Part shown: piece by piece, positions 1 to 64,000 of the stretch
Layout: each line of letters begins with the position of its first letter
How positions within the stretch are numbered: the first letter of the stretch is position 1
NCBI GenBank assembly: GCA_965287045.1
Contig: OZ336890.1
Coordinates: 22,568,001 to 22,632,000 of the forward strand
Source: Carcharhinus amblyrhynchos
Lineage: Eukaryota
Reading direction: 5' to 3'
Length of the DNA: 64,000 nt
The notes under the pieces: generated by a model
What the model was told of the DNA's origin: nothing
Databases searched by the model: none
Seen by the model: the letters and a program-made list of their open reading frames with translations, nothing else
Position numbers and translations under genes: made by a program

Positions 1-215
1 TTCCCCCCAAAATTTCTAAGTATCGTAATGGCAAGAAATCTGGCCTGCTCCACATCACAATCTTTCAACACAGTGCAATGAAAGAGCCTCCATGTGAATC
101 ATGTCATTACGGAGGCTCCAGATGTATGGTTCACCCATAGTGGCTGCAGCTCTGCGCTGTTAAGCAGGGTTCGTTCCATTTAAACACTGCACTCGTAGTC
201 AGTCATGCCAGGGAG

Positions 216-417
216 ATGGCACCTCGCAAAGCTGCTCCATGATGTATCGAGAGGGAACTGGGATGGCTACTGGATGCCATGAAGGAGAGGAGGGGCGCCT
301 TCCTCCCAAGAGATGGTTAGTGGCCCAACAATGCTGTACCATCGTTCCCAGTCTTTAATGAGTGCCCATGCACTGGCACAGAGGACCGAGGGTCAGTACT
401 GCAAGTAAACAAATGAA
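216..417 (+). pseudogene. Harbinger Myb/SANT-like DNA-binding protein relic (N-terminal exon)
   Basis: Manual translation gives MAPRKAAP*CIERELGWLLDAMKERRGAFLPRDG*...SAHALAQRTEGQYCK*TN. This parallels the 6661-6885 ORF and the trihelix pattern of Harbinger ORF2/NAIF1-like proteins. In-frame stops are present. Confidence 0.62.
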
Positions 418-419
418 CG

Positions 420-545
420 AGATGGATTTTTATTGAATTTAAATTCCACCAACTGCTGTGGCAGAATTGGAACTCAGGTCCCCAGAACATTAGCTGAGTT
501 TCTGGATTAATAATCTAGTGATAACACCACCAGGCCATCACCTCT
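420..545 (-). mobile_element. tRNA-derived SINE (family 'B'), 5' half
   Basis: The reverse complement matches the tRNA-like head of the copies at 1985-2334 and 60349-60705 (GATGGCCTGGTGG...TAATGTTCTGGGGACC...GGTGGAATTTAAATTC). Confidence 0.75.
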
Positions 546-941
546 TCAATGGAGATGACCCAGATGAGGTTGGGCGCTCAGGAGTTGGCACTCCTCTCCT
601 CCGCCCGCTCCTCCTCCCCACCCCGCTGCCCCTTACTGAGACCTCGGAGGAAGGTTCTGATGACACCTCAGAGGAAAGCAACCAACCGTCGACACAGAAA
701 TCAAACACACCATCCACCAGCACAGGTACAGTCACCATGATGGGGTATGTTAATATTGAGGCTTCTGGAATGCTTTCAGGTAAGCACCATACAACTTGCT
801 GATGTATATCAGGTGGAGGCACACACTGAGATCTCCAGGAACTAAAACTTCAGCTGGCCCCCAGCAACGTCAGTTTTCTCAAAGTGGCTAGAGGTGCAGA
901 AGCAGAGCTGAAAATTGTAGAAATAACAAAAGTAAAGTTAT

Positions 942-1200
942 AACGTTTATTTATTAGTCACAATTAAGGTTTATTAACATTGCAGTTAAGTTACTGTGAA
1001 ATTCCCCTAGTTGCCACAGTCCGGCGCTGCTTTGGGTCAATGCACCTTACCAGCACGTCTTTCAAAATGTAGGAGGAAGCCGCAATAAACCCATGCAGAC
1101 GTGGGGAGAACGTGCATATTCCATACAGACAGTGACCCAAGCTGGGAATTGAACCCAGGTCCCTGGCACTGTGAAACAGCAGTGCTAACCATTGTACTAC
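942..1200 (-). mobile_element. HE1-like V-SINE with a GTGACTAATAAATAAA-type tail
   Basis: It is the reverse complement of the 16545-16839 copy: tRNA head, V-domain (CTGTATGGAATATGCACGTTCTCCCC) and tail CACAGTAACTT...GTGACTAATAAATAAA. Confidence 0.85.
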
Positions 1201-1984
1201 TGAGCTGTCAGTAACATTTCAGCAACTGCAGGGCTGCTTTGAGGAGTCCACAACAGTCAGTCACAGGCGATGGTGCCATTGTTGTGGTACAAAGGCCAAC
1301 TTTGCAAGGATAGTCGCCATGGGTGGCAGAATCCAAAGCAAGGCCGAATCACTGAGGACCCCAGAAGAATGCTCGAGACATAGCTCGAGACTGCAGCCTC
1401 GAGAGCATCACGCAGTCTCAGAGGGCACTTACCGAAGGGATTCAAAATTTGTCTCAGACTCAGAGAGCTGTTGCTAAAGGTTCATACACCACGTTACAGA
1501 TGCAGTTGGGCTTTCAGGCCTGGCAGAGCCAGGTGACGCAGAGACCTCTGGAGCTCACTCTAGCTGTTCCTCTGTTCCACAGTGGGGTTGGGAATCGGCC
1601 TCACTTGCAACCCCTCAGAGGTCATTCAGTGGCTGGGGTAATGCACTCAACATGAGCCCCAAGCCAGCGACAACCCCAGACATAAGGGTTCTCATACTGG
1701 CATGAGCGCCCCCCCCACCGCCACCCCCCCCCCCCCCCCACCGCCCCACCTCACCATAGCAGCAGCTTACAGCCCCCTTGCACCCAGGGTGTTGGTGCTC
1801 AGTGGTACTCACTCCGTAGCTCTTCGCTACTGCTGCATCTGAACTACACTTTTATAGAGCAGTAATGATTCACCCCAGATTGATGTCATGCCGGAGAAGT
1901 GGGAAGTATTACGGAGGGGGAGCAATTGTGTGCTGACCTCATTAATGATACTGAAATTCATTCAAATTCATGCTAATAATATGG

Positions 1985-2334
1985 GGGAGGCAATGCCGAA
2001 TGGAATGATCGTTAGACTATTAATCCAAAAACTTAGCTTTGTTCTGGGGATCCGAGTTCAAATCCTGCTGCAGCAGATGGTGGACTTGGAATTCAGTAAA
2101 AAAATCTGGAATTAAGAATCTACTGATGACCATGAAACCATTGTCAACTGTTGGAAAAACCCATCCGGTTCACTAACGTCCTTCAGGGAATGAAATCTGC
2201 TGTCCTTACCTGATCTGGCCTACATGTGACTCTCGAGCCACGCTCTAGACTCTTAACTGCCCTCGGGCAACTAGGGGTGGACAATAAATGCTGACTAGCC
2301 AGCGAAGCCCATGTCCCATGAACTAATAAAATAA
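1985..2334 (+). mobile_element. tRNA-derived SINE (family 'B'), near full length
   Basis: It has a tRNA-like head with B-box GAGTTCAAATCC, a body CCGGTTCACTAACGTCCTTCAGGGAA...GGCCTACATGTGACT and an A-rich end. It is homologous to 10444-10785 and 60349-60705. Confidence 0.85.
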
Positions 2335-3114
2335 TTAATTGATTTGTGCCAGTAAAAAAGGGCTGGGAAGATAGAAGCCATTTTGCGCTGGGCATCAGTC
2401 GGATTTTTAGCTTCTCGAGCTATTTTCCCAGCTGGCCATGCTGGTCGGCAGGGGTGATGAGGTGGTAAGATTACGCTCACAATCTTTCCCAATAATAGAT
2501 ACAATTTTACACACTATCTGCACAGGCATCTTTCTCAGAACACTGCTTGACTGTGTTTGGATTCTTGTCTTTGTCAATAATCTGGTAGTTATTATGGAAA
2601 ATCTTTGTTACTGAAAACATCCACTGAAGAAGAATTGACTTCCTATTAGGTAGCCAAAAAGAAACTGAATCATTGCAGTTTGTGAGTAGTGAGAAGGCCA
2701 AGTCTGTAACTGTGCGAAGAATTTATCATGATACTGCTTCTCCATATTTCTTTAAGGCTATCAAGTGGTTTTCCAGTTCAAAATTTCGATTCTCATTTAA
2801 ATTCTGTTCTTCATCAAACAGATGGCCGAAAAAACTGGAAGGAAAGGGAGAATTTTCAGAACCTAAACCAATTTGTCAATGTTAGCATTTTCTAAGTTCT
2901 GCAAGTCTTATGTCTGCACACAGTTGGAATGCAGTAGCTGTGTTTGGCAGCCTGTAGAGGAACCTATCCATTACTCCAGAATTGGCACAGCCTAAAGCTA
3001 TGGATATGAACAATTTGAGTTTGCACCACGTCAGAATTTACAAAATCAGAGATCCGTGGACAAGTTAGCGAGCCTTCTGTGAGAGCACAACCATTGACAA
3101 AAGTTGCTGAAAGT

Positions 3115-3915
3115 AGGGGTGGAATCTTGAGCCCAGGCACTCCGTGTGTCGGATTGCTGGCAGCGATGCAAAATCTGGAGAAAACTGGAAATTGTGAATC
3201 ACGTCAGCCAGATAGTCATTTCTGATTTTCCCCACCTCTCACCAGGCGTGAACTTGGCTTGAATACATTTCAATAAATTTAAATGTAATTAAGTAATCCC
3301 CTAACCACATGATCCCCTCTCATGGTATATTTATAGATGCTCTCGATAGATTTTTTAAAAGGTAAAGGGGATCGAGGGGATCCTTCTGGGGGCACAAAGT
3401 TAAGTATAGCCCTCTGGAGAGAGGGACGTGGCCAGTCACTGTCCTGGCAATGCCTTCTGGTTGACATTGCCTTTGGACACAAGATGGCACTGTCAGGTTG
3501 GCACTGCTAAGCTGTGCCAGTGTGTAATGCCAGGGCCAGACCCAAGTGGAAGCCCCATGGGAGAGTGGGGGCGGGGGGGAAGAGTGGTCATTGAATGGGG
3601 CCGCAGGGGTTGAAGTGCTGGCGATGACTCTGTGTAGCGCGAGGTGACAACTGGCAGCAATGACTGTTGGGGGAGGTGCCAGTGATTATTATCAGCTGGG
3701 GTGGGGGAGGGTGAAGGGGAGAGCCACATTCAAAGATGGTGCCCTCATTTCTATAGAACCTGTTGCCAACACTGTGTCTCGGCAGTGCCAGTGTGATGGC
3801 ATAAACTATGCCCACTCATATTTCTTTTCTTTAATGAGGTTCAAAATCTGTAGTGAAAACTAATCTGGTAACTGGAGCAGTACATGCCAGTTCTCTCTCT
3901 TCTGCCCACCAACAA
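3115..3915. mobile_element. Non-autonomous Harbinger-like DNA transposon remnant
   Basis: It has a GGGGTGGAATCTT-type terminus and a GC-rich body with GGCAC/GTGCC motifs and CAAAGATGGTGC, shared with 15230-15875. Confidence 0.4.
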
Positions 3916-4339
3916 CAACCCCCCCCCCCACACACACAGTATCTCTGCATTTATGACAGTAAACCTTAAGACAATTGAAGACCTCTTTGGGGAAGATTGG
4001 TAAAATCACTGATTTAATTGTGGTGCATTGTTTTATTTTCCTTCAGTATCTTACCTCTAGTTTTTCCCAAGAGGTAAGACACTTTTTGTTTCTCATCAAT
4101 TGTCAGTTCTGGATGCAGTGAAGTCTTGTGTGCAGACATACTTTGTGTTCTTCCCATCACATTAGACCCATGGAAGTTGAATGAATGAAGGCAGGTACCT
4201 CATTACGTCTGTGCCAACTGTTTTCTAGAATAGACCAAAAACCCTTGCAAGAGACCTACTGTCACTTCAGAGCATTGTACCTTTCTCTACTTCAAACAAA
4301 ATGCTGCAGTGATCTTTATCTCTGTGGTTCCCTGTGGCT

Positions 4340-5230
4340 AAATATCCCATTCTCCAACAACTTTGTGAAGAAATTTCACCTAACCTGTCTCTCGGTGATA
4401 ATTTTTAATTGATTTGCCAACAGGAGAAAGTTATTTTTTCCAATTCACCTTATCCATACTTTTCATGAGTTTAAATTCCTCTATTAAATCTCTTCCTGGT
4501 CGTCTTTACTGCAGTTACCTGAAGTCCTTTCTCATAATTATAGTTTCTCATCCTTGATTTGTTTTTAAGTCTGTTTATGATGTTTAAAGGCCTTTTTTAT
4601 AATGGGGCATTCATATCTGTAACCAGTATTTAATATAAATTCATAATTAGTTATTTACTCTATGCTCTATTTAAAACCCTCAAAATTCTATTGCCTTTTC
4701 ATGCTTTTATCTTCATTTTTATCTCAAAATTAGCTTTTCTCTTTGTGAGCCTGCAAGCTCATTTTTCATTGTATTGTGCACCATAGAATGACAATGAAAT
4801 TGAATTGAATTCTGCTTTCAGATAACTGTGTTTGAACCTTAAGCGTTCGGATCCTTCAAAATCTTACAGTTAGGTACATAGGGTTTATTTTGTTTATTTT
4901 CTTCAAAGATGCATTTCTTCACGGCATTAAATTGCATCAGCCAACCAATTCTGTTGTCCTTTGTGTCACACATCCTATTTGCCAAGCCTCCTCTTTTTGT
5001 TATTCCAGAAAATTCTGTTCCTATAACTCAGAATCAGACGTGTAGGCCCAGAACAAAAATGGAAGCAACAGTGACCTTTATAGTGTAGCACTTCTAATCA
5101 ATTACCACTTTAAACAATATGAGGCTGATTGCTTCTTATCACTCAACCAAACATTATCCATAAGTAAATCCAAGTATTTGTTTCCCTTGGTTAATGTTAT
5201 GATCAAATATTGGCAAAAATCTGACTGAGT
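4340..5230 (-). mobile_element. Old, degenerate CR1 LINE fragment
   Basis: It retains traces of reverse-complement CR1 3' ORF motifs (TTTGTGAAGAAATTT, CCTTATCCATACTTTTCATGAGTTTAAATTCCTCTATTAAATC, GGCCCAGAAC). Confidence 0.5.
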
Positions 5231-5456
5231 CACTGCATTGATAATGATGACTTTGGTAAATAAAATGTTTCCACTTAATCTTATGCTGACGTTGTACCCA
5301 ATTCTCACCTGGTATGGCTGATTTTAGAGCTGGATATGGAGAGCTAGCTTGCATCTAAGCTTGAGTTGTAAATGAAGAGAAAATGCTTCAGTTCAGCAGT
5401 ATGCGATGTTAGCTGTAACATTTTAGAAATGCTTACCTTGAGGCAATTAGCCCATT

Positions 5457-7084
5457 GGGAGGAATTTTGAGCCCTTCATTCTCTGCACCACATGTTCAAA
5501 ATTTGGAGAGACTTGGAAAACATGATTCGCGCTGGCAAGTTTCTGAGTTCTGATCTTCCAGCTCTCTTACCGAGCGGGCTAGTGTTCAGTATGTCTTGGG
5601 ATCCCAGGAAGCTCATTTTAATCCATTTCCATATCATTACTGAGCACTCTGTCTGGAACTTGTCCCCCTCCCCACCCCCAAACCGGCTATCCAGCTCAAC
5701 ATCGCACTGACTCCATTTACAACAGCTCTACAAAAGTGGATCTTGGCATCTTTCAATCCTTTCAAAACTTATTTCCCAAGCATTGAGCTGACATTCCCAG
5801 TAAGGCTGCAATATCTCACAGATAATACTGATGTGCACCACGATACAAGGGGTGATGGGGATGTCTATCATCTTGCACCCCAATCAAAGTCATGATGAGC
5901 TGCATTGTCAAGATCCCCCATCAGGATGCAAACGCTGCTCACGTGCAGTTACTCAACTGCCCGCTAACAGGACACTAGGTTTCTTTGGCGGGGGCTTGGG
6001 GGCTGGGGGAGTGCAAGCATTTGGTGCCACTGAGTGCCTGGAGTTTCCAGGATCCATGCGCTGCTCTATGCACCATAGAATCGCTGCATTTTTTGCACCA
6101 GAACCAACACTTTGCTGGGGTTGACATGGACCAATGTGGAGATATGGCTAGCTATAGCATCAGAATGGAGGGTGTGAGGGATGGCGATGAGGCACCTACT
6201 GATTGTGCTGCAGTTGGAATGGTTGTCCCAGAGGAATTGAGAGATGAGGATAGGGGCTTTCTCCACCCACAGCCCCCCCTCCCTTCCCCCCAGCCAACTC
6301 AATGACACGCTGTTCAGAACATATGCTGGTTTCGAGCTCTGACAGCACCAGCTCACACTTGTTATGTTTGAGTTTGTCCTGCAGTGACACAGACAGGGAG
6401 AGTGTAGGCAGGAGTTGAGAGTGAAGATAGTAGTGAGGTGTGGCAGGTATGGGGCTTAAGTGGGAGCTGGAGTGTGAGGATCATGGCAGTTACTGTGGGG
6501 AACAGGGTAATTGTGAGGTGGAGGGGGGGGGCGGTCTCGTACCTGGTGTTGGTTACCCCTGAGGTGGCTGGATGAGAGATGGAATGGAGGTGTGAGGATT
6601 GTCTGAGGGGAGGTCCAGATGGAGACTGGGGGTTTCACCTACCCTGCAAAAGCAAAAAAGCTAGTTCATCATCTTCTGACATTGGTGTCCTATCCTCTTC
6701 TGGAGTGCGCTTGCACTCACCAGGGCTGCCACTGCATCCCAGGTGAGGGTGATGTCCCTGCTGAATGGCAGCCTCCTGGAGCAGGGGTAGAGTGTATTCT
6801 GCCTCTCTTCCACTCCATCCTGCATCTTGCTGAGGGCTCCTTCCGAAAAACAAGGTGCAGATTTCTTGGCTGTCATCCCCTGCATTTATTCTGGAACAAG
6901 TGCTGGGGAGCTGTTTGTATGGAGCTACTCAGTGCTTGCTGCAATTTAGTTGTTGCAGAGTGGGCAAATCAGAGGGAACAAACCCCAAGTGCAGTCTGAA
7001 TTCACGCGGATGCCATCGGTGGGAATCGCACCATTATTTGCACCGGAACCAACACGTTGCCGTGTTTTGGTAAGATTTCGCCCT
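5457..7084 (-). mobile_element. Harbinger/PIF-type element carrying a split Myb/SANT-like gene
   Basis: Imperfect terminal inverted repeats GGGAGGAATTTT...AAGATTTCGCCC enclose a two-exon Myb-like relic. An internal repeat GAATCGC...TTTTGCACC(A/G)GAACCAACAC occurs at about 6078 and about 7023. Confidence 0.55.
6280..6885 (-). pseudogene. Harbinger Myb/SANT-like gene relic with a GT-AG intron at 6379-6642
   Basis: Exon 1 reads ...KKSAPCFSEGALSKMQDGVEERQNTLYP...WDAVAALVSA...QKRIGHQCQKMMN*LFCFCR and ends at donor AGG|GTAGGT. Exon 2 starts after acceptor CTGTGTCACTGCAG| and reads DKLKHNKCE...EQRVIELAG. The join is phase 0. Confidence 0.7.
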
Positions 7085-7752
7085 TTGTTTAGAGAAGTTG
7101 TAGTGAACTATGTTCATGACAATTGGGACAATGAGTGCAAATTAACAATAAAATCGAATGCAGTTCTGATTTCTTTGTTAATTTATCATAGTAGAACAAT
7201 ACTGAGATTTCAATGCAACAAAAATGACAAAAAAACACAGAAAATGAATTGCTGAAAGAAATCGCTACAGGCTTGCATGTCATATTCTATACCAGCTTTT
7301 GAATATATTTTAGATTTTTAAATTCTTTTAATTTAAAAATTTCAAAAATGAAGATCATTAATGCAGTCCCAAGTTAACTTCTGTGGCTGTTTGTGTAATG
7401 AATAAACATTGAACTTCTGAGGTTGTTGAATTGTGAGAAGAGACATTTCCCATCATCATGTTCCTGGGTTTTGAATGAAATCACACACAAGTATAATTCC
7501 CACCAGGGAGTGGGAAGCCGCCTGCATTAGGGTTCATCACCTCCTAAGGAAGACCCCAAGTTAAAATAGAAGTGGGCAAATACCAAAGCTGGCAGGCTGG
7601 GAGGCCCACCTCTGTTCACTGGGACGTCAGTTCAGTTCTGTCAATGGGTATCAGGCAACCTAGCTCCATTCTCCTTCTATACCCTCTCATATTTACCATG
7701 AACCCTCCATGCTCATCATATCTCCCAAGCACCCCCCCACCCCCCTCCCCTG

Positions 7753-7810
7753 GCCTCTTGATGCCCCCTTGCCTCTTGATGCCCCTTGCTTCTTGATGCC
7801 CCCTTGCCTT
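7753..7810. repeat. Short tandem repeat, about 3 x 17-18 bp
   Basis: GCCTCTTGATGCCCCCTT is repeated three times with small variants. Confidence 0.85.
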
Positions 7811-7822
7811 CTCCATAACCCT

Positions 7823-8050
7823 GAGCTTGGGTCGCTGTCTGTGCAGAGTCTGAACGTTCTCCTCGTGTCTGCGTTGGTTTCCTCTGGGTGCTCCGTTTTC
7901 TTCCCAGTCTGAAAGATGTGCTGGTTAGGTGGATTGACCATGCTAAATTCTCTTTCAGTACCTGAACAGGAGTGTGGCAACTCAAGGATTTTCACAGTAA
8001 CTTAATTGCAGTGTTAGTGTAAGCCTACTTGTGACTAATAAATAAATTTT
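7823..8050 (+). mobile_element. HE1-like V-SINE, 5'-truncated, with a GTGACTAATAAATAAA tail
   Basis: It has the V-domain GTCTGTGCAGAGTCTGAACGTTCTCCTCGTGTCTGCG and the tail GGATTTTCACAGTAACTT...GTAAGCCTACTTGTGACTAATAAATAAA. Confidence 0.85.
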
Positions 8051-8799
8051 ACTTCATTTTACCATCCTCATAACCTATTCAGCCAGCATCCAATGAGGAA
8101 CAGAACTCACGGGCCGGATAATCACATTGGGAGGCCTTTGAAATGACTGTGAATTGTGATCCATTCAAATTCCTGTTAGAAGCTTATAAGACTGTAAATA
8201 AAACACATAGCCATTCAAAAACCTCTTTAAAACTCTTTAATCCTATTACCTATTCATAAAACTGTCAAGCAAACAATTTTCATTGTCCCTGTGCAAACAA
8301 CTGCTGCTGTGCTAAATTAATTAGTGGTGTTTGGAAATCAACCAAGCATTCATAACGCAATTCCATTGTACAACTACATAAACAACCTTATATAGCTTAA
8401 TACATGAGTGTTTTTCAGGTTGTAAGAATATATGGCCATCTATTATTTTTTTCCAAAGGGTTAAGAGATGGGTTTTCAATCATAAAAATAGTTCCCACTT
8501 TTCAGCTATTTCAAATGCTCAATGAAAACCTGGACTTCAAATCAAAAAGCACAGAATACAGATAACATATCAATGTCTGATTCTCAATGCTATTGAATGC
8601 AGAAGAGCACTTTATCCACTGGAATAAGTCTTATAATGTAGGTGAACACTTATATAATGCTAGTCAATTTAGTGGCACTTGCCTTTTAAGGACAGAGTCC
8701 TATAGTCACTCGCTACATTAAAACATAATGAATTTATTGTATAATACCTAATTATGGCATTGGAAGTTGACAAGACCTTTCAATATATTGAATGGTTCT

Positions 8800-9405
8800 C
8801 AAGTTGGTGGAGGGGACAGAAAGGTGGTAGCTGATGGTCAATGTGGAGAAGAGTGAGGTGATACATTTTGGTAGGAAGAACATGGATAGACAATATAAAA
8901 TAAGGACTAAAGTTCTAGGGGTGCAGGAGTAGAGGGACCTGGGTGTATTCATGACTAGAACATTAAAGGTAGCAAGATAGGTGGAAAGAGCAGTTAATAA
9001 AGCATGTAATATTTTGGAACATATTAGTTGGGGCATAAAGTACAAAAGCAAGGAGGTTATGCTGAACTTATACAAGACATTAGTTAGACCTCAGCTTGAA
9101 TATTATGTACAGTTCTGGGTGCCACACTAAAGGAAAGATGAGAAAGAAATGGAGAAAGTTGCAGATGAGATTTACAAGAGTGGCTCCAGGGATGAGAAAT
9201 TTCAGTTAGGAGAATAGATTGGAGAGGTTGGGACTATTCTCCTTTGAGAGGAAAAGGCTAATAGGAGATTTGACAGAGATGTTCAAAATCAGGAAGAGGC
9301 TGGACAGAGTGGATAGGGGGAAACTTTTCCCACTTGTAAAAGGATCAAGAATGAGAGGGCACAGATTTAAGGTGGTTTGCAGAAAAGGAAAATGTGATGT
9401 GAGAA
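8800..9405 (+). mobile_element. CR1 LINE, decayed RT C-terminal region
   Basis: It encodes NVEKSEVIHFGRKN, YKSKEVMLNLYKTLVRPQLEYYVQFW and LERLGLFSFERKRLIGDLTEMFKI...RGHRFKV, with stops and frameshifts. Confidence 0.9.
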
Positions 9406-9859
9406 AGCTGCCTGTATTCGTAAGTCCATTCGCGAATAACAATTGGAAGAAGCATTCTATTACTGTATCATTGTGAGCTATAGCAAATGAAATATTTCCA
9501 CATTACAAAAGCATTTTCCACATTTTCATCGTTTTGTTTTTCATTACTGCTTGTTATTTTGAAAGAATATTACATTGTAATAATTATGCTTTTTGTTGCA
9601 TATCTATTTTCCATCTAGGATCATACAAAACAGAAGTTGATTCATGAATAGGTTGTTCAATGGTAACAAACTAAATTGTTAATTAGCATTCCTCAAACAT
9701 GTTTCCAATATCTCATTTCAACTGAAATTTTTGAAAGACACCCCCACTAAGACGCAGCAAAGCATATTTATTTTTACATGAACGAATAGGAAAATCTTGT
9801 CATTTAAAAACAGAGGAAGTATTTAATTTTCATGCAATTTGAAGTTCACTCCATTGAGA

Positions 9860-10130
9860 CTTGGATAGTGAAATGACAGACAGCAAGGATACATTGGTGC
9901 AAATTAAAGTGGCTAAACATGAAGCTGGCACCTTCTATGAAGGCGTACAGGCTTTGAAGGAATTCATGCAAGTAATTGCAGGCCAATCACAACAGGTAAT
10001 TGTTTTTTAATGATTATGACTGATTTGCGGATTGACTGAGAATTGAAAACAATCCATGGCACTGAGTAAAGATACCATGAAGATTGATGGATAGCAGGCA
10101 ATGCAACTTGCTTCAATGTATTGGAATCCA
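9860..10130. promoter_or_regulatory. Candidate conserved non-coding element
   Basis: It is a repeat-free unique block with TGACAG, TAATTG, TGATTGA-like and CCAAT motifs. Conservation was not tested. Confidence 0.2.
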
Positions 10131-10169
10131 TTAGTATATTAAATTCCCCTGCATTTCCTACATCAGAGT

Positions 10170-10380
10170 GCCTATTTACTTCAATGATCATGACCAAAAC
10201 AGATTAACCTATCATTTATCTCTTCTGTTGTTTATGGGATCTTACTCTTTGCAAATTGTCTGTCACGTTTACCTACATAACAACAATGGCTACATTTCAA
10301 TCATAATTCATTGGCTTATGAATGAATTATGTAGCAGGATGTCCTGGAATACAAAATGCATCATATGCCAGTCCTTCTTT
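10170..10380 (+). mobile_element. Deu-domain SINE (SacSINE1/AmnSINE-like), 3' part
   Basis: AAAACAGATT...TGTTTATGGGATCTT...GCAAATTG...CCTACATAACAACAATGGCTACATTTCAA...TTCATTGGC...CTTCTTT resembles the Deu-SINE 3' region with an L2-type tail. Confidence 0.6.
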
Positions 10381-10443
10381 ATCGTGCATGCACATCCAAT
10401 AGGTATGAGGATCTAACAGCAGAAAATCACAGGAGTAGTTTGC

Positions 10444-10785
10444 TTTTTTTATTCTTTGATGAGATGTAGGCATCGCTGGCATGGCCAGCGTTTATTGCCC
10501 TTGAATAAAATAGTTAATGAGGCCAATTCAGAGGGCAGTTAGGAGTCAATCCCATTGCTCTGGATCTGGAGCCAGACCAGGTAAGAAGGGGTAGATTTTC
10601 TTTTCCCTAAAGGCATTAAAAACAGATGCATTTTTATAACAATTGATAGTTTCACAATCGCCATTACAGAGACCAGATTTTAATTTCAGACTTTACTATT
10701 GAATTTAAATTCAGCTGTCATGGAGGAGATTGGAACCCATGTCCCCTGCTCTCAGGATTACAACTCCAATGATCCTGCCAGTGAC
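10444..10785 (-). mobile_element. tRNA-derived SINE (family 'B'), diverged
   Basis: TTTTTATTC...GGCCAGCGTTTATTGCCC...CAGAGGGCAGTTAGGAGTCAA...CCAGACCAGGTAAG aligns with 60349-60705. Confidence 0.75.
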
Positions 10786-12835
10786 ACTGCCTGTTTGGGG
10801 TGGGGTGGGGGGTGGATTTCTTTGGTGAGTTCTGGGTGAGTGATGGAACAGGGGATGTCCCATGTCCTTTGGGAGGGTTTCTTTTCATGCAGCCGAGGTT
10901 GCCACAGGGCAGGCTATAACTTTGCCGGACCCGCTCCTTCCGTTTTCTTTTATACATGTTTGACAATGTGATGGGAAAAAGTGACCATTAATCCACCAGC
11001 AGAGTCCAAGCGAACAGTTTTTGCTGAACAGGTGGAATGAGTTAGTTCCCAGTGGTAATAGGTGGTAACATCATTGAGAGGGAAGATTGGGGGAAACAGA
11101 AGTAGGTGACTTGTTGGGTCCTCCTTGGTAGTTTCGCAGGAAAGCTGTGAGCAATTTAGGGGGATTCAAAATTGGGATGGAAAGTCGGATTCAGCTGAGA
11201 ATTGACTGATTGGAGCAGGAAAATAAATAACACCCTTACAATAATTGTACACCACTGTAAACAATTTCACCTCACTTTCTAGCAAAGGAGAAATTCAGTG
11301 AGTCTCCCATTTATCCTCACTTGGATTCTGTAGCTGCGCCATACATACTGGTTGAAATCCAAAATTCAGCCCTGAGTTTACAGAGGCACTCGCCACCCCT
11401 TGGTTTGCTCCCCACTGCAAGTCCTGGCTCCAGCTCCCACCTGATGTTTTGTGAATAAATTCTCCTCCACATACTGCAGGTGGGAAACCTTGATCTGAAT
11501 AAAGCCTTTGTGGAATTTTTACCAGGGACACATGACTAATTGAAATTCAGGTAAAGAATAACAGGTAAGAGCTTGCCAGGATCCACATGAAGGAGAAAAA
11601 CGGCCATGGCAAAGAGAGCAAACATTGCAACAGCTGATGTGTCACCCCAAGAGGAACATCATTTACTTATTTTGTGTATACTGACGATGAATACTGTATA
11701 ACCATTTTTGGCACTGTGCCATAATTCAAATATAAAGTAAGGATGTGTCAATGAAAAAAAAATCTACCAGGCTTTGCAGCGTTTATGCATTTTGTTGTAC
11801 AATTTTGACAAATTGCTTTCTTAGCTTACGAGTATAACCCCATAGCTATCTGAATTTAAACAAAGTGCAGCTGTTCTCTGGCTTTCAGCCTTGCAGTACT
11901 GTAGGAAGATCATACTGCTTCCATGAAATTGCAGTCAGTTAATTTCTAAAGAGGCAACATCTATATGGTATCTCCTGCTAGATGATGAATCTATCCTAAT
12001 GTGTTTAAGGAAGATGCACTGTGAAAGTATCCAGTCTTATGCGTATATATACTGTCATTCATGTAATATACTCTCACTTTATTTTCAAAGTAAACAACTC
12101 TGTAGAGCTCCTTGCATCAGTCTTTCCATTTCTCCTTTCATTCTTCCTCCAGATATTTTATCACTTCAGTTGTGCTGGACTACAGAATAGGGAAGGCATA
12201 CCCTGGATAGGAAGCCTCGGATTTCAGGGTAGTGGCAGGCTGGTAAACAACATTCCAAACAGTATTTACCTTCAGTGGAATAATGATTAGTAAGTCCAGA
12301 AGTTTTGTTGGGAATACTGTAATTGGAAAATATTTAGCATAAAGAATATTTTGTGCAGCCTGAATCCGCTAAGCCAAATTCATTTTGTTGGGGCATTGTT
12401 GTGATAGATAAAGTTATGGTGTCCATATTAAATTTACAATAAATAGATGAGGGCAAATGAAAAGAGATTTCATAAGAAAAATAAAGTTTGTTGTATTCAG
12501 TGGCTAAATTTGCTGGTTGTTAATATCATGACATAATACTTTGAAAACTTAGTGACAACTGGTAAGTTTTCCCTACGTGTTTTGGGGGAGATTTTGCTCG
12601 ATGACCAATGGCTTCTCAAGATGGCCTAGCTGGTATCAGGAATTCATTGTATGTATTACTCGGGGTCGTCCATAATACTTAAAAATGCAATATTTATCAA
12701 TGTCAAGTTCCTTCTAAATAATTACATACTTTGCTCAGAGACAGAGTGAGTTATTATTACCTATGAGATTGGGCATTAGACTTGATTGGTCCATTTATTG
12801 GGACAAACAACCACAAATATCTGAAAACACAACAT

Positions 12836-13186
12836 TGTGACGTTTGTTGTAATGTGCCTTTAAGGAATAGCAGCATGCCATCACTTTAAGGGAAACTCAT
12901 GTGATCCAGTCCCAGTTTCACTGNNNNNNNNNNNNNNNNNNNNNNNNNNNNNNNNNNNNNNNNNNNNNNNNNNNNNNNNNNNNNNNNNNNNNNNNNNNNN
13001 NNNNNNNNNNNNNNNNNNNNNNNNNNNNNNNNNNNNNNNNNNNNNNNNNNNNNNNNNNNNNNTTCTCAAGCTTTCAGTCCCTGTCTACCTGTTCACTTTC
13101 TTAGAGTCAATAAATGAACCCACAATGTGTGTGTTCAATTATGTATGAGCGATTTGTGCCTTTATATCATGATGACACACTGAACA
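12836..13186 (+). mobile_element. Probable solo LTR spanning an assembly gap
   Basis: It begins TG at 12836 and ends CA at 13186. A 4-bp direct repeat ACAT flanks it (12832-12835 and 13187-13190), and AATAAA lies at 13109-13114. Confidence 0.5.
12924..13062. other. Assembly gap (139 N)
   Basis: Run of N characters. Confidence 1.
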
Positions 13187-15229
13187 ACATTAAAAACCAT
13201 TGTATTAGCCTTTCATTCTTCTCTACTTCCTAAGACTTGACACTTATTTTATCATCTCAGAAGGATAATATGCTGAGTGATTCCTGCCAGAATTTAAACC
13301 TGACCTTCTGCTTTGAATCTGGTACTCAGCTGACTGCATAGAACTACCAAAAAACATGCCTATAAATAGTATTTCTAAACATGAGGAATAATTCAAACTA
13401 AATTCATTTCATTTAAATATTAGAAAATCACATCATTTGGCTTAAAAATGGGGCAGGATTGACACAGGCAGCCACTGCCTAAAGCATATGAATAGTCGTT
13501 TTATTTTGTCAACAGCTACCTTAAGTTGGTTTTCTACAACATCAAACGTATGTTTTAAATCTCCCCATGGCAATTTATTTTGCAGTTAAGTGCATAATTT
13601 CTTACAGGCTAGTCCAAATCCATATCTCCATCTCTTTTTAAAAAGAATTGCACGTTAATTGTCAGGGCTGATTGATAAAGAATGACAGGTGGCCAAGGCG
13701 GAGACTCATAACAATCAACGCTGAGGCAATATCAGCCCTGAGTGTGAATTTGGCAAAAATGTTGATTGAAATATCAGTGGTTATTCACTGGGATGTACTA
13801 GGGTAGCGAGGGCAGCAGGGGCACCGAGAATGAACAAAGATGATGCCTGCCAGCAACAAAGTGAAGATTGAGAAGATTGTACACCATCTGGAAGAATACC
13901 AGCCACAGGACTAGGGAGGGAATAATTAATCGAGTGTAAGAGAACTGATCTGTTCCTTTATGCTTGATTGTACCTGCAAAAAAAAGTTTCTTAAAATTTA
14001 GATTATATCACTTTCAAACTTGTGATTTTTCAGAATGAATTTTGCATTGACTTGAGGTGTGCCTTTTGTTGTTGTGACGATAATGTGGAACAATTACAGA
14101 ATAACCCACAACGTAAATACAATCTGGTCAATGGGCACATAATTTGTTTAACTTCTCTTCCTCTTTTACAATATTTTGTACAATTTTAAGTCTGTAAGGC
14201 CATTAGTGGCACCCACTTACATGTGATCACTAAACATTACAGGGTAACTTGCACCTTTATTGTTTTCCTTTCCCTATTTGTGAGGACTTAACAATTGCAT
14301 TGTTCAATAATTGAGAGGCTTTGAACAATAGTTATGGTCAACACTACACTTCTGAAACAAGATCATTAAGGGTGGGTTGGCAGAAAACTTGAGGGGTGAT
14401 TCTCCAGGGCCTCTAGCTGAAGGCGGGATTCCTGAGCGTGAGGCCCAAAATGGGATTCTTGCTGGGCATCAAAATTGTTGAACCTCCCAGCCCATTTGAC
14501 GCTGCCAGGCTGCAGAGGGAGGGTCCTGGTGGTTGGGTGGGTGGGCTCAGGCTCGGGGGAAATGTTTAACCTTGAGACTCTTTCCCCAAATGGGGGTGGA
14601 TTTCCCCTTCTTGCCCTGGGAAATATGGAGAACACTCTTAGCATGGTAATTTCAGGCAGCTTTCTATTAAAAATCTTTATTATTGTCTTGTAAACACTTT
14701 AAAATGTCCCTGGTCACATTAATATGCTTGCCACTTGAACACCTGGAAACCTTCAAAATCAATCTGCAGCAAGGATTCTGTTGCTTATATTCAAAGGCCA
14801 CTGGTTTGACCAGTCACCTTTTGAAGTATCTGACAGGAGATGTCAGTTTCATTGGGGGAAATGCCTCAATGAGCCACAAGTGTTGTGTGACCACTCTGAA
14901 CTGCTTTGATTGACAAATCCAGAGCAGGTCAAACTGCAAGCAGTCCACACCCCAGTAAATCTTAAGTACTTCCTCTTTTCAGTACATCTGTTCACTCTGA
15001 CCCCAAAGAAACTGCAGTTTCATTTCAGGTCTCTGACCATGCTGAGAAGCCCAAATGCTTTGAAATCCTTTGCTTACATTCAACAGCAGATCCAGGCTAT
15101 TTCACAGCAGGCTGTAGCTTTGTTTGTATTTGATTGATTATATCTGAAGTGCTTCCTCTTTTCTTAACTTTAAAAAAAGGTGTGCTCTTTAAACTCAAGT
15201 GCCTACTTGTGATAGCATCTGCTCTTTGT

Positions 15230-15875
15230 TCTGAAGACTTTGCCTGGAATAGTATGCCTGTACTGGATGTAGCTTTCAGCCATAGCAGAGGCTGGCACCA
15301 TAGCCTGCCACCCTAGCAGTGATCCCTACATCCTGGCGCTGATACCCTGGCAGTGACCCTCAGAGTGTCTGTGCCAGGATGGCAGGGGCAGTGCCAGGTT
15401 GCCACTGCCAAGGGGCAGGGCCTGATGGGGAGAGGCTTGAGGGAATGGGGCCTTTAGTGACCCCCTTATCGGAGTCTCTCCCTTGTATTGGGGGTGAGGC
15501 CTCTGACTGGTGGGGAGGGAGGTGAGAAAGGAGGCTGGTAGGGTCACCCTCATGACTACATGGTGTAGGTGTGGAGGGGAAGGAGTTGACCTGTTTGTTT
15601 ACTAATGGGAATGTGGAGATGGGTTGCCCCTCGGTGGTGAAGGTTTGGGGGGGCTCCCTTGATTTGTGGGGGTCACTATTTCATGGAAGGGTGCCTGTCA
15701 CTTAACTCTGAAATTGGGGCACACTTTAAAGATGGTGCATCGACCTCTGTGAAGCCAGGCTGGCTGATGTGTTTCCCGTTGGGGATTTTGCTTCTCAACA
15801 AATAGTTGTTGAATCCCACCTGGCAAATGCTGCCAGCTGGAAACATTCCGGCTTTATTCTGGAAAATCATGGCTC
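15230..15875. mobile_element. Non-autonomous Harbinger-like remnant
   Basis: It is a G-rich block with GGCAGTGCCAGG motifs and TTTAAAGATGGTGC, similar to 3115-3915. Confidence 0.35.
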
Positions 15876-16544
15876 TGACCCTTCTCTTGGTTTTGCAATA
15901 TTTTTAAGTTGCCAATTAAACAGCACAGCAAGTTGACTGGTTATTTTAAAGAACATCTGTTGTCAACTTGAGTGTATCTCAAAGGACAAGAATTCAACTA
16001 TATGATAAATATGCACTAACGATGAAAGAAATTAAATGTGGACCCTTTCCTTTGTTCTCAAAGCTCAGTATTTAGATTGTCTGTATGCTGAGTGCAGATA
16101 CATCAAACCTAAAACAATGGAAATGATTATTTCAACATCATTGCATGTTGGCTTTCCTGTTGATAAAGTTAAACTCTAATGTTAACCACATTGTGTGGGA
16201 CTAAATCAGTCTGGTTTCTGACACATGGAAATCTGGCACAATTTTAGGAGTCTCATGTGCAATTCACACATTTAAGTCATGATGAAATTGATGGATAGTA
16301 ATGTAAGTAAGTAGATGCTATACCTGGATACCGAAGTTGCACTAAAATGCGGCTCTGATTATTGTTACAATTACAATTGTGCCTTGGGAATGGGTATAAA
16401 TGTTGGCACATTTTACCTGTATCTAAAGTCTGCTGCTGGTAAGACAGTAACTGTGCGATTTCAGTCGTGATGAGCTGCATAGCTCAGGGTAAGTAACAAA
16501 TTAAAAAATAGCTACATTTAGAAAGTTTTAGGAGATAGCTTTTA

Positions 16545-16839
16545 GGGTGGCACAGTGGATAGCACTGCTGCCTCAGCACCAGGGACCTAGATTCGATTCC
16601 CGGCTTGGGTCACTGTGTATGTGGAGTCTGCACATTCTCCTTGTGTCTGCATGGGTTTCCCCAGAGTGCTCCGGTTTCCTCCTACACTCCAAAAGATGTG
16701 TTAGTTAGATGAATTGGCCATGCTAAAATTCTCCCTCAGAGTACCGGAACAGGCACTGGAATGTGGTGACTAGGGGATTTTCACAGTAACTTCATTGCAG
16801 TGGTAATGTAAGCCTACTTGTGACTAATAAATAAACTTT
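16545..16839 (+). mobile_element. HE1-like V-SINE, full length, with a GTGACTAATAAATAAA tail
   Basis: It has an A-box GGTGGCACAGTGG, a B-box-like GATTCGATTCCC, the V-domain GTGGAGTCTGCACATTCTCCTTGTGTCTGCATGGGTTTCC, and a tail ending TGTGACTAATAAATAAACTTT. Confidence 0.92.
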
Positions 16840-16967
16840 GAGGAAAACATCTTTGTGGTTTTACGTGTGCAGATAAACCCAGAGCCACATTGAAGCATGT
16901 GGATCTATATGGTGTATCCCAAATGGTCAGAGAGATTTGTTTTATGGATTCGTGAGGTTAGTTTATG

Positions 16968-18370
16968 AAAAGGAGATAGAGAATCTGGTGATCAAGAAGG
17001 CGAATGGAATGCTAGCCTTTATAGCGAGGAGGATAGAATATAAAAGTAGGGAGGTCTTGCTGCAACTGTGCAGGGTACTGGTGAGGCCACAGCTGGAGTA
17101 CTGTGTGCAGCTTTGGTCGCTGCACTTGCACAAGGATATTTTGGCCTTGGAGGGAGTGCAGAGGAGGTTCACTAGGCTGATACCGGAGATGAGGGAGTTG
17201 GACTATGAAGACAGACTAAATAGACTGGGTTTGCACTCATTGGAGTTTAGAAGGATGAGGGGGGATCTTATAGAGACGTATAAGGTAGTGAAAGGGATGG
17301 ATAGGGTAGAGGTCGAGAGATTTTTCCCTCTTAGAAAGGATAACAGGACTAGAGGGCACAGCCTCAAGATAAGGGGGGGGGGGCGCAGTTTAGATCGGAG
17401 TTGAGGAGGAACTTCTTCACTCAAAGAGTGGTGAATCTCTGGAATTCTCTGCCCATTGAAGTGGTGGAGGCTAAATATATTCACTTAATATATTTAAGTC
17501 ACGGGTAAATAGGTTTTTGACAGACAAGGGAATTAAGGGTTATGGGGAGAAAGCAGGAAAGTGGAACTGATCCACTTCAGATCAGCCATGATCTTATTGA
17601 ATGGTGGAGCAGGCTAGATGGCCTACTCCTGCTCCTATTTCTTATGTTCTTATGGTGAACTGGTGCAGCAAAAATAATCTCTTCCTCAGTGTCAACAACA
17701 CAAAGGAGATTGTCATCAATTTCGAAAAGCATAAAGGAAAACTTGCCCCTGTCTACATCAATGGGGATGAAGTAGAAAAGATCAAGAGCTTCAAGATTTT
17801 AAGTGTCCAAATCACCAATAATCTGTTCCAGTCCCCCCATGTGAACACTATAGTTAAGAAAGCTTACCAATGCCTTTACTTTCTCAGAAGACAAAGGAAA
17901 TTTGGCATATCAGTTACTTTTAAAGGTGCACCATAGAAAGCATTCTTTCTGGTTGTATCACAGCTCTGCTCAAGGTTGCAAGAAGTACAAAAGGTCGTAA
18001 ATGTAGCCCAATCCATCATGCAAACCAGCCTCCCATTCATTGACTCTGTCTACACTTCCTGCTGACTTGGCAAAGCAGCCAGCATAATTAAGGACCCGAT
18101 GCACCCTGGACACTCTCTCTTCCATCGGATAAAAGATACACAAGTCTGAGGTCACATACCAACCGACTCAAGAACAACTTCTTCCCTGGTGCTGTCAGAC
18201 TTTTGAATGGACTTACCTTGCATTAAGTTGATCTTTCTCTACGCCCTAGCCATGACTGTAACATTATATTCTGCAATCTCTCATGAACAGTATGTTTTGT
18301 CTGCATTGCACACAAGAAACAATACTTTTCATTGTATGTTAATACATGTGACAATAATAAGTCAAATCAA
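16968..18370 (+). mobile_element. Rex1/Babar-type LINE 3' fragment, split by a CR1 insertion
   Basis: It encodes EIENLV|NWCSKNNLFLSVNNTKEIVINF...VKKAYQCLYFLRR. The 3' UTR ends CATGTGACAATAATAAGTCAAATCAAA. Confidence 0.85.
16992..17652 (+). mobile_element. CR1 LINE 3' end (RT C-terminus plus 3' UTR)
   Basis: It encodes KKANGMLAFIARRIEYKSREVLLQLCRVLVRPQLEYCVQLWS...RRMRGDLIETYK...TRGHSLKI and ends with the tail CCTACTCCTGCTCCTATTTCTTATGTTCTTA. TGGTGA direct repeats flank it. Confidence 0.95.
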
Positions 18371-19339
18371 AGGTGCCTTCCAAATATTCAATATAGAAAT
18401 AAAAAGCAGTGTAAAGTGCAAATGTATGTAGTGCTGAATAATATTCAAGTATTTTACACATTTAGAAATCGTGAAAGCAAATCAGAGGGTTGGATGTTTG
18501 GAAGTGAGGGTGTTTGTAAACTGCAGCAGCTGGCAAAATTGTCACCTTTCTGCAATCCCCCCCCCGAGTCTCTCACAGGGTTGGGAGGACTGTGGAAGTA
18601 TTGAGTGGTCTGCTCACCCTTGGGCCTATTGAGACTCTTGGCCACTTAAACGACTCACTCCATCCATGTTGCTCTTTTATCCACCCATGGCAAGTGGATA
18701 AGCTTTCAGTTTTTACTGGGCAAGCTGGTATAGGCCAAAGAGGAGGGGGTGGTGTGGGAAACCATTTGTGGAAGTTTCCCTGTGCCTGGCTGAGGCCTCC
18801 CCAAGAGCATACACTCCATTTTAACCACCGTTTCTCCCATCCTCCTCTAAACCAGGCCCACTACTTCCCTCAGCCCCTTCTTTGAGGCCTACCATCCAGC
18901 CCCTGCTGATACCCCAGCCTTACCTGACCTCCGGCTTCTGTAACTTTCTTCTTCAGGAACTGCCTGAAGTCCCAACAGTGACCACTGCATGAACCTGGCA
19001 CTGCTGTAAGGTGGGACTTCCCTCTTGGGAGTCTCAGCCTGAGCCAATGAACACTCCAGGCATGGAATAACTGACATTTTCATGGATGGGCTCTCAATCG
19101 ACATTTTAGTTGGGTGAGCAGGAAGCATGGTGCCTAATGTTTATTTTTGTAGTTGAATTTGCTGCTGAATTCTCTCTCTAGCTTCAGTCCCTCATGTTAG
19201 AAAAAGTAGTCTTGCAACCGGTCCCCAGCCAAGGTCTCCAGATAGGTTACCCTAGACGATGTTCCTTAATTTGTCACCCTCCACCCCACTGAGGGAAATA
19301 TCTCAACACGAGCTCCAATTTGTTAATTTTCCCAATGGG

Positions 19340-19520
19340 GTTCCCCCAAATTTTTATGCCCCTGGGTGAGGAGGGATGAACTGGCTCCTTTCCTTTTTTC
19401 AACCCCCTCAGTTGGTCGCAATAAGATTAATTTAAAAAGGAGTCCTTCCCCAACAACAGACACCTTTTCCCAGTTCCAAAAAGAGCCTATTCATCGTGCT
19501 TTCTTCAGTTAAAGGGTGAT
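19340..19520 (-). mobile_element. Possible Gypsy LTR 3' edge plus a PBS-like remnant
   Basis: The reverse strand reads ...CCTCCTCACCCAGGGGCATAAAAATTTGGGGGAACC, resembling an LTR end (CATAACA) followed by a tRNA-Pro-like PBS (TTGGGGG). Confidence 0.3.
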
Positions 19521-21289
19521 TTTATAAGCAAATGAAGTGTGAGAAAAACAATTTTAAAAAATGCATGCATGTACATTCATACAGATCAGAAATTAGAAGT
19601 CCAAAAAGTTTTTTTAGAAGTATATTCAAATCTGCTGCAACTTGTCCAGGTGGAGCAGATGGTGAAGTCTTGTGGCCACTTGAGATTTGTGATTCATGGA
19701 GCACTGACTTCAGCAGTTGAATAGGTGGTTTTGAATTTTCAGTGTTCTGCAGTTTAGCTGAGAGGAGATATCCTTCTTTCTTTACCACTGTGGTTGTTGC
19801 TTTTTTGACATGGCTTGCTTCCAGCAAAATATTTTTACCTGTGGAAGTGGAGAAGGTGGGTGTTGGTGTTTGGGATATAACCTACAGAATATGATTCCAT
19901 CTAAGAGGATAATCAGCTTCCATGATCTCAACAGGACGATTTCAGTCAGTTGCTTTGTTCCTTTAACATGTCCTTGTCTGGAAAGTGTGTGACAGGCCAT
20001 TTGCCCTCAGGTCTTAGTATAATCCACATTGGGACAATTAAAACAGCGATTAAATTCACATTTACAGTCATCTTTGGCTTTTGCATGTCCATTTTTTAAA
20101 AACTGGCAGAATTTTCCCATGCTCTGCTGGCAGGTTCAATGGCAGACAGAGAAGAGAATTCAATGGGAGGTCCAATAATTTGTTTTAAGGCTGGCATGAA
20201 TTTTCCATGGGATCTTCCACTGTGCCCACCATATTGGATTGGGAAATCTATTTGAGGCTGGCCTAAAATTGATTTACTTTCCCGTTAACGAGATGCAGAT
20301 GAAATCCTGACCAGAATATTTCACACATGCCTGATTCTCTATGATGCCAGTGAGTGATGGGACTCACCTGAACAATGCTTAGGGCTGCCTCAGGAGTTCG
20401 GGATGGAGGTTGCTGGCAACCCTGGATCTGAAAACACTACCAGTGGGTGGAGGGGAGCTAGATATATGCTGCAGCTGGATCTTCCAGATTTGGTGTACTG
20501 GAGGAGGTTCATCTTGTGGCCACAGAATGTTCTTGGAGATCCCTCTTCTTTCTCAAAAGGGGTCCATTTTCCAGCTGCAAAGTGCTCCCAGAGATGCATC
20601 TTCATTTTCAGAGGGTCTGTTTTCTTTCTTTAATAGGTGGCCAGTGACGTTGGCACCTTTTCAATATGGTATCTGGATATGACAATGGATCTTGACCTGC
20701 ATCTGACCTGCCCCACCACGGAATGCGGTACTAACACCCAGTTGCATTATTAATGAGGTTAGGGCTGGAAGGTGTGGCCTGTTCTTCCCACTGGCCTCTG
20801 CAGCAAGGAATATTCCACTTTCTCCACCACCCCCTCACCACAAGACTTAGTCCCAGATGGAGAATTCTGGCACATTTTTAAAGTTTAATATGCCTGTACG
20901 TAATTTGAGGTTTTGCTCCAACCTCATGACAATACATTCATTAGTTTTGCATTGCATTTTGATGAACGCTTTTCAATGGCCATGAAATATTCCTTTCTTC
21001 ACATTAAACATGGAGAATTTGAGGGAGTATAATCTTTATCTTTAAGTCTATATGGTACTCGCAGCTAAAGATAGTTGACGGTGCTCTGACTTACTATTTC
21101 TTTTAATTAGAATGTTTCATGTTCGTAAAGCTATTTGTGCTATTTTCAGTGGCAGGTAGTTTTTTCAAAGGACACTGATGTTCTAATCACTATAGTGAAG
21201 ATTTTTTTCTGATATCTCCACAGCGAATTACTAATTTACCACAGCAAATTACAACTCAACACATGCACCAACTATGATATCTCTGAATG

Positions 21290-21480
21290 TACACAGCAAT
21301 GAAAAATGTCTGCTGAATAATATTAGGGATGGTTAACAAATGATTTCTCAGTTATGAAAAAAAGGGGTTTGCAAGTTTGTCTGCTGCAGCTGTATTATTT
21401 AATTGCTGGGGAATCATGTCCATTCCAAATCGAGCAAAATGATTATTTTACGATTATATATTCAAATGAAAGATCCCACA
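21290..21480. promoter_or_regulatory. Candidate conserved non-coding element
   Basis: It is a unique AT-rich block with TAATT, ACAAAT, CAGCTG and TGATTA motifs and retained CpGs. Conservation was not tested. Confidence 0.2.
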
Positions 21481-23811
21481 GTGGTGTGTTAAATCCTTGC
21501 AGAGCTTTACACACAATTCAGTCATGTTCTGAATGCAAGAGAGTTTTAATTGTTGTGATTGTTTCACACATAAAGCACGCAACCATATGTCAGGGATTCA
21601 AGTATAACACTCATCTTTTTGTCAGTGAAAGTGTGAACATTGACCCAAATTTTCCTGCAGTGGTAAGATTGGTGATGTATGGTGTAAAATCCCTCGTCTT
21701 GCATGCCAATCTCACCATTGCTGACTTGCTGAAAATTCTGCTGGATTTCTAATTAGAATATGTTGCAACGAGCAGACAGTGGTGAATGAAGAACTCGGTG
21801 CTGACCTGTGAGCTGAAATAATGGTTCATTTTTCCATACAGAGGTGTGGGAGTGAATGGAATAATCACTGTTAAATATTCTTTCATTTGAAGCTGTTGTA
21901 TCCCCTTTTGAGTGTTTTCTTTTGTCAGTTTCACTACCATGTGTGATCTATGACTTCAGGCCATTGAAGTACTGCATTAGAAATTACTAACCGTTTTAAT
22001 TAGTTTCAATTATTTTCATGTAATACAAGGGCACAAATGAGTTAAGCAAACTAACTTTGCTACAGAAAAGAGATGTGGTTATTTTAATCTTTATGATTGA
22101 ACTATATTTGTAACAACTGGCAGTACAAGCCCAATCTTAGAGTATTAAATCACCCTTCAGCAAAACCAACAACTCCATAATGTTTAAGTCTAAGTGACAG
22201 TGGTGTGAAAAGCAGCTTAAAGGCAGGAACATTGAGATTGCTGTTGATTTTAATGAAGGCAAAGTTATAATAATTAGGTTCTCACTTACTTGGGCAAGGG
22301 TAATGCTATAGATCCGAGGAAAATATGAAGTGGCATAAATAATTGCATGCATCACTTATTTCATAACTTCCTCTTACTTCCACTGTTTGAGTTCTATGAA
22401 GGAGATGCATCCTTGAAGACCCCAGGAAAATCTCCGTCATTATACATTTTTAAAAAAAAATCATCTTGAGTTCAATGCATGAGAGAGTTTTAGTCCTAAA
22501 TGTCAATGTGTGAAATAGTTTATTTTAACACTAAATTACAGTGTCATCTATAGAACATTATTAGATTGTATGATAAAATTAACACGCAAGTAGTTAACAG
22601 TATTTCATTGGAAATACTCCAGGTACCAGTTCATAATTTATTTCAGAAAAATCAATTTCCTTATAAACTTCTGTTGCTACTCTCAGCCACATCTCCATTA
22701 AGGATGAACTGGCTGCTGATGTCACATTTGTTATCTGTCATTCCATGATTGAAGGAAGAGGCATTTTTCTGGGGTCTATGGTTTTTCTTTCTTATTGATT
22801 GACTCGTCTGGCTGCCAGTGCCGCCCTGTTAGTTTTGTGAATTGGGGTTAATGTCGATGAAACAGTGACTTCATTCAAGTGAAGGAAACATTCCAGAGAA
22901 CACATTCGATTGAATGGTGTAAGGGAAAAGTAAACACAACTGTTTTGACCTAAAGGCTGAGCACCGAAATTAGAGAAACAATATTATAAGCCAGATATTT
23001 ATTTAGAAAGTCACAGGATGGTGTAATGATTTGAGCTGAGGTTAATAGAAGATTTATTTTGTGAAAACTTAAATTGAATTCTACACCTCAAGGTTGCGTT
23101 CCTTTACAAGTTTTTCAGTGTTTTAACTGCATATACTATTCTTCACCTTGCTGATTGATGTTTATGTTGTTAGCCTTTATATAACTAGTTTTTCTTTGAG
23201 TTTAGCTTACAGTAGTCATATCTTTCCCACATAATTCTGTCCCATTACATAATACAGTTGAAAGAATTGTATCATTGAATTGCAATGGATAGTAATGTGT
23301 CAGTAAGGGAGTCACATTGATTGAGTTAAATTGTAATAAACTGTTTCACTAAAATAATTTGGACAATAATATTGCTCCCACAGAGTATAATGTCATGCTA
23401 TATAATATCACTGGCACCTTCATGTATTCCCGCAAAATTTCATTGTATCTGTGTCTCTTGATAAATGGAAAGTAAATGACTGATAAGAAAAATATGTTAT
23501 TTCACAGCAACAACATGCAATAGAATATAAATCAGTTTTTATGTATATTTAAGAATTTGAGACATAAATACGTTCGTTTGTTAACTCAATAGTCAAGCAA
23601 CTATTTAACACCTATTCACCTGCCAGTGTCATTATTTTATTCATGTTTACTCTACACTCATTGATTCAAATGCAATTTGTTTCACAGGTAAGAAACTGTT
23701 ATGTGGCTTTAATTTGGGGATAGTGGATTTTGGAATTTGGGAATGATGACACCAAAATGGAGGCCAAATATAGAACTGCTCCTTGTGATTGAAATATTGA
23801 GCAGCAAAATT

Positions 23812-24570
23812 AAAACAAAAAGAATAATTTGCATGTATATGGCAAGTTTTAAACCACTAAATATATTAAATCATCCACAGGAGGTGACAAGATTTTTTTA
23901 AGCAAAATTTGATATCGAGCCACATAAAGTGATATTAAGATAGATGTTCTGAAGGTTAGTGAAAGAAGTAGGCTTTAAGAAACACCGTAAAGAAAGAGAG
24001 ATGGAGAGGCTTAGGGTAATCCCAGAACTGGAGACATGACCAGCAATGGTGGAGTGATTAAAATTGTCTCAAAAGGCCAGAGTAAAAGGAACATCAATAT
24101 TTTATATAGAAACATAGAAGCAGGAGGAGGCCATTTGGCCCTTCAAATCTGCTCTGCAATTCATCATGATCATGGCTGATCATCCAACTCAATAGTCTAA
24201 TCCTGCTTTCTCCCCATAACCTTTGATCCCAGTTGCCCCAAGTGCTACATTTAGCTGCCTTTTGAATACATTCAAGGTTTTGGCATCAACTACTTCTTGT
24301 GGTAATAAACTCCACAGGCTCACCACTCTTTGGGTGAAGAAATGTCTCCTCACCTCTGTCCTAAATGATTTCCCTAACCCTCAGACTGTGACCCCTGGTG
24401 TTTGGAGGGTTGTGGGGCTGGAAATGATTACAGAGATGGGGAGTGATCAGGCTATGAAGTTATTTTGAAAAAAAGGGATTTTTTTAAATCAATGTCTGAC
24501 TTGGCCAATGTAGGTCAGCAAGCAGAGGGAAGATGGATGATCAAGACCTAGTGCAGGTAAGGACATAGAC
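23812..24570 (-). mobile_element. L2 LINE 3' end, interrupted by CR1
   Basis: TTTGCATGTATATGGC...AAATTTGATATCGAGCCACATAA...AATGGTGGAGTGATTAAAATT continues after 24400 as GGAGGGTTGTGGGGCTGG...GCCAATGTAGGTCAGCAAGCA. It is similar to 52480-52910 and 54790-54880. Confidence 0.7.
24106..24400 (-). mobile_element. CR1 LINE 3' end
   Basis: It has the tail ATAGAAACATAGAAGCAGGAGGAGGCCATTTGGCCC and CACCACTCTTTGGGTGAAGAAATG. It is the same subfamily as 61477-61947. Confidence 0.88.
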
Positions 24571-26070
24571 GAGAGTCCTATACTTTGTTTCTAATGAAGG
24601 AAGGCAAATAACTTAACTAAAATAGATTTTGAAGGAGATTCATACAAATTAAGACATTTTAGCTCATTCAGTCTCAAAGTTAGAGCTAAAACTGAAATCT
24701 TAACATACACGTAACCAGTTTATTGACATAGGATTCTTCAGTGTGGATCTTGGGATAGAGTTAATGGTGGGTGATTAGTGCTCATTGTTATTAAGGAGTA
24801 AATCTGGCACAAACTTCCAGCATCTGCACATGTCCAGTTAAACCTGGAAATTCAGAAGCTGCTGTGTAATTAGCCTACTCCTCCAGAAGCTTTGCGATGT
24901 ATAGTTATCCTGCCAGGTGGCTTGGCATGATCTTACAGTTCTTACCTATTTAGATAACCACATACCAGAAAATGTTGGGGCGTCTCCATTCCAGTCTAAG
25001 TGAATTCATTCCAGTGTGACCAGCTTTAATTACAGCCAATCAGCCTTTCTGATAAAAGCATGGGGATTCATTCCTTCAGATGTTTTCTTTTTCTACAAAA
25101 ATTAAATTGTTTGTACACTTCTTTTCTTTCTGTTTCTTTTATCTCTCCCAATTCTATTTTCCTTCTCTTTATCTCACTGTCTGTACATAATTTGATACTG
25201 AATTAATTATTCTAACTTACACTTCATGGTTTAGACTCTGCATGACTCAGTAAGGATTCTTCAGCCTTGTGCCTTCGAGAAATACATCATTTCAGCCCTG
25301 TACGTATATGTTTCAAATCCATGTAAAGGAAGCCACACCATTCCCACCCTCCAACAACTGCACCACTAAGACTTTAACGCCCTCAGGAAGTCTGTGGCAA
25401 GTTTAAGTGTAACAAATGGCTAGCATCATTTGTTTGTTGCTAGTCACAAAATCTGGACCAATAACTGTTGGCATATTGCCAAATGCATTTTTACTTTAAT
25501 GCATAATTATGTTTGTCATTTTTTTTAAATATAAATTAATTGTTTTCTCCTTTGCCCCCAACTCATCCTTTTTCCATTGAAGAAGTTTCACTGGTGCCAC
25601 TACAGAACCAAGCAGAAATGAATGTATATCCAGTCGTATCATTGATGCTCTTGTTCTCTGCAGGACAGCTTATCACTCTTCATCTGGATGCAAATTCTGA
25701 TTTGAAAGCATCTGTGTAAATTCATTATATTTCACTTTAGTTATGCATTGGCAAAATGTACGCCCGCTTCACTTTTTCTTCATCAATCTAGCCAGATGTT
25801 GCCTCTTCGGATTTTGTCCTTAAATTAAAACTGATGTTGGTCTAATTTTCTGGCATGAGGACACATAGCACTTCGAGAAATCTGGTGTTATTTGAATATG
25901 CTGTTTGGTTGACTGCAACTAAAATTCTGTGTGCACTTGGAAGGAGATGGGAGTGGTAGAATTCTGTGCAATTCATGTTTTTATCAATCTAATTTTCAAA
26001 TTAATTTTGCTTTGGCCTTATAGATGGGAATGAAGGTCATCTATGTTGTAGAATGGATTGGACCTATGAG

Positions 26071-26269
26071 GAGAGGGTTGCCAGAGGAGGCAGTACAGGC
26101 AGATACAATGAACGTTCAAAAGACATTTGGACAGGTACGTGGATAGGAAAGAGTTAGAGAAATATGGGCTAAACACAGGGAAATGGGACTAGTTCAGTTT
26201 AGGAAATCTGGTCAGCATGGACAAGTTGGGCCGAAGAGCCTGTTTCTGTGCTGTGTATCTCTCTGACTC
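26071..26269 (+). mobile_element. CR1 LINE 3' UTR fragment
   Basis: TTGCCAGAGGAGG...AAAAGACATTTGGACAGGTAC...GTTGGGCCGAAGAGCCTGTTTCTGTGCTGT. Confidence 0.85.
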
Positions 26270-26408
26270 AAGGGGTGGAATTTTACCAATTCACCCCACC
26301 CACCGGTGGACGGAGGGAGCTGGTAAACTCGCATGACAGCAGCGAAAACAGGATCACGCCCAATTTCTCGGCTCTCAGGATCTTACCAGAACCAGATTTC
26401 CCGTAAGA

Positions 26409-26729
26409 GAATCAGAGAATAGAATCATAGAATTCCTACGGTGCAGATGGAGGCCATTTGGCCCTTTGAGCCTGTACTGACAACAATCCCACCCAGGCCC
26501 TATCCCCGTAACTCTACGTTCCCCTGACACTGAGGGGCAATTTAGCATGACTAATCAGCCTAACCTGCACATCTTTCAAGTTTGGGAGAAAATGGAAGCA
26601 CCCAGAGGAAACCCAAGCAGTCATGGGGAGAATGTGCAAACTCCACACAGACAATCACCTGAAGCCGGAATTGAACCCGGGTCCCTGGCGCTGTGAGGCA
26701 GCGGTGCTAACCACTGTGCCACTGTGCTG
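26409..26729 (-). mobile_element. HE1-like V-SINE with a CR1-type tail
   Basis: It has a tRNA head and V-domain. The tail (reverse strand ...GGGCCAAATGGCCTCCATCTGCACCGTAGGAATTCTATGATTCT) matches CR1 3' ends. Confidence 0.9.
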
Positions 26730-27899
26730 TCACTAAATAATTTATTCAATTATATTTAAATGTTCATTTACATGATTTTAGTGAGCCCAACACTCAATCG
26801 TCCAGGCTCATTTGTCTTTATGGCCTCACTGGGAGATTTCCTCTCCAGTGAGGAAAACACCTGCTCCCTGAATGGGGGGATGGAGGGGGCGTAGTAGTCA
26901 TGTTCCCCTTGCAGGTAGAACCAGAGGCCATTGAGGCCCCCCGGAAGGGCTGAGGCTAGTTCCTTCCTGGCAAGTTAAGCACCACCTTATGCCTCAGTTA
27001 ACTAGAAACGATCTAACTCATTTCTTCATGCACTATGTGCACAAAATTGAGAGTAAAAACTTGCCCAAAAAACAAATCTGTAACATTCCCATTTTCTCAC
27101 AAAATTCCGTCCTAAGATTCATTGAATGTACTGTGAATTGATGCAGATGGGGATCTCTTAAATGGGGATTCTGATCACTTTTGAGTGATCAGAATGAATT
27201 TAATTGTATGTTAAAACTACAGGCTTTTGAGTCTGCACCCTGACATCTGGGTTAAGTAAGAATCTCTATCTTGCACTGTGTGGGGAACAGTTGCCTGGCA
27301 ATGATCTTTTTCCCAAATTGGCAATTATCAGCCAGAGAACACATTTGCCTCCCAATTATTGATAGTGGGCAAGGCTCTTGAAGCTGGATGGTCAATAGGA
27401 ATTACTCCAGTGTAGAAAACATTGCATCTTGCCACTTCAATTAAAATTGCAGATATGATCAGAAATGCTGTCCTACCTCTGGTCTGCTATCAGGATTCTC
27501 CTTCGGGCAACTGACATTATATCAGGTACCTCTGGGCCCAGAGGATGACTGTGAAATTCCAATCAGCCTCTGACATTTGGCTTTAATAGTTCCTTTATCC
27601 ACCTGAATTAGCCACCTTTTGTGTGCTGATTCCACCTCTGGGGAAAAAGGCCTAGAGATTAGATGGTTCTGGTGAAGGTTTCAGTGGTTGTGACGTGAAA
27701 TTTGATGTCCATCTGCTGCCATGGAGGTTGAAAATTGTGCCCATTCTGTGAAATATTGGGTAGTTACTGGTGCCAGTGTTCTGGCAGCAGTAACTGGGGC
27801 AGAATAGGACTGCAGTGCATTATTTTTACTCTCACCAACAGAGGGAAAAAGAACTTTTAATTTGGTGCTCTTGCTCTTTGAAAGTGATCTGATACCTTT

Positions 27900-28105
27900 A
27901 ACAAAAAGCAGTGGTATTTGTGATCAGCAGTCTAATAATAGTGCCAGAAATACCTGATTTTATATATTGATCATTAAGCACTCATTAATAAATCAATAAA
28001 CAGTTTTACTGACATGGAGTTGATGCCTCCCTCTGAGTGTTAGGACAGGTGCAGCAAGTAATCTCCCAGCCTGCATTCATTGCTAACTGAAAGAATCACG
28101 ATTGT
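27900..28105. promoter_or_regulatory. Candidate conserved non-coding element
   Basis: It is a unique block with CATTAA, ATAAATCAATAAA (Pbx/Hox/Onecut-like) and CAGGTG motifs. Conservation was not tested. Confidence 0.22.
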
Positions 28106-28792
28106 TTTTGTGGGATGAAAGTTGTATAATATTCAGGAAACCAGTTCTGGGTCCCAGCTGTATCATATTAAGCAAGTTGCCCAAAGAACATTGTTTAGTT
28201 TGGGGACAAGGAAGAAAGGAAGCTTTATGTAGCTTATCATTGCCATCCATACTTTAGAAAAGTGAAATCTTAGCAGTGAAAGGAAACAGTCCATATTTAA
28301 AACACTTGTTCATCTTTTGTGTAGGTGTGTTCAAGCAATTAAGTGCAAAGGTTTCCCAAAGGTGCTTGTCAAATCCTGCTTTTTTTCAATTTCCAAAATG
28401 TAATTTATTTTCCAGTTTCCGTTCACCAGAAGCTTATACTTTCAAGTGAAATACAGCTCAAAATTTCTACCCTGGAAGACAACGCTCTGTTACATCAATG
28501 TTCTATCTCCAGTTCCTGTATTCTTGCAGATATTTTGTTGGCAGTATAAACAAGATTTCTTTTATGTTTTATTATACTGGAACTATACTGATTTGCTCCA
28601 GACTTGTTTTTCTTTGGAATTTGTGATATTGGCCTATTAAGTATCGTTTATCTTCCACAAATATTTCTTCTACAATCTTTTACTGTGAAGTCTATGTTAA
28701 AAAGGGACAACTGATTGACAGAAGCAGTTGTCTCGATAAACCATGACAAGTGAAATATTAGGCTGCCACTGATTTATTGTGGTTTTCTTTGG

Positions 28793-28879
28793 AACTCACC
28801 TGATGAAGGAGCAGCATTTCGAAACCTCGTAATTCCAAATAAATCTGTTGGACTTTAACCTGGTGTTGTGAACTTCTTA
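28793..28879 (+). mobile_element. Penelope-like terminal-repeat fragment with a degenerate hammerhead ribozyme motif
   Basis: CTCAC-CTGATGA-A-GGAGC-AGC-ATTTC-GAAA-CCTCGT...AATAAATCTGTTGGACTTTAACCTGGTGTTGTG is clearly homologous to 38031-38125. Confidence 0.75.
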
Positions 28880-29222
28880 ATATGAAACCAGCATTGACTC
28901 TTAAATGTAATGTACATTGACCTTACGAGCCAATCTCATCTCTGAAGCCAAACTTTTTATTTGAATTTAGAGCTTAACTTACACAGTAGGTATGTACTAA
29001 TCTCCTTGGCACATTTCTCCAGACTTTCAAATTTAACGAACAGTGATGAGCCGAGTGATTGATACTGTAAATAACAAATTGTGTGCTGTTCCACACCACC
29101 AGTCAAACCGTTAGCTTATTTTACTGCTTGGGAATTGAAAGGCAATGATAGGAAAAAATATTACAGCCAAATAGTAAATGTGATTAGCTTTAAATTGGTT
29201 GCTTAATTAATTTTGGACCAAA

Positions 29223-29313
29223 AGCTGGGACCTGCTTAGCCTTGGCTTCAGCCACAGTGCTGTTTTTTTTTTGCACAGCTGGGACTTGCTTGGCTTCAGC
29301 TACAGTCCTGTTT
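29223..29313. repeat. Imperfect direct duplication of about 40 bp
   Basis: AGCTGGGACCTGCTTAGCCTTGGCTTCAGCCACAGTGCTGTTT and AGCTGGGACTTGCTTGGCTTCAGCTACAGTCCTGTTT. Confidence 0.8.
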
Positions 29314-32300
29314 GCCGAGTGCAAGTACAATTCTAATATTGACAAACCATTCATACAAACTGTTCTGAGATTGCTTTTCCTTTTGGAAGTCTTCTTTGGA
29401 GCCGAGAACTCTTTTAAGAATATGATGCATTTCATAAAAATATTAGCACTTTGTGGTATTTTCAGCAGACTTTTTTTAGCAGTTGATAAGACATCGTTGG
29501 TTGAGAAATTCATTTGACCCCTATCTTTATAGGATGTAGTCCTTGGGCACAAAGGAAAGTTAGATATAATGTTTAATTTTTAAAAAATCTGTCTCTGGAG
29601 GAAACGTCTTTTGAATTTTGGGAAAAAAAGGATACTGCCTTTGCACCTACCAAGGCGTGGATATCTCTCCCATGGATCTCTAAACATCTCTGATATATTC
29701 TAATGCTAGGAAACCTGTTTAATATTTATTCTATTTGCAGGGAAATGAGACACGTCAAATAGATGGAGAACTACCGTAGCTTCCTTTTTGACTTCCCACT
29801 TACCTGATGGTCAATTCTATACTGCAAGAATGGAATACATGATAGCACTTGCCTTGTGTTGATGTCTAGATTCATTGATTGGAGGTGTACCATTATTAAT
29901 CTCAGATTTGGTCAACATTTTTGGATAATCGGAAGCTTTTGGATATGGGCTCAGTCCAGTATCAAATATATTTGGATTTCAACATTGGCATTGTATTCTT
30001 ATTGGAAAAAATATTTCTACATATTCAATTGTTAGGAATTCAAATTCTTTAAATGCACAGGGGAGACATTTACTTTCCACTTTTTACAAGGATACACTTG
30101 CTCGTGCAGGGAAGTGGCTGTTCCAGGTAAATGTAAAAGCAGTTCTCATTTTGTATCTTATTTTAGGGCTTTTATTATAGGCTTCTGATTTCACATCGAG
30201 TGCAGCAACATAAGTGCATTTCCCAAATGCACTGATCATTTTACATTGAAAATGATGCATTCGTTCCCGCTGTCCAGAACTGTGACTTTGATCTGGAAGT
30301 CACGTTTGTCGAAGACCTTGGGAACTGTCAGAATTTATCATTTGTATATGAGCCTTATCCATACTGGCAGCTGTGTCAATCCACAAAGAATTGATTTTTT
30401 TTATACCAGTTATTTAAACAATTATTTGTCAGTTCTTAGATTTTGTTGTGTAGCTTTCTCTTGATATATGGGGGGGTACATAAGAGTAATATGTTTGCAT
30501 TACCCATTTCACCGAGATTACAAATTTCAACCAACTCATGTCAGTTGTAGGGCTAATAAAAACTGTATTATAGTGTTTGTTTTGTTTCATCAGGTTCGTG
30601 GAGTTGTATCTGAATGGCTGAGCAAGTCAGCTGAATTCTAAGGCAAAGTTTGGGTTCCATCCTTCCTTTTACTGGATCACCAATTACAATTATAGTACAA
30701 CATTTATGACAGTTTAGTTAATCTGTGTGCCATAAATATATATCAAAATTATCCTGAACATACAGCTCAACTGGCTGTGCATGTAATATATCTCCAGATG
30801 CATCCAAATGAGATGAGGGAATAAAATTTATGAAATGTGTTTAGATCTTGGTCGGGAATTATTTTGGTGCTTATAATTACCAAGTGCTAAGAGTACTTGC
30901 TGGAGCCTGACCAATGATCTTGACAACATTCAGTTATGGTTAATAGTATAGGCAAAGAATTGTTTCCAATCAGACAAGATATATCATGAAAGAATACTAA
31001 TTTATAGAAGTTACCCATTTGATATGATTCCTGATGTACAGTTTCACCTTTTATTTAAAATCTAGCAAGTTGGTGCATCAACATTGGCAAGTGTAATGTG
31101 TTCATTATTCCATTTTATTACATGAAAATGTTCTAATTTGAAATAAATGAATTCAATCACAGCTATTACTTTTGTATGTTCACGTATAGAAAATGTAGAA
31201 GCCTAATAACATATCAGTTGACTTAGCTATTATCTAATGTTGATCAACAACTATTTAATTTTTGTCTCAGTATCCTTTCCTTGAAGATTGCTACTGTTCC
31301 ACAATTTTCAACTCCATTAAGGATACTTCATCCATAAAACCCCCCCAAGCTGATCTGCCCAACTGCTACATGAAGGCATTCTCATAAAACCGCTATATTG
31401 TGGAGTCCATGGTGTTTTCTTTGCGTTCAAGAAAAATCACAATCTCACATTGCAAGGGAATATTATAGTTGCATTACACTGCCTTGCAGTTAGATTTTGA
31501 GCAGGAATAACATCTGCCTTAAACATAAGACACTTGGACCACATTAAGAAAATGACTGGTGCGTGAGAACATCCACAGGAAGAACCAAATCAATGCATTG
31601 GTTGCACAGGGTTATACCCTTGAATCATTGTTTTTCCTGATTATTGTCGTAGAGATTCTGGACTGGATTTTGTGTCTCCACTGGAACAGCGAATGGAGAC
31701 GGTGGGTGCTAAACATAGTGCCACCTGCTAGCATGCCCCATCCAGCCCCCAGGCCATTTTCGCCAAGGCAAGATGGAGAATATGGGGAAGGAAGCATTAC
31801 CTGCCAGCATGCGCAGAAAACTGATAAGAGAAAGTTAAGGCTTATAAACAGAGGCTGCTATGGCCTGTTGTTGTCTTTCAATCTTGGATGTTGGTATTAA
31901 TGAAACTTTAAGCTTGGAAAGATAGAAGCTGATTTTGTTTAATAATTGCCATGTTGCCTTGTGCAATAAGTCCGTGGAGCCAGAAGTCCCTTCACCAAAA
32001 TCCCTTTATCTACAACTCTGACAGCAGTACACAGAATGCTACCAGTTAGCAGTCTACCTCCAGGGTGGTGTCAGAGAACTGACACTCCCTGTCAAGTACA
32101 AGGCAAAGACTCTCTGGCCCATCAATTGGATCCTTTTTCAGAGAGTTCATACTCCAATAGGCGAACTTCAAAGTCCTTACACCTTGTACAAAAGCAGCAC
32201 TGGTTTAATTTGTTTCTCTTACACATCACATGACTCTAGTACAGCTGTGGAAAATGACCTGCTGGAACAGGTACACGTAACAATTAGTTGCTAGCTAACT

Positions 32301-32697
32301 CGTTGTAGATATTTACAGATAATGCAACAATAAAAACAAAGATGAACTAGGATTTTCCACAAAGCCTCCAGATTTCTAAGGGTCAGTTTGGCTCCCTGGA
32401 GGTGGTTTCCTGGCTCAGGCCTGAAAGAGACTGCCCTCCACCCAGGCAGATGGTCCTCCCTGCTACCTGTATGCAGCAACAGCCACATGAAAATATGAAG
32501 AAATAGAAAGGAGTAATTGTTAAAACATAAGCTCAAGAGCGTACAATATAATTAGGAATGAACGTGTGAATTCCATGAATTGTGGTGCCTCACTTGTTGG
32601 GTGAAAAAAATACAAATTAATTGAAAATAAAATGTAAATAAATTACAATGTTTGATTCACAATATGAAGTTTATGTATTGGGTGTAAAAACATATCA

Positions 32698-32908
32698 GTT
32701 GGGACTTTCCACCTCCCTTCCCCACAGCGCCGTGTTTTGTGGTGGAGGAGATGGCCTGCCATCGACCAGAAGTGAGATCTTCCAGTACTGCTGCTGCCAA
32801 TAGGGTTTCCTGTTGTTTACACTCTCCACTGATGGGAAATCTGTGCTGGGGAATCGCCATCAGTTGAATTGGACAATGCTGCCAGCCGGAACGGCAGTAA
32901 AATCCCGT
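32698..32908. mobile_element. MITE of about 200 bp (Harbinger-like)
   Basis: It has GGGACTTTC...AAAATCCCG termini and a central CAATAGGGTTTCC motif shared with 62903-63099 and 63405-63590. Confidence 0.5.
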
Positions 32909-33310
32909 ACAACGTGTAAGATTCTAACAAAGTTAAGACAGAAGTGTGAGATTTGAAGGTGCTGGGGAAAATCTGACTGATATTTAAGTGTAAAAAGGTC
33001 AAGATTTCATCTTAGGTGTGTACAAAAAGACAATATTTCAGCTGTAGGATGGCAAGGTATGTCACCCTGTGAACATAATAGAATTATATTGAATCTCTTC
33101 GAACAAATATTCTCTGTTCCATGGTTTCTGATATCTGTGATTTGATTTCAGAATCTTTTGACCAAGAAGAGTTACTGGAATGAAATGTGTCATCAAGATT
33201 GATAGCTTGGTTCCCTTGACTTGTACAGTTAAGCCAATCTGTTTTAGATTTGGCATTACCTACTAATTAGTACTGCTACACAAAAAATGAAATAAAAGTT
33301 TATAACATTG

Positions 33311-34231
33311 TGGGCAGAAATCTTCCAAGAAACAGCTAAGTGTCATAATGATGAGAATAATGGGGGAGCCCATCTTGGTCTAACAATGGTGCTCTGCATT
33401 GCAACCTTCCCACACTCAGTCACTTTTTTCAGAGAGTTTGGAGTTTTGCACCAAGATTGGGAGTGGGGGTTGTGTGGTGGTGGGGGGGAGGGGCAAAGGA
33501 CAAAGGTGTCTCAATCTTTCAGTGCACGGGGATATCCTCTGTTCTCCCACGAACATCCAACTCCACCTTCCCCACCACTCAGCTATCCCCACAGCCACCT
33601 CCATTGGCAGCATGTTCCCCCAACCCAATATGGGTCGCCAGCATTGGGCCCTCCTGACCAGTCCCCCTGCCTGACCCCCAATATGCACCCCCCAACCCCC
33701 ATTCTTGACCCCAGTTGTGGTCCACCCCTGCACAACACCCTCTGCATAGCCCCCCTGTCATAACCCCAGTCAGGCCCAATGTCCTTGACATTGCCCCTGC
33801 TACTCTTGTGGTGCCCAACTGGCACTGCTGGAGTGTCTGGTGGCCACTGCTGGAGTGTCCTATGGGCACCACCAGTGGCCATGCCCCTGACTACCCAGAG
33901 GCTTCAATGGCCTCTGACCCCACCGGCATGGCCATTGCATCAAGTCTCCTCTAGTGCAGACTGGTGGTGATTCTCACTGTTTGCACTCAAAGGCCAGAGA
34001 ATCCCATGCATGAGGAGTCAAATGGGCTGTGTGCATTTAAATACCATTTTAAATATGCTAATCAACCTGAAGCCCTTTCTGGGTGTGACCCGGTCCCTGC
34101 CATTAGAAAGGGGCTAGGTGGATTGCAAACTGCTTGGCACCGGCCACAAAACCAATATTTAGGTCCATACGCTATTCCTTAGATCGATGTGATCTACGCC
34201 CGTTGCAGCGAGGTCAGTGAATCACTCCCTG
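33311..34231. mobile_element. Non-autonomous Harbinger-like element
   Basis: It starts GGGCAGAAATCTTCC...CTAAGTGTC, like 63793. The interior is C-rich and it ends GAATCACTCCC. Confidence 0.45.
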
Positions 34232-34671
34232 TATTGTGGTTAAATGCTGTCCATGAAAGGTGAAAGCCTATCTAATATTTCCACAAATATGAGGAACAGA
34301 TCACTTGAAGATGTTTGCATAATGTGTATTAATATATTCACACAAAAAGGTAATTGGAGCAGTATAAATTATTTAATAGGATTTTGCACTGGTGATGCTG
34401 TGTTATTATTGATTTCTCACAACTGTAAAAAGAACCATAACTCTGGATTGAGCTACGGGTAAGTGTTGTATCTCGGGCAATTGAAACCTCTCGTTAGTGA
34501 ACTCTACAATTTTAAACTTGGATTTTTATAATATAACTACCGAAATATTCCCTGTCAGGACAGATATCTTGGAAAAATATGACATGAACAATATGTCTGA
34601 TGAATGTTAATGCTTGCCTGTTACTCGCAGAATCTAAAAATAGATGGCCATAAACAACATTACTGTGACTA

Positions 34672-34800
34672 GTAATTGTATTTACATAGAGCTTTTATTA
34701 TAGAAAACTGTCCCATATCACTTGGCAGCGAAGCCAAGGAAGGAGATGTGAGGAAAAAAGACTGTCCAAAGGGTAAGTTTTAACAAGGGCTTTAAAGGCT
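34672..34800 (-). mobile_element. L2 LINE 3' fragment, degenerate
   Basis: TTGTATTTACATAGAGCTTTT...GAAGCCAAGGAAGGAGAT...CCAAAGGGTAAGTTTTAA follows the L2 3' end pattern seen at 23812. Confidence 0.45.
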
Positions 34801-34907
34801 GAAGGTACAGCTGTTAGTGCTGGACTGAAAGGAGCTGATTTTCACAAAAGGCTTAAAGAGCTGGAGGTTCAAGAGATCCAGGAGATTTAGAGTAAAATTG
34901 GAGATAA

Positions 34908-34960
34908 TAACAGAAAATGTTGGAAATACTCAGCAGTCTGGCAATGTTTGTGGAGAGAGA
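34908..34960 (-). mobile_element. Short fragment of a second Penelope-like terminal repeat family
   Basis: AACAGAAAATGTTGGAAATACTCAGCAGTCTGGCAATGTTTGTGGAGAGAGA resembles a shark PLE terminal sequence I recall. No hammerhead core is retained here. Confidence 0.4.
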
Positions 34961-35239
34961 ATTAGTGCCAGCAGCCTCACCAAGTGGACTGGCACTCAAT
35001 GTTATAAGAAGATGAAGCATCTCACTATCAGGTCCATATCTGCCACTTCACAATCTCCCAGCATCTTCGTCAGAACCCCCCAACAATCCCTGTCAAAACC
35101 CCTTTCTGGCTAGGTGCAGTGCCCACACATGCCACCTGCATCTGAAGTTGCTTCCTCCCCCTGCTCTCCGCAATTCAAAAGAGCACCCTGGAATTGTGGG
35201 ACTGATTTGTCATCTGCATCATCCAATAATGCAGAGACA

Positions 35240-35592
35240 TGCACATCAATGACATGTCAGTGGACAGGCCTCTGGGTAACTATTTGAAGTGCACCATACA
35301 TCTTCCACACCTCCTGATGCGCATCAGGTGGGGACTGGAATTTCCAAGGGAGCGGGCAGTCAGAGGTCTGCTGGATTCCAGAACGCAGCTGAACCCGAGC
35401 CAGATGCTGGGCCTCTGGAAAATTTTCAGCACTGCTGGAAATGCAATGGCCAAGGGATTTACAGGAGTGGTATTAGCAACATTCCAGCAACTGCAAAGTC
35501 AACTGGAGGAGTTCAGATGCTTTCAGTCATGAGAGATGGTGTTGGCATTGCATGGCACCCAGGCTAACACTGCAAGAGAGGCATCCACCCTT
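35240..35592 (+). pseudogene. Harbinger Myb-like ORF C-terminal fragment
   Basis: LATFQQLQSQLEEF...GTQANTAR shares nucleotide sequence with 1200-1330 (AACATT(T/C)CAGCAACTGCA...GAGGAGT). Confidence 0.5.
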
Positions 35593-36420
35593 GATTTAAT
35601 GCCCCCCCCCGCCAACCTTCCCAGAGTCCTTGGTCCCTATCTTCCTCCAACTCTTGCCCCTTCCCTTAAAACTGTCTCCCCACCACCTCCCCCCGCCCCC
35701 CCAATGACACATGCTCTCTCTTATGCCCCCTCCAATAATATCATACAAGGGCGATATGCCCGGATTGACAGTGTCTCAAGACAGGATGACAATTTGTTGT
35801 GAAAGAAGTTGCGGTGCTCTTCACATTTTGTTGAAGTCAATGTAGGACCTCTGACTACAAGAATCCATGACATCGTTACCCCGCCCCCCGCAACCACCCT
35901 TCCCACCAGCCCATTAGCTTGACTGTCCAGCCTTGACTATATGAGTGACATACAGCCACCCTCTTGGGCTGGAAAGCTTCAAGCTTTACACTCCCTCCCG
36001 CCCAGATCCCGCAGGCCAGTGACAGCATCAAGGTGGTTTGGCTCATCACTGTGGCACTCATACAGAGATTTCTTGAGACTCTGAAGGAATCCTCATTGTG
36101 GGACCCTTGAGCCTTTTTGCCTGAGCTGCAGCAGATACTTTTGTGGTGGAGATGTAATAGTTTTCCAGGCATGGGACTCTTTCAGAAGAGGTTGAATTGA
36201 GGTTACTGCCAAACAATTGATGTCATTTAAAGATTTCTGCCATTTTATGAAGCTTGGCAGAATGAAAAAAAATAAAGTAGTGAGGGAAACATGCGGTTTT
36301 GTAAAGCTTATTGATTTTTGTCAGAAGCTTTGCTGGCAAGGGAAAAAAAGCCTGTTAAAAAGAAAGTAATATTAGAAAGTATATTGGCTTTCTAGGAAGA
36401 TTCAGAGACCTGAAAAAAAA

Positions 36421-36714
36421 GTGGCACAGTAGTTAGCACTGTTGCCTCATAGCGCCAAGAAGCTGGGTTCGATTCTGGCTTGGGTCACTATCTGTGTGAA
36501 GTTTGCACATTCTCCCCGTGTTTGCATGGGTTTCCTCCAACAGTCCAAAGATGTGTGGGTCAGGTGGATTAGCTATGCTTAATTGCCCCTTAGTGTCAGG
36601 AGGACCAGCTTGGGTAAATGAATGGAGTTATGGGGATAGGGCTGGGATGGGATTGTGGCCGATGCAGACTCGATGGGCCAAAAAGCCTCTTTCTGCACTG
36701 CGTGATTCAATAGA
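36421..36714 (+). mobile_element. HE1-like V-SINE with a CR1-type tail
   Basis: It has the head GTGGCACAGTAGTTAGCACTG...GGGTTCGATTC, the V-domain, and the tail GACTCGATGGGCCAAAAAGCCTCTTTCTGCACTG. Confidence 0.9.
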
Positions 36715-37956
36715 GTTGAAAAAAGGAGCTGGAGAGAAAAGACTAGATTTAATGGAACATGGACTGGTTGTATCAACAATGCGATCTGTGAACTCTCCAG
36801 GATGTGTCAATCAGCCTTATAAAACTTAATGGAGCAGAAGGTAATTGTATAAACAAACAATAATACCTCTGCTGAAGTAGCACCTCCTGTCAATCAAAGC
36901 AGTTCAAAAAGATCTGCTAACAGCTAAGGCTTATGAGAGAAAGCAAGTGGGATCTCCCTTTTGAAATAGATTGCTGCTATTATTACTAACACTTCGAAGA
37001 GGTCTGCTAATACCTGGGACTTATGACATCAATGAAGGGCAATCCCTACATAAGAATGGTCTACTGCTGTTATTTAAATGTTCATGGGGCATGGATTTTA
37101 ATGTGACCAGGCAACTTCAAGGCTAATACAGAAAACATACAATTTAACCAGAAAGGTGCCTGAAATTTACCATCCTGAGATTGAGTTTTCCAAGGCAGCA
37201 ACCCCGATCCCGGTGAAGAACCATGAGATCAACCCCTCCCTCCATCTCAAGCCCCAGGTCTTTTGAGGCAACACCCCTCCCCAGCAACTGTACAGCCCAT
37301 GGACAGCTCTGACAGAAAGTTAAATGTTGAACGTACCTCCTGGTTCCACCTTGGAGCCCATGTCACTGATGAGATTGAAATAGGTGCTCATGAGTTCTGA
37401 TCAGATTCTTTTCTGGACGAAAACCTGATCTCGACGCGGGAGTGAGACTAGAGACTTGCAACAGGTTTGATACCTGGCAAGAATCCCATTTTGGTCCTCG
37501 CACCCAATTAAAAGGGCCACTGGGAATCCCAGCTGGGGTTACTAACCCTGGAGAATCACCCCTATACTTGTTTAATGTCTTAACCAATCAATAATCCAAT
37601 GCCACATATATACCTTACAACACACTTCCACAAATTGAAATCTTTTCAACAAACAGTCTACACTCAGTCCTATATTCCAGTGGATTCACCTCTCCCGTTT
37701 TGCTGAGCCATGACGTCCAGTGATTGTTGAAGTCTTCCCCTCAGTCTCCTGAAAATTTCAGGACTTACTTTCAGCAGTAAGGCCTAATCCAATGATTCCT
37801 CCTTCCAGTCTCACCAGGGTGAATTTTCAAATATCCTTAAATCATTGTGTGTTACTTTTTGACAGTAGACAAACCTTCAAAAGACTGGGAATAATTTCCC
37901 CTGTAAGAAGTCTCACAACACCAGGTTAAAGTCCAGCAGGTTTATTTGGTAGCATA

Positions 37957-37999
37957 CGCCACTAGCTTTTGGGGCTTTTCCCCTTCGTCAGGCGAGTGG
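37957..37999 (-). ncRNA. Hammerhead ribozyme motif with a core mutation (G12 to A), probably inactive
   Basis: The reverse strand reads CUCGC-CUGACGA-A-GGGG-AAAAG-CCCC-AAAA-GCUAGUGG. GAAA has become AAAA through a C-to-T change at 37970 in a CpG. Confidence 0.6.
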
Positions 38000-38030
38000 G
38001 GAGTTCAGATCACAAACAGGTCAGAACTCC

Positions 38031-38073
38031 CCACTCACCTGACGAAGGGGAAAAGCCCCGAAAGCTAGTGGTG
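38031..38073 (+). ncRNA. Minimal type I hammerhead ribozyme
   Basis: The motif comprises CUGACGA (38039-38045), an extra A, stem II GGGG/CCCC with loop AAAAG, GAAA (38060-38063), palindromic AGCU as a minimal stem III, cleavage triplet CUA (cut after 38067), and stem I UCAC/GUGG. Confidence 0.75.
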
Positions 38074-38681
38074 TTTGCTACCAATTAAACCTGTTGGACT
38101 TTAACCTGGTGTTGTGAGACTTCTTTACCACAGTCCAACATCAGCATCTCCACACCACAATAATTTCCCCAGCATTCTTTCTGGGAACAGATAGGCAAAA
38201 CAATCTTCCTTTTCCTCAACAAACTACAGCAACTGCTGTTCCTTGTCTGTCTGCCTATCTGTCTCTTTCTTTCTCTCTCTAATTGTTGCAGTTCAAACTC
38301 TCTGAGACTAAAAAGTCTTGCAATAACAAGAACATTTGCTTCTGCCTTTGTTTTCAGGTGTTAAATCTGGCAGCTGCGTTTCAATTAAACATGACCTGGG
38401 CCCCTATTCTTCATGATTAACAAGCCAGGCAGGCTTGTTATCAGGTAGAACTCATAGCAGATCACATGCCTCTCTTCACTACTCAATTTTACCTTTAATT
38501 AAAGAGATAATCATCTTATAAAACCTCATATTTATAAATACATCACTATTCATTTGGATTATAATTGTAATCCAATTTTTATTTTCCAATTAAAAACATC
38601 ATTTCAGCCTTCAAACTGTGACAACATTGGGTTGCGTAACCAAGATCAGAATAATCTCTTACATTATGGTTACTTTTAAGG

Positions 38682-38976
38682 TGATTTGATTTATTATTGT
38701 CACATGTATTAGTATAGAGTGAAAAGTGTTGTTCCTTGTGAGCTATATAGACAAAGTATACCGTACATAGAGCAGCAAAGGAGAGAGTACAGAATGCAGT
38801 GTTACGGTCATAGCTAGGGTGTAGAGAAAGATCAACTTAATGTGAAGTAGGTCCATTCAAAAGTCTGATGGTAGCAGGGAAGAAGCAGTTCATAAGTCGA
38901 TTGGCATGTCTCCTCAAACTTTTGTAACTTTTTCCCAATGGACGAAGGTGGAAGAGAGAATGTCTGGGGTGCATGG
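38682..38976 (-). mobile_element. Rex1/Babar-type LINE 3' end
   Basis: It has the tail GATTTGATTTATTATTGTCACATG. The ORF HPRHSLFHLRPLGKSYKSL...CFFPATIRLLN is homologous to 18100-18370. Confidence 0.85.
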
Positions 38977-40529
38977 TAAGCAATGAATTATAAGTTAGTG
39001 TTAATTTGGTTTCAATTTTAACATTGCTTTGCCAATATGTTGAAATCATGAAAATCTTTCTTCCATTGCTGCTTGACCGTAAGCTGATGTTCACTCCTTG
39101 GGTTGTTGTTAAAGTTCTTCAAATTAGTATATTAAAAAGTACATAACTTTCAGAACTAACATTGCAAGATGACTAATTCTTTTAAAAGTGTACAACTCTA
39201 TCTCAAATTTTGACCCCTTGTCTTTTTGAGCCTTTTCCATATAAGTTCTTTATTTATATCTTTTGTCTTGGTCTACGTTATGAATACTATCAATGCTGCA
39301 CTGTCCCATCTGAACATCTCCAAATACTGAGTTCTATGAATCCATATATACTGTAAAATGTGTTTATTCGGCTTTATGACATGTCAGACCGTTCTTTTGA
39401 AGGCCTGTGATGTTCACCTTTTTGACAGGCTTAAAATCGAATTCAGAAATGAAAAAACAACAGCAGAAACAATAGCTGTCATTTCCTAATGGCCTAATCA
39501 GGACCATGCCAAGAAATGCATTTTCTGTAGATCCAGTAGAACGACAGACTCCCCAGGAGTACCATTCAATCTCCTGAGTGTTCTTTGACAAGTATATTGC
39601 TGACAAGTACAATGTTTCCCATAACCTTGTGAGAGTTGCAGTGGCACTCTTACATCCCATTCAAATGTACTATATATGGCTATTCTCCATGACCCTCTGA
39701 GGATTGTAGAAGGATTAAAGCATCATGCTAACGGGTAACAACATTATGCCGCACATGAACGGAAGACAAAATTAAATTGCAGCTCCAGCACTTTGCTTTC
39801 TTAGGGGTGATGAGTTGATCTTGGTCAGGCCATCGCATGCTTCACAAATGAAGTGAATTTGGATGACATGGGAGGAGACAAATTGTCAGGGTTTGAACTT
39901 GGACTCCACTCAAGCACCTCCTCCTCCTACTCTTTACTGATTTCTCACAAATCAATTAATCTGTACGATGCAATGTTTACCAGTGCTCCATTGATGTTGT
40001 CCAATAATGTATGCAGATCACAACTGGCTGTAACTTATTTTTCAGAAAGCTGCAGGCATTGCAATAATAAAAAGCACATCCTATTTGTTGATTTCTTAGC
40101 TGACGGACATCTTTTATATAAATATGGAAAGGTAAATGTTAAATCAGTGTCACTGCAAAATCATGATGCACTGCACTGAATATATTTGAGCAGAGGGTTG
40201 TGTAGTTTTTATCTTGTCTTACCATAGCTGAATATGTAATTGTGTTAATAATACATGTGTGCCTTGGTAAATACAAAGATTTCACAGTGGTTGCAACCAG
40301 CAAAAGCGCAGCTATTTAACTGAGTTACGTTAATTCAGCTTAAACTGAAGTTAGAAGATATGAGTTTCCTGCTTTGTATTTAGGCTACCACACAAGTTGC
40401 ATTTACTGACTAAAGCCATTGATAGTTAGCAGTGGGAACTTCAAAGCATATGTTATTTAATATATTTATTGGCTTTAATACATGTAGAGTTTCCATTTCT
40501 GCTGTTCTGTTCAAATTCTTGAGTTTAAA

Positions 40530-40720
40530 ACACAGAATTCAATTTGACTGTTTTGCTTTATCCACTTGCAATTTTACTTTAAAAGATTTATGTATCTGTA
40601 TCCCTAAATCACTCTTAAATCACTCTCAGTCATACCATTTAATTTATACTTCCTTTCTCTCCTCTTTTCCCAAAATGTGCTCTAGTCATTCCACTTTCTT
40701 CACATTAAACTGCCAGCTCT
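40530..40720 (-). mobile_element. Degenerate CR1 fragment
   Basis: TTATCCACTTGC...AAAGATTTATGTATCTGTATCCCTAAATC...CCCAAAATGTG...CACATTAAAC resembles the reverse complement of CR1 FNV.KC.V.HFG...LG...DL. Confidence 0.4.
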
Positions 40721-42945
40721 TACTTATTAGTCCTTCTGAAGCATTCTGCATTCTTGCCTACAGTTTGTGCAAATGAACAAAACTGAAAATAAATGATTCA
40801 ACAAGTGAGCAGGCAAAAATATCATTTTGATTTAATCATCTTACCTTGAGGCTGGTGAATTAGCATAATTGACAGTGAGCAGAGGTGATGGAGATTGATT
40901 GAACAGCAAATTTAAGTGGATTAGATTGTGGTCAATCTGATCAGGAAATTTCATGTCCTAGGATACTGGTCATATTGTTGTCAGATTTCTTGTCAGTTGC
41001 TTATCCAGTTCTCTCATAAACTGGGACATGGAATCAGCAATCACTTGGCAGTTCATTCTGTACGTTTTCCACCATAAAGATGTTAAATCTAAGCTTTCTT
41101 TTCTATCTTTCTCTACTATGTTTGCAGCTATATATCATATATTATCTGCCTATGCCAAAAACCATTAGATAAATGGAATTTAAAGAATCCTTAGCATAGT
41201 TTTCTGGGGCACATTAATACCCAGATTCTGTTAACTTTAGAAACACTTGCACCCTAATTCTGTATTTTTCTGTCCCTTAACCATCTTTCTATTCTTGCAG
41301 CTAAATTTCCATGAGTTCTATGTATCTTAATTTTCATAACCAGTGTAGTACCTTGTAATGTCTATATATGCAACAAGAATTTCTAATAAGTTACCAAGTC
41401 ATGGCTGGGTGTTGTCAGGCACAGCTCCTTGATTGGACCATCCCTTCTGAAATATTCATTAATTTCATCTTGTACTACAGACTCAGAAATGTTTCCATGC
41501 CTTAAGTTAAGACTTTTTAATATGTTGTTCTGAATAGTTATCTTTAGTGGTATCTATTTCATATCAATTTCAAATACTTCCCACTGTGTGTGTGTGTGTG
41601 GAGGGGGTGGATGGGGAATCTCTCTTTGGTAATGGTGTGAATTTATTGCTGTGACTGACTTCCAGGTATGTTTGGGCAACTCACGTAAAAATGTGGACAG
41701 GTTTTGGGCATAAAACTAATGAAATGCGAAAGGACCTCAGGATGAAAAGCTGTTCCTTTGGCCCTCATGAATGCATCAATGCATTTGCTAAAATCATTCA
41801 AGGGACCTCGGATGAATCTTGTGTTTCCCTCTTAACCTCTATAATGTGCATCTAACTGTGGTGAATATTTCAACTTGAGCTGCTCCTCTTTGCTGCAGCA
41901 CTTGTCAATATTGAATAATTGATATTGCCTGAAATGCTGAATGTCTGCATTCAACATGACAATTATTGTACATTCTCTGTTTAGATCTGTGTTCTTGCAG
42001 TGCTTAGAATGCTAATCATTCTTAACCTTTAGAATACAAGATGCACTGTTCGTCACTGGGACAAACCTTCCGGAAGCAATACAGTGAGGAACGTTTGTAA
42101 TTTCTTTAAAATGTCAGTGGAATCTGTAATTGTTTTTAAGAATGTTTGAAAAGGACTTTTTAAGAGTTTGTATCACTTGTAAAAAGATTAATTGTAATTT
42201 TGGGTAACAAGAAATACCAGTCCACGTGACTTGGTGCCCTTGATGTGGAAGCAGTAGCAACAGGAAGGAATTTTAAGGCCAGAAACCATGAGGGTGGTTG
42301 ACATAAAGGAGAGCTGGAGGCAGAAGGCGACCAGTACACATACTGCAGACACGAAGGAATGCTGCAGCAGTTAACAAACTCCTGGTGTGTTAAGGAGCAA
42401 GCCAAATTTTCTCCAAAAAGATCAGTTTTCGGTTTGACAGCAATAAGAGAAATAGAATTCCAGAACCTATTGGGGAAGCAATACATGACCAAGCTAAAAG
42501 AGACAGAATCAAAATCGGTACAAATAGCTCAGGCATGTGAAAGAGATGATAATCTGTATCAGAGGATCAGACTATGAGCTGGGTATTGTTGATTGGTCAG
42601 TTAAACAGACTCTGGAAGTCTATGTTTCAGAACTGACATGAGCAGAAGACGTGGGGAGCTTCATGCCTTCCTACTGTCACAAGTGAGGAAAATTTCATAG
42701 ATATGTGCCTTTGTAGGTGTTAACCATATCAAGGGACTTTGGATGGAATGCAACTGCCAGTGAATGTGATTTGAGGACTGAATGAGTTGGACTGTGAGAG
42801 AAGTTATGTATCAGAAGCTGAGTTAGAAAGAATGTGAGGTTGCACAAGGTGTCATATATGTACAGGAAATGATGCAAGCGCTAATGGTTGCTTAAATTGT
42901 ATATTTGTTTTATTGACTATTTAAATGAAATTTGCCTTATCAATT

Positions 42946-43355
42946 ATCTGGAGCGTAGAAGGCTGAGGGGCAATCTTATAGAGGTCATCTATAAACTAAT
43001 GAGGGGCATAGAACCGCTAGATAGTCAATATCTTGTCCCAAAGGTAGGGGAGTCTAACACTAGAGGGCATAGGTTTAAGGTGAGAGGGGAGAGATACAAA
43101 AGTGTCCAGAGGGGCAATTTTTTCACTCAGAGGGTGGTGAGTGGCTGGAGCAAACTGCCAGAGGTAGTAGTGGAGGCAGGTACAATTTTGTCTTTTAAAA
43201 AGCATTGAGACAGATACATGAGTAAGATCGGTATAAGGGGATATGGACCAAATGCGGGCAATTAGGATTAGCTTCAGGGTTTTAAAAAAAGAGTGGCAAG
43301 TTGGGCCAAAGGGCCTGTTTCCATGCTGTTAATCTCTATTACTCTATGACTCTAT
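42946..43355 (+). mobile_element. CR1 LINE 3' end
   Basis: It encodes LERRRLRGNLIEV.YKLMRG...TRGHRFKVRGERY...FFTQRVVSGWSKLPEVVVEAGTI and has the tail GGGCCTGTTTCCATGCTG...CTCTATGACTCTAT. Confidence 0.92.
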
Positions 43356-43932
43356 CTGTTATTCATATGTCGTTTGCATTGATTCTGTTTCGTGGTTAAA
43401 TAAAACTTACAAAAGTGGAATGTTGTTGGTAATTTCAATCAGTAAACTTAAGTCATTTTGGTTTACAGTTCTCCACAGGAGTTCTAACACCATAAAAGTT
43501 GCAGAAGAAAATATTTTCTATCAATTTCTTAGACTTTCTGAAAAGTCTAATGCTTTGCCACCTCAGCAATCTTGAGTTTAAAATGAAGCATGTTATTTTG
43601 ACAGGTTGAATTAGATAAATGCACAGAGTGGTTGTTGGTTAATGGTATTCTCTGAATAAATCAACACATTTCAGTATTTATTTATTTTAGCTGAGTTACG
43701 TTGCTGCTGCCGTCACAGTATTAATGTCTGATTTCCCAAGGTATTGCAGTAGAAAAATTAGCACTGGGGAGAAATTTTCCTTACGAGATTTGTGTTTAAT
43801 AAATATTGCTCTCATACATATAAATGTGCTAGTTGAGCCCTGTTTATTTAGCCCCCCAAAAAACTGGGTGCATATGGAGATAGCCAGTGAGTACAATTTC
43901 CATCTGTATCCTCACTAAACCTGAGGCAAGCT

Positions 43933-44418
43933 GATTTGATTTAATTTAATTTATTATTGTCAAATGTATTAACATACCGTGAAAAGTATTGTTTCTTGCA
44001 CAAAATGCAGCAAAACATACCATTCATAGAGAAAGAAATGTAATGTTATAGTCATAACTAGTAGAGAAAAATCAACTTAATGCAAGGTAGGTCCATTCAA
44101 AAGTCTGACAGCAGCATGGAAGGAGCTGTTCTTGAGTCAGTTGGTACATGACCACAGACTTTTGTATCTTTTTCCCAATGGAAGCAGGCGGAAGAGAGAG
44201 AATATCCGGACTGCATGGGGTCCTTAATTATGCTGGCTGCTTTGCCGAGGCAGCAGGAAGTGTAGACAGGGTCAATGGATGGGAGGCTGCTTTGCGTGAT
44301 AGACTGGGCCAGGTTCACCATTCTTTGTAATTTCTTGCGGTCTTGGGCAGAGCAAGAGCCTTACCAAACTGTGATAGAACCAGAAAGAATGGTTTCTATG
44401 GTGCATCTGTAAAAGTTG
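43933..44418 (-). mobile_element. Rex1/Babar-type LINE 3' end
   Basis: It has the tail GATTTGATTTAATTTAATTTATTATTGTC. The ORF AQSITQSSLPSIDPVYTSCCLGKAASIIKDP is homologous to 17930-18370. Confidence 0.88.
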
Positions 44419-44692
44419 ACTTTGTCATATGATGATATTATGCATAGTTGAACACATCAGTGCTGCTGTGACCCACCTACCAGTTACCAGTGATTGTTTA
44501 CTTTTAGTAAGAAGCTGAATAGGTTCCAAATAGCACATTGGCTGCATCCCCAAAGAACCTGTTGCCTTCCATCATGCTTGAGTCCCTCAGATGAGCCAAT
44601 GAGCATCATGACAATGCAGTTACTTGGCTTTTCTTTACAACCAAGAAATAAATTTTTTCACAGATGGAAGAGTATGTTTTTTAAAGTAAATA

Positions 44693-45062
44693 ATAGAATC
44701 ATACAGTGCAGAAGAAGCCCTTCGGCCCATTGAGTTCACACTGACACATTAGAAACACTCTGACTTAATCCCATCTGCGAGCACTTGGCCCATAGTCTTC
44801 AATGTTGTGATGTGCCAAGTGTTCATCCAGCCATTTTTAAAACATGTGAGGCAACCTGCCTCTACCACCCTCCCAGGCAGCACATTTCAGCCATCACCAC
44901 TCTGGGTAAAAAAGTTTTTTCCTCACATTCCCCTAAATCTCCTGCCCTTCACCTTGAACCTATATCCCCTTGTGAGTGACCTTTCAAGGGGAACAGCTGC
45001 TCCTTGTCCACTCTGTCCATATCTCTCGTTATCTTGTACCCTTCAATCAGGTCACCCCTCAG
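44693..45062 (-). mobile_element. CR1 LINE 3' end
   Basis: It has the tail ATAGAATCATACAGTGCAGAAGAAGCCCTTCGGCCC. The reverse strand encodes LRGDLIEGYKITRDMDRVDKEQLFPL. Confidence 0.88.
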
Positions 45063-45899
45063 AAGCGACTGTGACTGACTCTGTGTGGGAATGACAGCAT
45101 GTATGAGTGAAAGTGAGAATATGAGTGCAGGTGAGTGTGTTAGAGTGTGTGCAAGAGACGAGCTGTGGGGATGACTGTGAGTCTGCCTTTCACTCAGTCT
45201 CCGGTTTCTTAATCTCTCACCACCATACCCATACATATGTATACTCACTGACTCACATACAGTAACCCTTTCGCATGCTGGTCAGGTTTATTACTTACTT
45301 TTTTTGACTTAACAATTTATTGCTCTTGCATTGGCTTTTTTTCACCCAGAAACCCCAACTTTTCTTTCCTTAAAACCCCAGCTTTTTTTAAAATTCAGTT
45401 TATTGTTCTGCCAAATTTTATCTTTCTGAAATTTTCTCAATGTCCTCTTGAGTTAGGATTATATGCAAATATGCCACCCCACCCTCTCTTCCCCAAGTGA
45501 AAAGGTTTGATGAGCTTGAACTCGAGGGATTAATTTCTGTTGACCTGGGATTTTTCCATGGATGAAATGAGGCAAGATTGTAAGATTTCTCATTTTATGA
45601 GGGTTGAACTTTATGAACAGCGTAAGTCAGTTGCATGCTAACTGGATTTTTACTGAGTGTAGCAATTTGTCATTGCAATGGACCAGTTTTCTCTTTGTGT
45701 TACTGTGAAGAGGAAGGTGATAAATAATTTGAGTCAAGATATTATTGCATGTTTTTTCAACATGTGCACATCCAAATTATTAAAGTGGGTCCATGTGTAA
45801 AGCACGTGTATAAAGAACATGTATGCAATGTATCTGTGCATGTTATAATAGGCTAAATGTATGTTCATTTCTAACATCAATACAGTATTGGATTGACAC

Positions 45900-46110
45900 T
45901 AGGTGGTGTTCAAGAGACTACTAATTGATAAATATGCTGCTATATGCTAGTTAAAGCCTTCAGATTAATAGATCACGGCTGGTGGTTTGATCGGAATTGA
46001 TTCAATTAATATCAAATTAAATTAATAAAGTGGATATTTAAGTATATGTAAAGGTCAATGGTAGCAATGTTGAAAGTTATGTAACTCTCCTTTCAATCAG
46101 ATGTACCCAT
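45900..46110. promoter_or_regulatory. Candidate conserved non-coding element
   Basis: It has a dense homeodomain-type motif cluster (CTAATTG, GATTAAT, AATTGATTCAATTAATATCAAATTAAATTAATAAA), a nuclear-receptor half-site AAGGTCA, and retained CpGs. Confidence 0.3.
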
Positions 46111-47593
46111 ACAAAGAACCTGCTTTCAAGCTCTCTTTGTAAGTTCTTTTCCCTCTGATTTTTTTTCTCTCTGGCACAGATGGGTGGCTGAACAGCTGTT
46201 TGAGAATTCTGAGGATTAGTGGCAGAGACTTTGGAGAGGGTTGGCTTAAGCTGCCTTGCGCCTGTCACTGTTCTAAAGCACTGCGCCTCTATTCCTGTGT
46301 GTAGGCGGAATGCATAGCAACTGACAAATACCTCCTTTGGCCTCTGAAGTATGAAGTCAAACAGCACTGTTGGGGAGTGGGGCCATTGCTTTGACTCAAT
46401 CAAGTAAAATACGATTCAAGCATGTTTTCCCACTGAGGGTTAAAGTGGTTTTGTGGAGGATTTTAAGCACAGATGTGTGAACCCTCGCTGAGGGAAGGTA
46501 GACTCTTGTGATACTGGGAATTTCTTGCTTGGAAAAATGCAATTGTTCAACAAAAAAGCAGCACCTGCATGCATCTGGTGATATAGTAATCTGTTTCATC
46601 ATAGCAAAGGGGAAGTTTTATAGGTTCAATCTGCAGACAATTCTATGGAAAGTATTATTTGTGGAGATCTTGAGCTGGATTTACATTTGTATAACAGTTT
46701 GTTCCTGGGAAAATTCAAAACAGATCCACTTTGCATAAAAGTATAATCAAATGGCTTTTAGTATTGTTGACAGGAAATAATTTCTGAACTAGCAGGCTGA
46801 ATGTGCCCCTCAAAGCACAATCAGGGTAATTGCATTAAACAATATGATACTAAATTTGATCTTAATGTGTGTGTTGGTCTGGTTAATATTAGTAATTTGA
46901 TACAGTTTTTTTTTGACACTTATCCTATCTAGGACAAGTTTTTTTTCTTTTTGGCAACATAGGGCTAGGATTTTATGCTTAAGAAAATGGCACATTGACA
47001 GTTCAGATGGAGGGAGGAAGGGCCGATGCTGTAAAATTGCGTAAGATAGTGTCAGGTTTATCCCCTTTTCACCGAGCCCCATGGGTTAACACTTGTGTTT
47101 TCAAATTCCGCAATTGAGTGGCACCTGAGATCCTTCCCCATGTAATGGTAAGCACATAGGTGATATGGGGAGTTGGAATCTCAGCAGCTTTTAAAGGATA
47201 GGTGACAACAGGTTCAGCTCAAAAGCCATGCAGTGAGGCTTTTCCCTTTTGTTTGTTTAAAGGAGTTGGATAACCATTGATTTAAGGTCAAGGCCTCCTT
47301 GATAAGATAGTGCCTCTGGCAGGGGAGATGGTCTGAGTGGGTTGGGGAGCATTGCAGCAACTACTGGCAGCTTGGCCCAGGTGTCATATTCTGTGCTACA
47401 ACGTCAGGAGATTTTAGAATTTGTTAGGAACAAAAGGCACTTATTGATGAGTGAAACTTGGGGCAGGAGGTTTGTGGCTCAGGGAGTGCAAGTCCTTAGA
47501 AGCTTACAACTTGTAGATGATTCCAGCTTTATTGTTTGCTCATAATTTATTATAAACCTTTCAAGGAATTTTTCATTACAATGCAAAAGGAAG

Positions 47594-47633
47594 AACATAG
47601 AACATTACAGCGCGGAACAGGCCCTTCGGCCCA
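47594..47633 (-). mobile_element. CR1 3' tail stub
   Basis: AACATAGAACATTACAGCGCGGAACAGGCCCTTCGGCCCAC. Confidence 0.7.
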
Positions 47634-47674
47634 CAATAAGAGATGCGACTGATTCTTGCTTTCAGCCAGTCATT

Positions 47675-47970
47675 TAGTCATAGAGGTTTACAGCATGGAA
47701 ACAGGTTCTTGAGTCCAATTTGTCCATGCTGCCCAATTTTTACCATTAAAGTAGTCCCAATTGCCCGTGTTTGGCCCGAATCCCTCTATGCCATTCTTAC
47801 CCATGTAACTGACTAAATGCTTTTTAAAAGACAAAGTTGTACCTGCCTCAAGTGCAACTTCTGACAGCCCGTTCTAGACATTCACTACCTTCTGTGTGGA
47901 AAAAATTGCCCCTCTGGACCCTTTTGTATCTCTCCCATCTCACCTTAAACCTATGCCTCTAGTTTTAGAC
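47675..47970 (-). mobile_element. CR1 LINE 3' end
   Basis: It is the reverse complement of the 43050-43355 subfamily (AAATTGCCCCTCTGGACCCTTTTGTATCTCTCCC...AAACCTATGCCTCTAG). Confidence 0.88.
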
Positions 47971-48449
47971 TAGAGTCATTTTGGAGTCTTTTGAGGCCCC
48001 TTTCCTGGTGTCTTTCATTGCCCACTGGAGGTCTTTCAGTACCCCCATCTTAGAGGACTTTTACTGCCTACTCTGAATCTGGAATTGCCTCTTGCTTGCA
48101 GGCAGGCTGCTCTGAGCTCCAGAATTGTCCTTTCTTGAGGTCTGAATTTCTTCCTTTATGACATTGCATTGCCTGTTTCTTGAGTCTTAATTTGCTTTGT
48201 GAGATCTCGTGTTGGTTACAGACTTGCTTTTTAAGAGTTGCCCTCACCTGGAAGTCTTCTCTGATTTACCTGCCCCTTGTCCTTTGTTCCATCTTATGGT
48301 TGTTGCATTAAATATTGTAAAATTTTAACTTTTTTTTAATCACTTTAACATTTTCAACTACAGTTTCTCTTTGTCTGTGCTTTCCCTTCGCTTTTGCAAT
48401 TTGATGGGAAAGTACAGCTCCTTTTTTTTGTTGGACCCTTTGTAAACTG

Positions 48450-49215
48450 TGTAATTTCTCTTTTTAGCTGGTGAAAGACTTCTATAATGATTCTGCAGCT
48501 TTTATTTCTTTTGGCTGGCTGGAGAGTTAGTTTTTCTCTCCTTCTACTGATGCCTTTTTTGTTAATTTCACTTAGTTGGAGCTGTCCATTTCAGGACCAT
48601 CATCTTCTTTTAACCTTGAAACTTATTTTCTGTTTTAGCAGTTGAAGGACATCTCTACTCCAAAAAAACTTCAGAACTTCTCTGCTGGAAGTCCCCTAAT
48701 GCAGGGATCTCTGTTTGGACACCCTGCAGATTCTCTTCAGGTAGAGAGAGCTGCATATCTCAACATTTCACTCTCCTGTGCCTTTGGAACAAGCTTTGCA
48801 CTTCCCTGTGACTTTTCTCTCCTTACTTCTGAACTTGTTTAACTGCAGCCAATATCTTTTTTATTAAAGAAAAACATTCTTCTCAAATTTTTCTCTTCTG
48901 AATCTTAAAGAGAGCTTTCTTCTAGCTGGGTATATCTTCCTTTTATTTCAAACTCCTGTCCTTTTTTTCTTTAACTCAGATTTCACTTTCCTTGCTCCTG
49001 ATGGCTAATCTCTCATCAATTTCCAAATGTCTTTACTTGTCAGCCACACCAGGTTCGGTTATGTTGACTGCCCCTCTGGGTCTGGCACGAGCTCAGCAAC
49101 CCTCGCTATACCTATTCGCTGAGTCGATTCACTGTAGACGCATCCCTCTTCTTGAGCTACAATTAAACGACATTTTCGCAGTCTGTGTTTTCCACCTTGT
49201 CACCAATATGTTATA
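48450..49215 (-). mobile_element. Degenerate Gypsy-type LTR retrotransposon gag region with an LTR/PBS junction
   Basis: The reverse strand is purine-rich with frameshifted traces of KFEKNV, KAQE...YAALS and EKF. TATAACA-TATTGGTGAC at about 49199-49215 resembles an LTR end followed by a PBS. Confidence 0.38.
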
Positions 49216-49564
49216 TTGTGTCATTCTCGCATTATTAAGAGATTTCAGAATTTATTAGGATCAAAAGTTATTTATTGATGAGCAGAGCAGCAATCCTTAT
49301 GTATTTACAACATGGCTTCTAAATGATTCTGCCCGAGACAGAGCTTCTCGATGATGGAGGAGGTGAGCTTTGGTTGTATTGGACATCATCCAATGCTGGT
49401 GGCTGCCAACTTCTTGACCCTGAATTTCTATGCCTCAGGTTCATTCCAGGGGTTGACTGGAGATCAGTGCTGCACCTTCCAATTAGTCAAATATCACTTT
49501 ATGAAGGTGGTGGCAGATGCCTTCTTTAGGAGCACCAAGCATTACATGAATGAATAAACCGCGT

Positions 49565-49733
49565 CGGTTTTCTCCCGTAGTCCAAAGATGTGGACTGGCC
49601 ATGCTAAATTGCCCCTTAGTGTCAGGGGGACTAGCTAGGAAAAATGTATGGGGATAGGGCCTGTGTGGAACTGTGGTTGGGACAGACTTGATGGGTCAAA
49701 TGACCTCCTCCTGCACTGTAGAATTCTATGATT
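49565..49733 (+). mobile_element. HE1-like V-SINE 3' part with a CR1-type tail
   Basis: GTCCAAAGATGTG...GGCCATGCTAAATTGCCCCTTAGTGTC...CCTCCTCCTGCACTGTAGAATTCTATGATT. Confidence 0.78.
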
Positions 49734-49764
49734 TACAACATTTTGTTTTAAGTCTTCTAAGTAC

Positions 49765-50010
49765 AAGCTGGAGTACAGTCTGTACCCTGCTTATTGCAAA
49801 CAGCCGGAGAAACATGTTGTTCGATTTGCTCAGACGATTGTTGGGATGTATGACCTACCCGCCAGGCATCGAAGTGGCACTGAAATTCATACACCATGTT
49901 GTTCAATTTTGTGGCAGGTGGAATGTCTTTTTGGACAGACGGCATCATTCTAGTGATGGAAAATAACACACTCAGGTCATCACTGTGTTGTTGTGATCAT
50001 TTGAAAGTTG
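49765..50010 (-). pseudogene. Penelope-like element GIY-YIG endonuclease relic
   Basis: LFSITRMMPSVQKDIPPATKLNNMVYEFQCHFDAWRVGHTSQQSSEQIEQHV fits the PLE endonuclease pattern VY.F.C.C...YVG.T.......R...H. A possible C-terminal remnant (LEA...NT*G.LLC) lies at about 49278-49345. Confidence 0.78.
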
Positions 50011-51553
50011 GCTTTTGTGCATTTGTTTTGCTGAGTGCAACACAAACAGCTTTGATCAACAACATGTCGGTTATCAGCATTATTCAATTTCTGTACCACC
50101 AAGCAACTATTTATGAATTTGCTTCATTCATGATAGCTGAATGGGAAATTTAAATGTCAGAAATAAACATCTCTTTATGCAACTGTACAGCGTATAATTT
50201 GAACTATAATCTGTCAAAGTAAAACAACTTAGTGGAAAGAAAAGACCCTTGTGTTAATTACAGCACTTCAAGTTTGTAAGCTCCAGCCAGATAAGCTATA
50301 TTTATGAGAAAGAACAGAACAGTGTTTGTAACTCTTTCAGAATGATCTGGGTAAACCTTGTACTATGAGTGATAGCTTAATTAAATAACCTTTTAAAAAG
50401 AAATCAAGGGTTGGCTCCCAAAAGCTTTCAAATGAACTTTGAACATAAAAGCATGAAAGAGACCCATCAAAATTAAATATTAGTACATTTACTATCCTAT
50501 CAGGCTGCTCGACAGTGCCTGAGTGTAGATTGTTGATTAAAGCCACAATATTCCAGATGTGATGTTCAATGAAACTGGAACAAAACGCAACTGATTTCAT
50601 GACCATGTAGGATTTAGTTCCTCTGCAAATTTCAGCCATCTCCATACCAAAATACAAGACTCTACTTGAAGTTTGCAGTACACATAAACTGAAAACTTGA
50701 GTATCAGATCTCCTCAATATAATGTTATGCTGTAATTATGATCAGAACATTAACAAGATACATTGTACACTTTATTAAATAGCCCTTATCATATTTAAGG
50801 GGAGATGTGGGTGCAGATGGCAACACTTGACATTCTTTCCAGGAATTATTGATTTGGAGCACTTCCACTTTGGGGTGGTACTGGAACATTGCAAATTGTT
50901 TGGTGCCACAAACACTGTTCCAGGGCTCTCCTGGTATTTTCCCAACATAGCAAGATTTGCACCTGGCACAACATGTCTGGAGAATCATCCCAAATCTTTC
51001 CTCATGGAACCTCTGGTAGTTTTAACAATTACCTTAAATCTGTGCTTTCTGGTTACAGACCCTTTGCCACAGGATATAATTACTCCTTGTTTATTCTGCC
51101 ACATCCTTTGATAATCTGCCTTGTTTTCAGATATTTTCCTTCCTTTTCCTCCAATTCCTCCCCTTCCAAACTTATCATTTGAATTTATATCATTTCACGG
51201 GCAAGCGTATCTTGTCCATGTGGATATGCAGTCAGTAATGAAGAGCCAGCAGCTTTTTCTACGAAGAGGTTTGGGGAATAAGGGACAAATCAAAGATGAA
51301 GCCTCATCTTGCCCCCTCAATTTCAATATAAACACACACACATTTCCGCTTATGGTTACTGAATATTGATCAGTTGAAACCATGTTCCTTCTCTTGTACT
51401 TAACACAGGATGCCGAAACCAATTAGAGCATTCCTGCTCCCAGTTTAAACCTGCACAGGCTCGGAATTGATTCTGACTTTTCTGACCATTCAGTCACCGG
51501 TTTACCAGCTAAGGTACCGTGGTAACTATTGGATGACTTGTGTCCATCAATTT

Positions 51554-51872
51554 ATAGAATCATAGAATCACGACAGTGCAGAAGGAGGCCATTCAGCTCA
51601 TCAGGCCTGTACCGACAACAATCCCACCTAGGCCCTATCCCCGTAACCCCACATATTTACTCTGCTAATTCACTGACACTAACGGACAATTTAGCGTGGC
51701 CAACCCACCTAACTTGCAAATCTGTGGACTGTGGGAGGAAACTGGAACACCCAGAGGAAACCCATGCAAATGTGAGGAGAATATGCAAACTCCACACAGA
51801 CAGTGACCTGAGGCTGGAATTGAACCCAAATCAATAGTGCTGTGAAGCAGCAGTGCTAACCACTGTACCACT
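51554..51872 (-). mobile_element. HE1-like V-SINE with a CR1-type tail
   Basis: It has the tail ATAGAATCATAGAATC...GCAGAAGGAGGCCATTC, the V-domain, and the tRNA head CAGCAGTGCTAACCACTGTACCAC. Confidence 0.9.
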
Positions 51873-52199
51873 CTAGCGCTCATTCACACGGGATTTAAAC
51901 CTAGATTTGAAGCAAATGTTTGAAACCTCTGCACCAGTTAGGTGCATTGTAATTACTGATGATTCATTAGATTTGTACATCCAATTTACGTAACCAACTC
52001 TACAGATAGAATACATTTGTACAACTTTTGTTGTGGAGAGTGATGTATGTTCTAAGGTATAATGTTCTACTTTGATAATGTCATGTTTGCAAAACGCTGC
52101 CTGAGATAGTCATTTCCACGTCCAATATCATTTCAGCTCCTTATCTCCCAAACAGCAGTATGAGCTGTGTGCCTAATCAATAGTGAGTTTTGTGTTATC

Positions 52200-52480
52200 T
52201 AATCCACCATGTCAGGGGCATCTCTTTGTTTTCTTCTTCCTCGTGTCTGTAACTTCTCCTCCCTCAGCTGATCAATTTTCATGTTGTAATTAAGGTGCCG
52301 CCTGTTTTAGGTGCTCGACCTGAATGCCAGCAGAAAGCCAAACACTGAAATTGCGAAATAAGCCATTGGAAATTATTGAATTCTGGCACTCGGTAGTTTC
52401 AATTATCTTTAATATGCCGAGTACCCTGTGTGCTATTATTAAACAATGAATTTTGCACTGAATTGATGCAACAACAATAA
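52200..52480. promoter_or_regulatory. Candidate conserved non-coding element (strongest in the window)
   Basis: It is unique sequence with five CpGs in 52295-52420, motifs GTAATTAA, CAGCTG and AACAAT, and an imperfect inverted repeat GGCACTCGGTA/TGCCGAGTACC. Confidence 0.35.
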
Positions 52481-53468
52481 ATTGAATTTAAATAGAACTT
52501 CAGTTTAAATAATTATACCAATACTTCACAGAGACATAATTACACAAAGGTGAATGCTCAACTGTTGGAGGGACTAGGGTAGTGACCAAAAAGGTGGCAA
52601 AAGAGATGAGTTTAAGAAGAGTAATAAAGGATAGAGGAATTTACTAAGAGAATTAAGCTTGCAAGTTTTGATTAGCTGAAGGCAGAGCTGCCACAAGGGA
52701 AAGCACAATGGAACATGCTGGAGTTTTGAAGGAGGTTGCAGAAGTAGGGAAGAGGGAGCCATGAAGGAATTTGAACAACAGGATTAGAATTTTGAATTGG
52801 AACTCCAGGATGAACACAAATTATCAGACACTGAAGTTATAGGAGAGGGAGACTAGCATAGAAAACAACAAGCATGTTTTGGATGAGTCTAATTTCCTAC
52901 AGGGAAATATCTGGAAGATGACAATTTATTTGGCCTCCATCACAAATTCAAAACCTTTGACATTGATTGCATCACCCTGGCCATTGGTTCTGGGTGAACC
53001 TGATTGTTTACAACCTTGGCATCTGATTCCACCCCAAGCTGAACCTCAGACACTGCACCCCAAACAGCATGGAGGATAGGAAGATGGCCAGGATTCCAAA
53101 TAGAATGCTCAAGCTTGGAGCTGGCAAAGGCCCACATGAGAGTTTCAGTAGCAAACAGATCAAGGCAGGAATGGAGATGGGCTATTGCGAAGGTGAAAGT
53201 TGGACAGTAATTCAATGGAGGTTATATGGTCAGAAGCTCACCTTGAATTAGATTCCAAGGTTCTGAACCTTCCAGTTCAATCTGAGATGATGTCCACGGA
53301 GCTGGTTGGAAATCATAAATGTCAAAAACAATAGCTTTGATCTGCACAATGTATACTGGAGAAAATTGAAGCTTACCCAAATGTTGGACCAATGCAGGGG
53401 TTTAAAGAGATGGTGGACAGGTTAGAGTTGGAAGTCATGAGCACACTTCTGAAAGCTTGCCCCATGCG
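52480..53468 (-). mobile_element. L2 LINE, decayed RT C-terminus and 3' end
   Basis: The reverse ORF IAHLHSCLDLFATETLMWAFASSKLEHS...GHLP matches the L2 pattern IA.LR..L....AETL.HAFV.SRLDY.N..L.GLP. FQKCAHDFQL at about 53425-53455 is a degenerate FH.YADDTQL. An insertion of about 150 bp lies at about 52915-53065. Confidence 0.75.
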
Positions 53469-54789
53469 CTTCAATTTTTACACAACATTTGGAGTAAAAT
53501 CCCATTGAATCCAACTTTGCTCCAATATAGCATCAGCAGTGAAATCCGCTCAAGGGCAGGAATTTGCCGGCAGATCAACATTACATCAATTATTTTGTAT
53601 CATGAAAATAGCTTTGACTCAGCCACTTCCTGAAATCCAACTGAAAATGACTTAAGTTTAGGAAAGCTTAATATTGATTAACCTAGAAAGGGCAATGTCC
53701 TGAAGTAATAATGAAACTCTCAGAAAGGAAAGGAAATCTGAAGGTTAGCCATTGAAATAGATTTGTGACTCTTAGTAACCCAAAGAATTGACTTGAGGCA
53801 TCAGTTCAGTCAGACTCTTTGCAGAAAAATACATCAGGTTCCACTGGCAATTATCTACTGACTGGCTGACTGAGAGATTGAAATGCAAAGTTGGAGGAAA
53901 TACCCTCAGCTACATCCTTGAGGAGACAGGTTTTCAGCAGCACTTCTATTTCTGAACGCTAGATTTTCTGAGATCAATTTTTTTGATCTGTTTTTATTTA
54001 TTTAAAAGTATTCTGTCTGTTGTCGCCTGAACAGCTCTTGCTCTGCAACTAAAGGCAGTCTAGGCACATTTTGCAGAGTTTCAAGTTACTATAGATATTT
54101 CGCACTTAAGATACCATAGCAGTTCAGATAAACCTTCAAACTGTGTTTGAAATATGTGTTCTATACTGGGAAACTGTTAACCATGACCCATTAATAGTGC
54201 AAGCGAACTGTTGTGCTAAGTGATTTATTCCTCGGATCCACTCAGACTGGTATTTTCACTGCCTCCAGAGTTCTTCCTGCCAAATCATGCTACTTGAGCA
54301 GCAAACTATGATACACTTACTGATTGTCATAGGAGATCATGCAGTGTCCAAATCATTTGTCTTATCCATAAATTAGTATTACTGTCACTTATGAATCAAA
54401 TCAAAAAAGCATGGAATATTTATAGTGTAGGATGAGTTTAGATTTTTTGTATTCATATTTTCAAGAGGAAATTTTTTTTGGATTTGAGTTTCAGTCTAAA
54501 TTTCAAGATTTGCAAACAAAGCACTGTTCCCATTCCTAAACCGAAGTTGTTTCCATATCATTCTACTTCCCAGAGCAATGAATACACAAAAAACAATGTG
54601 TATTTATCAGGCATCTTTTAATATAATGCTCCAGATTGCACTGCCATTATCCCAACTCTATGCTCCCCATCCCAAAATATTTAAAATTCCTGTCTTCAGC
54701 TTCTGTGTCTAATCTCCTACCAAAATGAGCAGGCACAGAAAAAAATGTGTCTTTATGTTGATTTTTGTAATGTAATAATTGTTTGTAAT

Positions 54790-54880
54790 AATAATTTGAC
54801 ACTAAGCCACATATAACAATATTAGGATAATGGCCAAAACATTAATCAAAGATGTTTTAAGGATTACCTTAAAGGAAAAA
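54790..54880 (-). mobile_element. L2 3' fragment
   Basis: AATTTGACACTAAGCCACAT...ATATTAGGA...GGCCAAAAC...TCAAAGA...TTTTAAGG...CTTAAAGGA, as at 23905-23995. Confidence 0.55.
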
Positions 54881-56854
54881 AGGACGTTGCTTTTGTAAGT
54901 CTTAGGTGAAGTATGTTGTTGAACAGATTTGGAAAATAAGTTAATTAGCTTCAAACTGTGAACAATAAATGAAGCAGTAATCACAAGGAATTTGTTACAT
55001 TTTCAATAGCTGCATGGGTTTCATTAACGTAAGAGAAAATATTTTTGCAGTAACCCAACAAAGTGACCTCAACTCAGATTATTCCGTAATAAACGAATTC
55101 AAATCTATCTGACAATTAGTGCATTCCTTAATAAAGACTGTATTAAATTATATCGTTCTTCTATTTGAACTCATAGAGGATGAATCAGAGGCTGAAGTTA
55201 TTGCTGATCATATCTATCTCCATAAAACACAGCTGTAATAATAATTGCACATTTTATCAACAGTAATCCTCTGAGTCTAAATGTCCAAAGGGTGCATAAT
55301 TTATTATCTTATTAATCAGTTGCTAAAAATAAGAAAATTATGTTGAACTTGATGAGAGTGGCTAACTTACAAGTTCAATAATTTCCTCCCTATGTCAGAA
55401 TATGACATGAAAAATATTTCTGTCTTCATCACATTAACTACATTAATGGATATAAATACAACAACAAAAATATCCGTTCTTAAACTTTATAATTTGTGCT
55501 GTTGCCTATGTCTGAATTAGAACACAAATCAGCAATGAGGAACTGTCAACTTGGGAAAGGTATTTGGATTTTTAGTTTTCCTGACCTACCAGATCAGTGG
55601 GGAAGGGTGTCTCAGTTCTGTTTCAGAGCCCTGGAAGTGGAGTTCACACCATGAGTGTGACCCCACTGATAGATTTCCCACCTAATTGGCAAGTTTGGCA
55701 TCCAGTGGAGCAGTTTAGATGAAGGCGCACAACCAGGGAAATCTAGGCTGTCACTGGTTGGAGGTGACCCAATTCCAGGGTATGTGGAAGAGTGTGGAGC
55801 TGATCCCACACTTTCTCTTGGGGAAGAGAGGTCCAAATTCCTGGGGCAAGTTCCAATCCAGGGTCCCAAGGAAAAGAGGATGAGATAGGCCTGATGATGG
55901 GAGCTGTGGGGAAGGAGGTTGGATGCCTCGATGATCAAAAGGATCAGGAGGGTTTGGTGTTCAGTTATGGGGGGTGGGGGAGAGGTGTGTTGGATCCTGT
56001 GGTTAAGTGGAAAGGCACTTCCCTCCCCATCCACCAATCTCTTGCTTCAGTTTAGCTGATGGGTTTCCTGAGACCTCCTGAGAGTGAGTTGTCTGCCTCT
56101 GTTAAAACTAGAAGTTGGCGGGTTGAGTTTGAATTCAGGCTTTGCACACTTTACATCACACTCCCCGACCCAAGCCAAAAGCCATCCACTTTTTTGGGAG
56201 TTAAAGTTCCCCCACACATTGCATTGAATGGAATACTCAATGAAGCTTGAGGATGTACAAATCCAGTTCAAAATTCAAAAGGATTTTCAATCTGTTGATT
56301 TGAGCAGGCTGGGTACTATTTCCAGGACACATCTGAATTCTTTTAGATAGCAGCCAGTCCAAATCTAAGGAGCAATTTCACAACTTTTATTGATTTCTGT
56401 GAAAGAATTACTGATTTCAACAGGGAATTTAGCATATAAGATCGGGCTTTGCTTTCAATTGATGGAAGGACAGTTGTTTCTGCTTGGGTTCCCACTAACA
56501 CAGTTAAAGCCGCAGTGTCCCACAGATCAGATATCACCCAGTTGTTTCTGACATACAACCACCAGCTGCCAATGTTATTTTAAATTGCAGTGTTCTTCCC
56601 AATGTCATCAATTTACAGAATTACACTTCAGAGATGTGCAAATCTTTTTTCATACACTGACCTATGCTTTTTCCTCTTCTGAATCTGACTGTCAGGAAAC
56701 ATGGTATTCCTGATATTGACTTACACTGCATTAAATGCGTCAATTGGTTACAGCTGAAGCCATTTCTTTGTGTTCTTTTTGGTGCAGCTGTGTTTTAATC
56801 AGAGGTTGATTGCGTATTGACAACCTGTTATCCAATTGCAGATAACTTTGCATG

Positions 56855-56932
56855 GAATCATTGAGTCATTTTGGCATATAAATAGGCCATTTGGTCCATC
56901 GAGTCCATGTGGCTCTCTGTAGAGCAATCCTG
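56855..56932 (-). mobile_element. CR1-type 3' tail fragment
   Basis: GAATCATTGAGTCA...AGGCCATTTGGTCCATCGAGTCCATG...CTCTGTAGAGCAATCC. Confidence 0.5.
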
Positions 56933-56984
56933 TCAATTGAACAAGTGAACTTGACTAACTGAACTTAGATCAACAAAGTGTTAG

Positions 56985-57877
56985 CTCGTAGAATGCGGGC
57001 ATATAAGTCAACACCACGTGTAAGACAATCCCATTTTTTCAGCACCAAAGTATCTATTTTTTGCCTAACTTGGCATGTAAGTCAACCTTCCTCCCTCCAA
57101 TGTCACAATTTTTAAACTAATAGATGCACAGTTAGGCCAAACTCCCATCTGAATTTAACATCACTTTTTTCAGCTCAGAAATGCATCTTTTGGGTTACAC
57201 TTGCCTTAAAAGTTATTGCATAGGATCAAGTAGAGAACATGAACCATTTCTCCAAAAGCATACGTGGGGGTTTCAAGACACATCCATGTAGAGCAAAGTG
57301 CATGAGAACCAACAAGCAGAAGTGGATCTTCCTGCACGAACACCAAAAGTTCACATTTTATACTTTACATGAGTGTTTGGATATTTTTAAGACAGAGAGA
57401 GAGAGAGATTCTGGATAAGTAAAGAGGATGAAAGGTTATTGGGGGTAGGTGGGAATGAGGAGTTACAATTAGATCAACCATGATCTCACTGTATGGTGAA
57501 GCAGACTCAAAAGGCCAAGTGGCCTACAGAATGGCTGCTAACTCCTTTGTTTGTATATATGTTTGTATATGCAAAGGGTTAACATCAGGAGCACCTGATT
57601 CTGCTATAATCATGATATGATATCACACGATTAAGTAATTGGAAGGAAGCAGCAGGAGAACCTCGTGTGGAGGTTTACAGTCTATATAGAAATGTAAATA
57701 AACAAGAATGTATTTTATGAATTACAGACTAAGGTAGCTTTTGTAGGTAACAGGCAAACTGTAAAGAAACCCCATCTTGTCGCCAAAGTCAACACAAAAT
57801 AGTATAAGTCAACCCCTGCTTTTGGAAGGATTTTTTTGAAGCTTCAAAGATTGACTTGAGCACCATGATATATGGTA
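56985..57877. mobile_element. Non-autonomous Tc1/mariner (Tc2/pogo-like) DNA transposon
   Basis: TAAGTCAAC motifs recur at about 57004, about 57078 and about 57805. The right end GATTGACTTGAGCACCATGATATATGG-TA is an imperfect inverse of the left end CGTAGAATGCGGGCATATAAGTCAAC. Confidence 0.45.
57375..57571 (+). mobile_element. CR1 3' UTR fragment inside the DNA transposon
   Basis: ATTTTTAAGACAGAG...AAAGGTTATTGGGGGTAGGTGGGAAT...AGATCAACCATGATCT...AGGCCAAGTGGCCTAC...(TTTGTATATG)n. Confidence 0.7.
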
Positions 57878-58392
57878 ATAACAAACAAAATCTCTATTTT
57901 CATTATTATAGAGATTGACTTTATTAGAAGCACTGCAAAAAATGCTCATGTTAATGCCTTGAATATGTACATGCTTGTACTAAAATTCCTGCACTTGAAT
58001 CAACCAATTTTAGGAAAAATAATTAACTGAAGTTGAGGTATGACACGATCAAATGGTGTCCACCTTAAACAGTGACTGTAACATTCAAAGTCCAATTTGA
58101 AACAAATATGAAAAGTTGTTTCCAGTTCTTTTCTATGGTTCATTAATTGCTCTCATGTCTATTGAATAAAAAGCTTTCCTTTTAAATGTGTTCCTACCCA
58201 GTTAGTCATAGACAAATTTTTGATTCTTATCAAGATCCCTTCCCATCTATCTCATCCCCCAATGTTTCCTATCAATCATTAGTCAATTCTTGGTGGACAG
58301 TCACCCCTACACTTAAGCATCTCCTTGAGTGCTGAGTGTGACCTCCAACAGCATTTCAAAACATTTCCTCTCCAAATAATTCTGCTGTTTTA

Positions 58393-58620
58393 AAGAAAGA
58401 CTTGAGTTGAATTTGTATGGTGCTTTCCACTGACTCAGCTTTTCAAAGTGGGGGCTTTATGTCCATTTAAGTGTTGTTGAAGTAGAGACATAGTTATAAT
58501 TTTGAAAACAGGCAGTTAGGTTTATGCAAGTGTAGACTCTCTCAAATTGCAGTGTGATAATGAGCAGATAATATTTTTTAAAAATAATGTTGGTTTTGAA
58601 TTAAATATTTACCAGCCCTT
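58393..58620 (-). mobile_element. Deu-domain SINE 3' part, diverged
   Basis: AAAGAAAGACTTG...GCTTTCCAC...TTGAAGT...GCAGTGTGATAATGAGCAGATAAT...ATGTTGG...TAAATATT is the inverse of 10170-10380. Confidence 0.55.
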
Positions 58621-59094
58621 TTTGAAATCTGCATTTTGAAATTAACGCCAATTGTACATTTTAACTGATAACACAGTGCTGCTTTCCGTACAATTACACA
58701 CACTTTCTCTTCATAAAAGTTGCCAAATATGCCATAGGTGATGAAATCAGGTTGTGGCTGTGGGCAGTTATAAGTTTCGATGGAATCTGTAACACAGAGG
58801 TAATTGGAAGAAAAAACATTACAGCTCCTTGAGTGCCTCAAGGTGTCATGACTTAAAGTACTTATCAAACCTGGCTGACATAACTGTATGGAAAGATTTT
58901 GTAAACCAACATTTGTGTCATGTTATGGATGGAAATGGTTGGGTAGAAAACTTGGCTTGCTGTATTGTTTTTCAACCTTTCCCTGCCCATGCATTTTATA
59001 ATATGCAGTGGAGCATTAATTTCCCCACCTGAAGCAATTTAGAACTGAGTGAACAGCTGCCTCTTTTTGTGCCAAAAACCTTTGACCTTGCTCG

Positions 59095-59206
59095 CGGCTG
59101 GGATTCTCCAATGCCGCTGCAGTGAATGGAGTTTTGGCTAAGTGCCAAATTCTCCATTCTCAGTGGCAGCAAGGCAGAAAAGGACACAATTGGAGGATCC
59201 CGCTCC
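59095..59206. mobile_element. Short MITE-like element
   Basis: It has inverted ends GGCTGGGATTCTCC...GGAGGATCCCGCTC and an internal palindrome AATGGAGTTTTGGC...GCCAAATTCTCCATT. Confidence 0.5.
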
Positions 59207-59649
59207 GATCTTCCTTTTGTGTCTTGATGCTGTAAATATGCAAACACCAATCATTGTCTCGTAGTTTAGCAGATAAAATTTTGTAAACTTAATGCACCCA
59301 GATCGATTTCTATTCTTTGCACTCAGCATTATTTTGACAAGTAGTTTACAAGCGCAGGAAAAATTATTGGCCAAGAATTTGGCTGTCAAGAGGTTCAGTG
59401 TTGTACAAAAGATGAGAAACTAAGTGATTCAGTTAGAAACTGCTGGATGTTAGCAATGACATTGCAAGGTGCTAGTGTTATGATCTCAGTAGAGATAAGT
59501 AACTTTTTTTAAAAGAAATCCAGCATGCTAGTTATTTTTGAAAAGAATTAAGCCACAAGTTTCCACAATTTACAACAGAAACAGTTTTACTATACAAAAA
59601 TCAAGAAAGCAAATGCTGAATACTATCTTGCATAACCTCCTACACACTA

Positions 59650-59890
59650 ACATCCACATTCAATGTAAATTAAACATGAATCAACAGGCAAATTGCAGTT
59701 GATAATAAATGATAAATTATGCATTAAATGGCATGAATTGGCTCAGCAGTCCACACAGCATATTGCTTATCAAATTCAGAGACAAAATCATTCAAAATTC
59801 TACCTTGATTATGAATAATTTTCAGCCCCCCTCCTTCTGAGATGTAACCTTATCCCCAGATGATTTCCAGATCTGAGTTATAGCAGTGAT
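59650..59890. promoter_or_regulatory. Candidate conserved non-coding element
   Basis: It is a unique AT-rich block with TAAATTA, ATGCATTA, GATAA and TGATTA motif clusters. Conservation was not tested. Confidence 0.25.
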
Positions 59891-60319
59891 TTTTCCTGTC
59901 CCACCTAACACGGGAATTGTCGTGGGCAAATGGTGGACCATGGAAAGGTCCGCTGACCTCAGGATTTCCCAGTTTTGAGGTGAGCATGGCTGGAAAATCC
60001 AGTTCAGAGTTTCCATTCACTTGGACAGTTAGCTTTCTTTCCCTATGTCCATTCTTGGTTTCCCTTTTCATTTTTTTGTCTTATTTCTATCTTCAATTCC
60101 TCAAAAAATGTTTTGAAAGCGCAGATTCCAACACACTGCAGATAACCAATAATTCAGTGTTTTTGTAAGTATTATCTTGGAGCGATTCAAGTGATTCGAA
60201 CCGCTGAACGGTTAAACATTTATTCTGAGTGTTTATTTAGACATGGAGGCTGAACCCAATCAGTCAACCAAACTGCAGAAAACGTAGGACAATGTACCGT
60301 ACAACCGATGTACCATATT

Positions 60320-60840
60320 CCTTGCATTAAGTTGATTTTTCTCTACACTTTTTTTATTCATTTGTGGGACATGGGCATCACTAGCTGGCCAGCATTTATT
60401 GCCCATCCCTAGTTGCCCTTGTTCAGAGGGCAGTTGAGAGTCAACCACATTGCTGTGGCTCTGAAGTCACATGTAGGCCAGACCAGGTAAGGACGGCAAA
60501 TTTCCTTCCCTAAAGGACATTAGTGAACCGGATGGGTTTTTCCGACAATTGACAATGGTTTCATCAATAGATTCTTAATTCCAGATTTTTTTTATTGAAT
60601 TCAAATTCCACCAGCTGTCATGGTAGGACTTGAACCTGGTCCCCAGAAATTAGCTGAGTTTCTGGATTAATAGTCTAGCAATAATACCACTAGGCCATCG
60701 CATCCTGGTGATGACTGTAACACTACGTTTTGCACTTTCTTGGTTCCTCCTCTATGAAAGGTATGCTTTGTCTGTATAGCGTGCAAGAAACAATACTTTT
60801 CACTGTATGCTAATACATGTGAATAATAAAACAAATCAAA
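60320..60840 (+). mobile_element. Rex1/Babar LINE 3' UTR split by a SINE
   Basis: CCTTGCATTAAGTTGATTTTTCTCTACAC, then the SINE, then ATGACTGTAACAC...CAAGAAACAATACTTTTCACTG...CATGTGAATAATAAAACAAATCAAA. This is colinear with 18216-18370. Confidence 0.8.
60349..60705 (-). mobile_element. tRNA-derived SINE (family 'B'), full length
   Basis: It has a poly-T end, the body CACATGTAGGCCAGACCAGGTAAGGACGGC...CCCTAAAGGACATTAGTGAACC, and the head ATACCACTAGGCCATCGC. Confidence 0.9.
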
Positions 60841-61476
60841 CATAAGGTATTAATATCCCTGCAGTGATATGCAAACCATATGGTTGCCGTTGGTCTTGGT
60901 TTTACACAGGGACATTTTTCTTGGTTTGTACCACTTTATAATGATTCCCCTTCATCAGAGCCACACCAAGATTACATGTTCATCTGTGATGTTTGACCTG
61001 CTAATACACCCATTTAAATTGTGAACTATAAGGAGCAACAAGCATTCATATTGTAAATACAGTAGTTTGTCTCCAACATCTGTGTTTTTCCTGCAAAGTG
61101 GGACTCAATCTCAGCTGGCTTTACTTGGATGCAATACAAACGTAGTACTGGTAAGAGCAGAATCTCATTATTCTTTTGAAAGCACAACAACAGGCTTAGA
61201 GAGCAAAGTACATCCACACAAATGGACTCTTGGTCTCAAGAAAACCCAACTTAAATTTAACAGGTGGGGTTACACACAAATAGATTATGTAACAGCTTGT
61301 TGGAACAAATGGCTGAGATTTTGCTGAAAGAATTAATGACCTTGATAAATTCCCATTCATTCGAGGATTTTACACAAAATCTGATTGAAGGGAGCAACTG
61401 TATCTTAGTCTTATTTTTTACAGCTACGGTTTGATTTTAAAATAACTTCCTCAATAATTATTTCTCAAGTTCTCTT

Positions 61477-61947
61477 ACATAGCAACATAGAAACATGGAA
61501 GATAGGAGCAAGAGGAGGCCATTTGGCCCTTTGTGCCTGCTTTACCATTCATCACGATCATGGCTGATCGTCCAACTCAATAGCCTAATCCTACTTTCTC
61601 CCCGTAACCTTTGATCCCACTCGCCTCAAGTCCTATATCTAGTCACCTCTTGAACACATTTAATATTTTGGCATCAACTACTTCCTGTGGTAATGAATTC
61701 CACAAGATCATCACTCTTTGGGTGAGGAAATGTCTCCTCATCTCCACCCTAAATGGTCTACCTCGAATCCTCAGACTGTGACCTCTGGTTCTGGACACAC
61801 CCACCACCGGGAACATCCTCCCTGCATCTACCCTTTCGAGCCCTGGTAAAATTTTATAACTCTCTATGAGATTCCCTGCTTATTCTTCTAGTCTCAAGCA
61901 AAAACAACCCTAACCTGGTCAACCTCTCCTCAAACATCAATCTCGCC
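61477..61947 (-). mobile_element. CR1 LINE 3' end
   Basis: It has the tail ACATAGCAACATAGAAACAT...GGAGGCCATTTGGCCC and is the same subfamily as 24106-24400. Confidence 0.9.
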
Positions 61948-62399
61948 TCTTCTTGAAGGAACTGTTCCCTTATTAGAACTTGGTAATATATCAGAATCTT
62001 TATCTTCATGGGGTGTTGCAGAGATTTTATCCTTACTGGGTGATGAAAGAGGGTTCTGATTTACTAGGATTGAGCAGTTGCAATCTCTAAATGATCAGCA
62101 CCCATGATCACAGATGGGAACCAGTTGTGAGGAACCCACCTACTGGGTACATTTATCAAGAAAAATACTTCATTTTGATATTTTATTTGCATGCCAGGAC
62201 ATTTTCATTCTAAAAACATACAATACTAAACAGACCAAATTTGTCTTTTGGTGGCGTCACAATTCCTCAGTCAGTACTTTTCTTCCACAATCCTTTCTTC
62301 TTTAGCTTAATTAAGTGAGTGAATAAAATCAGAACATTCATGAATAAGGTCAGAGCATGCAAAGTCAGGGTCAAAGCAGCAGAATGTTAGCTGGTTGAG

Positions 62400-63330
62400 A
62401 TTGGAAGTAGAGGTTAGTTATTAAAGGTGGCAGTAGATAGGAAGTAGTATCCCACAAGGACTAATGCTGGGACCACGGCTGTTCATAATTTACATCGATG
62501 ATTTAGATTTTGGAATTAAAAGCACAACTTCTAAATTTGCAGACAACACTACATTGGGAGGGATAGTTGACACTGAAGACATCTATAGTAGGAGACGTTA
62601 TTCAGCTGTCAGAATGGACATATAATTGGCAAATGAATTTCAGGATAGGTCATTGTGTTACATTCTGGTTTTCAAAAAAGAGCCGCATGTTACTTTCAAA
62701 ATAAGAATCTAGCAGGAAAGCAAAGATCTGAGAGTACAAATATACAAGCCACAAAAAGTTACAGAGCAAGTCATAAAGGTTATTGCAGATGCAAATCAAG
62801 CACTGGGGTTTATTTCTACCTGAAAAGAATTGCCAAATAGAGAAACTATCTGAAACTTATATCAAACACTGGTAAGACCACATTTAAAATGGTACGGTTC
62901 TAAGGTGGGTTTTTCTGGCCTCCCAATGTGTTTCCTGGCGGTGGGAGGCATTGTGCCATTTGCTGGCAGCTGGCTTCTCTGGTCCCACTGCTGTTAATGG
63001 GATTTCTCACTTAAGTTACCCCCAGGCCACCAGGAAACCTGTGGGCAGGAGTGTGTTGAACCAGAGAATCCTTCTGCCAGAGAACAGAGAATTCTGGTCA
63101 TAGCTATCATATTATACAAAGGATATAGGGGCAGTAAAGAGGGTGCAAAAAAGAATTGCAGGGATTATACCATAATTGAGTAAATACCTATCAAGAAAGA
63201 ATGAATTGTTCATGTTTTTTCTCACATGGGAAGAGAAAACTGAAGCTTGCTGAAGAGGGTCTATAAGATTGTAAAAGGTTTTGATAGAATTGTCACAGGG
63301 AGTATTTCCGCTTATGCAGAATTCGGAAAA
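62400..63330 (+). mobile_element. Old CR1 RT fragment split by a MITE
   Basis: It encodes [37 protein letters not shown], the RT core QG and FADD motifs. It resumes after 63100 with KDIGAVKRVQKR...VYKIVKGFDR. Confidence 0.78.
62903..63099. mobile_element. MITE of about 200 bp inserted into CR1
   Basis: It has GGTGGGTTTTTCTGG...CAGAGAATTCTGGTC termini and a core CTGCTGTTAATGGGATTTC. It interrupts the CR1 reading frame. Confidence 0.55.
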
Positions 63331-63404
63331 GAAAAACATTGCGACTGTGAGTGAAAACAAATTAGACATTTTCATAAAATAACATTCTAATCTTGCCCAC
63401 TTTG

Positions 63405-63590
63405 TGGGCGGGATTTTTCTTTCAGTACACAGCAAGTTTTGCACTCGGTGGCAGAATCTTACTATCCTGCCATTGTTAATGGGGTTTCCCATTCAACACA
63501 CCCCTCACAGTTGGGATGACCACTGTGGAGGTGCATCATCAGCGGGACTATAAGATCCAGCCAGCATTAACAGGGGCAAGATTTTGGCAT
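63405..63590. mobile_element. MITE of about 190 bp, same family
   Basis: It starts GGGCGGGATTTTTC, has the core TGTTAATGGGGTTTCCCATT, and ends AAGATTTTGGC. Confidence 0.5.
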
Positions 63591-63792
63591 GTTTTTAAGT
63601 TTCAAAATTGAGTAGATTTTAAACATTTATTTCAAACTTCACATATCATACAACAAACGTTTGCAGCATACTTCACTGGGCCCAAATAGCGTCACTCCAA
63701 ACCCACTGCCATAATATCCAAAAACCAGTAAACCACCCGTATGAATCTGGTGCCAGGTTATCTGTAGCCCAAACTACTTAATGAAGTGAAAT

Positions 63793-64000
63793 TGGGCAGA
63801 ATTCTCCCAAAAGAATTTCTAAGTATTGTTTCCAATTGAAAACCATGGAGGTTCCAATTGAGAATTCCCACAATTCAACCACACTTGGAAATTGCTTTTG
63901 GAACGTGGAGAGATTCTCACTGAATTCTCCCACAATTAGAATTTTTTTTGGAGTGGGAACTTGAAGATGCTGGCACAAACTGACTCCTTGGAGATTGGGG
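63793..64000. mobile_element. Start of another Harbinger-like element (runs off the window)
   Basis: GGGCAGAATTCTCCCAAAAGAATTTCTAAGTAT is similar to 1-25 and 33311. Confidence 0.4.

Follow-up and report, generated by a model that had tools for sequence, protein, structure and literature searches.

A hammerhead-bearing hairpin in the genome of Carcharhinus amblyrhynchos, probably left by a truncated head-to-head Penelope-like insertion

Penelope-like elements and related systems

Penelope-like elements (PLEs) typically carry an inverted, 5'-truncated copy and a 30–40-bp tail at one end (PMC8557442), and inverted terminal repeats (pLTRs) with a 31-bp tail, target site duplications (TSDs) of 8–10 bp and mostly head-to-head junctions have been reported (PMC3846280). 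Dual minimal hammerheads approximately 100–700 bp apart on opposite strands have also been described, and scattered motifs of this type were linked to truncated PLEs (PMC4209133). The minimal PLE hammerhead has an additional nucleotide that separates position 9 from 10.1, a G10.1–C11.1 pair and a palindrome that replaces stem III, and such motifs need dimers and cleave poorly (PMC4209133). In vitro, a PLE protein in purified form nicks the two strands of the target and extends them, with a preference for ATT, and reverse transcription starts at two internal sites which bound the tail and lie in an AC-rich stem-loop; the protein is predicted to be dimeric and hammerhead cleavage is not needed (PMC11167929). 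Here and below, statements on published work refer to the portions of the cited papers used for this comparison.

We analyzed a hairpin unit located at 37890–38170 of a 64,000-nt stretch of C. amblyrhynchos DNA (the window). This unit is probably a dead, one-off insertion made by a PLE reverse transcriptase (RT)/GIY-YIG endonuclease protein, in which the terminal repeat stands twice head-to-head, and the hairpin is most likely an ordinary PLE-type scar and not a novel type of mobile RNA.

The EN+ PLEs (Penelope/Poseidon, Neptune and Nematis, e.g., Pen2a_Av; PMC3846280, PMC8557442) share with the hairpin the head-to-head inverted, 5'-truncated copy, a 30–40-nt tail at one end, a short TSD, an A+T-rich target and unequal truncation; the inverted copy is present in the hairpin in head-to-head orientation, and the tail at one end only is present by position (33 nt). 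The hairpin differs from them in having no ORF and only approximately 120–140 nt of terminal repeat per arm, and its TSD measures 12 bp vs. 8–10 bp in rotifer PLEs. The dual hammerheads of Schistosoma mansoni (PMC4209133) resemble the hairpin in their two close minimal type I motifs on opposite strands, with the extra nucleotide 9/10.1, the G10.1–C11.1 pair and the palindromic 15.2–16.2 positions. However, the cores of the hairpin lie approximately 50 nt apart compared to 100–700 bp in that study, stem II has 4 bp instead of the 7–8 bp of the families described there, and one core is mutated.

Poseidon_Ac (PAc) from Anolis carolinensis (PMC11167929) likewise carries a hammerhead upstream of an AC-rich region and, compared by description only, is further similar in the distance of approximately 112 nt between the tail end and the point where stem II starts and in an ATT at one target edge; the PAc ORF starts at stem II, whereas no open frame starts there in the hairpin. 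Non-LTR retrozymes (PMC7229834; bioRxiv 10.64898/2026.07.22.740005) are, as the hairpin is, short, non-coding, pLTR-related and equipped with a type I hammerhead. They differ in that their units stand head-to-tail in tandem, with at least two ribozymes on the same strand, and yield circular RNA, whereas the hairpin is a single inverted pair with one intact core. It falls outside the retrozyme definition, which asks for two or more head-to-tail units that all possess a complete hammerhead on the same strand.

Anatomy of the hairpin unit and its hammerhead motifs

Identical 12-mers at 37890–37901 and 38159–38170 form a 12-bp TSD that encloses 257 nt. Within the window, an exact 12-mer recurring at a spacing of 240–300 nt was found at 2 of 63,500 positions. 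The TSD is short and the site A+T-rich, particularly in the left half of the left 12-mer, whose outer edge on the minus strand ends in ATT, the motif that the anole PLE cleaves in vitro (PMC11167929). The arms (37905–38006 and 38024–38125) are 102 nt long with 6 mismatches, and can be extended inwards to 105 nt with 7 mismatches; a TSD intact at 12 of 12 positions is compatible with this 7/105 arm divergence (probability 0.44). Seventeen nucleotides separate the arms, and a 33-nt tail (38126–38158) without a partner is present on one side only. The coordinates given by the earlier, sequence-only reading were thus reproduced, as were its perfect TSD, its 102-bp arms with 6 mismatches and its one-sided tail. 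Its 17-nt spacer kept its length but lost its standing as a dedicated sequence, since 38007–38020 continue the left copy and 38021–38023 begin the right one.

On the top strand, the unit is predicted to fold into a hairpin of -200 kcal/mol (z -29), a stability matched by none of 200 shuffles, and it is the only one of the 16 inverted pairs in the window longer than 31 nt. Another of the inverted features, a 31-nt pair with 74% identity at 33805–33875, contains a repeated 13-mer and sits in a G+C-richer stretch at approximately 32–36 kb with many overlapping short open frames.

The two copies of the repeat end are unequal. The left copy (37902–38020, minus strand) bears no tail and is truncated at its 5' side 29 nt upstream of the hammerhead C3; its last 3 nt (37902–37904) are out of pairing register with the right arm, and its extra 5' reach constitutes the unmirrored 11 nt at 38010–38020 (minus strand), in the loop region of the hairpin. 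The right copy (38021–38158, plus strand) is truncated 17–18 nt upstream of C3 and bears the tail on the plus strand, which measures 33 nt, or 30 nt if the last 3 nt of the left copy are counted as arm. A or C occupies 26 of the 33 tail positions. The tail is unpaired in the top-strand fold of the whole unit. It folds back weakly on 38106–38121 (z -1.75; 11 of 200 shuffles equally good), and the inner end, i.e., that of the left copy, falls inside the loop of this weak stem-loop. We infer that the tail is element sequence, spanned by neither of the two further copies of the repeat described below. The reconstructed empty target (37883–37901 joined to 38171–38172) is an imperfect palindrome around an A+T core, with the TSD off-centre, which may be due to chance or may suit a dimeric endonuclease.

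Long inverted arms flanked by a TSD could also denote a MITE or fold-back DNA transposon whose hammerhead-like motif is incidental. We regard this as very improbable: the arms do not reach the TSD at both ends, being offset by 33 nt on the right, the repeat occurs singly elsewhere and its breakpoints vary, and the unit shows the four minimal-hammerhead features of PLEs.

Hammerheads were called by means of a motif scan together with the published minimal-hammerhead features. The core scan (up to one mismatch) returned 11 candidates, among which both boxes were intact in only two, at 38039 and at 28800, both on the plus strand. The first belongs to an intact minimal type I hammerhead in the right arm (38032–38073, plus strand), with CUGACGA at 38039–45, GAAA at 38060–63 and a predicted cut after 38067. 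It has a bulged stem I, an extra A at 38046, a 4-bp stem II with G10.1–C11.1 and a palindromic AGCU that replaces stem III, so that the extra nucleotide 9/10.1, the G10.1–C11.1 pair and the palindromic 15.2–16.2 positions of the minimal PLE hammerhead are all found in this copy.

The left arm contains a mutated minimal type I motif (37960–37994, minus strand). Its core (37991–37967) reads AAAA for GAAA, the changed position, 37970, being a CpG site where G12 is replaced by A. G12 of the hammerhead is the catalytic general base, and the motif is predicted to be inactive, although the left arm probably also had a working-type core at the time of insertion. The claim that each arm has CUGACGA, stem II and GAAA is hence true for the right arm (38039–38063, plus strand) but not for the left one, which has AAAA, and the ribozymes proposed on both strands are not there today, given the change of G12 in the left core.

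No Rfam family matched at its gathering score in the whole window, and none of the 14 sub-threshold Rfam matches at 37700–38400 was to a hammerhead model; these 14 were discarded as mostly miRNA-precursor models, which match any long hairpin. Across the three copies present in the window, 20 of 21 stem cells pair. Stem II covariation amounted to one compensatory pair in three sequences, and was not significant (158 of 500 shuffles as high).

In the whole unit, imposing helices I and II was calculated to cost 62.8 kcal/mol on the top strand and 62.2 kcal/mol on the bottom strand, compared to 4.5 kcal/mol for the isolated right copy. A transcript of the whole unit would, according to these fold models, be a duplex rather than a ribozyme, and the hammerheads appear to be passengers of the insertion. 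Downstream of the core, an AATAAA hexamer situated approximately 15–22 nt after GAAA is kept in the left copy (37941–37946, minus strand) and in a lone copy of the repeat (28838–28843, plus strand), and the corresponding region of the right copy (38083–38089, plus strand) is one base off AATAAA; it is possible that this hexamer is the polyadenylation signal of the parent element.

These features bear on the idea of a retrozyme-like element which cleaves itself on either strand and passes through a circular RNA stage. The right arm does hold one intact type I core, and PLE pLTRs are the origin of non-LTR retrozymes, which have been detected in one chondrichthyan (bioRxiv 10.64898/2026.07.22.740005). 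However, there is at most one core per strand, the left one without G12; the copies are inverted, with no tandem units; without a stem III, a partner on the same strand would be needed (PMC4209133); and the folding costs above, 62.8 and 62.2 vs. 4.5 kcal/mol, argue against cleavage of the full unit, as far as modeled. We give this reading hardly any credence. The fixed-structure, retrozyme-like hairpin family of the sequence-only reading is likewise not supported, in view of the lone arm, the mutated core, the burial of the other core in a duplex of approximately 105 bp and the inverted arrangement of the copies, since non-LTR retrozymes require tandem ones.

Further copies of the repeat

A search of the window with an arm profile yielded three matches above threshold, i.e., the two arms and a lone copy at 28789–28879 (plus strand); the profile was built from these same three copies. 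The lone copy is identical to either arm at 69 of 85 aligned nt, its core boxes are intact and its match starts approximately 6 nt upstream of C3. It is a single arm with no inverted partner, no tail and no convincing TSD, and its end lies within approximately 3 nt of the end position of the left copy. Candidates for a remnant inverted arm and a tail beside it were rejected, as 32 of 293 and 12 of 295 random windows, respectively, scored equally, and so were nhmmer matches near 60623, 60945, 18185 and 58371, which were below threshold (E 0.7 or worse). The stem II common to both hairpin arms is absent from the lone copy, which has a different one, and the lone copy also does without 7 nt that the hairpin arms carry after the cleavage site. 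These two differences indicate, at the sequence level, that at least two subfamilies of the repeat are present in the genome.

A further copy was read through a peptide. A phmmer search of 1.84 billion protein representatives with a non-coding frame of the unit (37907–38065, plus strand) gave 5 hits. One of them, P0004, aligned over 44 residues with 28 identities; it is an open frame that arose by chance on a single contig of 934 nt, from another locus. Its residues 74–111 match the left copy, and residues 125–151 match the sense strand of the same repeat. Treated as degenerate DNA, P0004 folds on itself with a score of 74.1 (best of 200 shuffles, 19.9) around a single best mirror axis (24.7 vs. 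-13.6 for the next one), and is mirrored to approximately 41 nt upstream of C3 on both arms, leaving up to 19 nt unmirrored. The two arms of P0004 differ from each other, 1 position being incompatible among the 50 pairs listed, and no tail is apparent at its outer end (a score reached by 55 of 200 shuffles). As judged from this peptide, P0004 represents a second head-to-head insertion of the repeat family, while its inverted arrangement, known from a single contig, may be an assembly artefact.

P0004 also clarified the nature of the spacer. Positions 38007–38020 are compatible with its antisense arm at 12 of 14 positions, so the spacer is family sequence; the 10 bases after 38020 fit the antisense continuation at 3 of 10 positions and the sense arm at 9 of 10. 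The remaining phmmer hits (P0001–3 and P0005), in which 5–9 short segments of long proteins were matched, were dismissed as repeat artefacts. No candidates came from word-indexed protein searches with two non-coding frames; when residues 74–151 of P0004 were used, one of two candidates passed, which was P0004 itself. No usable match was obtained in the protein atlas. Protein sets hold spurious open frames from animal repeat DNA, and are usable as indirect evidence on repeat junctions.

The 5' truncation varies between the window arms, P0004 and the lone copy. Upstream of C3, the hairpin copies reach 29 and 17–18 nt, and P0004 reaches approximately 41 and 41 nt or more, in a comparison with one copy at a peptide resolution of approximately ±3 nt, with a different stem II and on a contig whose species may not be that of the host. 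The sequence-only reading had taken differing inversion breakpoints as the mark of ordinary PLE truncation rather than of a family, and the one other inverted copy, single and read from a peptide, does differ (approximately 41 nt on both arms vs. 29/18).

These results were also relevant to a dedicated non-autonomous family, in which one master with this junction would be mobilized in trans as a fixed 257-nt unit with the tail as signal. Being unpaired in the top-strand fold, the tail would be open to recognition; for mobilization in trans, pLTR sequences are sufficient in cis (PMC3846280), and non-autonomous PLE derivatives exist (PMC8557442). Nevertheless, P0004 inverts at other positions, the repeat also exists as a lone arm, both outer ends are those expected from fresh cDNA starts, and no second copy of the junction was found in the window or in the protein sets. 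We therefore consider such a family improbable. Neither of the two other copies, the lone copy and P0004, shares the junction, and both have another stem II. Because the comparison copies differ in this way, a hairpin family confined to one subfamily retains a small chance: the subfamily with this stem II might have spawned a fixed-junction hairpin unit which was re-mobilized via its unpaired tail, a fold-back 'MITE' of PLEs. If so, transcripts of the unit would be 105-bp duplexes over the ribozyme region of the parent, on both strands, and could silence it. No fixed hairpin PLE family is described in the titles or abstracts of the openly accessible literature searched, and the discovery of a family with a fixed junction would add a new type of non-autonomous retroelement.

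With regard to the parent element, no RT or GIY-YIG Pfam family was detected in any of the 145 window frames of at least 75 aa, or in any of approximately 117–118 shorter frames at 27.5–47.5 kb, and Pfam revealed no host exon near the unit in the same frame sets. The assignment to PLEs rests on anatomy because no autonomous parent was found; on that basis, the strongly truncated, inverted PLE insertion made in one event, which the sequence-only reading had offered as one of its options, fits every tested feature. Presumably, the repeat forms the terminus of a PLE that is abundant in elasmobranchs. Bacterial and archaeal genomes gave no match for a 25-mer of the repeat, and five matches of an 18-mer there were discarded as chance, covering only 18–23 nt in BLASTN. 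No match to the repeat was present in plasmids and phages, two 16-mers of the arm were absent from the main texts of the literature searched, and the searchable part of the supplement of PMC4209133 contains no shark terms.

Insertion mechanism and surroundings of the unit

The left copy has 11 nt extra at its 5' side and the right copy 30–33 nt extra at its 3' side. Since each copy holds sequence that the other lacks, neither is a simple copy of the other, and both were templated from something longer. Twin priming of both target nicks, which we infer with a slightly better than even chance, is favoured over the fold-back alternative discussed below.

In a twin-priming event, the PLE protein, probably as a dimer, would nick both strands 12 bp apart and thereby provide two 3' ends. 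The top-strand primer would start at the inner site and give rise to the left arm without a tail, and the bottom-strand primer, which ends in ATT, would start at the outer site and give rise to the tail and the right arm. Both cDNAs would stop at 120–140 nt, just past the hammerhead, and be joined end to end, after which repair would yield the inverted repeat and the TSD. Later divergence would have affected 7 of 105 arm positions, one change removing G12 from the left core.

The tail end lies 112 nt from where stem II starts, and one of the two published start sites is located 111–118 nt from the start of stem II (PMC11167929). The tail-less end recurs as well, the lone copy ending within approximately 3 nt of it. 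Only one of the two putative nicks has an ATT, the top-strand nick being without it, and no in vivo twin priming was found in the portions of the cited PLE papers used here. L1 twin-priming inversions are comparable, as they have an inverted junction within one TSD, produced by two primed cDNAs. The hairpin shares this inverted junction in one TSD. In L1, the arms are copied from separate, non-overlapping portions of a single RNA and terminate in poly(A), whereas the hairpin arms overlap almost fully and have no poly(A).

Alternatively, the antisense strand, either RNA or first cDNA, might have looped back at the junction and been copied on itself to form a hairpin intermediate, with the endonuclease trimming one end 30–40 nt in and so leaving the tail on one side. 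Self-priming on an antisense template has been proposed for head-to-head junctions (PMC3846280) and the tail has been attributed to endonuclease resolution (PMC8557442). In line with this, the strand that begins as antisense continues as antisense through the loop, which this model requires, and a small stem closes a 7-nt loop. However, the fold-back at the junction (38020|38021) pairs just 2 bp, one of them a G–T wobble, and among the 4 nt that precede the junction only 1 agrees with the sense arm. Further, a strand primed at the left nick begins from the site that lacks the tail, which means that copying it would yield a tail only with an extra trimming step, and two start sites account for the tail in the later in vitro study (PMC11167929). 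Fold-back self-priming is thus a possible but rather doubtful route.

Within 281 bp, the hairpin compactly records the two ends and the two truncation points of a single PLE insertion together with its target duplication. Should mini-insertions of this kind prove numerous in the genome, their junctions, TSD lengths and mismatches between arm subfamilies could separate twin priming from fold-back self-priming in vivo.

Lastly, several other features were recorded in the window. An assembly gap of 139 N spans 12925–13063. Two plus-strand open frames lie at 16877–17404, with no Pfam or PDB match, and at 17601–17936, which matches Pfam ALKBH8_N (E 2.4e-6); both resemble C-terminal ends of LINE reverse transcriptases of the CR1/L2 type. 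At least five dispersed repeat families (66–85% identity) are present, probably SINEs and LINE 3' ends: one at 17916–18371, 38682–38976, 43940–44416 and 60711–60840; a second at 1986–2334 and 60349–60705; a third at 24111–24399 and 61499–61789; a fourth at 26419–26736, 36420–36711 and 51554–51875; and a fifth at 43051–43351 and 47668–47971. The repeats neighbouring the hairpin are, we assume, shark-like, and one dispersed repeat starts approximately 510 nt to the right of the unit.

Follow-up and report, generated by a model that had tools for sequence, protein, structure and literature searches.

The window, a 64,000-nt stretch of Carcharhinus amblyrhynchos DNA, contains a 257-bp insertion (37902-38158) that carries a minimal type I hammerhead in its right arm. 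The parts of the insertion, its flanking duplications and one relative elsewhere in the window are as follows.

28794-28879, + strand: solo member of the insertion's family, decayed, with a weakened helix II and a broken stem-III palindrome, ending at the tailless terminus
37890-37901, + strand: left target-site duplication (TSD), 12 bp, AT-rich, an exact 12-mer repeated at 38159-38170
37902-38020, - strand: left arm, a tailless 5'-truncated terminal-repeat (pLTR) copy including the central loop (from the inverted repeat and family contigs)
37963-37991, - strand: second hammerhead, with G12 changed to A at 37970, a CpG site (from sequence comparison)
38012-38018, no strand assigned: hairpin loop of 7 nt with the sequence of the minus-strand (left) copy (from the fold and family contigs)
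38019-38125, + strand: right arm, a 5'-truncated pLTR copy holding the intact hammerhead (from the inverted repeat and sequence comparison)
38032-38073, + strand: minimal type I hammerhead, an intact motif in the right arm that fits the consensus in Fig. S3 of Cervera and De la Pena
38126-38158, + strand: AC-rich tail (79% A+C) of 33 nt, at one end only (from base composition and family contigs)
38159-38170, + strand: right target-site duplication, an exact copy of the 12-mer at 37890-37901

The two arms form an inverted repeat (37905-38009 / 38021-38125) that is 93% complementary, and the left and right copies overlap by about 2 nt (38019-38020). A shared 12-mer of this kind arose by chance in 2 of 5000 draws of like-sized random window pairs. 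The left arm carries the G12-to-A copy of the hammerhead on the minus strand, and a hammerhead with G12 replaced is catalytically dead by established hammerhead chemistry. The solo copy, which lies 9.2 kb upstream of the hammerhead, has no obvious target duplication, and its helix II is nearer to the family majority. A long inverted repeat with a target-site duplication would also suit a palindromic DNA-transposon derivative (MITE) that holds the hammerhead by accident; this origin is hardly plausible here, as the tail separates arm from duplication at just one end, a single arm occurs alone at 28794-28879, the centres of the relatives vary, the duplication is 12 bp long and the motif is of the Penelope-like element (PLE) type.

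The core sequence CUGACGA occupies 38039-38045 on the + strand (C3 = 38039) and is followed by an unpaired extra adenine, A38046, between A9 and G10.1, a hallmark of PLE minimal hammerheads that the first-pass annotation had passed over. Helix II pairs GGGG (38047-38050) with CCCC (38056-38059) across a 5-nt loop, and is followed by GAAA (38060-38063), the self-complementary AGCU (38063-38066) and H17 (A38067), after which the + strand is predicted to be cut. The first-pass annotation had described a complete core (CUGACGA, GAAA and CUA), a 4-bp GC stem II and an AGCU palindrome replacing a full stem III, and each of these is confirmed at the positions given (38039-38067), so that the hammerhead motif is real. 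Its 4-bp stem I (UCAC/GUGG) holds in part: the two strands are in place (38035-38038 / 38068-38071), but only three Watson-Crick pairs are formed (38036-38038 / 38068-38070), and the helix can be extended only by one G-U pair or by a bulged 3-bp stem. When 38031-38073 is folded alone as a 43-mer, the minimum-energy structure contains helices I and II, with the bulged 3-bp extension of helix I. In the element sense, 38010-38024 presents pyrimidines and then CAG just upstream of the hammerhead arm and resembles a 3' splice site; in Drosophila virilis Penelope, the intron end is described as adjoining helix I (PMC4209133).

The loose core pattern matched the window twice against 1.18 matches expected, which is not significant. 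By contrast, the strict descriptor, comprising the core and helices I and II, matched once (at 38039) against a shuffle mean of 0.03, and at least one match appeared in 9 of 300 shuffles. The covariance-model search suggested in the first-pass annotation gave no hammerhead: no Rfam hammerhead family was found over the window at the gathering score, and the 14 matches returned up to an E value of 10 in 37850-38250 were all generic hairpin models below the gathering score. Such a miss is to be expected, because the motif has neither helix III nor a closed loop 1. The features of PLE minimal hammerheads are all present, namely the core CUGANGA ... GAAA ... UH (38039-38067), the extra nucleotide (A38046), the G10.1-C11.1 pair (G38047-C38059) within a covarying helix II, and the palindromic positions 15-16 in place of a full helix III (38063-38066). 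Judged from its sequence, the motif thus behaves like a PLE terminal hammerhead in every class feature that can be tested.

Comparison with the PLE minimal hammerheads described by Cervera and De la Pena in 2014 (PMC4209133) revealed a fit to the Fig. S3 consensus at every position, extra nucleotide included, which supports the earlier assignment to the PLE type. They share the CUGANGAH core with an extra nucleotide, the G10.1-C11.1 pair, palindromic positions 15-16, the lack of loop 3 and a 3-bp helix I, as well as the occurrence of dispersed truncated copies and close opposite-strand pairs, reported there at spacings of 100-700 bp. The nearest rows of Fig. S3 are Xenopus tropicalis (2) and Acropora digitifera, and cartilaginous fish are absent among the rows compared. 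The present motif differs in its short helix II of 4 bp, and the locus in having no attached RT-EN ORF.

The anatomy of the insertion likewise resembles that of EN+ PLE insertions (PMC3846280, PMC8557442), in that a head-to-head inverted 5'-truncated pLTR copy, a tail of the 30-40-bp class at one end (33 nt) and a short target-site duplication (12 bp, at an AT-rich site) are all present. Tails of 30-40 bp are described in several accounts of PLEs (PMC11167929, PMC8557442, PMC3846280), and Pen2a of A. vaga combines an inverted pLTR with a 31-bp tail and a 9-bp duplication (PMC3846280). The present insertion, however, consists of only two pLTR ends within 257 bp and contains no coding sequence. 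Poseidon PAc of Anolis carolinensis (Frangieh et al. 2024, PMC11167929) has the same placement of the hammerhead upstream of two 3' termini, the same AC-rich tail between them and an AT-rich target, but PAc is autonomous and was tested in vitro. The non-LTR retrozymes (PMC7229834; bioRxiv 10.64898/2026.07.22.740005) are also non-coding, PLE-related and equipped with a type I hammerhead, but they are described as head-to-tail arrays with two same-strand ribozymes, in contrast to the head-to-head arrangement here with one hammerhead per strand. A non-LTR retrozyme was accordingly rejected as an identification of the locus, as the window has one strict hammerhead match and the arms are inverted. 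No published description of such a family in sharks was found in the literature consulted, although the retrozyme preprint, which covers one cartilaginous fish, may hold it.

To place the insertion within its family, contigs from four of 24 sequencing runs were compared, namely X3, which is the closest to the window, and one run each from organisms A, B and C. Between 34,269 and 77,623 contigs per run aligned to the stretch, and in each arm the contigs covering the terminal 40 nt reached a summed depth of 1.7-6.2 million against 4-20 on the unique flank. Summed contig depth is no copy number, and can be read only as a rough order of 100,000 copies for the family of hammerhead-bearing PLE ends. 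In each of the 15 joints listed (634 further ones exist), the alignment jumps over 54-171 nt within the palindrome, as expected of palindromic relatives with shorter centres. One contig, X3-4, crosses the hairpin centre (37952-38054) with 12 differences and four gaps, which suggests a further palindrome whose centre resembles this one.

Contigs from the unique flank run into the insertion from both sides in all four runs. The junction is bridged by at least 31 letters in three of them (X3 on the left, B and C on the right), and organism A has 23 letters on each side, under the 31-letter rule; the insertion is common to at least two other organisms. Differences from the window in the flank number 4 of 1011 positions in X3, 11 of 990 in A, 13 of 1000 in B and 23 of 1030 in C. 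Because the arms differ from each other at 7 of 105 positions against 23 of 1030 flank positions in organism C, the insertion appears to predate the divergence from organism C, with a wide error. Among the listed contigs of the other organisms, none reaches the right-arm core from the unique flank. In family coordinates the two termini are spaced by about 38 nt of tail, compared to 33 nt at this locus. At the arm junction (38125/38126) it is 8 nt short of the family loose-end consensus, possibly an insertion scar, and this deficit is apparently common to a contig of organism C, the short side of which has 30 letters against the 31-letter rule.

Further comparison with the family revealed that its majority has GGAG/CUCC in helix II and U at N7, whereas GGGG/CCCC and C are found in the two arms at this locus. 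The third pair of helix II has thus changed from A-U to G-C in a compensatory manner, before the insertion took place. This is evidence for maintenance of the fold in the parent lineage and is silent on the function of this copy. Of the seven differences between the arms, one falls in the 16 core positions. Five are placed in the left arm and two in the right arm since insertion, the polarity being set by the family table for five, by the conserved G12 for one and by presumed CpG decay for one. Selection on the right arm, considered on account of its fewer changes, was rejected, as the imbalance is not significant (p = 0.45). At 3.3% change per arm, an intact core of 11-15 nt has a chance of 0.60-0.69 without selection; because the arms differ at so few positions, one intact core is unremarkable.

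Taken together, the motif is very probably the inherited hammerhead of a PLE terminal repeat, carried by a 257-bp inverted insertion that is now a neutral fossil. One observation counts against neutrality: two CpGs (38043 and 38059) survive in the right arm, in a window where CpG is depleted (CpG ratios of 0.06-0.43). For the origin of the insertion, we propose that a trans-acting PLE enzyme with reverse transcriptase and GIY-YIG endonuclease activities made a staggered cut, offset by 12 nt, at an AT-rich position, and that two head-to-head copies were then taken of no more than the final 120-140 nt of the element RNA, one starting from the tail end and the other from the end without a tail. 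Tandem transcripts of the parent element would be cleaved by a hammerhead dimer that pairs through its AGCU palindromes, probably assisted by protein. In viral and metagenome contigs, neither a homolog of the arm nor a linked autonomous PLE (RT + GIY-YIG) was found. Exact arm patterns gave no matches in viral contigs; in metagenome contigs they gave none and then four after a further pattern search, and these four share only an 18-19-nt arm pattern and were judged to be chance.

The centre of the palindrome bears on how the two arms were joined. Among the records listed, the alignment of four out of eight left-arm family contigs extends as far as 38020 and none of 13 right-arm family contigs starts before 38019, and the loop would therefore belong to the tailless copy, with an overlap of about 2 nt. 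Only one of the 32 records listed (204,098 further ones exist) crosses the hairpin centre. It is possible that one cDNA folded back at the centre and was copied into the second arm, with later endonuclease resolution either adding the tail or leaving it behind. The variants that both arms share against the family majority are consistent with such a fold-back, as are the derivation of the loop from one copy and the overlap of the arms by about 2 nt, and self-priming or an antisense template was proposed by Arkhipova et al. for A. vaga (PMC3846280). Nevertheless, with the loop coming from the tailless copy, the fold-back product would have no sense-strand tail, and a second priming event at the right end would still be needed unless the template was antisense. 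The anole PLE protein, on the other hand, is reported to nick and extend both strands, to start at two sites, one on either side of the tail, and to be a predicted dimer (PMC11167929). From the tail argument and these findings of Frangieh et al., two-ended priming, with a start at each end of the cut, fits best, and we tentatively favor it as the source of the palindrome, at somewhat short of even confidence, since one locus cannot decide the matter. In a more detailed and quite improbable version, mini-palindromes would form when a dimeric PLE protein primes both nicked strands at the two tail-bounding start sites on two templates of the same source, with the 3' ends of the two cDNAs then joined. 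On this view, which is speculation as regards the palindrome, AGCU would act mainly as a kissing element that keeps the paired templates in contact, much as the dimer signal of retroviruses does, and less as a catalytic helix.

Folding with ViennaRNA, a model to which the kissing dimer, Mg2+ and protein help are external, showed that the whole insertion unit collapses into one hairpin of roughly 110 bp (-202 kcal/mol, z of -27). For RNAs that start at or before 37950, the probability of helices I and II falls to between 1e-38 and 1e-44, in agreement with the earlier proposal that a read-through RNA sequesters the motif. These models predict that the hammerhead of the locus is almost certainly folded shut in read-through RNA and probably inert. 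For RNAs that start at or after 38000, the probability of both helices is 0.3-0.7 when they end at 38073 and 0.01-0.33 when they end at 38125, and it drops to between 2e-4 and 2e-2 when they run to 38160-38260, where downstream sequence competes.

The dimer requirement of PLE hammerheads with a palindromic stub, which the first-pass annotation had taken as established, agrees with published reports (PMC4209133, PMC6765202). A single minimal hammerhead of S. mansoni is reported to be inactive and dimers to cleave weakly (PMC4209133), a review of the primary dimer-cleavage work states that minimal hammerheads need a dimer (PMC6765202), and among the published Xenopus dimers one of nine cleaved and eight did not. 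The anole PLE hammerhead reportedly cleaved only with its own protein and was dispensable for insertion in vitro, and no RNA-seq read is reported to end at its cut site (PMC11167929). For the present motif, the predicted trans homodimer binds at -3.3 to -4.8 kcal/mol, corresponding to a Kd of 0.4-5 mM.

It was also proposed that this copy is a working ribozyme, cutting + strand RNA after 38067 as an intermolecular dimer, with transcription starting inside the hairpin centre. The core, helices and palindrome are indeed intact, the short RNAs from 38000 or later to 38073 can form helices I and II, and many family copies could serve as partners. We nevertheless consider cleavage here very unlikely, as transcription would have to begin no more than about 35 nt from the motif, a TATA-like motif was looked for in 37800-38060 and not found, longer RNAs largely lose the helices and the predicted dimer is millimolar; the lack of RNA-seq ends at the anole cut site, the inactive single hammerheads and the eight uncleaved Xenopus dimers point the same way, and the intact core is expected by chance. 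The related suggestion that cleavage is gated by the transcription start gains no support either, given that neither this promoter motif nor a host exon was found in the regions searched and that RNAs free of the left arm form the helices at 0.02-2% once they pass the tail. That no same-strand partner lies nearby is correct only in part: a decayed + strand copy occurs at 28794-28879, but its palindrome is broken. As a neutral fossil, the locus would bury its hammerhead in the read-through hairpin; its minus-strand twin no longer has G12, so that RNA from that strand would contain the G12A version, and there is no dimer partner.

If the locus is transcribed, the long hairpin itself could be the relevant product, as a substrate of A-to-I editing or of small-RNA processing in place of a ribozyme. 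The stability of the fold argues for this, and frog palindromic repeats and lizard Penelope are heavily edited according to published work. We regard it as unlikely for this locus, where no RNA evidence was found and no host exon was recognized among 363 stop-to-stop frames of at least 55 aa that were compared against Pfam (shorter exons would escape this search); it is compatible with the origin as a PLE fossil and does not exclude it. At the level of the family, such hairpins may contribute a large share of the long double-stranded RNA that these genomes produce.

The motif class, the dimer requirement and the inverted arrangement are already published, and the locus is an ordinary PLE relic, of little importance as a ribozyme in its own right. 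Its residual interest is how the palindrome arose, for which the anatomy favors two-ended priming at the cut. With copies on the order of 100,000, many of them palindromes, the hammerhead-bearing PLE end offers a natural data set on the formation of PLE inverted repeats and tails.

The surroundings of the insertion are poor in recognizable genes. The window has no long ORF and no tRNA genes, and a crude exon scan of it yielded nothing convincing. The only match above the cut-off among the 363 frames is Pfam ALKBH8_N at 17601-17933 (+), a family often matched by LINE tails, and RVT_1 matches weakly at 62437-62622 (+); both are most likely LINE fragments. Dispersed SINE-like families occur across the window, for example at 7824, 16602 and 36477, and a short hairpin (38412-38448) lies downstream of the insertion in a low-copy repeat region with raised depth at about 38229-38392 and 38434-38515.
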